Position numbers and translations under genes: made by a program
From: Euglena gracilis
Lineage: Eukaryota
Reading direction: 5' to 3'
DNA length: 64,000 nucleotides
Assembly: GCA_039621445.1 (NCBI GenBank)
Contig: CP154954.1
Coordinates: 20,198,642 to 20,262,641, forward strand
Part shown: piece by piece, positions 1 to 64,000 of the stretch
Numbering within the stretch: the stretch's first letter is position 1
How the letters are laid out: each line of letters starts with the position of its first letter
Notes under the pieces: model-generated
What the model was told of the DNA's origin: nothing
Seen by the model: the letters and a program-made list of their open reading frames with translations, nothing else
Database searches by the model: none

Positions 1-2779
1 TTTGCAGTTTTTGCAGTTTTTTTTATTTTTTATTTCAGTTTTGAGGAAACCCGAGTGTTTGTTTTTTTTTCCGGATTGTATGTTTGACAGGTGTTTCTCA
101 AGAAAAAGCATCATCTATTCATGAGTTGTGTTGTCTACGGCTATGCCTTGCCCTCAACTGGCTTGCCAACTCCTTTGTCTCTCAATACAACAGAAATTGG
201 TGCAGCCACCATTCCAAATAATAGATTGTTTCAATGACAAGACCACAATTACTCCCAACCAAAATTGCTCCACTCCAGCAAGGTTTTATTTAGTCGTGGA
301 GTTGCTGCTGCATCTTCAACGAGAGTGCCCCATCTACAAGAAGAAGCCGAAGTTCAATATACATGGGAGACAAGGAGGGAGGGGGGGTCCGAGGGGGGGT
401 TGGAAGTTGTACACGGGGGGGAGGGGGGGTCCCCAGAAAATCACAACTGTACTGCCTACCCCCGAGACAGTTGCGACATTTTTCGTCCAATTGAGGTTGT
501 CTTTATTGTACATACATTTTGTGCAGTTCAGATTGCATCTTACGGGAAGATGACCAATGCTGTTCGTTTGTGATTGTTCATATGACATTTGTCCAAAATT
601 TCACCCTTGGCCCAGAATGCCGAATGATCGTCAATGTTTTCATTTTAAACACTCAGCAGAAGTGTTGAAACTCCGAAGGTTCTTTTCCTTGCAATGATGG
701 ATTTTGCGAAATTCAGATGCATTTTGCGAAATATTTGTTTCTTGTGAAAAGAATGGTAGCCAATGTTTTCACTTTGAACACTTAGCAGAAAGGCAGGAAG
801 CAGCTTCAATCACTCCCCCTTGGCACACAATGCGGAATTGTAGCCAATGTGCGGAATTGTAGCCAATGTTTTGCCCCTGTGTCCTGGTTCGTTACGGCTA
901 CGGCTACGGCTACTGGCAATGTTCAGATTTCTGTCAATGCTCCCCTTCCTGTTTCTTTCCTTCAGCCATTTCTCATCTTTCTTTGTCCCTGACATATTGA
1001 ACCTCGGCTTTTTTTACATGGGAAAAAAAGGTGCTTTGCACACAAAAAAAAAGGAGAAACGGTCTGAAATTTCTGAAAAAAGCAGAACATATATTACACG
1101 GCGGAAATTAAAAAATGAATTACGCCGTAAGTTACCCCCCCCCCCTAAATGACCCTATTGATGTTGCTTCAGGACCCCCCAAAGGGGGTGCTACCCCCGT
1201 GACCCCCCCCGTGACCCCCCCCGTGACCCGCCCGTGACCCGAGAATCGAGCCTTCAATTTTCATACAATGCATCAACCTTCATCACTTCAGCCTTTCTTT
1301 TCATTCATCATTTCAGCTTCTTTTTGATGTCTAGGTGGCGTTTTTGGTTGCTTTTCATCAATTTTCTGGTTCAAACCATTGAAAGTTCGCCTTGACATGG
1401 TCTAAAAATTGGAAAGAAATGCGAAGATTTGAGGGGAAATTTTTTTCGACCCAAACAATGGCGCTTCTTTGCCATATTAATTTGGCCCAAAACATTGGCA
1501 AAAGGGGAGATTGCGCAAGTAGGAAAGAATTTCATGGCAAAAAGGGGGAAGGGAAAACATGAAATTTTTGTGGAAGACCCCCCCAAAAAGAAAATAATTG
1601 TCCTCACCCCACCTTCCATTTAGACAACCAAACCCCTTTTTGACACCCAACGTCCAACGCACCTCCACACCCAAAAATGGCCAAAAATCTTGTCCCCTAA
1701 AAAAAAAAGCCAAAAATTGGTGCATTTCTGCACCCAAAACATATTTTTTTGGCTACTTTTTTTTTCCAAAGCTGGCAATCAAAAAAAAGAGGGGTTTTTT
1801 TGTTTTTTTTGTGTTTTTTTTTAAAAAAACGCCAACGAGGTTTGGGAATTTTTTTTGGGAAAAAACACAGTCTCACCTCAGTGATGGTGAAGACGAGTGG
1901 CTGTTGCGCCTTGTTTCCGCTTCATCCAAAACCAATTCACCATCAGACTGAGTGGTCTTCAAAAGTGGGAGTTCTTCATTTGCTTTGCCTCTTGTTTCTC
2001 GTCGGCCGGCGATGAAGGAACTTCAGTTCCAAAAACCCATGCTGAGAGGAGGGGGGGCAAACAATGTTTTTTTCAAAGAAAAATCCATTTTTTTTAGGAA
2101 AAAACCGTTTTTTGTTTTTTTTCAAAAAAAAATACGGTTTTTTTTATAACAAAAACACGTTTTTTTTGCCAGCTTTGCTTTTTTTCCCCTTCAAAAATAG
2201 CCATTTTGGGCCATTTTTCCAGAAATGGGCCAAAATGCATCCCAAAAAATGTAACGGTCAAGAAAATCCTGACAAAACTCCTTTTCTAAAAAAAATGAAA
2301 AAATGACCAATTTTGACATGAAAATCACCCCAAAATTACCATTTTCAAACCAAAGGGGTTTTTTTTGTTCAAAAATGGCCCCAAATGGCCAAAAATGATC
2401 ACTTTTTGGACCCGAAAATCACCGATTTTAGGATGCGTGCCGCCCTTCTCGTGATGGGATGCAACAACATGGATGCTACCTCCCGACCAGCATTCCGGTC
2501 GTCAAAAAGGACGACTTTTGCAAATCGTAAAAAACAGCCATTTATCCTCGTCAGTCAGAAACACAGGGAATTATTTACATCGGTTTTTTCAAAAATGTTG
2601 CGGCGAGACCATTAGAGCATAAATGCTGCCCCGTCATTTATGGGTCCGGCTTTTACCGCCTGAGGGCAAAGAACCATGAAGTCGTCGGCAGGAACAACGG
2701 TGGAAGAAAATTTTCGGGCTAAAAATTATGAGCCGGAAGGGCCAGGAGTTCCTCAGGTCGCAAGTAACAAGGAACCGGC

Positions 2780-3380
2780 CGGCCCCAGCCCCCTGTAGCA
2801 CCAAACTGGGCACAACCTCTGTCAACCCGCCCCCTGTGGTACCAAACTGGCCGCAACTTTTGCCATCCCTCCCCCCCCCTGCGGCACCAAACTGGGCAAC
2901 ACACCTGTGCCACCCCCCCCCCTGTGGCACCAAAATTGGGCAACAGCCGTGGCACCAAACTGGGGCAGTGCCACCCCCCCCCTGTGGAACCAAACTGGGG
3001 CAACCACCTGTGCCACCCCCCCCTGTGGCACCAAAATTGGGCAACACCCGTGGCACAAAACTGGCCACCACCTGTGCCAACCCCTGTGGCCCAAAACTGA
3101 CAACACCCGTAGCACCAAATTGCGCACCTGTGGCCCAAAACTGGCCACGTCTGTGGCCCAAAACTGGCCACCACCTGTGGCCCAAAACTGGCCACCACCT
3201 GTGGCCCAAAACTGGCCACCACCTGTGGCCCAAAACTGGCCACGGCCTGTGGCCCAAAACTGGCCACGGCCTGTGGCCCAAAACTGGCCACCAAATCTGG
3301 CCCAAACTGGCCAGATGTGCTGGCCCAAAACTGGCCAGCACACCTGTGGCCCAAACCTCCCCCAAGATGTGGCACCAAAA
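2780..3380. repeat. ~24-bp minisatellite (CTGTGGCCCAAAACTGGCCACCAC and degenerate variants)
   Basis: Tandem near-identical units at about 3130-3300 that degenerate outward. Related units occur reversed at about 8400-8660 and forward at about 9825-9875. Confidence 0.9.
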
Positions 3381-4633
3381 AAATGATTCAAATCAATGTA
3401 AATCAAATCCGAACCAGATTATCATTTCATTGCAAACAAAACGGACAGACAAACAAAAAAACTTCAAGGTTCAAGCCACAGCAACAGGAAGCAGAAAATA
3501 CACACGTTGTCTCTGATGGTCGTAACGAAAACAACATGGAACAGTTTAGTAGGGACATGTTCAGGTCCAGATTACCACATTCCAAGACCTTCAAGACCTT
3601 CCAGTTGCTTCATTTCATTTCAAGCATGGACTTCAACATTTGCTTCCCAGTGAGATCTGTAGGAGAGAGAAGTATATTCACTGACAGAATTCTTTGGCAA
3701 ACCTTTGTCCTCAGCGGGGAGCTTCACAGTACAAGTCCAACATACAATTCCAATCCTTCTGTAATGAGCCCTCATTCGGGTCGGATTGGCACTGGAAGAA
3801 GAAGTTCAGAACAGGGGTCAGATTTTGTGAAATACCAGGAAGGCGGACATTAATTTGGGATTGGCGATTCCTAACGCGAACGGGGGTTTTTGTTTTTGAC
3901 AAATGTCTAAATGTCATATTAATGTCAATTGTCTGTCAGAAACCCTTGTCATTTGCCAAAATTGGGAATGCTGCTCCCGACCACCTCCAAAGTGGCATAC
4001 TTCCCCCGTGACCCCCCCCGTGACCCCCCCCCGTGACCCCCCCGTGACCCGCACCACCCCCAAAGGGTCATCCAGGGGGGGGTTCATTTAGGGGGGGATA
4101 CTTTTCCCACTTGAAAAATTGCTCTGCTCTATGACCCCCCCCCCCCTAGATGACCCCCCAGGGGGTCATCTAGGGGGGGGGGTCATTTAGGGGGGGGTAC
4201 GCGGAAGTTACAAGCGAAACTTACAATTGTAAATTACGTCGCAATGCTATTCTCGGGTCACGGGCAGGTCACGGGGGGGTCACGGGGGTATTACCCCCCC
4301 CAATCTACCGCCATGCCGTTTGGCACTCCATGTTCCTGGGCTTTGCCTCTGAACGAGGAAAACAAACAACAAAATGCGCACCTTCGTGAAGCAGTTCTTG
4401 AGGCAAATGACGTTGGGTTTGTGTGTTGTCATCCCATGTGAGAAAAAACAAGTCAAAGGTCTCTGCAAAAAAAAATGCAGTTTAAGGTTTTGTTTATAGC
4501 CAAAGGGGGGGACCATTTTTGGACCCGAAGGCAGCAACCCGCCTGAAAAAGTGCACTGGCTTGGATGAATTCCAAAATAAAAATTGGCGGTGTACTTAAT
4601 CGGCGCGGTCTCGCCCCTCAAAGGAAAAAGCGG

Positions 4634-4705
4634 TGTGACCTCGTGGGTTTCGAACCCACGACCATACCATCATAAGACATGCTCCGCCATCATGTTAATG
4701 GTCAC
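4634..4705 (-). tRNA. Degenerate tRNA-like Pol III unit (pseudo-tRNA or tRNA-derived; anticodon ambiguous, ATG or TAT)
   Basis: On the minus strand: GTGACC...GGTCAC acceptor stem, T-arm CGTGGG-TTCGAAA-CCCACG, TGG in the D-loop region, and a TTTTT terminator 4 nt downstream (plus 4625-4629). The D-stem pairs poorly. Confidence 0.65.
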
Positions 4706-4784
4706 TCTGTATGCATTTGTGTGTGCGGCAGACGGGAGATCCTACGGAGGTTGGTAGCCGGCGCGTAGTACCAAGCCGAGTATC

Positions 4785-4857
4785 GCTCGAGTAGCTTATT
4801 CGGTAAGGTGCTGGGCTCACACGCGGGAGGTCGTGGGTTCGAGACCCAGGTCCCGCC
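4785..4857 (+). promoter_or_regulatory. tRNA-derived Pol III A/B boxes in the 5' LTR (second copy at 5477-5549)
   Basis: A-box-like TAGCTTATTCGG at 4792-4803. B box GGTTCGAGACC at 4836-4846 within a TGGG/CCCA T-stem. A CTCACAC anticodon-like loop (Val-CAC-like) lies at tRNA spacing. Confidence 0.75.
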
Positions 4858-5054
4858 GTGTGAGTCCTGATCGATCCCGTACGGGCAGAGGGCATACCGC
4901 GGGGATCGATCGGCGCGTGAGGCTGCGCACGTGGACGAACGTTGATCGGTCGGATTACCACGGGCGTGGCCCCTCGCCAGCGGACGAGCCACGGCAAGTA
5001 GCATGAGCTGCCCCGTGGCCGTCCAACGGCGGGTGGTGACGACCGACGTAAACA

Positions 5055-5067
5055 TGGTAGCAGAGGA
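5055..5067 (+). promoter_or_regulatory. Primer binding site complementary to the 3' end of initiator tRNA-Met
   Basis: TGGTAGCAGAGGA directly follows the 5' LTR and is the reverse complement of the eukaryotic tRNAi-Met 3' end (...CCUCUGCUACCA). Confidence 0.85.
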
Positions 5068-8000
5068 ACCCGTCTAATGCCACACGAACCGGGAAGTCAG
5101 AGCCTGACCCCACGGCGCCCGGAAGGCGGAGGCGGACGCGCCGAGTCTAGGGCGACTGAAACTCCTACACCGTTCCAAAGTCTCAAGCCGATGCTAAGGG
5201 GGACGCTCCAAGGCGGCAGAGCCCGTGGAAGTCGACAACACGTAAACTGCCGGCAATAGCAAACCCGAGCTGCAGGGGTCGGCAGCCTGGTGACGCAGTA
5301 CTCGTGAGAAGCACTCAGCCAACTAGGGCCGTGTGAGGCATAACCCGAGCTGCAGGGGCCACGGCCATAGTGACGCAGTGGGCTAGTGTAGTAAGGCTCT
5401 TGGGAGGGGAGTGTGTGCGGCAGACGGGAGATCCTACGGAGGTTGGTAGCCGGCGCGTAGTACCAAGCCGAGTATCGCTCGAGTAGCTTATTCGGTAAGG
5501 TGCTGGGCTCACACGCGGGAGGTCGTGGGTTCGAGACCCAGGTCCCGCCGTGTGAGTCCTGATCGATCCCGTACGGGCAGAGGGCATACCGCGGGGATCG
5601 ATCGGCGCGTGAGGCTGCGCACGTGGACGAACGTTGATCGGTCGGATTACCACGGGCGTGGCCCCTCGCCAGCGGACGAGCCACGGCAAGTAGCATGAGC
5701 TGCCCCGTGGCCGTCCAACGGCGGGTGGTGACAACCAACGTAAACAATTTGCCATGGACTTTTATCAAAATTTCTTAAAGAATGTCATTTTGGCCATTTT
5801 TTTTTTGCCAAACAAGTGCTCTTGTAGTGAACTTCACCAGTGAAGTAAACTTCACTAGTGAAGTTAACTTCACCCAATTTACCTTAACCAAATTTAACTT
5901 ACCCCCACCCCCCTCAAAATGTCACCCCCCAAACGTGGCCAAATTTTTTGGCAAATTTTGGTTTATCCCCTCAAAGGGTTTACCCCTCATTTTCCTTCGA
6001 CACCAAAGGCGACAAAGGGCGAAATTTGACCTCCCCTCCAAAGTGCCCCCCCCCCCCGGAGTGGCCATTTGGGTGCCACGATGCCTGGAGGGTGGCCACT
6101 TTGAGGGGGGTGAGGGTAGTGAAATTAAGTTAGTTAAGCTAACTTCACTGAGGCAGATGAGGGGGAGGGTTTCCGGGACCCCCCCCCCCGGTGTACTTCA
6201 CCATAGTTTCAAACAATGAACTTTATGGGGGGTCAAAATGCAAGGGGTGTGTGATTTTTTTAAAATTTCATAACTTTCATAAATTTCAAAAATTACCGTA
6301 AGTTACGGTAAGTTACGGGTGTGCAAATCATCAAAAATAAATTACGCAAAATTTGCAATGCTACCCGAGAATGGAGCCTTCAATTTTCATAATGCATCAA
6401 CCTTCATCACTCCAGCCTTTCTTTTCATTCAATCAGCCTGCTTTTTGATGTAGGTGGCGTTTTTGGTCGCTTTTCATCAATTTTCTGCTTCAAACCATCG
6501 AAAATTTGCCTTGACATGGTCAAAAACATGGAAAGAAACGCCAAGATTTGAGGTGAAAAGATTTTCGACCCAAACAATGGTGCCTTTTTGGCGTATTAAT
6601 TTGACCCAAAATATGCCCCATTGGCAAAAGCGGAGATTGTGCAAGTCTCATGGCAAAAGGGGTGGAGGGGAAACATGAAATTTTTGTGGAAGAAAAAACC
6701 CTAAAAAGCAGAAAAGAATTGTCCTCACCCCACCTTCCATTTGGGCAACCAAATCCCTTTTTGACACCCAACATCCAATGCACCTTCACACCCAAAAATG
6801 GCCAAAAATCTTGCCCCTAAATGTGCCAAAATTGCATTTCCACGCCCAAAAGGGGGTGTTCCCCCCGCGTCCCCCCCCGCGTCCCCCCCCGCGTCCCCCC
6901 CGCGCCCCGGATTTTGGCCGTGCACGTTTTTGGTCGACCAAAGGAAAATTACATACAAAGTTAGGTGATGCCAAAGAAAATGTGTGGGGGTGGTTGGGCC
7001 ACGGTTCCCCCCGCGTCCCCCCCGCGTCCCCCCCCGCGTCCCCCCCGCGTCCCGAACCACCCCCAAACAGAATTTTGGGTACATTTTTTTCCTTCAAAAT
7101 GGCCATTTTGGGCCATTTTCTCCAAAATGGCCCAAAATGCATCCCAAAAAAAAGTGACGGTCAAGAAATTCCTAACAAAATTCGCTTTCAAAAGATGAAA
7201 AAAAAAAGATCAAGTTCGGACATAAAAATCACCCACCGTGTCGCCAAGACCAAGTCGCCCAATTGGTCGGCCAGAATATTGTTGCAAATTTGTCCAAATC
7301 GGAAAAATCTGGAAATCGCCAAAAAACCACACCAAAAAGCGCAAAAGGCGGCCCCGGGCGGATTCCTGTGGGTGCTCATCCTGGGGGTGATGCCGACCTG
7401 GTCGGCCCGACCACCTGGTCGGCCCGACCATGGTCGGGCCGACCAGGTCGATAACTACCCCTGGGGGTGATACCGACCAGGTCGGTATCACCCCCAGGAA
7501 TCTGCCTTCCCCCCCCCCCCTTTTTGGAAATTTAAGCCCCCCCCCCGGGTTTCCAAAAGACGAGACCAACATGCACCCGAAAAGGGGTTGGCAGATAAAA
7601 GGGGTTGATTTTGTTAATGAAAGGGATAGGGTTTTTTTTTGATTTTGTGTGCATGCGCAACCGGACACCCATTGTCGGAGGGCGCCTTCGGCGCCCTTGG
7701 TCGTCTGGCGGGGGGGGGGGGCTGCCGCCCCCCCCTGCACCCCCGCCCCCCCCGCCCCCCAATGACAAAATCCCTTTGCTGCCGGACCATTTTGTGTGCA
7801 TGCGCAACCGGACACCCATTGTCGGAGGGCGCCTTCGGCGCCCTTTGTCGTCTAGCGGGGGGGGGGGGCTGCCGCCCCCCCCCCGCCCCCGGGGCGTTTG
7901 GTCAAGAAAGGGGGGGGGGTTCAATTAGGGGGGGGGGGAGGTGGTAATTGTCAATTAACCGTAGTAACAGTGGGTAGTCGGCCGACTCGTCGGCCAACCA

Positions 8001-10860
8001 CCTAAGTGGTCGGCCAAGTAGTCGGCCGACTACTTGGCCGACTACCCAACTGGTCGGCCGCTAGGCCTGGTCGGTATGAGGACAGCCAGCGAGTTGAGTT
8101 CGACAAATTTGCATGAACGTCCACATTGCCACAAGAGGAAGTGTGTGTAGCGATGTGCGCAGCTCCACAAACTCTCTAGACCCTGTGCCGACACCAGCCG
8201 TATCACTCAAGAGCCCCATGTTCATCCAAACAAACATCAGAGCATGCACAGACTGCTCCAATGGCCGGTTTCGCAAATCTCCATGCAAGAGCTTGAAATG
8301 ATTGAAAGCCTGTGGAATGGCTACCTGCTTCAAACGGGGAAATAACGGTACTTGTCTGTTAGTCGATCCGCGGCAAAACAGGTCAGCTCCGGCTCCAGTT
8401 TCCTGGCACATTTTGGGGATTGGGCCACAAATCTTGGCCACAGCTCGCACATCTTGGGCACAGCTGTGGGCCAGAAATCTTGGCCACAGATGGGGGAAAC
8501 ATTGTGTCCAGTTTGATTTTGGGGCCAGTTTGGTGCAACAGGTGGGGCAACATTTTGGTGCCACAGGTTGGTCACAGTTGGGGGAAACACTTTGTGACCA
8601 GTTTTTCTTGAACAGCTTGGGCGCCCACAGTTTGGGACGGGTTTGGTGCCCTAGGTGGGCAGCTTTGTTGTCCATCTCGGGCAAGTTTTTGTGACCCAGG
8701 TGGGTGGCCCTGTTTTATTTTTTCCGGGGTCCTGTCCAAAAATCCCGATTTGCCTCAAGTCAAGACGCATTTAAAATCTGTCCGTTCAGCCAGTGGCGAC
8801 TTTGGTTTCATCACGTTAAACAGGTGGCCTCATTTCTGCCGGCTTTTATTCACGGGATTTTTCGCGTCGGTATAAAGGCGCCGAATCTTGGGGGTCGTGC
8901 GGGGATAAAAGCCACGGAATTAGATTTTTACGAATTAATTGGCCATCGGATTTAAAGCCTCTCCTGTATTGGGACGGGGGTGCTCCAATATGCAGGGGGG
9001 AAACACAAACACATTTTTGTGTTTTGTGTTTTACATTTTACTAACCACCTTCCCCTTGTGGTGGGTTAGGAGACTGAGGATTAGGAATAGCATTGCGACG
9101 TAATTTACAATTGTAAGTTTCACTTGTAACTTACGCGTACCCCCCCCCCTTTATTGTCCCATCGACCTGCCCCCGGGAGGCCCGACCGGACAATAAAGGG
9201 GGGGACAATAAAGGGGTACCAAAGTAATTTCATTGGCCGGGCCAAAAAAACCCCCTGTCGGCCGGGGTTCAGGGACAATAAAGGGGGGGGGGACAATAAA
9301 GGGGGGGGGGGTGGTAACTTACGGCCAGGGTTGACGTTTTTTTTAAAAAAAAGCCAAAAAACATGTTTTTTGAAAAGCAAAAATTGACCTTTTTCCTTGC
9401 GAAATCGCCATTTTTTTGAGGAAATTTTTTCGTGTGTGGTTCGGGTCACGGGGGGGGGGGCAGGGTTGTTCGTGTTAAAAACAAGTCGTTTAAAAACACT
9501 CGTTTAATTCAGTTTAATTCAATCGAGCGCCTGCGCCGTATAAAACCGCCGATATAGGTCTTGAATGACGGCCAATCAACTTAGCCGTCAAAAAACCAGA
9601 AGGAACGTGTTTTTGTCCCTTGCGGTGTCCGCGCAGCACGACGATGGGCAAAAATTACTGCATGAAATGTCAGTACCAAAACGAAAATTCCCGATTTGAC
9701 CCGCAGGAACCGGTAATTTTTTTTAAGTATGAAGTCTTTTTTTCAGGCATTAATTTCCTCTCAAAATTTTTGCCTTGCACAGTTTTTCCGTCCCCCCCCC
9801 CAACAAAGGGAGGCCCAAAAGTAACCACCCGTGGCCCAAAAGTTGTCACCGCTTGTGGCCCAAAAACTGGCCACCAGGTAAATAAATTTTCCGCACATCT
9901 TTCCAGAATAATGATTTTTTTTATGTACGGTGCAAAAAAATTTTGACCTGCGAGCACTGAAAACAGAACAAAATCCTCGTGGGAAGCAACTGCAGTTCGC
10001 TGAGTAGCTTAAATCTCAACTTCGGTCCGCAAATCCCTGACCAATGACAACCAGGTGATGCCAGGAAAGACTTCATCACTTCCAGGGTTTGACAGCATCC
10101 ACAGGTGGGGGGGGGCAGAAGATGTTCGGGGGGGGACAAAAAACAAGACAATGTCGGGGGGGGGGGACTTTTTCGGGGGAACGGGACTTTGTGGGAGGGG
10201 AAAAGAAACCTGACTTTGCAAAAAAAATGTAAAAAAATGTGGGAATTCCAACCCTGCATTTTTGGTGGTCAAATTAGGAATCACCGAAAACAAATTTTTG
10301 GGGAATTTTTGGGAAACAAATTTTCAGGCTCCAAATTAGGAATCCCCCAACCTAAATCGCCCGAACCGGCGTCCTAGGCACAGGTTTCCCGCCCGAACCG
10401 GCGTTTGGGACACAGTTCTCGATATAGAACTTCATTCTTTTTGCAGTGACCTTTGACTTGTCTTTTCTCACATGGGATGACAACAACACATAAAGCCAAT
10501 TTTTAAATGGGAAAAAAGGTGCTTTGCAACGGTATGAAATTTCTGAAAAAAGGTAGAACATAAATTACACCACAGAAATTAAAAAATGAATTACGATGTA
10601 AGCAAGGTTGACGTTTTTTTTTGAAACAAAAAAAACATGTTTTTTGTAAAAAAAAACATGTTTTTTTAAAAAAAACAAAAAAACGTCATAGAGGGGTTGG
10701 GTGAAAAAATTTTGCAATGTTTTTTTGGGAAAAAGTTCATTTTTTATTTCTGCAGCATTCATTTTTTGTATTTTTTTGGGTTAAAAACGTGTTCAACCCG
10801 CCAAATGCCTGCCCTGAAATTCGTGGTCATGAACACGTTTTCAATGAGGGCATCTGTGGC

Positions 10861-11580
10861 CAGGGTTGGGCAATTAACCGTTATTATTGGGGTCAAGCGA
10901 TTAACCATGGTTAACTGGGGGTCAACAAGCGATTAACCAATTTTCGATTAACTGTGCCTTTCCCTCGATTAATCCCGATTAACCGTCACAAAAAAATTCA
11001 TAGTGTCCCTACCCTTGAGCAGTGTTGTGCACCTTGCCAAATTGGTGCCTGAAAACATCATCCCCAAACCAGAGCTTAGACTCTCATTCATTGGATGGAT
11101 CATGAGCCAAACAAACGAAAAAAATAAAAACCACACGAATCTCTGTTGCCGAGTCCAATGGGTCAGATAGCCAAGTTGACGTAAATTCATTCGCACAAGC
11201 ATGAGCGCATCAACGGAGCAATCACTAAGGCGCTTGCGCAAATCATTGGGGTCGGAGCTTCTTTCATCTGATGACACCCCTCCTCGAAGGGTTATGTTCG
11301 GTGTTGCAGTTGAAAATTGCCTCTTTTCCAAAAGGGAACTTCGATTACCCACACAACGAGGTCTATCCCCCACCCAGTGTCTAAGTCCCCAAAGGGTGGA
11401 GAAATGTTCCCAAACCCAAGACACCTTTGATTTCTGCAAAAAAAAGGTCGATTAACTGGGGGGCCACAAGCGATTAACCGTTTTTCGATTAACCATGGTT
11501 AATTGTCCCCCCCACAAACGATCGATTAACTGGGGGGGTCACAAGCGATTAACCGTTTTTCGATTAACCATCCAACCCTG
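10861..11580. mobile_element. Internally deleted hAT element
   Basis: TIR CAGGGTTGG / CCAACCCTG, 8-bp TSD TCTGTGGC, subterminal CGATTAAC repeats. A minus-strand remnant LRKRLSDCSVDALMLVRMN resembles the hAT C-terminal dimerisation region. Confidence 0.85.
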
Positions 11581-12401
11581 TCTGTGGCAATGACACGTTT
11601 TCGATTAAGGCATCTGTGTTCAGGCACGTTTTCCATTAGGGCATCTGTGGTAACCCCGAGTAAAAAGCAAAAAGCGCTGTCGCAAAAAATCAGCGGGCGG
11701 TTGCGAGGCCGGGTGGTCCTCAACGAGTGAGGCGGGTCGGGGGCACTCTACAACAGGACAGAAGGCCAGGTGGCCTGGGAGCACAACGACACGGAGTGGC
11801 AGACATCATGGAACACGACACGCTTTACACAAAAAAGAGCCATACTTTGGTGGCCGCCGCAAATCTTGGCAATGAAAATGATATGCCAAACCGCAGGCGT
11901 CACACACAACTTTGTTCAGCTCCACACAATTTGGATTTTTGAGAATGGCAAAGAAGAAAAGAGGTTGCCGAACGATTCCCTGAAACGAACAAAGTTCCCG
12001 ACTGCTGCTCACGTTGAGCCACACATTGTTCAAAGACGCTCGCCTCATCGAACAACAGGCTGGGTTCCAGCTCCCATCCCGTCCAGGCAACAAAGAAAGC
12101 ATCCAGCTCAGGATAAGAGGCTTGCCGATGTTGACACAGTTTGGCGAACTCCAAACAGTTGGCAACAGCAGCAAGCCCCCCCCCCCCCCGGAGTGGCCAT
12201 TTGGGTGCCACGATGCCTGGAGGGTAACCACTTTGAGGGGGGTGAGGGTAGTGAAATTAAGTTACCATCCCCCCCCCGAGCTATTCCCCCCCCCCCGAGC
12301 TATTCCCATTGGGGGTACGGGAATAGCTCACTGTCATAGCACTTTTTTATAAAGAACTTCCTAAGAAAGTGGTAAAAAAAATCGACGTTTTTGGACCATT
12401 T
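11136..12401 (+). repeat. ~1.27-kb direct duplication, copy 1 (copy 2 at 19143-20408)
   Basis: Near-identical sequence from CG(A/G)ATCTCTGTTGCC to GGACCATTT flanks the transposase-bearing insert on both sides. Confidence 0.95.
11806..12000 (-). pseudogene. PHD-finger-encoding terminal exon or remnant (duplicated at about 19815-20010)
   Basis: Translation ...NCVELNKVVCDACGLAYHFHCQDLRRPPKYGSFLCKACRVP* matches the C-x2-C..H-x2-C..C-x2-C spacing of a PHD finger. Confidence 0.6.
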
Positions 12402-13148
12402 GGACGTCTTTTATTACTCGTTTAAAACATCGTTTAAAACCAGTTTAAAACCGTCGTCATAAACGAAAAATACAGGTTTTCGACGTATGGAAAAAGACCT
12501 ATTAAAGTTTGGCGAAGCGCCAGTACCGGCAACGACCGGCGTGTTCCCTCGAACGCGTGCAGTGTCATGCAAGATTATTCATCGGCGCCGAAAAGTCCGT
12601 TCCGGAGCCCGTGGAAGACCTAAGGGAAGACAGTGAACTGAGTTTCGGCAGGTATTTTATTCCCGCCCACCTCGGAACGGCAACAGTGGCCCTTTTTTTG
12701 GGTTTGTTTGGAGCTGTTGGAGGTAACCCTGTTAAATGCAACGCTGAAAACCCGTTTTGTGCACCCGATTTTGGTATCAAATGCAACAGAAGACAACTCC
12801 GGAAACTTCTTTTTTTTGCGATTTCTCAGTCCGGGGCGCGCGCCGCAGCAGACGGCGTGCGTGCAGAGGATACACGTGCCGAAAAACACGTGGGTGCACC
12901 CCGTGGCTGCTGTGCATCTGGAGGGGGGGGGGCTCAATCTGAAAAAGGGGGACCAAAGCCAAAGGGGGGGGGGGGCCGAAGGTGGTCGAAGGCAGACCCA
13001 TTTAGCGAGAAAGGTGGTGGCCCTTTGCTGAAAACGGAGGGAAACCAGCAGTGCAGGTAGTAATAGCAAAGGGGGGTGCAGCCAAGGGGTGAATGATGCC
13101 GGACACATTACGCACGATTGAAACGTAAAGGGAAGGGGAGGAGGTGGT

Positions 13149-16100
13149 TTAAACTGCCTCGTCCTCCTCGGCAGTATTCCAATGGGGAATGTTCCTGTTC
13201 AGCTCCCGTGATAGGAACGACAGCCGGTGCCAAGCTTCGTTTTAAGACTGTCAGGGGGGGGGACGAACCCCGGCCGGCCCTGGACCGCGCAACCGGGGGG
13301 GGGGGGGGGAGGGTGCCTTCAGACTTAAAACGAAGGCTGGCCGGTGCGCCCTCTCCAAGCCAAGTCTGGGGCGTACATCTGACTAAGCCCCGGGGGGGGG
13401 GGGAGCGGTTCTGGGCTGGGGACAGAAAAGTGAGGTGGCTGAAAAATTGGGCTGGCAAACCCGCCCCCACCCCCTGGTGCAGGCAGAACCAGGTGGAACC
13501 TGAACCACTGAGAGGTGGACGGAAAGCGGAAAAATGCCTAAAAAAAACACATTCCGGTCGCAACCTTGAAGAACTGATGCATGGGGGGAATCACTGGACC
13601 CTAAAGAGATGTACGGTCTGGTGCGCAGCACCCCGTACGTCAGCTTCAGGGTGCTGAGCTGGCAGCATTCCGGTGCTCAAGGGGTCAGGGGGCCCGGGGG
13701 GGGGGGGGCTGCCTTTTTTTATAAAAAACCAGGCAGTCACGTGTTTCCGGGTAACAGGTGAGTCAGTCCCCCTCCCTGGACGCATCAGAATTTGACTGGG
13801 AATATCGTCTTCTGTTGACAAACACCCGCAGCAGTGACAGTCAGAGCACAGGGTTGATTGCCGCTCCAATGTGGCACTGGTCGCCGCCGCACCATGGAGG
13901 CGCAGAGCCAGGTCTGTCATCTTCGGGGGAAATCCATGACAGGTTCCCCGGCCAATTTTTTTTCCGAACCCCCCCGGCGATGGGGTCGGATCAGTTTGAT
14001 GAAAACCGGACTGCCACTCACTTTCAGTAGAGCAATCAGACAAAAAAAATGTGCAACCCAGACTGCCACTGGCCACTACCAGCCAAAAAATAAGGTAGAC
14101 AGTTTAAACACCCCACCTGACTGCGAAACCTGGAACCAAACGCCTCCCCGCTGACCACCACGTACACTCGTCAACGTCCGTCTCCATTCGATCTGCTGTG
14201 AACGGCGCGGCCTGCCCCAGCCACATGGTGATGGCCCCGTCCTCCACCCGTTCCCCGATCCACTTGGTAGCCACGGTGACCTGGTCGGTGGACAAGTTCC
14301 GTCCCACGTACCGGTGATGCAGCAGGTACGCGGACAGAAAGACGGGATTGTCCCTGCAAGGGTTACAGTCGCATGGCTGGGGGGGGGGGCAGAATAGCAG
14401 ACTGTACCACCAGCACTGTGAGGGACAGGCTTTTTTTTAAAGAAAAGAAACCCTGCACCAAAGCCAGTGCTGCACGTTGTTGAACGTGCTTCCATCCTGC
14501 TTTGAAGTTGTCCTCTTCAGGGCCCCCCCCTCACCAAAGGCGCAAAGGCTGTCCGGGTCAGGCTTCTTTTTAAGACCCCCGGGGGGGGGTCCCCCCCCAC
14601 CCACCCAGGGTGGCGCGGGACCCCCCCCGGGGGGGGGGGGGGGGGGTGGGGGGGGGGGGGGGGGGGGGGGGGGGGCGGGCGCCCCCCCAAAAATCGGGCC
14701 CGCTAAAGGGGGGGGGTCCGGGTCTGGGCCAAAAAAAAATACCCAACCCTGCCCTTTTTTGGGAAAGGCCCTGGCTGCGCGGGAAGGCGGCCATGAGGCT
14801 GAGCCAAATGCTGACTGCGTCGGCAATGGTTGTGCCGTTGGCCTGCATGTTGTCCAGCGCCACCGCCACCGGCTGCAGCTGGAGGAAGAAATCCTCTGAT
14901 GCCCGGCGCACTCCCAGATTCTCCAAATCGCGCCGCTGTGGTTCGCCGACTTCAAGCCACCGCAACAGGTTGCCGGGGGGGGGGAAACTTTCCGAAATTC
15001 AGTGCAATTTAAACCCGAGGCAGTCAACCATTTTCCAAAATCCATCACCACACCATGCACCAAACCAGCCCATCACCATGCAGTGCGTTGCAGTCAGCAA
15101 TTAACGCAGAACCCCCCCACCCACCTGCAGGAAATGTGACGGCCTGGGCGGGTCGCTGCAGGGTCGCGGTGATCTCCACCAGAGTCGACCAATTCCGGTT
15201 ATAGTACTCGAGGGCATGAAAATGACTCCCCCACCGCACTTCTGTGGGGATGATCACAGAGGTTTTTTTTTTGGACAGCGGGGGGGGGGGAGGGGGCCAG
15301 AGAGTCCAGAAAAAAGAATTCCAGAAATATCACTACCATGAACCTAAAGCATAAAACCGGTGCAAACAGGAAACTGGAAGCAATTCAATGTGCTAACTGT
15401 AACGCACAAAAAGAACCCCACCCCGGGTTCCCAGAACACAAAAAAGTCTCTGATTGGGTGGTAACCCGAGGCCACGGGTCACCAGCCCAGCATGCGCAGC
15501 GTGGTTCTGTGTAAACCACCGCAGCACGCCGATTACCCGGGATAGCATCTCGCTCTGCGGTACCAGATCGCGTGAAAGGAGATGCAACCAGTGTGCCTGG
15601 CAAGGCACGGGGATGATCTCCGGCACGGTGGCGGCGGTGAAGTTTTCTCTCATTCTGGTCATATTTGACGCCGAATCGGTTGTCAATGCGACCACCGTGA
15701 CCTGCATCTCGGACGTGACCTTGTCATAGTACTCCTTCGTGATGCTTTCCAAGTAGGCAGCAGCTGCGGGGATTCTTTCAACCCGCCACAGGAAAACGGC
15801 AGTGCGTGAAAGGGGGGGGTCAGCATTCCAAAAAATCTCCGACTGGTATGCGGCACGCCCGTCGTGTCCTCGCAACCCACAAGGAATGAATCCATGCCCG
15901 CCTTCAGGCCCCCTACCCAAAGGCCAAACCAAAAGGGGGGAACAATGTTTACGCACCTTGGGACAGAAGCCTGCATACGGCAACCGACACGGCCACCACT
16001 GGTTCGTTGGCCCCCGTGGACCAGCCATCCACCATGAGGGTGCCCGTACGGCCGCGAATCTGTCTCACCACCTTGCCAAACTCCATTTCGTAGATGGAGT

Positions 16101-16929
16101 TCAGCAATGGTCCTCGCCACACTCCACCTCCACCATCTCTGAATGCACTTGCCTGCATTGACCACATTGGAAATCATTTTGCACATTCACATTCGACACA
16201 TTCCAGAACCAGCCTTCGAATCTGCATTGCATGATTCCATACATTGACACCATTTGGAATGACACAACCAACCTGTGAATCTGTAAACTCCAGTCGACGA
16301 TGCTTACATGGATACATTTGGAATGACAGGCACAGCCATTTGGAGGAGGGGCGTGTCCCAGCAACCTGCTTGCGGCTGGGAACCTTGTACCCCGGACGCA
16401 GCGTGTTCATCAGGGTCACGAAGTTGGGGTTCTCCACTGCACGGAATGGTGGCCGACAGCCAACCACGAAGCGCGCCACCATCAGGTCCAACTTCTGGCG
16501 GGTGCGGTTGTCTGTAATTATGGGCTATGGGCAGGGCACCAAGTTGTGACAGAGAAAAAACACGAAGAAAAACATGGTGCCATGGTGCCCTGGTCGCAGG
16601 GTCTGTTGGCGGAATACTTTCTTCGCTGGTGGTGGGGTACCATCGGCAGCATCGGCGTCGACCACATCCAACGACATGGTGCCTGTGCCCTGGGAGCTGT
16701 TGCTGCCGCTACTGCTTCCACTCGCACTTTCTCCGTCGGTAATCTGCACCGTCTCCAGCAGGCCCACAGCGATAAGGCCGGGACAGCTCTCGGCGTGCCG
16801 CCACAATCGGCTGACCACAGCACTCTGTTCAGCTCCGCATCCACGACAGGTGGCTTGTACACGTCCCGTAGGGTCCATACTTCGTGTATAATAGTTCCAT
16901 ACTGTGTCCAGCCGCCGACCGCCAGGCAT
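13149..16929 (-). CDS. hAT-superfamily transposase (BED finger + DDE RNase-H fold + C-terminal dimerisation region), about 13 exons
   Basis: The spliced translation gives VWNYY..ATCRGC..RLWRHAESC (BED), PFRAVENPNF, LMVDGWS, LTTDSASN, CQAHWLHL, TEVRWGS and ATSATLERQLS..LRTRLG. Introns are at 16527-16595, 16114-16359, 15900-15976, 15762-15844, 15252-15455, 14948-15149, 14513-14776, ~14353-14458, 13935-14135, ~13660-13858, 13367-13618 and 13226-13342; the joins are in frame. TAA at 13149-13151. Confidence 0.9.
13226..13342 (-). other. Nonconventional intron that is a 109-bp MITE (13231-13339) with a perfect 8-bp TSD
   Basis: GCCGGTGC at 13223-13230 and 13340-13347. Imperfect 20-bp TIR CAAGCTTCGTTTTAAGACTG / CAGACTTAAAACGAAGGCTG. 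Removal restores ...RAHRLSFL in frame. Confidence 0.85.
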
Positions 16930-16958
16930 GGGGCACCTGAGTGACAGGGCAGAAAAGG

Positions 16959-18985
16959 GGATACCGCCGCGAGAACGGTGGTGGGGCGAACCGAATCCAC
17001 CGACCAGTGGCACTGCCTACTGGATTTGAGTGTTCAGAGAGGGGGAAGCTATGTACAGATGGGGAAACCCCATGGATAGTCAGAAGGGGTTTGATAGTCA
17101 GGGAAGGGTAAGCGGGGACGAAGGGGGCTTAGCGGCCGATGGATGCTGGGGAGGGGGAGGCTGCGCGGCCGGGCGGTTGGGGAGAGAAGCGTCAAGGTTC
17201 GTGGTGGCGTCCTGGTGGAGATTGGCCTTTGGCGGTGATGCAGGGATGAGCCGCCGTGGTGCATGCTGGGACTTGATTTGGCTGCCGCTGCCTTGGAGCT
17301 CGCGACGAGACGGCGGACGTCGTGCTCAGTCTAGGTGTTGAAGAGGGCGCACAAGCGCTTTCAGCGTAGGATGTGTTTCGGGCGCAGCATTTGCGCAAGC
17401 TGCCGGAAGAGTGAAAGCGCCAGAAGCTGGTAGCTCTCGGCCTGGCGCGTGGCACCGATGTCTCCGCGATCCCATGAGGTGGTGCATTTGATAATCCGGG
17501 TTAGCAGCTTTGCGCTTTCGGGTCCAAGGCCACCCCACGTGCCCATGGCCAGGGTGGCAAAGGACCATCCCCCGTTTTGGCAGGGAGTGTCGTACTTAGT
17601 ATGCTTGGCGACCTCCTTCCTTTTAAGGAACGTCCTCCACCGTTCCCGAGTGGCCAGCCTTTCGGCAGCTTGCCAGCCATGGGCGATGGTGATGTCCACT
17701 GCCGTGGGCTTCCCATCCTGCCAGGTAGCTAGAAGCAGGTCAGCCGGCCGCAGCGAGCTGTCGGGTTGGTTCGGCACCGGGACCTCGCGCTGCACGCTTT
17801 GACCGTTCGTTGACAAGATGTTAAAAAGTGCGTCTTGAACGGCGTTGTGGCGGTTCGCAAAGTTATTGCGAATGCAGCACAGATCGTGGTCGCCATGGAC
17901 ATCCACGGTGGCCTGACAACCAGCACAGATGGTTGGAGAGTCCGCCAGTGGCAAGCCCAGCCACCATTTCAGTCCCAGTCGGTAGTCTGCCGGGTCGATG
18001 ACAGTGTGCAGCGCTTCGTGGGGAGGTACCGCCATCCACCCGTGCCCGATGCCGTTGACTTGCTCCAGGAGCCGTGCTTGGTCACGTTGGGCTGACCTGT
18101 CCACCAAGGCATCCACAGTGGTTTTGGCAGACTCCTTTTGCCACCATCGTTGGGAGGTATCGTTTCCTGAGGCGCAAGCGAAGGCGGCGGAGTTTGCTAG
18201 GCGACTGCTTTCCGGGTGACGATTTCCTAGCGTGGAACACAAGTCATGGGCGGCTTGCTGGCAAGTGCGGTCGTCTGGGGCGGCAGCGTAGTCAGGGCAT
18301 GCCACCTTCTTGTGGCCGTGTGTGTAGAACTGACATAAGGCTGCAGTGCGGGCGGCGCCTTGGTGGGACGCCGGAATTCGGAGGCCGCAGCCGCCCGCTG
18401 AGAGCGGTAACGCTGCTTGTAGCCGCTGATCCGCGTTCAGGGCCTGTCCCAGGATATCTTCGAAGGCGCTGAAGATGGTCTCACCGCAGCGTGAGACTTC
18501 GCTTTGCGCTTGATACGAATCTGAGGCACGCAGGAGGTGGTTTACGCGACAGCCGTCCAGACAGTAGCGGAGGAGATGGTGGGCCAACTGGGGATCGGCG
18601 ACCGAAGTAACGAGGTCAGCAGCTTGTTCGATCTTTTCAGTTGCTTCCGCCCAGGCGGCGACAGTGTGGTCTGCAGAGCTGGGGAAGTCGACTGGGCAGC
18701 CCAGGACCGTGATTCCGGACCCCTCGGCCCAGGGCACCATTTTCAGAAGTTCTCGGTCGGGGAGGCTGGCTGCTGCTGGTCCCCACAGGACACACTTGGC
18801 CAGATTAAGCTGTATCCCAGTGCGACTGCTTTCGCTGCGTAGGTAGTCAAGGCACTTCTGAAGAACCGTTGGCTCTCCTACGAGGATTCCGTCATCCAGA
18901 TACCAGCAGGACCACAGCAGTTCTGCTTGGGTGCTGATAGCCTCCGCGATGGACTGCAGGCCAACAGCAAAGCCGATCGGCCCCA
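16959..18985 (-). mobile_element. 5'-truncated RLE-type non-LTR retrotransposon, CRE-like
   Basis: 13-bp TSD AGGGCAGAAAAGG at 16946-16958 and 18986-18998. The element carries the RT/RLE ORF and about 400 bp of 3' UTR with no poly(A). Confidence 0.9.
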
Positions 18986-18986
18986 A
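17361..18986 (-). CDS. Reverse transcriptase C-terminal half + CCHC zinc knuckle + restriction-like endonuclease (5'-truncated)
   Basis: PLGP..YLDDG (RT motifs), LPLSAGGCGL, CAGC..HDLCC..RHNAV, RPADLL..AVDITI..KEVAKHTKY (PD-D/ExK RLE). The 541-codon frame is intronless. Confidence 0.9.
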   Translation of the reverse strand: MGPIGFAVGLQSIAEAISTQAELLWSCWYLDDGILVGEPTVLQKCLDYLRSESSRTGIQLNLAKCVLWGPAAASLPDRELLKMVPWAEGSGITVLGCPVDFPSSADHTVAAWAEATEKIEQAADLVTSVADPQLAHHLLRYCLDGCRVNHLLRASDSYQAQSEVSRCGETIFSAFEDILGQALNADQRLQAALPLSAGGCGLRIPASHQGAARTAALCQFYTHGHKKVACPDYAAAPDDRTCQQAAHDLCSTLGNRHPESSRLANSAAFACASGNDTSQRWWQKESAKTTVDALVDRSAQRDQARLLEQVNGIGHGWMAVPPHEALHTVIDPADYRLGLKWWLGLPLADSPTICAGCQATVDVHGDHDLCCIRNNFANRHNAVQDALFNILSTNGQSVQREVPVPNQPDSSLRPADLLLATWQDGKPTAVDITIAHGWQAAERLATRERWRTFLKRKEVAKHTKYDTPCQNGGWSFATLAMGTWGGLGPESAKLLTRIIKCTTSWDRGDIGATRQAESYQLLALSLFRQLAQMLRPKHILR

Positions 18987-19142
18987 GGGCAGAAAAGGAC
19001 ACGCCGTGAGCGCGAGGGCAAGCAGATCCTACTTTGAGTTTCCGACAGTTTCCGACAGCATTTCGACATTTTTGACGTTTTATTCCTTGTCGAAATGGTC
19101 TTTTTGTCTTTTTCCTAGTAAAAGACACTTAACTCCACACTG

Positions 19143-20408
19143 CGGATCTCTGTTGCCGAGTCCAATGGGTCAGATAGCCAAGTTGACGTAAATTCATTCG
19201 CACAAGCATGAGCGCATCAACGGAGCAATCACTAAGGCGATTGCGCAAATCATTGGGGTCGGAGCTTCTTTCATCTGATGACACCCCTCCTCGAAGGGTT
19301 ATGTTCGGTGTTGCAGTTGAAAATTGCCTCTTTTCCAAAAGGGAACTTCGATTACCCACACAACGAGGTCTATCCCCCACCCAGTGTCTAAGTCCCCAAA
19401 GGGTGGAGAAATGTTCCCAAACCCAAGACACCTTTGATTTCTGCAAAAAAAAAAGGTCGATTAACTGGGGGGCCACAAGCGATTAACCGTTTTTCGATTA
19501 ACCATGGTTAATTGTCCCCCCCACAAACGATCGATTAACTGGGGGGGTCACAAGCGATTAACCGTTTTTCGATTAACCATCCAACCCTGTCTGTGGCAAT
19601 GACACGTTTTCGATTAAGGCATCTGTGTTCAGGCACGTTTTCCATTAGGGCATCTGTGGTAACCCCGAGTAAAAAGCAAAAAGCGCTGTCGCAAAAAATC
19701 AGCGGGCGGTTGCGAGGCCGGGTGGTCCTCAACGAGTGAGGCGGGTCGGGGGCACTCTACAACAGGACAGAAGGCCAGGTGGCCTGGGAGCACAACGACA
19801 CGGAGTGGCAGACATCATGGAACACGACACGCTTTACACAAAAAAGAGCCATACTTTGGTGGCCGCCGCAAATCTTGGCAATGAAAATGATATGCCAAAC
19901 CGCAGGCGTCACACACAACTTTGTTCAGCTCCACACAATTTGGATTTTTGAGAATGGCAAAGAAGAAAAGAGGTTGCCGAACGATTCCCTGAAACGAACA
20001 AAGTTCCCGACTGCTGCTCACGTTGAGCCACACATTGTTCAATGACGCTCGCCTCATCGAACAACAGGCTGGGTTCCAGCTCCCATCCCGTCCAGGCAAC
20101 AAAGAAAGCATCCAGCTCAGGATAAGAGGCTTGCCGATGTTGACACAGTTTGGCGAACTCCAAACAGTTGGCAACAGCAGCAAGCCCCCCCCCCCCCGGA
20201 GTGGCCATTTGGGTGCCACGATGCCTAGAGGGTGGCCACTTTGAGGGGGGTGAGGGTAGTGAAATTAAGTTACCATCCCCCCCCCGAGCTATTCCCCCCC
20301 CCCCGAGCTATTCCCATTGGGGGTACGGGAATAGCTCACTGTCATAGCACTTTTTTATAAAGAACTTCCTAAGAAAGTGGTAAAAAAATCGACGTTTTTG
20401 GACCATTT
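19143..20408 (+). repeat. ~1.27-kb direct duplication, copy 2
   Basis: Near-identical to 11136-12401. Confidence 0.95.
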
Positions 20409-21102
20409 TCAAAAATCACCTTTTGGCAAATGTGCTCAAAATTGACCATTTTTTGCGAACATCCAAAAAGTTGCCAAAAATAACCCCTTTTGGGTTGCCC
20501 GAGGGTCGGGTATGGGAATAGCTCGGGGGGGGGGGGACCTGGGTCCCCCCCCCCTCCGAGCTGTTCCCCCCCGTACTGTTCCCATTGGGCCGTAAAGGGT
20601 CCTAGGGACGGGAATAGCTCGGGGGGGGGGGGGGGCATGGTAGTTAAGCTAACTTCACTGAGGCAGATGAGGGGGAGGGTTTCCGGGACCCACCCCCCGT
20701 TGTACTTCACCATAGTTTCAAACAATGAACTTTATGGGGGTCAAAATTCAAGGAATGATTGAGCAAGGAAAGAGGGGTCCTGGGGTGTGTGATTTTTTTA
20801 AATTTCATAACTTTCATAAATTTCAAAAATTACCGTAAGTTACGGTAAGTTACGGGTGTGTAAATTATAAATAATAAATTACGCAAGATTTGCAATGCCA
20901 AATGGGAATTTTTTCAACCCATAAATATCCCATTTGGTCCCGGATTTCTAACTGGGGTTGCATTAATCTTGATTTTGCGTCTTGCCAGAGTCACACCCCG
21001 CCTACAGATTGCCTGGTCTTGTTTTTTTTGTGTGCACTTGTCTTGGGGAGTTACGTCCAAAAACATTTTTTTTTGTGACAAGTTTTTGTTGTTGTTTTAC
21101 AG

Positions 21103-21166
21103 TTTGTTTGTTTGTTTGTTTGTTTGTTTGTTTGTTTGTTTGTTTGTTTGTTTGTTTGTTTGTTTG
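21103..21166. repeat. (TTTG)n microsatellite
   Basis: Perfect tandem TTTG. Confidence 0.95.
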
Positions 21167-24100
21167 TTTTTTGGACCAGGGCCCAGAAAACGAGCTTTGG
21201 ACCTAAATAAAAGCTTTGGAACATCTTGTCGACCGGTATTTTGATTTTCCCATGGCTCCATACCTGGCCCAACTTTGGCGGTCAAACTCTCACTTAAATT
21301 TTCTTCTTTGTTGGTAGGCACATTTGCCCAAATCGACCTTTCTTGAAAATTGCAGCAACTGGCTCACGAAACCTCAAAATTGTAAACAGAATGCGATGTG
21401 GTACCCCAGTACGTAGCTGGTCGGCGAGATGGGGGGGGGGAGGGGTTGTGGGTAGTCGGCCGACCAGTCGGCAAAATACCCACTCTATGTACTAACAGGT
21501 CAAAACCGAGGTGCCACACGGTGCTCATCCCCTGTGCTGAGTCTAATTGTGGGGCACAGTGCTCCTTGCACCGTGCACCGCAGCCCAACGTAAGGCAGTT
21601 CAGGGGGCCCATCAGCTGCGTGCTGCCATGCATGCTTTGGGGCGTGGGGTCGGACTACGTTGGCATCGCTAGGCTGGGCACTGGATTGCAGTGGGTGAAG
21701 TGGAATGCGCAGGTATTTAGGACGAAATTGGCCGTGATTCCTTGAACGCCGGTTCAGGCATGAAGCCAGAGCCCCTAATCCACAGTTTCAACAACTGTGT
21801 CCTGAACGCCGGTTCGGGCGTGAAGCCGTGTTCCAGAACGCCGGTTCGGGCTGCCGCTTTACCCCTCCGGACCCCCACCGACCCCCACCGACCAAAGATT
21901 TCCATGGGGGTGGGGGGGGGACGCGGGGGGGAACTGTGGCCCAACTACCCCCACACGTTTTCTTTGGTATCACCCAAAATTGTATGCAATTTTCCTTTGG
22001 TCGACCAAAAAGTGTGCCCGGCCAAAATTCGGGACGCGGGGGGGGGGACGCGGGGGGAACACCCCCCATCTGAGGATGTTTATGTTGGTGTAAGACACTT
22101 ATTTGGACCCATCTAGACCATTTCCGGGTGATTTGGACCCGCCTATGACCACCGACTAGCCACCGACTAGTTTGCATAGGATTTTCTTCATGGGGGGGGG
22201 CTTAAAAGTCGGCGAGTGAAACACCCCTGTCGCCACCTTTAGCATCATTCCCAAAAACGGTCTATGAACACGGAATTATTCACAATCCAAATGGACTCAA
22301 AGATGCGAACACCATTGGTCAGTCCTTGCCCCAAACTTTCCCCAGGCCCTTGAGACCATGAGTCAGGCACAAGCACATCACAAAAGAAACTTGCCGATAA
22401 TCCCAGTAATTTTTTCTGTTCTGCCTTTTCTGTGCCACATGTCCACAAAGCATTTTGCACACACTTTTCATTTGGGGTCTTTCCCGCCCGAACCGGTGTC
22501 CTGAACCAGTAAACAACATTGGACCTCTGTGGTCATGTTAAATCCAAACAGCTCATTTTTGTGGTGTTTAGCCCCAGTCTGGAAGAGGCATCAAACCATT
22601 CAGAATGCGCACCTGCACACTTTGCTTCCGAAATGCGCGGATGCGCATTTTCAAAAAAAACTGCCAGAATTTTGTGACTCAACAAGGAAAATGCATTCCC
22701 AGCTGTCTAAGAACTTGGTGAACTGAACACCAGCCGTGCCAGGAGGCTCATGGTGGAACACAGGAAGCGTAAGGCTCTGTACGTCCCTTTTTTTGCAGAC
22801 ACGACCAGAAGGGACAAATTCCCGAAGGGGAAGGACAAATCCGCTTCCTACACAATACACAGAAGGAGGCCAGGCAGCGAGTTCGGGTCCCAAACCCCCC
22901 CAGGGATCGACACGAAGCCCTTCAGCATTCTGGTAGGTGGTGAGCAGGGTAGTGAGTGAGGATGGTTGGAGTGGGGATCCCGACCCTCCCGAGGGGTCAA
23001 AGTGGTGGCGGGGGGTGTCCAGATCACCACCCCAGGTGTTGGGAGGTGGCTCTGGAGCTCCCCCTCCTTCCCTCCTTGACTGAAAGACATAACCACGAAA
23101 ATTTTATCCTAGTGCTATGCACTGGAGATGGCAAAAGTCACATTTCCCCTCGAATGTTCCATGTTTATCCATTGTTTTGCGCAATTGTTCATATTCTTGC
23201 CTATTTGGCAATTTTTCATTTTTTTGTATGTTTCGTTGTTGTTTTTTGAAAAATCAATTTTTTATATTTTTTATATGGGGTTTATTCTGTGAATTAGAAT
23301 TCATTGTTACCTTTTTGGTTTTGTAAAGGAATTGAACCTACCAGTCATTTTTGCCAAAATATGATGTTTTGGAGAGAGATTGACAAACCTCCTTGATTTC
23401 CCTCTCCCAGTCGCGGCAGGGAGGGTATGTTGTTTTGTCACCGAAGTCTGGGGCAGGGGGTGTACATTATTTTAGGGGGGTTACTCAAAAACTCTCACTG
23501 AATCGAAAAGCTGACCTCACCTCTCTCTCTCTCTCCCAAAAATTCATTAAAACACCAAACAAGGAGCATTTTTTTTCTTATTCACAATTGTATTTCGCCG
23601 TGGCACAAAGATTTTTTTTTATTGCGGCCGCACTTCAAAGAAATTTTTGCCGCGGCTGTCACGGTACAAGCAGAATTGCCTCGATGGTTACAACGCTGGG
23701 AAAAAGATTTGCCGTGGTTGTCGCAGTGCGAACATTTTTTTTTTGCCGTGGTGCAGCACCCAGCAAATATTGGCAGCAGTGCCCCGCCCACAATTTTATT
23801 GTTGATAACCTGTGAAAACACACATGGCTTGCACAAAAGTTCTCTCTTTCCCACCTTATATCCATATCGGTGTGAAAACACATAACATAGCTTGCACAAA
23901 AATTCATTCCCTCCTGCCTTATACCCATCTCGGGGATGGTCCAGAAAGTATCAAGAGGCCAGACAAGAGGAATAAGGTATTTGTGGCACACAGAAAAAAA
24001 ATTCCGCGGTCACGGTTACAACCTTCAAAAATTTCTGCAGCTGCCACAGCGTACAGAATAATTTTTGCCGTGGCGCTGCCGGTTACAATTTTGTTCCCGC

Positions 24101-24614
24101 GGTGGCCGCGGCGCATAGAAACATTTTTCCCAGTCGCACTAACTACAAGTCTGGTTTGAAGGTGCGGCAACAAAAATTGGGCTGTATTTTTTGTTATAAA
24201 GATTGGATTTGTTTATTCTGGGAACGTCTGCTTTTTTCATATCTTCACAGTGTTGCAAAGTGCAGAATACAACGCATTTTGGCATTTGCCTCCAAAGAAA
24301 ATTCAGGGTTTCACCAAATTTTCACACAAAACGCCAAAAAAGGCGTGGGCTGGACCTGTCCAGGGGGTGGTTTGTCCAGCTGGCGTTTGGACACAGCTGG
24401 TACCCCCCAAAAATAGGAAAAAAGCTTGAATTCCAAAATACCCTCAAAAATGCAATTTGTACCCCTTTTTACATACAGTCCAGCTCGGCTGGGCCGGGCA
24501 GACCCATTTTATTATTTTTTTTATTTTTGAGTACCCTCGGGGGGGGGGGCAGGGATACGCAGGAAGCCCTGGGGGGGTTGAACCCCCTCCTCCAACATCA
24601 AAACCAACATTGAC

Positions 24615-25408
24615 CAGGGGCAGGGAGATATTCCGGTCGGAATAAACCGGAATAAACCGGAATCGCGAAAGCCAGGATAAACCGGAATAAACCGGAATAA
24701 CCGGAATAAAAGTGCCAGCCAATGACATGAAAATTCTGCAAGACACAAAGGCAATAAAGGTGACGTTTGACGTATTTCCATGTTTTCCTCAATCAATCTC
24801 ATGTCAGATGGATCATATTAAGAGGACGGGCCACCAATGAAGAAGGCAAGATCTTCCAAAGGAGTGGTGAATAAGGCAAACTGTGCAATGAAATGACAGT
24901 TTGCAGGCGCATTCAGGATTTTCCCAAGGGAGTGGTTTGTGTTTGTGAAGCAATATCGGCAATCCTCACCAAATCATTCAGTCAATGTCCTAAGTTAATG
25001 AGACAGCCATTGAAGGTTCAAAACACACCTGCTGGGTGTTGTGTGCATTATATGCTGCGGTGATACCTGCTCTTAGGCACCTTATTTGTTAAAGTGCCTG
25101 CTTTCATCTCCGCGTCCTGGGGAACCCCACCACATCCTGCTTACATTTTTGGGTTTTTGGGGTATCTTGTCATTTTCATGATAAAATGTCAATGTGCATT
25201 TGCACACATCGACAAAGAAAAAAAGCTTAAGTGCGAGATGCATCGCCTAAGATTGGCACTCGGCAGGACAATTTTTGAGAAGAAAAAAGAAAGCGGTGCC
25301 AGGAACCAACCGGAATAAATTCCGGAATAAACCGGAATAACCCGGAATAAACCGGAATAAAACCCCGGAATAAAATTTTTGGCCGACCGGAGTATCTCCC
25401 CGCCCCTG
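24615..25408. mobile_element. TIR element with 7-bp TSD and CCGGAATAAA subterminal arrays
   Basis: TIR CAGGGGCAGGGAGATATTCCGGTCGG / CCGACCGGAGTATCTCCCCGCCCCTG; TSD CATTGAC. A second copy lies at 49864-51419. Confidence 0.9.
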
Positions 25409-26648
25409 CATTGACTTAGAAATATTCAGTTCGGGAGCCGACTGTGGGTGAAGATACTTGCAAAAAATTGGTGTGGATGAAGATACAGGGAGAGATGTGC
25501 AATGGCATGGGTGGACCATCTGGCTCCCAAGCTGGACGTAGTTGGAAACAAAATCCAAAAGTAGCCCAGATGTTGAGGGAATATATTTTCTTTGCAGTTG
25601 TCTCAAATGATACACTAAAAAAGGCCATTTCCCATATTCCCCATTATTTTTCACCCAATTCTGCTGGACAATACCAGATTTAATTTTTCAGGTGAAATAT
25701 GTCGGTTGTTTTCTATTGAAGGAATGACACCCCAAATTGGTAGGAGATTCAAAAATCTAAAAAAAATTTTCAGGAGGGGTCAGTAATTTGAGACGACGAC
25801 GTCCATGGCAAAGTTTTGGTCGAAATGGAGGCCCTGATTTTTACCAACCTACCCCCCCCCCCTGGCTCATTGACCTGTGGAACGTTGGTCTCAATAGGCG
25901 GGAGGACCAACTTGGGGGGGGGGGCATGTTGACTCCAACAGCCAAGGGGGGCCAAGGAGCCGCCAAGCCAAAATGCCTCAAAAGGGGGGGTCCGTATCGA
26001 CCCCAACAGGCCTGGGGACCAACTTTTGAAGGGGGCACGTTGGCCCCAAAAGCCGGGGGTGGAAAAGAGCTTGGGGGGGGGCAATGCGCCCACAAAGTAA
26101 TTCAAAGTCTTCTTAGTTCTTAGTTGGGGACGATGCTGCTGAAATTTTTTTCTTTATCTTTTCCCACCTCCTGCAGGATCATTATTCTCCAATTGGACTC
26201 AAAATGTAAATGCAAATGATGTGTATTGCCTCGTCCATGCCTCAGCAAAGCCAGGAAGCATTGCGTATTAGCCAACGTCGCATTTTTCGATTGTTTTCAA
26301 TTTCATGGTAACCCCCCGCCAAATGCTTTTAGGTCTGTTACTGGAACACACCATCTGGTCTTTAGGAGCTCTTATTATTTCGATTTTCTCTTTACCTACC
26401 CTGGCATTTTTTTTGGCTTTCCAAATGAGTTCGTTGCGGTGTGCTATACAAAAATTGGTGTTATTTGAGGCTTGACGTGGCTTTGGGGGCCTCAAAAATT
26501 ACACGCTATCAGAATTTTTTTTTGTTTTGTGGATTCTTTTGGTGCTTGGCGCCGTAAGCTCCTTGAACCTTGTCTCCTCATTGAACGTTTTTTATTTCCT
26601 GATTTTTCCTTGGCAAGTAAATGAATTATTTCTGAGGTGTGTTGCCAC

Positions 26649-26780
26649 ATGGGCATTTGCAATTGCAAGGAACCCAAAGATGAGCTTGTGTTCGACCCTG
26701 CTCTGGTTACCACTGATGACCAGCGGCAAAAGCTCTGTAAAAAGGTGGCCCAAGTTGTGACCGGAAAAGATCAGCAAACG
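26649..26780 (+). CDS. First coding exon of the kinase-REC gene (MGICNCK..., putative myristoylation/palmitoylation)
   Basis: ATG GGC ATT TGC AAT TGC opens MGICNCKEPKDELVFDPALVTTDDQRQKLCKKVAQVVTGKDQQ. It can join the kinase exon in frame through a CAAACG repeat, but the junction is uncertain. Confidence 0.6.
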
Positions 26781-27365
26781 TTCTATTTTCCCTGATGAGT
26801 TTTGTGTTGTTTTATTCCAGCTTGGGTGACACTGACACAAATATACACAAACACACACGGAGAAAGCACACTAATATATCATCCATCCATCCCTTAATCC
26901 ATCCACTAATATATCATCCATCCCTTCCCCCCGTAACGCTATTTTGGCAATTCCCCAGGGTATTTTTTGGACCATTTGTTTCTTTCCCCAGAAGCATACC
27001 TTTTCCATTGTGGTGCGATTTGACAACTTCTTATTATTGTATGGCGTGCATATTTTACGTTCGCCGGAGAGGTCTCATTACTTTTGAACCTTCGTTTCTT
27101 CTCCCCTTGGTATTTCCTGAATTACATGAAGTGAAAAGCTACAAAGTTTACATGGGTAAACAAAAAATGTTTTGGGGGAATATTACTTTTCTTTTTGGAT
27201 TAAATCTTTTCAGACCACACTGCAACCAAAAAACCTCCATCCATGTGGTTAGGATGAGCAAACTTCTCAAAATGTGTAATGTGCACATATGATGTGTGGT
27301 GATTGGTTTTCTCACCACTTATTGACAGCATCCCCTTTATGTTTGGTCCGACCCTGGGTCAGGCC

Positions 27366-28402
27366 CAGACTTTCAGTTAGTGCGCCACACAAAATTTTTT
27401 CTGTGCGCCGCAAGCGCCGCAGGAAAATTTGACCATGCGCCGCAAGCACCGCAGCAAAAAATACACCGTGCGCCGCATGCGCCGCAGCAAAAAATTTCTG
27501 TGCGCCGCAAGCGCCGCAGGATTATTTTCACCATGTGTTGTAAGCACCACATTTTTATTTCACCTTTCTTCCCCTGTCCGGCCTCTTTGACAACCGGTGC
27601 TGAGAAGGGCAAGGCGACAGGGAGTGAATTTTTGTGTGATCTCTTAGTTCGTCTTTGCAGGCTTTTTCACAAAATGTCTGACAATTTAAGTTCATCGAGC
27701 AGATCATCGAGTGTTGAAGACAGAAAGAAATTCAAATTTGTGCCCAACAGGGGTCAGAAAGAAAAGAAGATAAAACGGGTTTTTCAAAAGAACTGGAAGG
27801 AGGGTCGTGAATGGTTGAAGTGCGATGCAGAAAAGGTAGGTAGGTAGGTAGTTAGGTAGTATCACAGCCAGTTCAGCCAGCACGTCAGCACCGTTTCCAA
27901 GTGTCATAACAAGGGGTGTGTGCCTCTCTCCTGTTTGATGTACAACAGCACAAGTCTCACCCTCAGCCCTATTAACGTCACTTGGTAAGCAGCATTCACA
28001 CCAAACTTCTGGGAGTTAATCCCCTCCAATACAGGGGTGTAACGGTTCTTAAATCGTGTTCTGGGTGTCAGGGTACAGGGTCCCAGGGGTTATGTAAAAT
28101 TTGCGCATTTGCGCAAATGCGCAAATTTCAAAGGGAAAACTCTTAAGTGCGAATTCGGCCGCCTAAGCCGGTGCTACCATGGTGAAGCACAGCTTCGCTG
28201 AAAGCCGGGTGCGCCTTTGTGGTTCAAAGTGCACCACAAAAACTATTTCAGGAAAAAATTGTGTGCGCCGCCAGCGCCGCAGCAAAAAATTTTTTTGCGC
28301 CACAAGCACCGCAGCAAAATTTTGTCCATGCGCCGCATGCGCCGCAGATAAAAAAAATTTGCGCCGCACAGAACTTCCTGAGGCGCACTAACTGAAAGTC
28401 TG
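27366..28402. mobile_element. Internally deleted hAT element (intronic)
   Basis: 21-bp TIR CAGACTTTCAGTTAGTGCGCC, 8-bp TSD GTCAGGCC, GCGCCGCA subterminal repeats. An internal fragment KRVFQKNWKEGREWL resembles the start of a TTF-type zinc finger. Confidence 0.9.
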
Positions 28403-29245
28403 GTCAGGCCCAATTCCGAGGACCTCCATAGGAGAGGGGGGGGGTCAGCCTGCAGCCTTTTTCCAGCCAGCCCAAATTTTTCACCCTCTGAGCAGGACTC
28501 TCCCTGGGGGGTCAGTAAGGTGCCCCCTGATCCGTGTGTCGTACCCTGTCGTGTGTGTGTATGGACCGGGTTGTCGGGGGGGGGCGGCCTTCGGTATGAG
28601 AGGCCTGGGCAAACGTGCGTAACCTCCTCACCTTTTTTCGAAACCTTATCAATGAAAGTTGTTGACAGTGGTCGAACAAGCAAATCACAGCATGCAAATC
28701 TGACAATGCTTAACCTTTCCCACAGCCTCACGCCCAGTGGTTTATCACCCAGCCAGCAGCATCCGGCCGGGCTGTACGGAAGGTCTGGTGGGGTGGGGGT
28801 TTCGACCTCCCCACCCAGGAGGTGGGGGGGGGGGAGCGACCTCCCCCTGTTTCATGGACAAGCGATTCATCTGGAAGTCCTCCTAAAAAGTCCGCCAAGG
28901 GTCCAGCTTGCTGCCGGCGTCCCACCACCCCTCCCACATTTCCGAGGGTGGCGATTTTCAGGTCAAAATTTTTCCTTGGCAGTGCTCATTGTGTTGGGAT
29001 TTTATGAATCCCAACACAAACCCAATACATATCCCAACACATATCCCACCACAAATCCCAACATGCAATCCTAACACAAACGCCGAATTGTGGTAGGTGC
29101 AATATGTGCCATTTTCTTTTTTTTGTCTTTGGGAGGGGTTCGTTTTGTCTTTTGTTAGTATTTGTTTCCAAATTCCGCCTCGGCCTTTTCATCTGGTTCT
29201 TTTGCTGTCAGTTGAGTATTTCTTTTTTATTCCATTTTTATTTGA

Positions 29246-32200
29246 GAACAAACGGATGCTGAAATGGACGAGAAAGGAAGGGATTTTGTCAATGAATACA
29301 CCGTGATCAAGCACTTGGGATCTGGAACATATGGCACAGTAAATCTGTGTGAGCATTATCAAAACAGGCAATTTCTATCAAGCACTCATGGGACGGGAAA
29401 CAAATTGCTGTCTCCACCTTTGTAAGCCCTTGTTTTTCAAAGGCTGAACACCAGTATTTCACACGAGCATTTGCAATTTGAAATTTTGCTATTTTTTTGT
29501 CAACTGGAGTTTTCCCTAAGTTAGACCCAGGCTTATTAGTTACCTCCCAAAAAGTCTGTCAAGATTGCCTGCCTCTGACGCAGGAACAGTATGCGGTGAA
29601 GGTCATCCCTCGTGCAAAGGTGAAGAAAGCAAATGTGGCGGAAGCTGAGATTTTGAAGAAGCTGAACTGAGGCCTCATCCTGTGCCAACTCTCTGTAAGT
29701 TTGTGCGCGATGATCAGTGTTTTTGCCAGTTTCTTTCCAGTATGTTCCAGAAATCTATGAGGCAGTGGTCTCCATGCAACATCCGAACGTCATTCAGATG
29801 TATGAGTTGATGGATGACGCCGGGCAAGAGTTCATTTACCTTTTGCAGGCTTCTTCTCCACAGCGATATGTGGCATGAGAAAGGTTTTTTTTTAGGGTTG
29901 GTCTGCCAGGCTACCACAAACTCAGGCAAAAAAGGGGGGACAGAGGCGGAAAACAGCGCCAGACCAGAAGAGAACAAACAGCCGCAGTGCATGCATGGGC
30001 GGATTTGCACGTGTGCCAGAATGAAGCTAAAGCCTGATTTCGTGCTAGAGTTTGTGGCGGACGGTGCCATTATGTCCCTCGATGGAGATGGCCAAGCAAA
30101 GACACCCACCCTAGAAGAAGTCACTTGTGCAAAGTGCATGAAGCAGGTCACAGAAGGGCTTGCCTACCTGCACAGTATGAACATCATCCACCGCGATATT
30201 AAGCCAGACAACTTGCTCATAGACAGAAAGAAAGACGTTGTCAAGCTCTGTACTCAGGGTTCTTCCTGATTGTCAAAGGGTTTTCTGAGAAAAAATCATT
30301 TTGAAAGAGATGTGGAAAGCCTGAAGTGTGGAGCAATGGAGCAATTAACACAAAAAATGATTTTTTCGGCAGAGGTATTTTGTTCACAAGGCTTTTGTGG
30401 CAGGCTATATTTCATTTTCGCCTCCAGAACAGAAGAATGTTTTTTGATTTCGCCGTGCATTTATTTTGAGGCAGAGGGCTGATTGCTTCATTTTCATCAT
30501 AGGAAGCATTCCTTGCACCCCAACCATTATTCCCAAAAAGAACGGGAAGACGCTCTGTGCTTCGATTTCGGCGTCGGAATGCTGTTTGAGAACGAGAACG
30601 ACACAGTGCGCAAAACGGAGGGTACCCCGTTTTTCCTGGCTCCCAGCCAGGGCTGCACCGCAGACCCCCACAGGCGCTATGCGGGTCTCCTCCCTCCCCT
30701 GGCCCCCTCGCGCATCAGGCTCGCCCGTCCAGCCGTGGCTCCGAGGCCTGCCGGGGGCAGTACTACTCCGGGAAGTCCTCCGATATCTGGCAACTTGGTA
30801 TCACGCTGTTCGCGTTGATTTTTGGCCCTCCAGGGAGCTTAATTGTGGCTGGGGCTCGTGGTTTCGAAGTATCAGATATCAAAATGATGTTGATGGACCC
30901 CACCTGCCAGGGGGGGGGGGCGATAAAATCACCCACCTTCTTTTAATCATGGGTGGGTCAATTATGGGTCTGGCTGACCGTTTCCATGACAGATTTATCC
31001 TCTGGGGGAGGCTATGTGTGGGTTGCCGGGGAATTATGACAGCGTGCAGGGGAATGGTAGGGCTGGCAAATATGGTTAAATTCTCTGGTCCATTTCTGAG
31101 GATGACTGGAATAGGGCCTCGGGAGCAAGTTTCTTGAGGCTCCTGGGTTGTATTACTCAAGGTCTCTGCTTCTGTGTGCCATTCTTAGCTGCAAATCAGG
31201 TCGCCCTCTTCAACGACATCCAGCAAAAGCCTCTTTCTGGGCAAGGGGCAACTTATGCCACTCCAGAGATGCAGATCTTCTCCTCTTCCTCTTTTTTTCG
31301 GATCGGCGACACACAGACACCAACAGCAGCCAATTTCAATCAACAAACATTGCTTACGGCGTGGATGGGTGGATGGAGAGCGATGGGTTGCAGTGAAGCA
31401 ACCAGAAACCCCTCAGTTGACCCCTCCAATTGAACCTGGGAGCCACTACCCCCCCCCTTAATAAGTGCACGGGTGCGCGCATTTTAAGGACGTAGTTTCA
31501 GACCCCAAGGGGTGCGCATTCATTAGGGCACTGCGCACTTATTAGGACGAAGTTTCCCCCACACTTTTTCATTTTGTGATGTCAAGCAATGAATCAAGAG
31601 ATCATGTGTCAAATCTGTGCTTGGATGATAGAAATATTTCGTCTGAGAAGGGCAGTTCTGAGAAATGTGTGTTCTTTTCCGACCTGAGATGTGACAGTGA
31701 TTTCTACTTCGGGGGGATGCGCACTTTTTAGGGAGGTAATTTCGGACCCTTGGGGGTGCGCACTTATTAGGGCACTGCGCACTTATTAGGGCACTGCGCA
31801 CTTATTAGGGGCGGGTTTACAATCAAGCAAGAGGGGTCCAAATGAAAGCTGGAGGCAGCAGAAACCGGCAGTGCAATGTCAAATAGTGCCATGCTTTTGC
31901 CCCGCAGGTAGCAGTCCGCCACCTGCGCTTTGATGGAGAGCTTAGGAAGCTGCATTTTCATTTTTTCCGCTTTGTTTGGCAATTTGCCCATACCACACCA
32001 GACCACACTACACCATACCTTACCTGACCTTATCTTTCCTTACCTTACCTGACCTGATTTTACTACAACATACCATACCATACCATACTGTACGTACCGT
32101 ACCATACCATACCATACCATACCATACCATACCATACCTTACCTTACCGTATCGTACCGTACCGTACCATACCATACCATACCATACCATACCATACCAT

Positions 32201-34680
32201 ACCATACCATACCATACCATACCATACCATACCATACCATACCGTACCGTACCGTATCGTACCGTACCGTACCATACCATACCATACCATACCATACCAT
32301 ACCATACCATACCATACCATACCATACCATACCATACCATACCATACCATACCATACCATATCATACCATACTGTACCGTACCGTACCATACCATACCGT
32401 ACCGTACCGTACCGTACCGTACCGTACCGTACCATACCATACCATACCATACCATACCATACCATACCATACCATACCATACCATACCATACCATACCAT
32501 ACCATACCATACCATACCATACCATACCATACCATATCGTACCATACCATTCCATACCACACCACACCACACCACACCACACCACACCACACCATACCAT
32601 ACCATACCATACCATACCATACCATACCATACCATACCATACCATACCATACCATACCATACCATACCATACCATACCATACCATACCATACCATACCAT
32701 ACCATACCGTACCGTACCGTACCGTATCGTATCGTACCATACCATACCGTACCGTACCGTACCATACCATACCATACCATACCATACCATACCATACCAT
32801 ACCATACCATACCATACCATACCATACCATACCATACCATACCATACCATACCATACCATACCATACCATACCATACCATACCATACCATACCATACCAT
32901 ACCATACCATACCTACCATACCATACCATACCGTACCGTACCATACCATACCATACCATACCATACCATACCATACCATACCATACCATACCATACCATA
33001 CCATACCATACCATACCATACCGTACCGTATCGTATCGTATCGTACCATACCATACCATACCATACCTTACCATACCATACCATACCATACCATACCATA
33101 CCATACCATATCGTACCATACCATACCATACCATACCATACCATATCGTACCACACCACACCACACCATACCATACCATACCATATCACACTTTATGGCA
33201 GAGAACTTCATCCGCCTCCCGGAGCCAACGCTGCCCAGTGACAGCATCCCAAAGGGGGCCAGTGCCAACTTGAGCCACCTGCTGCAGCGCATGCTGGAGA
33301 AGGACGCCCTCATCCGCATCTCCCTCAATGAGATCAAGGACCGCCCGGGCCCCTTCCAGCATGGCTCATGGGCGAGGTGAGGACGCACTCTTATTTTGTC
33401 AACCCCGTGTGACTTTTGTCCGTCTGACCTATCTGACGTTCCAATTGTTGACCTCTTCCGTCCTGGCAGAGTACCCCCGAGGTCCAGCCAAGAGCCCGTT
33501 TCTTTCCAACCCCCTCCCTTCGATGAGCTCTGACTTCCTATTCAGCGCTTCAATTGTTACAGGGGTTAGGACTGAGGTTTCTGAATTTCTGGTCACAGGC
33601 CACACTGGCCCTCAGTCTCTAAAGCGCCACCATGAAGGAAAGAGACAGTTTTGGTACCTTTTTTTATACCCACCGCAAGATGAAACCAAGTTCTTTTGTT
33701 TCCCCTGTGCTTCACCCCCTGATAAGTGACCCGAAAACCCTGGTCTTGCCCCCCCCCCTGCATGGCAACTGCAACCGCTTTCAGTGAATTTCAACTGTAA
33801 CAAGGTTCAGTGAACTTCGAAAAGATGGCATTGCATTATTTGCCCAAACCCCCAAGCCAGTTTATTTGTTAGCTCCACGAGATCGGCCGCCCAAGTCAAA
33901 AATGTATGGCCCAACCCAGGGCATTCTTCAAGGGACGGGGCAAATATTTTGTTTTAAAATTTAAAGGTCCGCCCTTGGGCTAAATGCTGTCCACCTGCCG
34001 GTCTGGGGATTGAACTGGGTTGAAAACTAAAAAAAAAATAACAGAAAGCTTTAAAACACCTTTTCTGATATATTCAGTGGATGGACGATGGACCAAGGAT
34101 GCTAGAAATCAATTTTCCCCCAATGCCGACCTGTTTTCGCCGAAAAATGTCAATTTTTTCACCACTTTTTTTGCAAGGATTTTTTGTTGTTGAATGTGTC
34201 CGGATAGCAGAAAACAAGCACCTTAAACTTGAAGGTAGCCCTGGCCAAGCCCCAAAATTTTTGTTTCAAAAACGAGCTTTTGTTAATTGTGGCCAAACTC
34301 AAATTTCCCCAGTCTGGTCGAACCCAGGTCGGGTTCCAGCCAGTGCACTATGTCTCATGGGGGAGGGGAGGACGGTCAGCAGGCCAGCCACTGAGCCATC
34401 CCAACCAGCCCAAATTTTCTGACCTCAAGGCCACTGGGGGGGGGGGACTCTGGTGCATATTCGACAGGGGCAAGTGAGAGTCATTTTCTCAAAAAAAGAT
34501 CATGTGATACTGAACCGGAATTTTTTTTGCTCCGGAGATTGAAGGCGACCGCTCACACCCCTGGGTCACGGGGGAGAACAGCCCCGTGCCGAACTCCATG
34601 CGCCTGGTGGCCGCCGCCTCCGCGGAGAGTCTGACGTACTCTGAGCCGCCCGTCGCCGGCTTCTTCTTGCGCCTCGTCCC
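29246..34680 (+). CDS. CaMKK-like Ser/Thr protein kinase domain (multi-exon)
   Basis: Spliced translation: VNEYTVIKHLGSGTYGTV..YAVKVI..HPNVIQMYELMDD..IYLVLEFV..HRDIKPDNLL..KLCDFG..RKTEGTPFFLAPE..YSGKSSDIWQLGITLFALIFGRVPF..MLEKD..RISLNEIK.HPWVT. Introns at 29362-29576, ~29660-29773, 29843-30041, 30252-30563, 30645-30742, 30828-31173, ~31234-33209 and ~33340-34554. Confidence 0.92.
32050..33185. repeat. (TACCA/TACCG)n pentanucleotide microsatellite inside a kinase intron
   Basis: About 1.1 kb of ACCAT units with ACCGT, ATCGT and ACCAC variants. Confidence 0.97.
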
Positions 34681-35732
34681 TGTAGCGCATAGGGATGGCA
34701 TCAAGCCAGGAACAGGATGAAATGAAGATTTCTGAGGCGCATCCTCCTTGGAAATGGGCAGCGTAGGAGCAAAGGGTGAGGAGATTGTTTTATTTGGCAA
34801 TGCTGATCCATTTTACACCAACTCCTGATGGCTGATGGGGCAAAGAAATCAATGCAAATACACACCCTCCCCCCAAGTGATACACCACCAGTTTATAATC
34901 TGGTCAGCCAATATAAGGCAAGGGGGGTGTTTTGGGGGGTTTTTCAAAATCAAAAATTGATTCCTCCTGACCCCCTTTTTTGCATTTACGGCTTTTTGCC
35001 CATTTGATGATTTTTTTTTTGAAGAAAATTTTCTGACCCTTTCGAATTTTTGCAATTTTTTGGGGGTCTTTTCTCCCTTTTCTTTCACTGCAGTGCTGAG
35101 GGAGGGGTGTTATCATTTGGTGAGCCGAAGTCTGTCCGTGTCGGCCAACCGTCCGTGTAAAGTGTCCCTGTCACCAAAGTGTCCCTGTGAAATGTCCCTG
35201 TGAGGAAAGTGTCCGTGTAAAGTGTCCACATAACCAAACTGCAGCCATGATGCTTCTTTTTGTTTGCTCAAAACAGTCCCCAGCCAAGACGTTTGGCCAA
35301 ACGGACCTTACTCAGCTTCCCTCGTTTTTGCGTTCCATTGTTCCTCGCCATTGTTCCTCGGCACCAAAATCATTTTTTTTCTGTGAGGATCCCAGTGCAA
35401 CTGAGCGGCAGAGAAGGAGCCACGCCTCAGGCCCACGCGGTCCCCCACAGAAGTCGTCAGCTATCGGAGCCAAGCCGCTGCGCTGTCCTCGGGAATTCCC
35501 TCGGAGAAGCCCGTTTTGTTCAATGCGTGCATGCTTCCGCCTGCCACCTGTCCACACGTCACGCCTCCAGCGCGGCTGGCAGTTCCTGAGGTTTGGGCCC
35601 TTCCCCCCCCCCATTTCTGACCACCATCAGGTTGCTCACGGGCTTGTGCCAGAGCCGAGGCTGGCGACCCATCCCTGTTGCTGTTCAGGCGCCAGCCCAT
35701 CCAGTGCACACCCGTGCCAGAGGCTTGCCAGC

Positions 35733-38700
35733 ATCCTGATTGTGGAGGACGTGTTCCTTCAACGGAGCATTTGCCGCAAAATCATGGAGTCCATCGTTGA
35801 GGGACAGCTCACCGTCCAAGGCTGACCCCTCACCCTCTGACCCTGGATCGGTGTCCGGTGGGCTGCTTGTTTGTTCGGTCAGCCCCGCGTACAAATTGAA
35901 GAAGTTGAAGGATCTTTCACAATTTTGGGTCTCTGCATCATCTCTCTCTTGCATTCCCCATCACTGCCTCCGTTTTGGAGCCATTCGCATTACACGTGAT
36001 TGTTCGATGGACTTCAATCCATTTCTTGATTCATGCACACTTTCACTGATTCTCACTCAGAAAGTTTTTCTCCGTTGGGGGGTGTTCAGGTCATGAAGAA
36101 ACTTGAATAGACCGAAGCAGAATGTTACTCAATATCCTGAGTTATGTTGCTGAATGTCCTGATAACACCTGCCCACAGAGTTATCAAGAGTGGGTGGGTG
36201 GTTCGGGGCTGCCGGACCCCCTCTGGGTGGGGCAATCACGCACACACAATCACACACACACACACACAGGAGGAGCATAAACCCTCCCCCCAAATAATAC
36301 GCCCCCCCCCCCAAATACCTCCCCCCCACGGGGTCCGACTGCGGCGACCGAGTTAATCCCCCAACCCCAATCTCGCGCCAACGACCCGGACTTTGACCTG
36401 AAAATGTTGGTAAAAATCACAATCTCTGACAACAAATTGCGAAAAAAAATCGGGGTTTCTGGATTATCTGGCCTCCAAAAATGCCGAATTTCACGAGAAG
36501 GTTCAAAACATGACCCCAAAGGGCGGTTTTTAGTGCTATTTTGGGTCCTACAGGACTTCGAAAAATTTCGAACATTTTGGGATGCTATCACCCCCCCCCC
36601 AAACAATACCCCCCCCCCCTCGGGCCGGGACTTCGGCTGAAAAAAATAACACCCCGGGAAGTATTGTTTGGGGGGGTTTAGCTTATTTTACACACCGAAT
36701 TTTGTGGAGGGTACCCAACCCCCCACCTACAGGCTGTGGTGGTGGTGTGTGCGGAACCTTCTCGGAGCTCCTCAGGTGTCTAATTTTGTACACAGGCCAC
36801 AATTCTGTGCACGCTACATGGCGTGGCACTCACATGAACAACAAGAATCAACATGCACACATAAAAATTGAGAGACAACAGGATTCATGTTGTGAATGAA
36901 AGGGATCGATTTTTTGGGTGGGTGCGTGGCGGGTACTTGAAAAGAGTCGGTGGGTTGTACCCAGGATATGGTGCCCAACCCCCTGGAGGCCACTAAGTGG
37001 ATGACACCTATTTGTGGTCGAAGTCCAGATCACTCCTTTGGCAAAGCCTGCAAAGCCTTGGCAATGTGTCTCGGTGGCAGGATTTGGTGGAATTTTTCCG
37101 GTATGTGGTACGGCAGTCCAAATTCCGCAAGTCCTTTTCGGAGGATAAAAAAAGTTTCAAAAAACTGCCAATTATGCAAAAGATCGAACTTTTAGTCCTA
37201 ACTTTGAGCTGGCCGGCCCCTTTTCTGACCCATTTTGGCCTATTTTTGCCCCTCGAAAGCCAAAAATGCGTCACCGTCTTGCGGCTGCGAAATAATAAAT
37301 GAAACTGGTCCATGGGTCACTTTGCTATTCTTGGAGACGTCGCCCAGAACAAAACCCCCCGAATGGCTTAGGCGGCGCAAATTGCCCAATTTTTTTTCAA
37401 TTTCTGTGCGTATGAGGTGCGCGGGTTTCCGCTTACGATACCCCACCTGTTTGTACTCAAAATTTTGAGAGGGTGACACCAGCACAAAAATTTGGTTGGC
37501 TTTGGATCCATTTTAGGCATTTTGACAAAGTGACGATTTTGAAAATTTATGGTCATTTTAGGGGGGTTTTGGAAAACACCCCCCTGGAATGGCTTGAAAT
37601 TTTGAAAAACAGAAAACGGTGGGAGAACACCTGGCCTCCGGAGCCCCGGTTGTTTGGCGATGCTACCGGACACCCCTGTGGAGGGGGGTGACACGGTGTT
37701 GCAGGCGAAGAAGAGGCAACCGCCTAAGCAACCCGCGCATTTTTGAACCATTTGTGAGTCCCGAGGTCCAGTGATGGGGGAGGTGAACGGACAACACTGC
37801 CTAAAAGATGCTATAATTTCTGGAAGAGACATGTTAGGCGGCAAACCGCGCAAAACTTGTTTTTGTGGTGAAGAGATGCTGCCCTACGGAGGGGACTGGG
37901 CTGGGAATAACGGTAAAAATGAGGTTAGGCGGTTTACCGCGTAAAGCAGTGATGATCTCTCAGGCGGAAACCTGCGCAGAAGGGTTTCAGAATGGGAACA
38001 GTTCGTGTTTGTCGATGACATGTGGGAGCGGGAAGTGGGAACGCGCTGAAACCTCCAGAAGTCAGTCATCACGTGAAGTTTTTAATGAACAAGTTTGGGG
38101 GAGAGGGAGGGGGACTTTCAGGCGTTATTGAACGATAGCAGTGTGCGGTTATCCGCGTATTTCGTTTTTATTTTGCGCGGGTTTCCGCCCAGATGAGGTT
38201 TGGGCGGAAACCCGCGTGCAGCTTGTTGCTGTCCTGATGGGTTGTGTTTGTGATGTTTTGGTGTCCCGAAGTGTCTGTGTCGGTGGTCGGTGTCGGCGGC
38301 ACAATGTTTGAAAGCTGGGCAGGACAGGTTGAAAGGAAGCTGTGGCTGCTGCATCGGGACAGCAAGCACCCGAGCAGGCGGAAACCCGCCTGGCATTTGA
38401 GCAGGAGGTGTGCACCCTCCTCTCCAACGAGGAGGCGGTAATGTTCCCCCTGGCTAGCGGTGAAGGTGTTGTCTGCAGGGAGAGCAGTGGAATGCATGTG
38501 TCAGTTTCCAGGTCAGGTGAGCTGCGGTGGAGGTGATATTTTGTTACTGTCCCGAAAAACAGCCAAAAAGCCGAGGTTGATTTCTCAGGAGGAACAAAAG
38601 CACCTCCCAGGGCCCTCCACTTGGAACCGAACAGTGTTGATGGCCCAAAATCAGGGTTTGGGAAAGAAGTGATTCAAGATATGGACGGAGAAACGCCTGT

Positions 38701-41350
38701 TTCAGCAGCTGGTGGCAGCAATCGAAAAATTTTGTAGGGTTTTCGGAAGGAGTTCTCCAAGTTCTGAAAAATTAAAGGCCATTGTAATTGTTTTTTGAAA
38801 GAGTTTTACAGCATTTTTCCTTTGAAAGGCTGCAGTTTTTGCTGAAATTGAGACAAAATGCCCCAAACACCTCTTTTTTCTGACTCTTCCTCCTTCGGGG
38901 TCGGCAACATGCCTCCGGAGGAGGCAACAGTGGTCTCCACCGTCAGAAGCCGTGTGGAAGGGGGGTAAACCAGAAGGCGGTCGTTCTCAACCAACGTCGG
39001 GTCGATGTTTGACCCGATGCATCTGGCTTCCATCCATGTAACCACTCTCAACACAAGTGTGTCCGGCCTTTTTGGATACCGTGCCCAAGTTTAAGGGCTG
39101 GCCGTCTCTCCTCGTTTGGTCAAACCCTGCTGGTGCAATCTCCTCTCCCTGGTTTCCATAAACCTCCACCCCTCAAACTCACCACAACACACCAGACACC
39201 ATTCAGTTGCAAACTGCCTGGCGACCTGGCAACAAAGTCTGTCGTCGGTGACTCCGCAAAGATTCACCTCTGTGATTGGTGTCACGAGTAGGGTTGCAAG
39301 ACTTTGCAAACAAACCAGCAGAGTTCATTTCCAGGGTGGTTTCCATCTTCCCCCCCCCCACCCCATCGTCCACAAATGCTTTGCTTTTTCTGCCCACCCT
39401 TAACCCGGTCAGGCGGTTTCCCGCCTGACTTCTCTGACCTCACAGCTGGTATGCCCCCCCCCCATGCCTCCTACTAATCATCAACTGTTTGTGTTATTGT
39501 ACGCGGTGATCCGCGTACCATGCTTTGTTTTCACTTTTACCTGGTAATCCGCGTACAAGTTTATTCTACACGGATAACCGCCTAAACATTTAACTCTGTC
39601 GTCTGTCACCTCTTGTTTCGTTTTACGCGGTTATCCGCACACACTTGTATTATGCATTCGTTTCTCAAATACTGTTAATAACATAAACCATGAAGACACA
39701 CAGCCCTGTGTCACACCCATTCAAAGTCGGTGTTTTTCAACCCATTTCAAACAGTTCCAGTACATCCCCAACTCACACAATTCACACACAATCGGAAATC
39801 GTTTGTGCGGAATACCGCGCAAAACCACTTTCAAAAAATTTTGGCCCAAAGCTGCCACACACCCCCCTGAACCTAAAATTTTGTGCCCTTTTAGGGGGGT
39901 TTCAAAACAGCCAAAAAACGTCAAAAAACACAAAAATCGTTTGGGCAATTTGCGCCGTCTAAGAATGGTTTTTCTGGGCAACCTTGAGTCCCCATTGCTT
40001 TTCTGCGGGGCAATGCCCTGTCCCCCCCCCTCTAACGCTGACCCACGCCGCGTCGGACCCATGAGACCCAAGGCTCCCAGCCCCGTCGACCCTCTGATTC
40101 AAGGGAGCCTTGCGCCCATCGACGAGGCGGCTGATGGTGGGGCGGCGGTCGCCTTCTGCCGGACCCACTTCTACCACCTCATCCTGATGGACATCCACCT
40201 GCCCAGGGCAGCCCTCGCCCCCCCCCCCCCCCGGTGGTGCTGGAACAGACCCCCTGTCCCCCCCCACAGGCAAAGCCGCCAAGGTTCGCTTCATGTCGTG
40301 TGGCATGGCATTGGTTAAGGTGTGCCCGACTGGGTGTTTTGGAATGATGGATTGGTACTTGGCCGCAGACAACTCCCCCTGGGGATAGGGTCGGGTTATT
40401 TGCCCATCTGGCGCCTTTGACGCCAGAAAGTTTTGGTAAATTTGACCAAAGTCCGTTAATTTTGAGCCATTTTATCTGTTGATTTTGATCCATTTTAATC
40501 CCAGTGGCCAGAGTGACCGACGACGGGTCGGAAGTGAGTCCCCCTCCCCGGGGGGACTTCACGAGCAATGGTACGGCTGTGCCCCCCCCCCCCACACGTC
40601 CCGACCCAACGGCCCTGCCAACGCCGGGGCTCAACGGCTTCGAGGCCACCGTCCAAATCCGCACGCTGCAGCGGGAGCGCGGCGACGGCCTCGTGAGCCT
40701 CATCGTGGGGCTGACTGGCAGCCAGGCCCCACCGTCGCCCCCCTCCCCCCCCCCCCCGCCGAGGGTTCGACTGGGAGAGGGCGGGGGAATGGCCTCGCTC
40801 CCGGCGGGGGGGGGGACCTGATAATTCCCTACTAATAATAGGATGGTGCTGCCTGAACTGAGAGCCGAGAATCAGAAACAGTTCCTAACTTCTGTCAATG
40901 AGAAGAATACTCCCACCTCCGCGCTGGCTGACCTCTCCATATACGATCTCCCACCCCCCGCGGATGGCTGGTTGGCTGGCGCCGAAGGAATCAGGCGCGA
41001 ATTGCCCATTTTTTCCCCCAATTTCTCTGTTTGGGGTTTGCGGGTTTCCACTTACGGCACCCTACCCGTTTGGGTTGGGAATGGGTCTGTTTTAGGCAAA
41101 AAAAAATGCTGATTTTGTAAATTTATGGCGCTTTAGGGGGGGGGGGCTGGCAACCCAGAACGCCCTGGAAAGTTGAAACACACAAAACCGGCAGAGCACA
41201 CCTGGCCTCCGGAGAAGAAGGAGGGTCCTGCAGGAGACACCCACGAGAGCGTGCCGAGCGTGGGGCACAGCAGCGGGATGAACGAGGTGCTGTGGAAACC
41301 CGCCACCCCGGCGTCCATGCGCCAGCTCTGCGTCAAGTATGACATCCCGC
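35733..41350 (+). CDS. Response-regulator receiver (REC) domain exons of the same gene
   Basis: ILIVEDVFLQRSICRKIMESIVEGQLT|IDEAADGGAAV..YHLILMDIHL|PGLNGFEATVQIR..IVGLTG|DTHES..GMNEVLWKP. Introns 35814-40117, 40201-40622 and 40720-41235 all have +4/-6 paired ends and join in frame. Confidence 0.9.
37367..39963. mobile_element. 2.6-kb TIR element with 5-bp TSD inside the REC intron
   Basis: TIR CTTAGGCGGCGCAAATTGCCCAA / TTGGGCAATTTGCGCCGTCTAAG. AATGG at 37362-37366 and 39964-39968. Many internal GCGG(A/T)(A/T)..CCGC motifs. Confidence 0.8.
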
Positions 41351-41869
41351 GGAGGCGGGCCCCGGCTGCTGGGAATCTGTTGCCTCGGCAACCGTTGCTG
41401 GGGTGGGGGAGAACCAGGACTGAACAACAAATCTTTTGAATCCCTTTGAACCCCGAGGGCGGGTTGCGCCCCCCCCCCGCCAAATCTGGTGGGGAGTCCG
41501 ACCACCCCCGACCCCCTTCCTCCAACACCCCTGAACTTTTTTTCTAGGGGCGATAATTTTCCGCACCGAAGGAGTTTTTCTTTGCAACTTGCAACGTGCC
41601 ATATGTTGTGTGTGGGGGGACCCACCCACCACTCCTTCCCATACAGCTCTGGGGACAGGCATTTTTTTTTAAAAGCCAAACTCCACCCTATCCCCAGGGG
41701 GGTGGGGGTTTCCAGCCAGCACCCCAGCGGGGCTGCGAACCCCCCGGTCGGGAAATTCCCTGCCTGGGAAGATCTAAACTGATAAACAGCACCAATGGGA
41801 AATCGCAACTGCCAGACCGACATCCTTCCCGCCTGCTCTTTGGCGCGCCGGCGGGTCCTGAGGCGGGGA

Positions 41870-60561
<18,692 letters not shown>

Positions 60562-63500
60562 CTGCGGAGCACCGGACCGTGGGATCGTCTCGCTGGGGTG
60601 GCCCCCCAGCCGCTGACCAGCCCGTTGCTCTCCGCCCCCACGCTGGACAACCTCCGACACAGCCCCTCGACCCGCCCAGCCTTTCCCGGTCTCGACCACT
60701 GTTTTGTCCTCGCCCACTGCGTTCCGCGTGTTCCCACCCGCAGGCGCCTGGTATTGTCTGTCACCGACCGCACCAACCCCTGCCTCCCGCTGGCTGCTCA
60801 CTGTCCCAAGGTGCAGCAAGTATGACCGTGGAACGTCTTTCTCGCCGTTATGAACCTGCAACTCAACCCCCTGCACCCGGACCCAACCACCTGGAGTTGG
60901 TTTGTGCGCTATTTTTTGATCGAACTCGAGTGGTCCCAAAGGAACCTCGCAGCGACCAACTTCGGCAAAGTCTTCTTACCTTGGAAATATTGGAGATTGG
61001 CTGAGTGCTCTAAAATTGTGGTTTTACTGTCTCAGAGATTTAGAACTTCGTATTCCGATTCCAGGTTGAAGGCAATTAAGAAGCATTTAACGTGTCAAGG
61101 CAGGGGGGGATTTATATCCTCAATTCTCCCACAATTTCCGCAATTTTCTGCAAATTTTTGGTATTTTACCCCCCTTTCTGCATTTTTTACGCGAAATTTT
61201 AAATTGGAGCAGGGGGAAAATATGCAAGTCGCATACTTTGCATATTTTTTTCATATCCAAAATCTCGAAAATTTGCATAATTTGCATTTTTTTTGCATAA
61301 TGGAAAATTTGTGAAAAGTCACATTTTTGCAGTTTTTTTCATAATTTGCCTTTCCGATTTTTGGGGGCATTTGCACAGGCAAATTTCTCCCACTTTTAGA
61401 CAACTGGAAGTTGCATACCTCACGTTTTTGGACGAGTAGTTGTATAATGAAATATAACTAGGTGAACCAGCCACTTCACTTTTGCATTTTTTTCCGTTAC
61501 GTATTCTGAGGAGCCTTGTTGCATATTCCCCAGCAAATTTCAGGGAAAAAAACACAAAAAAAATCGCCAAAATTGGCGGCTTTGCCAAAATTTTGCCAAT
61601 GTTGGGAGAAAACACAAACAGATGCGAAAAAGCACTTGTTTTCCTCCTTGCCTGGTGAACCATTTGTGGAATGGCCAGAACTCATTGCACCTTTATAATA
61701 ATAATATAATAATTTCGATTTTATTATATTCGAAATTATTTCTAAGTCGCATTCGGACTTGATTCTTCCTGAGGTTTTTTGTCCAATTTTTGTCATTTTT
61801 TTAAACAAAATCCCCAAAGTTACATAAAGAACAAAGTTGCATGTTTTTGGACTATTTTGCTTTTGGAAAGAAATGTGAATGACAGCACAAAACACACACC
61901 GTTGCAAAATAATCAAGCAGGCGAAATTTTTCCAAGCACTTCCAGCTGAAATGTGTACGTTCCCAATAAATTTTTCCGCAATTTTTTTCCCTAGGGCGTC
62001 CAATATCACCCCCCCCCCAGTCAAGACTTTGGTAGGGTACCATGTCAGCTGATGAAGATTCCTTCGGAAAAAGGAAAATTTTGGCAAAACAGGAATAGGT
62101 GCCCCTGGAAAAACGGGAATAGACAGTGGGGGTGCCGACCCCCCCCCACCGAGAACACAGCAAACCATGGGTTTCCCGGGGATCCCATTCAGCCTTGTTC
62201 GGCCGATCACCACTAATCTCCCCCCCCCTTCAAACTCTACGGATTGGTTTGTGCAACCTAGACAAGCCCCACAGTGAACATTCACCGCCGATCCTGATTT
62301 CATCCTCAGGTGTTGTATCATTATCAGGTGTGTTCTCCCCCCAAGGCTTTCTGGCCCAGAAACGAAAGACAACGTTGGGAAGGACATGGGGGGGGAGGGG
62401 GCTCTTCCCGTGCCGACGTCTTTCCGATCAGGGTTTGCGGTGGCGGCGACCCGCGATGCTGGCGGAGCGATGCCCGAGACCGCCGCTGCGCTGAGTCGAC
62501 CGCGCCATGCTTGCCGCGACCCCCGCATTGCGTCCCCCTCTCTGCCCAGGGGTCGGCGTGTGCCCGTTCCTGCGAACATTTGAGGGGTAAAACGAGTGGT
62601 GTTAATGCGGGGCCTCGTGCTACCAGTAACAGGAAAGATAACCAATAGATATGTCAAAATCTTCGTCCCAAAACCAATCAAACTCAGTCCAAAGAGCGTC
62701 CGATTTGTGATGATCGCCAACGTTACAAGGAAACAGGACTGCGGGAAATTGTTTATTGCTTTTTTTTGTGAAGCTTTGACCGCGAAGATTTGGGCCATAA
62801 GCACCTCCTCCCCACTTGTGAAATACCCAGTCCCGAATGCCCACGACCCAGCCAACAGCCACACTCGGCTAATAGTATCTCAGCTGCTGCGGTGCGGGGC
62901 TGCCATTTGTTGTATTTCCGTGACATTTGGGTGGTCCAATTGTCGTGGCCGATTCCTGGCCCCCTCCCGGAACACACCTTTCGCCGGCCCTTCCCCAGCG
63001 TCGCTCCCCCGGCGCCTCCCGCCACCGCTGCCCACCGTCTTTGGTGTGCCTGCCGCTGGCTTTGAAAGGAGTGCACTCTGTTTCCGCGGGTGCTCTTCCG
63101 CTGTGTGAAGGCCCGCAGCATGGGGATGGCCTGTTTTCCCGTCCCCACATGTGCCACGGTGTGCTGTTTGCAGACGCCATTTCTGCTCAGGAGGCGATGT
63201 CGTCACCCGCAGCCCTCTTTTGCCCTTTGCTGCGCTTGAAGTTGCCGCTTTCTTGCTCGCCGCCAGCTTCTTGACGTTCGCAAGACGGCTCTTTCCCCGG
63301 CGTCGGGTATGGGCGTCCAACACAAACCATCATCCAATCGGTGCATATACTGCCTCGCAAAACGAAGACTGGAAGACTGGATCCAACCCCCCCCCCAGAG
63401 ATCGCAGGCTGTGTGTTGGCACATCCATCTCTCCATTGGATCAACAGCGTGGCTTCAGCGTCCTTTGCTGGGAGCAAGGCTTGTCGAGTTTTGCATTAAT

Positions 63501-64000
63501 CCATCCTGTCTTCCTGTGCCCATTCAACACCGGAAACACGTTGTGTAAACCTGATCACAACCAAACATCCCAGACTTCCAGATATCATTTACCGGACATC
63601 ATTTGTCTCTTCAGATGCTGTCTTTGATCACTCAACCCGTTGAAGGATTCCCCAACACTGACATGCGATTTGCAGTCTTTCAGGTCCCTTTTGTTGCCAA
63701 TGTCTGGCAAGCTTAACCAGCCAATGTCGGAGGAAACCGTTCAGGGGTGGTTAGTTCCAGGTTCATTTTTATCGCAATCACCAATGCTGAAGACTCCAAA
63801 GCAGAGCAGACGCTCATGGACCAATGCGTTGCACATTCAAACCACTATCTGTCCCAAACCATTACCTGTGCTTTAATATGCCACACTCATCTGAAAGGCC
63901 TGTGGCTGGGATTCGGGCCACTGCGGTTGCACAGACAGTTTGCATGGTTCTCCGGCAGCAATGTGTGACGCATTCTATATGCACTGTTTCTGTCTTGTTC

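Follow-up and report, generated by a model that had tools for sequence, protein, structure and literature searches.

Retrotransposons that integrate beside tRNA genes have been described, in the portion of the literature at hand, from the compact genomes of yeasts and dictyostelids. Within the 64,000-nt stretch of Euglena gracilis DNA analysed here as a whole (the window), a gene-free TRIM lies head to head with a tRNA-like sequence, its edge falling where a tRNA-targeting element would be expected. Was the element directed there by the RNA polymerase III (Pol III) machinery, or did it come to that position by chance? We give a probability of about 0.5 to the reading that this insertion was untargeted, or had at most a loose bias such as one for AT-rich or open DNA, and reached its Ty3-like position by chance. 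With the same even odds we hold that a single insertion is no evidence that the TRIM family aims at Pol III start sites. Such aiming across the family is a fair lead with one striking data point, a single copy that cannot establish a preference.

Direct reading and self-comparison delimited a TRIM of 1,027 bp with direct LTRs, a TSD, a PBS (primer-binding site) and a polypurine tract (Table 1). The two LTRs differ at two positions in 335 nt (5041 and 5045), and the insertion is therefore young. A PBS-like TGGTAGCAGAGG begins at 5055, and the first 12 nt of the PBS presumably match the 3' end of initiator tRNA-Met. A Pfam scan covered 266 of the 310 frames of at least 90 aa in the window (a low-complexity filter dropped 33, and 11 over simple repeats were left out). 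It found no Pfam family in the stop-to-stop frames of that length within the TRIM, and no reverse transcriptase or integrase domain in any of the 266 frames. When the TRIM and its two flanks were compared with the 64-kb window by low-stringency BLAST, no second TRIM copy appeared; the matches were copies of neighbouring MITE-like pieces only. Scans for the family in genome-contig collections and in a viral-contig collection gave no match. A metagenome scan with the LTR start returned a single locus and no genuine copy. That locus (query, the first 22 LTR nt) was dismissed as a chance match, being a GC-rich, coding-looking bacterial contig without LTR continuation.

Table 1. Coordinates of the TRIM, its target and their sequence features (positions in the window)
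Feature	Positions	Strand	Remarks
TTTTT run, Pol III terminator-like	4625-4629	-	2 nt (GC) past the tRNA-like sequence; minus strand ...GGTCACACCGCTTTTTCC
Decayed tRNA-like sequence	4632-4705	-	74 nt; ARAGORN c[4632,4705], His(atg), at 95% of threshold
Exact B box of the tRNA-like sequence	4646-4656	-	GGTTCGAAACC; motif search
Spacer	4706-4714		9 nt, from tRNA-like 5' end to TSD
TSD, left copy	4715-4719		ATTTG, 5 bp
TRIM	4720-5746		1,027 bp
5' LTR	4720-5054	+	335 nt, ends TG...CA; 99.4% identity with 3' LTR
tRNA-derived module, 5' LTR	4785-4857	+	A-box-like motif and B box; Rfam tRNA 15.8 bits
A-box-like motif	4792-4803	+	TAGCTTATTCGG; in 5' LTR module, present in both LTRs
B box	4836-4846	+	GGTTCGAGACC; in 5' LTR module, present in both LTRs
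TRIM internal region	5055-5411	+	357 nt, non-coding
Primer-binding site	5055-5070	+	TGGTAGCAGAGGAACC; abuts 5' LTR end
Polypurine tract	5402-5411	+	GGGAGGGGAG; abuts 3' LTR start
3' LTR	5412-5746	+	335 nt; tRNA-derived module 5477-5549, B box 5528-5538
TSD, right copy	5747-5751		ATTTG; directly outside 3' LTR
Repeat-unit sequence upstream of the tRNA-like unit	5752-5781		contiguous with the tRNA-like unit in uninterrupted copies elsewhere

The architecture of the element places it close to Helenus, which the consulted parts of Kojima 2024 (PMC10886601) describe as the tRNA-type branch of TRIMp3, with tRNA-derived sequence in the LTRs. According to that account, Helenus elements measure 311-1,263 bp, have LTRs with a box A (TRGCY...YGG) and a box B (GGTTC), show a TSD of 5 bp in fungi and plants and of 4 bp in animals, and are probably mobilised by autonomous LTR elements (PMC10886601). 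The TRIM studied here is a new, GC-rich and apparently very abundant element of the Helenus/TRIMp3 kind, and it fits each feature examined. Two LTRs enclose a PBS and a polypurine tract without any gene, the total length falls within the published range, box A and box B are present in both LTRs in a tRNA-like part that does not look functional, and the 5-bp ATTTG duplication is of the size found in the fungal and plant families. It differs from the families covered by the available part of that paper in its 335-nt LTR, longer than the longest reported (323 nt), and in its GC content of 64%, as opposed to the AT-rich fungal consensus sequences. Two exact motifs taken from the LTR module and flank, and the 12-nt PBS, gave no matches in Data S1 of PMC10886601; as far as this weak test goes, the element belongs to none of the families published there. 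The available text of the same paper is silent on target preference: the words "preference" and "nested" do not occur in it. Among better-known elements, the plant TRIM Cassandra, whose LTRs contain a 5S rRNA-derived Pol III promoter (as summarised in PMC10886601), is likewise a non-autonomous LTR element whose internal LTR promoter originates from a small RNA gene. By description, the source differs: a tRNA for the present module, 5S rRNA for that of Cassandra.

The tRNA-derived module of the LTR scored 15.8 bits (E 6.2) against the Rfam tRNA model, below the gathering score of 29, and ARAGORN called it only at 80% of threshold, which is noise level. The module may allow transcription of the TRIM by Pol III, because the element is free of T or A runs of four or more; that absence would suit read-through by Pol III but is not significant in statistical terms, about one run of each kind being expected by our estimate. 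Public contigs from three DNA runs (X1, X3 and X9) and one RNA run (X20) were aligned to positions 4000-6500. The RNA library X20 yielded seven contigs of the TRIM family, which come without start or strand and may include DNA carry-over.

Several of these contigs depart from the structure of the window copy. A 661-nt contig of X20, a leaf-litter metatranscriptome, covers 4975-5630 and runs from the interior through a whole LTR back into the interior; it could be a tandem TRIM array or a mere assembly cycle. A second X20 contig matches the LTR module over 4796-4848 only; its divergence beyond that stretch is what a separate tRNA-like element would show. LTR variants also appeared in the public contigs, with loose ends at 4916, 4919 and 4975 and joints 4916>5048 carrying about 10 foreign letters, which suggests subfamilies differing in the 3' third of the LTR over 4916-5048 (equivalent to 5608-5740).

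We then examined the neighbour itself. The initial annotation had described a minus-strand tRNA-like gene that starts at 4705 and ends in a T5 terminator, and both the tRNA-like unit (4632-4705) and the T5 run (TTTTT, 4629-4625) are confirmed. In the tRNA-like sequence the T arm is perfect, the acceptor stem has 6 bp, and the anticodon stem, which flanks ATG, contains two G-U pairs. The D stem is unpaired or broken, and no A-box pattern match was found. The exact B box GGTTCGANNCC occurs three times in the 64 kb, in the tRNA-like unit and in the two LTRs, against 0.48 expected. With one mismatch allowed, the 17 B boxes in the window equal chance (16.4 expected); the window therefore holds no hidden crowd of tRNA relics. 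ARAGORN at 95% of threshold made two calls in the 64-kb window, one of them the tRNA-like sequence, whereas 40 block-shuffled control windows gave a mean of 0.1 calls, with one call in 4 of the 40.

More stringent detection returned nothing: ARAGORN at its default threshold reported no tRNA gene in the whole window, Rfam at gathering score produced no match in the window, and the Rfam tRNA model RF00005 did not match the tRNA-like stretch even at E up to 10. A functional tRNA should form a cloverleaf above the detector thresholds, and this sequence does not. Its minimum-energy fold (z -2.98) joins an acceptor/T-arm stem to a long hairpin and is not a cloverleaf. Sequence 4632-4705 is a true tRNA relic, above chance, yet not a callable gene. 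A low-stringency BLAST disclosed no second tRNA-like unit in the window. X20 contigs give no cover over the unit, and contig sets of this sort cannot show absence. Other Rfam matches near the site (Plastid-ycf2, YrlA and several miRNAs) were set aside as noise, all having E of at least 0.1 and falling far under their gathering scores.

The same public contigs revealed what the site looks like without the TRIM. Here we considered the best-supported 15 of 74 joints and the best 19 of 1,396 loose ends. A joint 4720>5753, present in two contigs of X3 and one of X9, skips 1,032 bases, that is, the 1,027 bp of the TRIM and one 5-bp TSD copy. These empty-site joints corroborate a clean TRIM integration with one ATTTG duplicated. 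Further uninterrupted forms were 4720>5758, seen in X1 and X3, and 4703>5755 in X1, with 22 foreign letters between. The uninterrupted forms differ from one another, and their depths lie far over those of the lowest flank bins; they thus represent several members (paralogues) of a repeat family and not a single allele. On their shorter side the joints continue for at least 24-29 letters past the insertion point, so that the repeat unit extends at least 38 nt upstream of the tRNA-like start. The target therefore lies inside a repeat that reaches beyond the insertion, and it is no stand-alone gene with a unique upstream flank. We also considered a tRNA-headed SINE as the target and rejected it: in such a SINE the tRNA-related head would begin the repeat, with unrelated DNA ahead of each copy, but the copies here have in common at least 38 nt upstream of the tRNA-like start.

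Summed word depth in these runs is a rough guide to abundance and, by the tool's own warning, gives no copy number. On this rough scale, which is not to be read as copies, the TRIM reached 3.2-5.9e5 in X1 and 0.9-6.5e4 in X9, with 1.2-2.7e4 for its interior bins (5092-5427) in X9. Equally rough values were 3.1e4 (X1) and 394 (X9) for the tRNA-like bin, and 2.0e3 (X1) and 22 (X9) for the lowest flank bin. The TRIM family and the target repeat are both multicopy, and the TRIM family looks tens of times more abundant than the target family, again roughly. At position 4683 in X9, the joint skipping 1,032 bases accounts for 165.6 of a total depth of 186.4; most target copies therefore look empty.

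The geometry of the insertion is what makes the locus striking. The first base of the tRNA-like sequence (4705) and the LTR edge (4720) are separated by the 14 nt 4706-4719, with the two units head to head, as the initial annotation had stated. Its placement of the TSD in the expected start region also proved correct: ATTTG at 4715-4719, repeated at 5747-5751, covers positions -10 to -14 of the unit, and the LTR edge stands at -15. Published accounts, as far as their available parts go, put Ty3 insertions about 15 bp ahead of the 5' end of the mature tRNA, 1-4 bp upstream of where transcription starts (PMC5006619, PMC6101501), and DGLT-A insertions 13-33 bp upstream of tRNA genes, with a mean of 15 (PMC5006619); the Pol III start site is quoted at roughly -12 (PMC5006619). 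The spacing of 14 nt lies inside this published Ty3/DGLT-A insertion window in the one copy examined (1/1), an exact fit. The sole TRIM in the 64 kb thus adjoins the sole exact B box outside a TRIM. For one relic and one TRIM in 64 kb, random insertion 5-25 nt upstream of the relic has a probability of 3.3e-4, and insertion within 50 nt on either side of it a probability of 1.6e-3.

The likeness to Ty3 of Saccharomyces cerevisiae, the element with sigma LTRs, comprises both the insertion point, which lies upstream of the mature tRNA start by about 15 bp, and the TG...CA ends. Ty3 likewise makes a 5-bp duplication. The differences are also plain: Ty3 is autonomous and low-copy and targets active Pol III genes in a compact genome, whereas the TRIM, a non-autonomous and seemingly very abundant element, is known from one insertion, whose target is a decayed relic belonging to a repeat. 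The distance of 14 nt likewise falls within the 13-33 bp window given for DGLT-A in the sections of PMC5006619 at hand; DGLT-A is an autonomous element of the Ty3/gypsy type and low-copy, whereas the TRIM is gene-free. In those two systems' literature, as available, the B box is the main TFIIIC contact, and the contacts of DGLT-A with the TFIIIC subunit Tfc4 are made by its RNase H and by the N-terminus of its integrase (PMC6101501).

By analogy, a partner element of the Ty3/DGLT-A kind might have supplied an integrase or RNase H, which would engage TFIIIB or TFIIIC bound at the tRNA-like unit and cut at the start of that unit, a mechanism we consider possible but doubtful here. We are similarly hesitant about its family-wide counterpart, under which at least a fraction of the family's insertions would go to Pol III units, tRNA-derived repeats included. 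The distance argues for such direction, 14 nt with the TSD at -10 to -14 being set against the published values of about 15 bp or 13-33 bp in the available descriptions, and so does the pairing of the window's only TRIM with its only exact B box outside a TRIM, at a random chance of 3.3e-4. Insertion by an integrase would account for the 5-bp duplication and the TG...CA ends. With its B box and T5 terminator intact, the relic might still be occupied by a Pol III complex. Against this stand the single copy, a target that lacks an A-box match and escapes tRNA detection by ARAGORN at default and by Rfam, and a window whose 266 scanned frames contain no reverse transcriptase or integrase from which a partner might be judged. 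The known cases, in the sources as available, all come from compact genomes. Most target copies look empty in X9, and the TRIM is, on rough depths, tens of times commoner than the target family. DGLT-A is itself low-copy in all dictyostelids, according to the same partial sources, so that low occupancy, and with it empty target copies, is still compatible with targeting. An extension of the idea had been that the element, with Pol III boxes in its own LTRs, might also target itself. This gained no support, since no LTR edge appeared at about 4765-4775 among the best 15 of 74 joints and the best 19 of 1,396 loose ends, a weak test.

A different explanation, which we judge improbable, is that the tRNA-like unit belongs to a mobile element, either a SINE or another TRIMp3 LTR, and that such repeats cluster or attract one another so that the TRIM became nested. 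Of the readings considered, this one comes nearest to the self-targeting idea. Across the T arm and the 3' acceptor, the flank module and the LTR module agree at 27 of 33 positions (local score 36; highest score among 300 shuffles, 28), but the two modules have dissimilar 5' halves, and overall 47 of 78 columns agree. Unrelated tRNAs in one organism commonly have similar T arms. As nesting would have it, the flank unit is multicopy and reaches upstream past its tRNA-like part, yet no second copy of it lies within the window. Short published Helenus LTRs have a similar layout of TG, a short leader, a tRNA-like part, a T-run and CA (PMC10886601, Data S1), and fungal Helenus families are reported that could encode tRNA-His or tRNA-Thr (PMC10886601, in its available part). 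However, no duplication of 5-6 bp brackets TG...CA pairs around the unit; the nine 4-bp matches were judged to be about what chance would give, a judgement made without a control. A solo-LTR outline around the tRNA-like unit was accordingly discarded, the nine 4-bp flanking matches including none of 5-6 bp. Nor was an LTR edge seen just upstream of the LTR's own module among the best 15 of 74 joints.

We return to the untargeted reading. A young, non-coding element of the Helenus/TRIMp3 kind, 1,027 bp long, integrated through a 5-bp staggered cut that produced the ATTTG duplication. Its landing site is one copy of a dispersed repeat carrying a decayed tRNA-His(ATG)-like sequence. The integrase would have come from elsewhere, because the TRIM has no genes, and its probable source is an autonomous LTR retrotransposon located outside the window. 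In favour of this reading, the target is decayed, with no tRNA gene call, no A-box match and a broken D stem, and the window consists almost entirely of repeats, unlike the compact genomes of the tRNA-targeters described in the sources as available. The TRIM is so abundant, and its targets so scarce and so often empty, that the family cannot mainly occupy such targets, as far as rough depths allow the comparison. The small coincidence of 3.3e-4 for an insertion 5-25 nt upstream argues against it, as does the distance of 14 nt, inside the 13-33 nt window and near its mean of 15. Our weighting of these two readings multiplies a small prior for targeting by a likelihood ratio of a few hundred, lowered by the counter-evidence.

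The less favoured possibility of direction by Pol III would carry wider consequences. It would make the TRIM, with a Pol III promoter in its LTRs, an element that a partner delivers to Pol III initiation sites, decayed tRNA repeats among them, in a repeat-rich genome, a picture we hold tentatively. If it is true, one element would use the Pol III system twice, for its own transcription and for the choice of its landing site. The targeting of tRNA genes would then extend past the compact yeast and dictyostelid genomes to a repeat-rich genome and to a non-autonomous element, and one would expect a partner retrotransposon that encodes a new integrase able to bind TFIIIB or TFIIIC. The literature covered, which lies outside subscription journals, yielded no description of a TRIM or TRIMp3 element aiming at Pol III start sites; the papers it contains on non-autonomous LTR elements and integration ahead of tRNA genes appear to concern TRE5-A or to be general reviews. 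Within that coverage, Ty3-like targeting by a non-autonomous LTR element would have no precedent.

The window is repetitive nearly throughout, with MITE-like palindromes and microsatellites, and its 266 scanned frames include a single kinase exon. Just one clear signal of a host gene emerged from the 64 kb, a protein kinase domain fragment at 29811-30266 on the plus strand (Pkinase, E 3e-17), which is probably one exon. Palindromic MITE-like elements with long C/G runs and GTGAC-type arms occupy both sides of the locus (4011-4290 and 5830-6150), and related pieces lie at 12178-12264, 20186-20272 and 20641-20709; the MITE-like bins are among those with the highest contig depths in the public runs. 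An open frame of 555 aa at 17364-19028 on the minus strand has no Pfam family. A reverse transcriptase domain is present in about 40% of the members of its language-model neighbour clusters, so this frame may belong to a non-LTR retrotransposon. Both the kinase exon and the 555-aa frame matched a mixture of eukaryotic phyla and gave no lineage. Two minus-strand frames about 8 kb apart, 11809-12261 and 19818-20264, show an equal weak PHD-finger match (E 5e-4, below the cut-off), which suggests that a block of some 8 kb was duplicated. At 15393-16028 on the minus strand, DUF659 was matched weakly, under the cut-off (E 0.005). DUF659 often accompanies hAT transposases, and the frame may be a transposon relic. 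Simple repeats include a 24-nt tandem repeat (x12) at 3075-3355, (CATAC) x224 at 32069-33185, (CATA) x64 with an adjacent TA-rich array of 16-nt period and TC tracts at 43247-43881, and (ATATAC) x49 at 44499-44790.

Follow-up and report, generated by a model that had tools for sequence, protein, structure and literature searches.

The 64-kb stretch of DNA analysed here (the window) contains, between positions 4715 and 5751, a compact LTR retrotransposon of the TRIM kind, each LTR of which includes a segment that resembles a tRNA. The features of the locus, together with a tRNA-like unit in the neighboring repeat, are the following:

4632-4705, minus strand: tRNA-like unit in the flanking repeat, outside the element; called by ARAGORN with a relaxed threshold but not otherwise; carries an exact box B at 4656
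4715-4719, no strand: left copy of the TSD, ATTTG; a single ATTTG is present in empty-site contigs
4720-5054, plus strand: 5' LTR, 335 bp, TG...CA ends; 333/335 identity with 5412-5746
4785-4857, plus strand: tRNA-derived segment of the 5' LTR (LTR positions 66-138); Rfam tRNA, 15.8 bits, model positions 1-71
4792-4803, plus strand: box A-like sequence TAGCTTATTCGG; TAGCT..CGG, which fits the TRGCY...YGG given for Helenus (PMC10886601)
4811-4869, plus strand: long hairpin formed between the anticodon-like region and the bases immediately 3' of the tRNA-like part
4836-4846, plus strand: box B GGTTCGAGACC; exact match, 11/11, to the consensus GGTTCGANNCC
5055-5072, plus strand: PBS TGGTAGCAGAGGAACCCG; abuts the 5' LTR and is complementary to the 3' end of an initiator-type tRNA-Met
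5055-5411, plus strand: non-coding interior between the LTRs, 357 bp
5402-5411, plus strand: polypurine tract (PPT) GGGAGGGGAG; abuts the 3' LTR
5412-5746, plus strand: 3' LTR, 335 bp; 333/335 identity with 4720-5054
5477-5549, plus strand: tRNA-derived segment of the 3' LTR; Rfam tRNA, 15.8 bits; box A at 5484-5495, box B at 5528-5538
5747-5751, no strand: right copy of the TSD, ATTTG; matches the left copy and is seen in empty-site contigs

The element proper, without the TSDs, occupies 4720-5746 (1027 bp). A first-pass annotation had described a complete TRIM with 335-bp TG...CA LTRs, an initiator tRNA-Met PBS, a PPT, a 5-bp TSD and no protein, and all of these parts were found; the span that it gave, 4715-5751, is the TSD-to-TSD extent and not that of the element proper. 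Over its first 13 nucleotides the PBS is identical to a site that had been engineered to match human tRNAMet(i) and is printed in PMC1797187. None of the five ATG ORFs of at least 40 amino acids overlapping the element matched Pfam at E ≤ 1, and there was no Pfam match for the stop-to-stop frame at 5097-5774 on the minus strand. The interior includes an imperfect 41-43-bp repeat (5259-5299 versus 5338-5379, 84%). The locus combines the structural features of a TRIM, namely short LTRs, a PBS and a PPT, a TSD accompanied by evidence of insertion, and the absence of gag/pol coding. With its LTR ends, PBS and PPT, the element has every cis-acting part that reverse transcription and integration require.

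The insertion event itself was visible in public data. Four contigs in each of two public DNA runs (X1 and X8) join the 17 bases at 4698-4714 straight to 5747 and carry one ATTTG only; single contigs join 4720 to 5753. ATTTG is the insertion target, and these 5 bp were duplicated on insertion. Over the 335 aligned base pairs the two LTRs differ at two positions, 5041 and 5045, both G/A. The earlier proposal of a recent insertion, based on the near identity of the LTRs, is a reasonable one given 2 differences in 335, yet at each of these two positions the family itself is polymorphic too. Both LTRs have a rare C at 4978/5670 and at 5002/5694, where T accounts for 79-100% of the family depth, and at 5002 the bases that agree with this copy represent about 0.06% (X1) and 0.14% (X8) of the depth. 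Since these rare variants are shared by both LTRs, they fit a single copying event. Each LTR has its closest relative in the other.

Although the window contains a single pair of LTR copies only, the element belongs to a very abundant family. The number of contigs with at least 80% identity on a 2.1-kb stretch, flanking repeats included, was 4678 in X1 and 6930 in X8, and identities within the family ranged from 80 to 100%. The element is not single-copy, there being thousands of related contigs in the DNA runs. Summed depth in X1 was 108k-366k over the element versus 0.8k-55k in most flank bins, values that are not readable as copy number. The small share of depth that agrees with this copy at 5002 suggests, very roughly, a family size on the scale of a thousand LTRs or larger. 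The family is split into two or more subfamilies, among them one with long and one with short LTRs. Contigs of the latter (346 nt in X1 and 341 nt in X8) keep 4792-4909 with 22 differences in 118 positions (about 81% identity), while 4910-5047 is replaced by 17 other letters, after which the PBS and the interior follow. Several other contigs depart from the LTR at 4916-4919 into other sequence, and one consensus among them has an A9 run. No variant reaching 10% was located in 4785-4857 or 5477-5549 among the 40 rows listed of the 83 in the contig summary tables.

The segments at these two locations are the tRNA-like parts of the LTRs. As had been claimed, an A-box, an anticodon-like sequence and a B-box are present at tRNA spacing in each LTR, and in the 64 kb, searched on both strands, the pair of box A and box B at this spacing occurs in the two LTRs only. 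Exact copies of box B number three in the window (two in the LTRs and one in the flanking tRNA-like unit) versus 0.54 expected from shuffles. The covariance-model check gave a divided answer: the whole Rfam tRNA model (1-71) was aligned with all loop signatures kept, but the score of 15.8 bits is below the gathering score of 29, and 6 of the 21 pairs in the stems are non-canonical in this alignment. The anticodon-like loop is CTCACAC (Val-CAC-like). With default settings ARAGORN found no tRNA genes in the 64-kb window; with a relaxed threshold it called a tRNA in another register (4808-4889, Ser), and at 70% its calls include many obvious false positives. The 22-mer at 4826-4847 was found verbatim in viral contigs, where all six matches lie at the variable-loop/T-arm position of a tRNA; four of the six are within (phage) tRNA genes called by ARAGORN and the other two are cut by the end of the locus. 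A 31-mer of the tRNA-like part had no matches in the genome and viral collections scanned. An intact-stem cloverleaf called by tRNA finders, as expected of a functional tRNA gene, was not found. Judged by its sequence, the LTR segment is a decayed copy of a tRNA and does not encode a working one.

LTR retrotransposons with such segments have been described before. Helenus is a tRNA-in-LTR group from fungi, animals and Selaginella within the proposed 'TRIMp3' class (Kojima 2024, Biology 13:119, PMC10886601). Since Helenus was published in 2024, the architecture of the element is of a known kind, and the novelty attributed to it in the first-pass annotation was overstated. The same annotation was mistaken in citing Ajax as an oomycete tRNA-in-LTR element: Ajax is 5S-rRNA-derived, uses a tRNA-Leu primer and is found in two nemerteans, and the word 'oomycete' occurs zero times in the article (PMC10886601). 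What characterizes Helenus is tRNA-derived sequence in the LTR that still has box A (TRGCY..YGG) and box B (GGTTC) (PMC10886601, section 3.5); the segment studied here is tRNA-derived but is not a tRNA gene. The element shares with Helenus the tRNA-like sequence in both LTRs with both boxes kept and no functional tRNA, as well as the PBS, the PPT and the 5-bp TSD of fungal and plant Helenus, and its 1027 bp are inside the reported range of 311-1263 bp. It differs in that its 335-bp LTRs exceed the longest reported (323 bp), in a copy number that is apparently far above the reported maximum of 5575 LTRs, our own figure being a rough inference, and in a host that, if euglenid, is outside the listed taxa. 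We consider that the element is probably a 1027-bp non-autonomous Helenus-type TRIM with a decayed tRNA copy in its LTRs, an assignment made by structure.

Like Cassandra, the element is a non-autonomous TRIM with tandem or abundant copies and an internal Pol III promoter, here predicted, originating in a small-RNA gene and located in the LTRs. Unlike Cassandra, it captured a tRNA (type 2 promoter) instead of 5S (type 1); Cassandra measures 565-860 bp and its transcription by Pol III has been demonstrated (PMC10886601). Ajax, too, is a TRIM in which a promoter taken from a small RNA is combined with a 5-bp TSD, but it has a partial 5S rRNA sequence and the tRNA-Leu primer. 5S_rRNA, the sequence characteristic of Cassandra and Ajax, is absent from the 13 matches that Rfam gives at E ≤ 10 in 4400-6000. 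The tRNA-derived SINEs (SINE2) resemble the element in their high copy number, in the lack of coding and in a decayed tRNA head that still has box A and box B; however, they lack LTRs, a PBS and a PPT, all of which the element has, and depend on LINE machinery for their movement. Retrozymes, which are plant non-autonomous LTR elements with hammerhead ribozymes, are likewise small and non-coding with a structured-RNA module in the LTR; the hammerhead that characterizes them had no Rfam match at E ≤ 10 in 4400-6000.

We hypothesized a life cycle in which the tRNA-derived box A and box B would act as an internal Pol III promoter, a role that the first-pass annotation had also proposed. Transcription is predicted to start near 4775-4785 and would read through the element, which is free of T runs, until the flank offers its first T4 (5760). 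The resulting template of ~980 nt would hold the R region in both LTRs, and this RNA would be packaged and reverse-transcribed from an initiator tRNA-Met primer. Packaging, reverse transcription and integration would be performed by the proteins of an autonomous LTR element with the same primer and 5-bp duplications. This partner may be Copia-like, as is the published pattern for Helenus with 5-bp TSDs (PMC10886601), and a Ty3-like element may also serve. Taken alone, the Pol III step falls, in our estimate, slightly short of an even chance. A length of ~980 nt is long for Pol III and counts against it. There are no T4 runs in the element, but they are also missing from 934 of 1000 shuffles and, therefore, their absence is uninformative as a Pol III signature. 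Two RNA-type runs, one labelled RNA and one guessed to be RNA, gave weak evidence of transcription: the element is covered by one metatranscriptome contig of 661 nt, which spans interior-LTR-interior with 17 differences, and by contigs of the run guessed to be RNA, with DNA carry-over possible. Being assembled contigs, these data do not reveal where an RNA starts or ends or which polymerase made it, and stretches that they leave uncovered carry no weight.

The window was also inspected for an autonomous partner. No second PBS was detected in the 64 kb beyond chance expectation and none of the 35 window ORFs tested had gag/pol domains. A pair of 1.27-kb direct repeats (11136-12401 and 19143-20408) was considered and discarded; these repeats are without TG...CA ends, a matching PBS or similarity to the TRIM. 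In metagenomes, a 19-mer joining the LTR end to the PBS matched six loci that were chance matches, with no resemblance beyond the pattern and no tRNA, and seven matches of a PBS 17-mer in the viral collection were judged to be due to chance.

The strongest rival to the Pol III reading keeps the TRIM and assigns its transcription to Pol II, as in ordinary TRIMs, the tRNA-like segment being a passenger without a present promoter role, for example, the head of a tRNA-derived SINE that once inserted into an LTR and reached both LTRs by copying. The decay of 6 of the 21 stem pairs and the sub-threshold tRNA score are in its favor, as are the folding of the segment as a hairpin and not as a cloverleaf, the ~1 kb length of the element and the lack of significance of the T4 depletion. 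In addition, the Pol III activity of Helenus is itself stated to be unvalidated, Cassandra being the only one of such elements validated as transcribed by Pol III (PMC10886601), and the contigs that leave the LTR at 4916-4919, including that with the A9 run, could reflect a related SINE-like family. Against it stand a box B that agrees with the consensus in 11 of 11 positions and a box A that fits TRGCY..YGG. The segment is also kept in the subfamily in which the 3' half of the LTR was replaced, it has no variant at 10% or more among the 40 listed of 83 rows, and the LTR upstream of it, only ~65 bp, leaves little room for a Pol II promoter. We regard this alternative as possible but rather unlikely.

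It is very unlikely that the resemblance to a tRNA is a coincidence produced by a GC-rich hairpin with a T-arm-like tip. The hairpin at 4811-4869 is indeed stable (MFE -48.6 kcal/mol, z = -5.1, with 0 of 200 shuffles as stable) and is not a cloverleaf, the default ARAGORN search was empty, and the Rfam E-value for 1.6 kb, with all 4227 families taken into account, was 6.6. However, division of this E-value by the number of families leaves about 1e-4 to 2e-3 for tRNA on its own, and it corresponds to an alignment of the whole model with all loop signatures present. Furthermore, the pair of box A and box B at tRNA spacing appeared in just 1 of 100 shuffled windows, and the 22-mer occurs verbatim at the matching position of real tRNA genes. 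The last alternative, a non-mobile origin by local tandem duplication of a 692-bp unit, agrees with the presence of one pair of copies only inside the window, but is scarcely conceivable considering the TG...CA ends, the PBS abutting one repeat and the PPT abutting the other, and the exact 5-bp duplication, and it is contradicted by the empty-site contigs and the thousands of related contigs elsewhere in the sequenced DNA.

The insertion is 10-14 bp upstream of the 5' end of the flanking tRNA-like unit, which is followed on the minus strand by a T5 run (4625-4629). Look-ups of an RT frame and a kinase exon pointed to a mixture of eukaryotic phyla and to no single taxon, and the 66 homologues of the RT frame were all metagenome or transcriptome proteins. 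A more ambitious proposal is that an element of the Helenus type had an independent origin in a protist lineage, a euglenid one if the first-pass annotation is right, became one of the most abundant repeats of its host, is transcribed by Pol III from the captured tRNA promoter and integrates, in a Ty3-like manner, beside Pol III units. We consider this full proposal improbable. If true, it would represent the first Helenus-type element outside fungi, animals and plants, and the family could explain part of the inflated tRNA counts in large protist genomes; 4882 tRNAs have been predicted in Euglena gracilis (PMC11252322). The range of TRIMp3 would be extended by a family of very high copy number in a new host lineage, which would also favor the view that LTR elements captured tRNA promoters independently and more than once, and a young and abundant family would permit a direct test of Pol III drive. 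Elements of this kind blur the divide between SINEs and LTR retrotransposons and mislead tRNA gene prediction; in rust fungi, Helenus accounts for the majority of the copies of those predicted tRNA types that are over-represented (PMC10886601, table 2). The family is to be masked ahead of tRNA and gene annotation in this genome.

The element at 4720-5746 of the window carries the cis-signals and the footprint of LTR retrotransposition. The first-pass annotation had placed it at 4715-5751, a correct span, the boundaries of which include both copies of the duplicated target ATTTG. Its features are as follows.

4715-4719 and 5747-5751: target-site duplication ATTTG, directly outside both LTRs
4720-5054 and 5412-5746 (+): 5' LTR and 3' LTR, direct repeats of 335 bp each, TG start and CA end
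4792-4803 (+): box A, TAGCTTATTCGG
4836-4846 (+): box B, GGTTCGAGACC
5055-5072 (+): primer-binding site (PBS), TGGTAGCAGAGGAACCCG, directly 3' of the left LTR
5402-5411 (+): polypurine tract, purine run GGGAGGGGAG, directly before the right LTR

The LTRs differ only at positions 5041 and 5045 (G in the left copy, A in the right). The sole sense-strand ATG frame of the 357-bp interior has 60 codons, and none of the five ATG frames of at least 40 aa overlapping the element had a Pfam match at E<=1. No further copies were found elsewhere in the 64-kb window.

Seventeen public sequencing runs contained at least half of the words sampled from 4600-5900. Contigs of four runs were compared with 4200-6300 at >=80% identity: two DNA runs, X1 and X8; X20, labelled metatranscriptomic RNA; and X19, only guessed to be RNA. 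Four contigs in each DNA run contain the empty site, with the bases of 4698-4714 directly before 5747 and a single ATTTG, and in single contigs 4720 is joined to 5753. Whether the empty-site contigs come from alleles of the flanking repeat or from its paralogues, they fix the insertion boundaries.

The same runs showed that the element belongs to a large, diversified family. It is not single-copy: thousands of related contigs were found in X1 and X8, with deep coverage over the element compared with most flank bins. Matching contigs numbered 4678 in X1 and 6930 in X8, counts that include contigs of the flanks, which are also repeated. Their distribution over the identity classes 99+, 95-99, 90-95 and <90 was 1076, 1401, 1496 and 705 in X1, and 1746, 2239, 2118 and 827 in X8. 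Summed depth in X1, which is not copy number, was 108k-366k over the element versus 0.8k-55k in flank bins; the flank bin 6046-6116 reached 210k because another repeat sits there, and in the DNA runs its depth matches the element's own. At position 5002, this copy has C, a letter that makes up ~0.06% (X1) and ~0.14% (X8) of depth, from which the family can be roughly estimated, as an order of magnitude only, at about a thousand LTRs or more.

Both LTRs have C at 4978/5670 and 5002/5694, where T makes up 79-100% of the family depth. The LTRs are sisters: sharing these rare letters is the expectation from one reverse-transcription event. Since sites 5041 and 5045 are also polymorphic across the family (10-31% A), the two differences may have arisen after the insertion, as CpG changes, or may reflect inherited heterogeneity. 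A subfamily is represented by contigs of 346 nt (X1) and 341 nt (X8); it keeps 4792-4909 with 22 differences in 118 positions, has 17 other letters instead of 4910-5047, and continues with the LTR end, PBS and interior. Further joints (4856 to 5052, 5601 to 5053) are in keeping with a short-LTR subfamily. These joints indicate that the family can do without the 3' half of the LTR, whereas the 5' 190 bp, which include the tRNA-like part, are shared. In one X8 variant, with the joint 5746 to 5066, nine other letters stand where the PBS has its first 11 nt; it is a damaged copy or belongs to a subfamily whose primer site differs. X20 yielded one 661-nt contig in the order interior-LTR-interior and X19 covers 5065-5601 with two differences; these contigs show only the presence of element sequence in those libraries.

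The Rfam tRNA model aligned full length to 4785-4857 and 5477-5549, with both boxes, but at 15.8 bits, below the threshold of 29. The E-value, counted over 4227 families, was 6.6 in a search of 1.6 kb and 0.44 in one of 106 nt; by our own arithmetic, the value for the tRNA family by itself is ~1e-4 to 2e-3. The D-loop, anticodon loop (CUCACAC), variable loop and T-loop fit, and 6 of 21 stem pairs are non-canonical. No box A and box B pair at tRNA spacing occurs in the window outside the LTRs, and one of 100 shuffled windows has one. An independent check used the 22-mer 4826-4847, which matched six viral contigs, every time at the variable-loop/T-arm position of a tRNA sequence (four inside ARAGORN-called His, Asp, Ile and Gly genes, two cut by locus ends). 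ARAGORN called no tRNA genes in the window. The predicted RNA fold has no cloverleaf; it is a long hairpin at 4811-4869 (-48.6 kcal/mol, z = -5.1). In this very stable hairpin (+ strand; at 5503-5561 in the second LTR), the anticodon-like region is paired to sequence directly after the tRNA-like part. In our reading, the LTR segment is tRNA-derived, with promoter boxes intact, and is not a tRNA gene.

Transcription by polymerase III from the putative internal A/B promoter would start near 4775-4785. The sense strand of the element has no T3 or T4 run, a lack to be expected from chance, since 934 of 1000 shuffles share it; a T4 first occurs at 5760. A read-through RNA of ~980 nt would still contain R from both LTRs and serve as a valid template. 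Over its first 13 nt, the PBS equals one engineered for human initiator tRNA-Met (PMC1797187); this supports an initiator-type primer, the comparison being with the human tRNA. Mobilisation would occur in trans, by an iMet-primed element making 5-bp duplications. No such autonomous partner was found within the 64-kb window: it has no second PBS of this type, and no gag/pol domains were detected in 35 frames (30 of the window's 85 frames with >=150 aa, and five within the element).

Elements of this type are already known, and the Euglena element is a member of Helenus/TRIMp3. According to Kojima 2024 (PMC10886601), Helenus elements occur in Pucciniales, some Agaricomycetes, six animal phyla and Selaginella, are 311-1263 bp long, duplicate 4 bp of target in animals and 5 bp in fungal or plant hosts, and conserve box A (TRGCY..YGG) and box B (GGTTC), being mostly incapable of encoding a tRNA. 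With this description as yardstick, the Euglena element agrees in each structural feature. The first-pass interpretation holds in part, for a TRIM with a tRNA-derived LTR segment, but not for its precedent: Ajax, cited as an oomycete tRNA-in-LTR element, is 5S-derived and nemertean in the same source, where Cassandra is the plant 5S counterpart and alone has validated Pol III use. The Rfam search gave no 5S or hammerhead match to the element. Literature searches covering Helenus/TRIMp3 work from 2024 on and miniature retrotransposons of Euglena found no report of a Helenus/TRIMp3-type element in euglenids; none of the Helenus papers listed dealt with protists, and a paper on Diplonema had no bearing on the question. 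The element stands out by its apparent abundance, and its host may add to this. The assembly paper of Euglena gracilis (PMC11252322) gives a genome of 2.37 Gb with 21.8% in LTR elements and predicts 4882 tRNAs.

Other features of the window are listed here.

4632-4705 (-): tRNA-like unit in the flanking repeat, with a T5 at 4625-4629 (-), 2 nt past its end
11136-12401 and 19143-20408: direct repeats of 1.27 kb, 99.2% identical, without TG..CA ends, start-to-start ~8 kb

The flanking unit, called by ARAGORN at relaxed threshold only, has an acceptor stem with 6 of 7 positions paired and one mismatch, a perfect T-arm and an exact box B. The TRIM has its target duplication 10-14 bp upstream of the 5' end of this unit. 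Integration of the Ty3 type occurs at polymerase III start sites; the position of the TRIM may recall it, as a single case from which no preference can be claimed.

The 1.27-kb repeats were rejected as a partner, having an unrelated reverse-transcriptase frame between them and nothing in common with the TRIM. That frame, 17361-19028 (-), has 555 codons, a weak RVT_1 match and a YLDD motif; by eye, a Cys/His cluster and a PD..D-type motif make it appear similar to restriction-like-endonuclease non-LTR elements. Its 66 homologues, with up to 76% identity, are all unnamed proteins from metagenomes or transcriptomes. The window is eukaryotic: an open frame at 29811-30269 (+) encodes a clear fragment of a protein kinase domain (Pfam Pkinase, 3e-17) and is probably a host-gene exon. 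Long tandem arrays with very short units occupy 31946-33400 (period ~10/15 bp, strong GC skew of -0.52) and 43175-43950 (period ~8/12 bp). Repeats with many long homopolymer runs of C and G are located at 4011-4290, 5900-6130, 12173-12264 and 20181-20272, with inverted pairs around the TRIM locus and a 92-bp unit that recurs three times at 95-100% identity.

Follow-up and report, generated by a model that had tools for sequence, protein, structure and literature searches.

A 109-bp CAG-tipped inverted-repeat element as a probable nonconventional intron in a hAT-family transposase gene of Euglena gracilis

How the nonconventional introns of euglenids arose has been a standing question since the 1990s. 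In the openly available texts, a transposon hypothesis appears in 2014 and 2018, 'TSD-like' repeats are described in 2024, and in 2025 the origins are said to 'remain unclear'; among open main texts, no paper was found in which hAT transposons or an 8-bp duplication are connected with the 3/5 splicing code of Euglena. The locus described here provides a concrete case, a putative intron still recognisable as a transposon with its 8-bp duplication intact, and the same 64 kb of E. gracilis DNA (the window, that is, the whole stretch analysed) holds free relatives of the intron element and a candidate transposase family nearby. Our preferred reading, which we consider probable, is that a CAG-tipped, 8-bp-duplicating non-autonomous transposon lies in a hAT transposase gene and is spliced as a nonconventional intron.

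The host gene occupies positions 13149..16929 on the minus strand and is modelled with 12 exons (from high to low coordinates, 16929-16596, 16526-16359, 16112-15977, 15899-15845, 15761-15456, 15251-15141, 14935-14781, 14353-14136, 13934-13859, 13659-13619, 13366-13343 and 13225-13149), 11 introns and 566 codons closed by one terminal stop. Its product has a BED-like finger, a DUF659-type core containing a C-x2-H motif and, at the C terminus, a hAT dimerisation region. Residues 1-551 of the spliced model align with residues 1-560 of P0024 (E 1e-114), in which the Pfam domains DUF659 (E 4.9e-14) and Dimer_Tnp_hAT (E 7e-7) are found, and it is through this alignment that domains are assigned to the joined model; single exons gave sub-threshold Pfam matches only (zf-BED E 0.008, DUF659 E 0.0057). 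A full HMMER search with exon 4 returned 76 relatives, 17 of them at E<=1e-10, and scanning the 10 longest revealed DUF659 in all 10 and Dimer_Tnp_hAT in four. Word-index protein searches with exons 4 and 7 against longer proteins found no match, a cluster look-up of five relatives gave no informative names, and neither Rfam (gene region and whole window) nor ARAGORN (window) returned a match, the superabundant 54-nt repeat included. By its DUF659/RNase-H-like core and C-terminal dimerisation domain, the gene is predicted to encode a transposase of the hAT superfamily.

The last intron of this gene, I11, has as its core a 109-bp miniature inverted-repeat element (13231..13339, minus strand), which on the coding (minus) strand begins with CAG and ends with TTG. 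Its ends form a 22-nt inverted repeat with 86% complementarity; counted from the CAG/CTG-type tips, 17 of 20 positions are complementary. The element is enclosed by an exact 8-bp direct repeat, GCCGGTGC on the plus strand and GCACCGGC on the coding strand, the copy upstream in the RNA sense lying at 13340..13347 and the downstream copy at 13223..13230 (both minus strand). Deleting the element together with one copy yields ...LERAHRLSFLSRELN...stop in frame. The first-pass annotation of this DNA had described an element with inverted repeats of about 20 bp, CAG/TTG ends and a perfect 8-bp duplication, whose removal leaves one copy and restores the frame, and this description holds on each point. 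Its further claim that the insertion had been 'caught in the act' is not supported: no empty site was seen, and the arms differ at three of 20 positions. The terminal stem is present in the minimum-energy and centroid folds, and the fold of the entire element is no better than those of shuffles (z -0.95), a score that is uninformative because the G and C homopolymer runs inside the element pair in shuffles too. At >=93% identity, the element shows no depth excess in the DNA-like run X7. The evidence supports both the identification of this sequence as a miniature inverted-repeat element that bears an 8-bp target-site duplication and its position inside the coding sequence of the hAT-family transposase gene.

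In the public run X1, which is RNA-like, its RNA nature being a guess, one contig carries the joint 13222>13340 at a depth of 20.1. The joint skips 117 nt, namely the element plus 8 nt, and eight letters at it are ambiguous, fitting both sides. Nine equivalent registers, from 13223-13339 through 13231-13347, all yield identical RNA, and the cut register of I11 is therefore unreadable; in the 3+5 register, the intron covers 13226..13342 (minus strand, 117 nt). X1 depth is about zero inside the element, as judged from two bins, and zero in intron-only bins such as 13434-13597. Introns I10 and I9 are also removed in X1, by the joints 13363>13616 (depth 9.29) and 13659>13859, respectively. These data support the presence in the RNA-like run of a form lacking exactly the element and 8 nt. 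The two junctions at which the earlier annotation had placed splicing, those of I11 and I10, are both found in this run, RNA-like by guess as it is, but no reads cover the I11 site in X8, the true raw RNA run. The DNA-like run X7, with all 30 bins covered, contains no contig with the joint of I11, I10 or I9, and its depth at the I11 site is about 600-1500. An additional X1 joint, 13211>13616, skips 404 nt and matches no rule.

The same runs bear on the alternative of a nested, unspliced insertion into a decaying copy of a transposon, the joined X1 contig deriving from an element-free copy or allele, either transcribed or carried over as DNA. Transposons often nest, and the X1 contigs, which also retain I1 and parts of I3 and I4, come from other copies or strains because they are 1-6% divergent from the window (six match at >=99% identity, 20 at 95-99% and seven at 90-95%). 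Since X1 and X7 are different samples, an insertion-free allele could be present in X1. However, X7 holds no joined contig at its considerable depth, two further introns of the gene are removed in X1, the depth of X1 within the element is close to zero in the two bins, and an open frame of 566 codons after 11 removals would be unexpected for a dead copy. We regard a nested, unspliced insertion as unlikely, while granting it a small but real share of the probability, and the joint presumably arises at the RNA level in a strain carrying the insertion.

Relatives of the intron element lie free in the window. Perfect 8-bp duplications flank CAG...CTG elements of 1486 bp at 2488..3973 (CTCCCGAC), 720 bp at 10861..11580 (TCTGTGGC), 1037 bp at 27366..28402 (GTCAGGCC), 444 bp at 42519..42962 (CTTTGCGC) and 267 bp at 55990..56256 (CCCTGAAC); the last four had already been listed in the first pass and are confirmed, and the one at 2488-3973 is added here. 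A relative of the 55990 element, at 57522-57771, has a duplication identical at 7/8 positions, and the element at 43189..44812, whose ends (CAGGCTKCTTTTAAG) belong to the family of the 109-bp intron, has a decayed duplication (6/8) and a microsatellite interior. With the 55990 and I11 elements counted, there are at least six perfect 8-bp duplications in the window. After a low-complexity filter, which also removed the real element at 55990, four of 469 CAG-ended inverted-repeat pairs had 8/8 flank identity; for pairs with other ends the count was 12 of 30,318, all of them in a palindromic tandem array at 58701-59653, and outside this array no pair with non-CAG ends in the window had a perfect 8-bp duplication. 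The 8-bp duplications at CAG-ended pairs exceed chance. None of the other duplication-bearing elements interrupts a convincing coding frame; the 300-codon open frame around 43189-44812 is low-complexity.

Members of the hAT superfamily and their miniature derivatives (Ac/Ds, hobo, Tol2) are characterised by an 8-bp duplication, short inverted ends and CAG tips, CAG being the usual hAT tip. The small elements of the window share these features, and the length of the duplication together with the CAG tips points to hAT parentage. Unlike for the reference elements, no autonomous element with matching ends is delimited here, and the transposase gene has 11 introns. Among 2,820 candidate pairs, none combines inverted ends with a duplication enclosing the transposase gene, low-complexity matches alone being found, and therefore no autonomous partner is tied to the ends of the small elements; since the neighbours of the gene are a truncated reverse-transcriptase ORF and a 1268-bp duplication, the true ends of the transposase element may lie elsewhere. 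The description of the intron as a hAT-type MITE stands as regards the 8-bp duplication and the CAG tip, but is not backed by matching ends around the transposase gene. Their absence would also suit a spliced transposon-derived intron whose parent belonged to another superfamily, for example Merlin, of which E. gracilis has two families, both with 8-bp duplications (PMC8101967, available text). However, the same text gives Merlin a conserved terminal 5'-GG-3', as against the CAG/CTG-type tips on all six perfect-duplication elements of the window, which also contains a hAT transposase gene whose frame is intact, so that a parent other than hAT is quite improbable.

The euglenid nonconventional code, N3-CAG...CTG-N5, was defined by knock-in mutagenesis (Nomura 2025, PMC12501133); in the available text of this study, each substitution tried within CAG or CTG abolished splicing of the test intron, and 61.2% of the annotated nonconventional introns of E. 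agilis conform to the strict pattern. The borders of I11 are not GT/GC..AG in any of the nine registers. In the register 13342>13226, CAG is located at +4..+6, which fits CDG with a 3-nt spacer, and in the 3+5 register the first base of the downstream exon is G, a purine. The 3' motif at -8..-6 is TTG, which does not fit the strict pattern of CH'G with a 5-6-nt spacer and complementarity to the 5' motif, and which pairs with CAG through G:U wobble only. The proposed match between the splicing code and the 8-bp insertion footprint thus holds for the published rule, in which 3+5 sums to 8, but at I11 the register is unreadable and TTG falls outside the strict code. Compared with euglenid nonconventional introns as described in the accessible text of Milanowski 2014 (PMC3935182) and Nomura 2025 (PMC12501133), I11 is similar in its non-GT/AG borders, junctions approached by paired ends, CAG at +4..+6, a stem that ends at -6, a purine in the first exon position, slidable junction produced by direct repeats and apparent removal in RNA-like data. 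It differs in the 3' TTG instead of CTG, in paired ends of about 20 nt against a 3-nt core, in a flanking repeat that is a complete 8-mer, and in that its family includes free copies in the genome, something that those texts only hypothesise for nonconventional introns ('MITE-like').

This architecture could also produce the joint as a cDNA artefact, if reverse transcriptase switched templates over the hairpin between the 8-nt direct repeats. Such skipping is a recognised class of artefact whose hallmarks the joint displays exactly, its ends being non-canonical, its direct repeat 8 nt and its terminal stem long, and the joint is carried by one contig only. However, the joined form dominates in X1, its depth of 20.1 contrasting with a depth near zero in the interior of the element, and nonconventional introns of like architecture are truly spliced in vivo, as shown by rescue of a knock-in phenotype in the available text of PMC12501133; we consider an artefact very unlikely. 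That the 8-nt repeat is a by-product of another mode of intron gain, either staggered-break repair or re-insertion of circular intron RNA, is barely credible. In its favour, according to the texts available, short repeats are found on both sides of 84.4% of E. agilis introns, including conventional introns (PMC12501133), and nonconventional introns are released as circular RNA (PMC11282704); against it, free copies in apparently non-coding DNA share the CAG/CTG tips and exact 8-bp repeats, the signature of cut-and-paste DNA transposition.

The remaining introns of the gene follow the 3+5 geometry in part. About nine of the 11 are nonconventional, and eight of the 11 modelled introns are compatible with this geometry, the strict-code junction coinciding with the homology-optimal one in five and the geometry fitting in three more. 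Counted junctions were strict-code, RNA-supported or homology-optimal only; a 'geometry only' category (stem >=5) was rejected and left out of the count because it was too permissive, with dozens of in-frame alternatives. The earlier statement that most resolved introns in the window obey a 3+5 rule is limited by I9 (13660..13858, minus strand, 199 nt). Of the three introns of the gene with RNA support, this one lies outside the 3+5 and CAG/CTG geometry; its joint is supported by one X1 contig and two raw RNA reads in X8, with no contigs in X7. The flanking repeat is kept in two of the 11 introns (8/8 and 7/8), the other nine scoring 0-3/8, which is chance level. In I10 (13367..13618, minus strand, 252 nt), a perfect 9-bp terminal stem, CGTACATCT/AGATGTACG, runs from +4 to -6 and the flanking 8-mers are identical at 7/8 positions, as the first-pass annotation had it. 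The stems of I2 and I10 are not CAG/CTG. Similarity of intron ends to the ends of free duplication-bearing elements gave null fractions of 0.027 for I11, 0.0014 for I5, 0.027 for I4 and 0.0075 for I9, the 3' end of the latter resembling the end of the free element at 2488 (12/14). Intron I7 contains a fragment of a high-copy element (14559..14745, plus strand) with the related end CAGGCTTCTTTTTAAGAC, present as previously noted; X7 depth over it is 58,522 (bin 14418-14581) and 28,440 (bin 14582-14745). For I8, the 3' junction is ambiguous: the lengths of run contigs would suit an intron of 198 nt (CTG+2), as against 201 nt (CTG+5) by the strict code. The route proposed for I11 may have made many other nonconventional introns.

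Among known systems, the introners of Micromonas, Aureococcus, dinoflagellates and Fritillaria, as presented in the available text of PMC11282704, are likewise short DNA transposons with inverted ends and a duplication that become introns at insertion, and in them, as in I11, the duplication provides part of the excised stretch, so that the frame is restored. Introners use a (modified) spliceosome and 3-5-nt duplications giving one splice site, whereas I11 would depend on the stem-dependent euglenid code, with both cuts within the copies of the 8-bp duplication (3+5). A maize Ds-derived intron, reportedly described by Giroux et al. in 1994 (cited in PMC3935182), is an exonic non-autonomous element of the hAT family whose removal from the transcript is said to be imprecise and to use cryptic spliceosomal sites. 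So far as this account goes, I11 is similar as a probable hAT-type non-autonomous element in an exon that seems to be taken out of the transcript, and different in that the apparent removal comprises exactly the element plus the duplication.

According to our preferred reading of a spliced transposon, the 109-bp element would be a DNA transposon, non-autonomous and most likely hAT-mobilised, with tips of the CAG type, inverted ends of about 20 nt and an 8-bp target-site duplication, that inserted into the sequence coding for the C-terminal dimerisation domain of a hAT transposase gene. The insertion would be tolerated because it acts as a nonconventional intron of the euglenid type. Pairing of its inverted ends within the pre-mRNA would bring the flanks together, and the nonconventional machinery would cut 3 nt before the CAG at the 5' end and 5 nt after the C/UUG at the 3' end, the 3/5 rule being taken from the literature. 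As these two distances add up to 8, the length of the duplication, the RNA would lose the element and exactly one copy, and the pre-insertion frame would return. The sum offers a simple numerical reason for the immediate harmlessness of such insertions; it makes the origin of the introns testable and would explain why most nonconventional introns are 'slidable'. The hAT transposase may be the enzyme that makes such introns.

A more general proposal, which we advance tentatively and rate as possible rather than probable, is that the asymmetric 3/5 cut rule owes its existence to being, at the RNA level, the inverse of CAG-ended, 8-bp-duplicating (hAT-type) integration; nonconventional introns would then be decayed copies of such elements, and the machinery removing them would have evolved together with the transposon system, or possibly have derived from it. 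If this is true, any element of this kind would be a seamless intron from the first transcript whenever it entered a transcribed exon with a purine at position 6 of the duplication, whatever its orientation, and the nonconventional introns of Euglena, which number in the hundreds of thousands, would be the decayed copies of these elements.

The 109-bp element (13231-13339, minus strand), which forms the core of I11, the last of the 11 introns of the hAT-family transposase gene (13149-16929, minus strand), is flanked by an exact 8-bp direct repeat, GCCGGTGC on the plus strand, at 13223-13230 and 13340-13347; on the coding (minus) strand the duplication reads GCACCGGC. The inverted repeats that end the element are 22 nt long with 86% complementarity, the tips are paired at 17 of 20 positions, and the coding strand starts with CAG and ends with TTG. 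The first-pass annotation was right in all details of the element that were checked (perfect 8-bp duplication, inverted ends, CAG...TTG). The other features it listed are also present, namely the perfect 9-bp stem and 7/8 flanking repeat of the neighbouring intron I10 (13367-13618), a related end at 14559, and free elements at 10861, 27366, 42519 and 55990. Removal of the element together with one duplication copy yields ...LERAHRLSFLSRELN..., open to the stop, but this is true of any transposon and is therefore no proof alone; the kind of element is what matters. The most likely reading, which we hold with moderate confidence, is that of a CAG-ended, 8-bp-duplicating miniature transposon acting as a nonconventional intron.

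Exon 4 alone retrieved 76 relatives from a library of 1.84 billion proteins, 17 of them at E<=1e-10. Among the ten longest relatives scanned, Pfam DUF659 was found in all ten and the hAT C-terminal dimerisation domain in four, while single exons of the window gave only sub-threshold matches (zf-BED, E 0.008; DUF659, E 0.0057). Mapping of the relatives on the DNA, followed by enumeration of in-frame junctions, produced a model of 12 exons and 566 codons with one terminal stop. Residues 1-551 align at E 1e-114 with residues 1-560 of P0024, a relative with DUF659 and Dimer_Tnp_hAT, and the alignment crosses the junction restored by removal of the element. The frame is open after removal of the 11 interruptions, which speaks for introns in a gene that is, or recently was, live and against debris. 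In the close relatives P0001, P0003 and P0007, predicted on short contigs, additional in-frame segments occur where this gene has no such segment (one of them, in P0001, separates DGWST from NEPV); they could be short introns left unspliced and placed differently in paralogues.

Four sequencing runs of the same organism were compared over 12450-17350. The DNA-like run X7 covers all 30 bins, introns included. X1 comes from a different sample and comprises contigs totalling 61 million letters; that it is RNA is only a tool's guess. Its coverage falls on bins with exons and is zero where a bin holds intron alone, as at 13434-13597. At I11 and I10, where junction mapping had been proposed, joints are present in X1 and absent from the raw RNA run X8, which has no reads at the 109-bp element. 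The joint 13222>13340 skips 117 nt, that is 109+8, with 8 letters fitting both sides (X1 depth 20.1, one contig only), and 13363>13616 skips 252 nt, also with 8 such letters (X1 depth 9.29); the other runs contain neither. The joint 13659>13859 skips 199 nt with 2 letters fitting both sides (X1 depth 9.29, one contig) and recurs in two raw reads of X8, a true RNA run. All three joints are found in 0 contigs of X7. The element interior has almost no depth in X1, as judged from two covering bins, so the joined form dominates there. X1 also includes contigs retaining intron 1 and parts of introns 3 and 4, and its contigs are 1-6% off the window sequence, indicating other copies or strains. A hairpin between direct repeats is also where reverse transcriptase typically switches template, which could mimic the 13222>13340 joint. 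X1 has one more joint, 13211>13616, spanning 404 nt: the two final introns with the 24-nt exon they enclose, plus 11 nt of the terminal exon. Neither splicing rule accounts for it; it may stem from a paralogue with a deletion or be an alternative product.

The signature N3-CDG...CH'G-N5-6|R was defined by knock-in mutagenesis (Nomura et al. 2025, PMC12501133), with a 5' spacer of exactly 3 nt required and a 3' spacer of 5 nt preferred. In that paper, 61.2% of the annotated nonconventional introns of E. agilis fit it, flanking repeats make 84.4% of all its introns 'slidable', and in the test intron each tested CAG or CTG substitution abolished splicing. Under the N3/N5 rule, CAG/CTG tips with an 8-bp duplication imply removal of the element and exactly one copy. 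The first-pass arithmetic, 3+5=8, is therefore sound, although its basis is PMC12501133 and not this locus, where nine cut registers give identical RNA. In the 3+5 register the 109-bp element has CAG at +4..+6, G as the first exon base and TTG at -8..-6; because of the TTG it fails the strict code, a failing that a G:U wobble and the length of the stem may offset.

The claim that most resolved introns in the window share this geometry is compatible with eight of the 11 introns modelled in the gene. In I1, I3, I4 (CGG..CCG), I5 and I8 the strict-code junction is also homology-optimal, but only frame-keeping junctions were enumerated, so these five cases represent compatibility and not an independent test. 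I2 (CAC..GTG), I10 (CGT..ACG, RNA-supported) and I11 have the 3+5 geometry with another stem or TTG. The exceptions are I6 (GT-AG) and I7 (GC-AG), which look conventional, and I9 (13660-13858), which is RNA-supported but irregular. The flanking 8-mers in the 5+3 register agree at 8 positions in I11, 7 in I10 and 0-3 in the other nine, so that a footprint is left only at the two 3'-most introns. Intron ends also resemble those of free elements (null fraction, the share of 2,137 other CAG 14-mers scoring as well, in brackets): the 3' end of I5 matches 55990 at 13/14 (0.0014), the 3' end of I9 matches 2488 at 12/14 (0.0075), both ends of I11 match 43189 at 11/14 (0.027) and the 3' end of I4 matches 57522 at 11/14 (0.027), the scores of I4 and I5 being somewhat inflated by T-runs. 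Within I7, one internal end agrees with the 10861 element at 12/14. I7 holds a nest of element ends (14418-14745), with CAGGCTTTTTTTTAAAG at 14426, CAGGCTTCTTTTTAAGAC at 14559 and a CAGGGTTGGG end at 14751 on the minus strand; the X7 depth of 28,000-58,000 there points to very high-copy families.

A census of the window took every inverted-repeat pair with a spacing of 40-3000 bp and 9/12 or more terminal pairs, followed by a complexity filter. Identical 8/8 flanks occur in 4 of 469 CAG-ended pairs and in 12 of 30,318 pairs with other ends, all 12 of the latter inside one palindromic tandem array (58701-59653) built on TCGGCCGACTAG. With the addition of 55990-56256, lost to the filter, and the 109-bp element, which has imperfect tips, six CAG...CTG-type elements of 109 to 1486 bp have a perfect 8-bp duplication. 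A seventh (57522-57771) has a 7/8 duplication and an eighth (43189-44812), which has ends of the 109-bp element's family, 6/8. All eight are too short to encode a transposase, and none of the other seven was found clearly to interrupt a reading frame. The interior of 43189-44812 is filled by a large TA/CA-type microsatellite block (43240-44790). Small elements and introns contain long homopolymer runs of G or C (13293-13312, 13690-13710, 14590-14680 and others), where raw RNA reads pile up as poly-G loose ends, making depth unreliable. Elsewhere, a tandem array at 31988-33190 has copies about 80-89% alike, and only around it is GC skew strong within the window (-0.52 for 32001-34000).

The transposase gene and a reverse-transcriptase ORF are enclosed by a 1268-bp direct repeat of 99.2% identity (11136-12401 and 19143-20408, 8007 bp apart). 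An LTR pair is ruled out since the second copy begins midway through the 10861-11580 element, which indicates a segmental duplication or an assembly artefact. The ORF (17361-19028, minus strand), directly upstream of the hAT gene, is uninterrupted over 555 codons, carries a YLDD reverse-transcriptase motif close to its start, gives only a weak RVT_1 match (E 0.0054), and looks like a 5'-truncated retroelement. Just upstream of the transposase start codon, a 54-nt stretch (16976-17029) reaches an X7 bin depth of 439,885, against about 1,000 in neighbouring bins, and is abundant in both RNA-like runs too (118 and 1,444). Two short hairpins, CCAGT..ACTGG and GGTGG..CCACC, lie within it, and Rfam and tRNA searches gave no match.

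A hAT transposase gene lies in the window, and both the CAG tips and the 8-bp duplication are as expected of hAT, but no ends matching the small elements were found around the gene; the hAT origin proposed at first pass is thus likely but inferred, and the further suggestion that the transposase generates the introns is a hypothesis. E. gracilis is known to have Merlin elements that make 8-bp duplications (PMC8101967), but their conserved terminal GG, unlike the CAG tips of the small elements, argues against Merlin parentage. As to age, the suggestion that the 109-bp element was 'caught in the act' is not supported: no empty site and, at >=93% identity, no depth excess were seen in X7, and the arms differ at 3 of 20 positions. 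It is the least decayed example in the transposase gene.

A MITE-like origin of these introns was proposed in a paper that described euglenid transposons as unknown at the time (Milanowski 2014, PMC3935182); the correctness of the transposon theory was still a question in Guminska 2018 (PMC6221363), and a 2024 BMC Genomics paper and a 2025 RNA paper restate the same hypothesis. A 2024 review (PMC11282704) describes 'TSD-like' repeats with CAG/CTG at +4..6 and -8..-6, and PMC12501133 suggests MITE-like elements for an origin that 'remains unclear'. In the main texts of the open literature, no explicit equation of the 8-bp duplication with 3+5 and no hAT assignment was found. Searches there for Euglena and hAT with nonconventional intron/TSD, introns/transposase or MITE gave nothing relevant, and those for nonconventional intron with target-site duplication gave, besides that review, only unrelated papers. 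The observation is confirmed and its first-pass interpretation partly supported. One window does not prove the broader idea of a splicing code that mirrors the insertion footprint, attractive though the idea is and consistent with all that was seen here.
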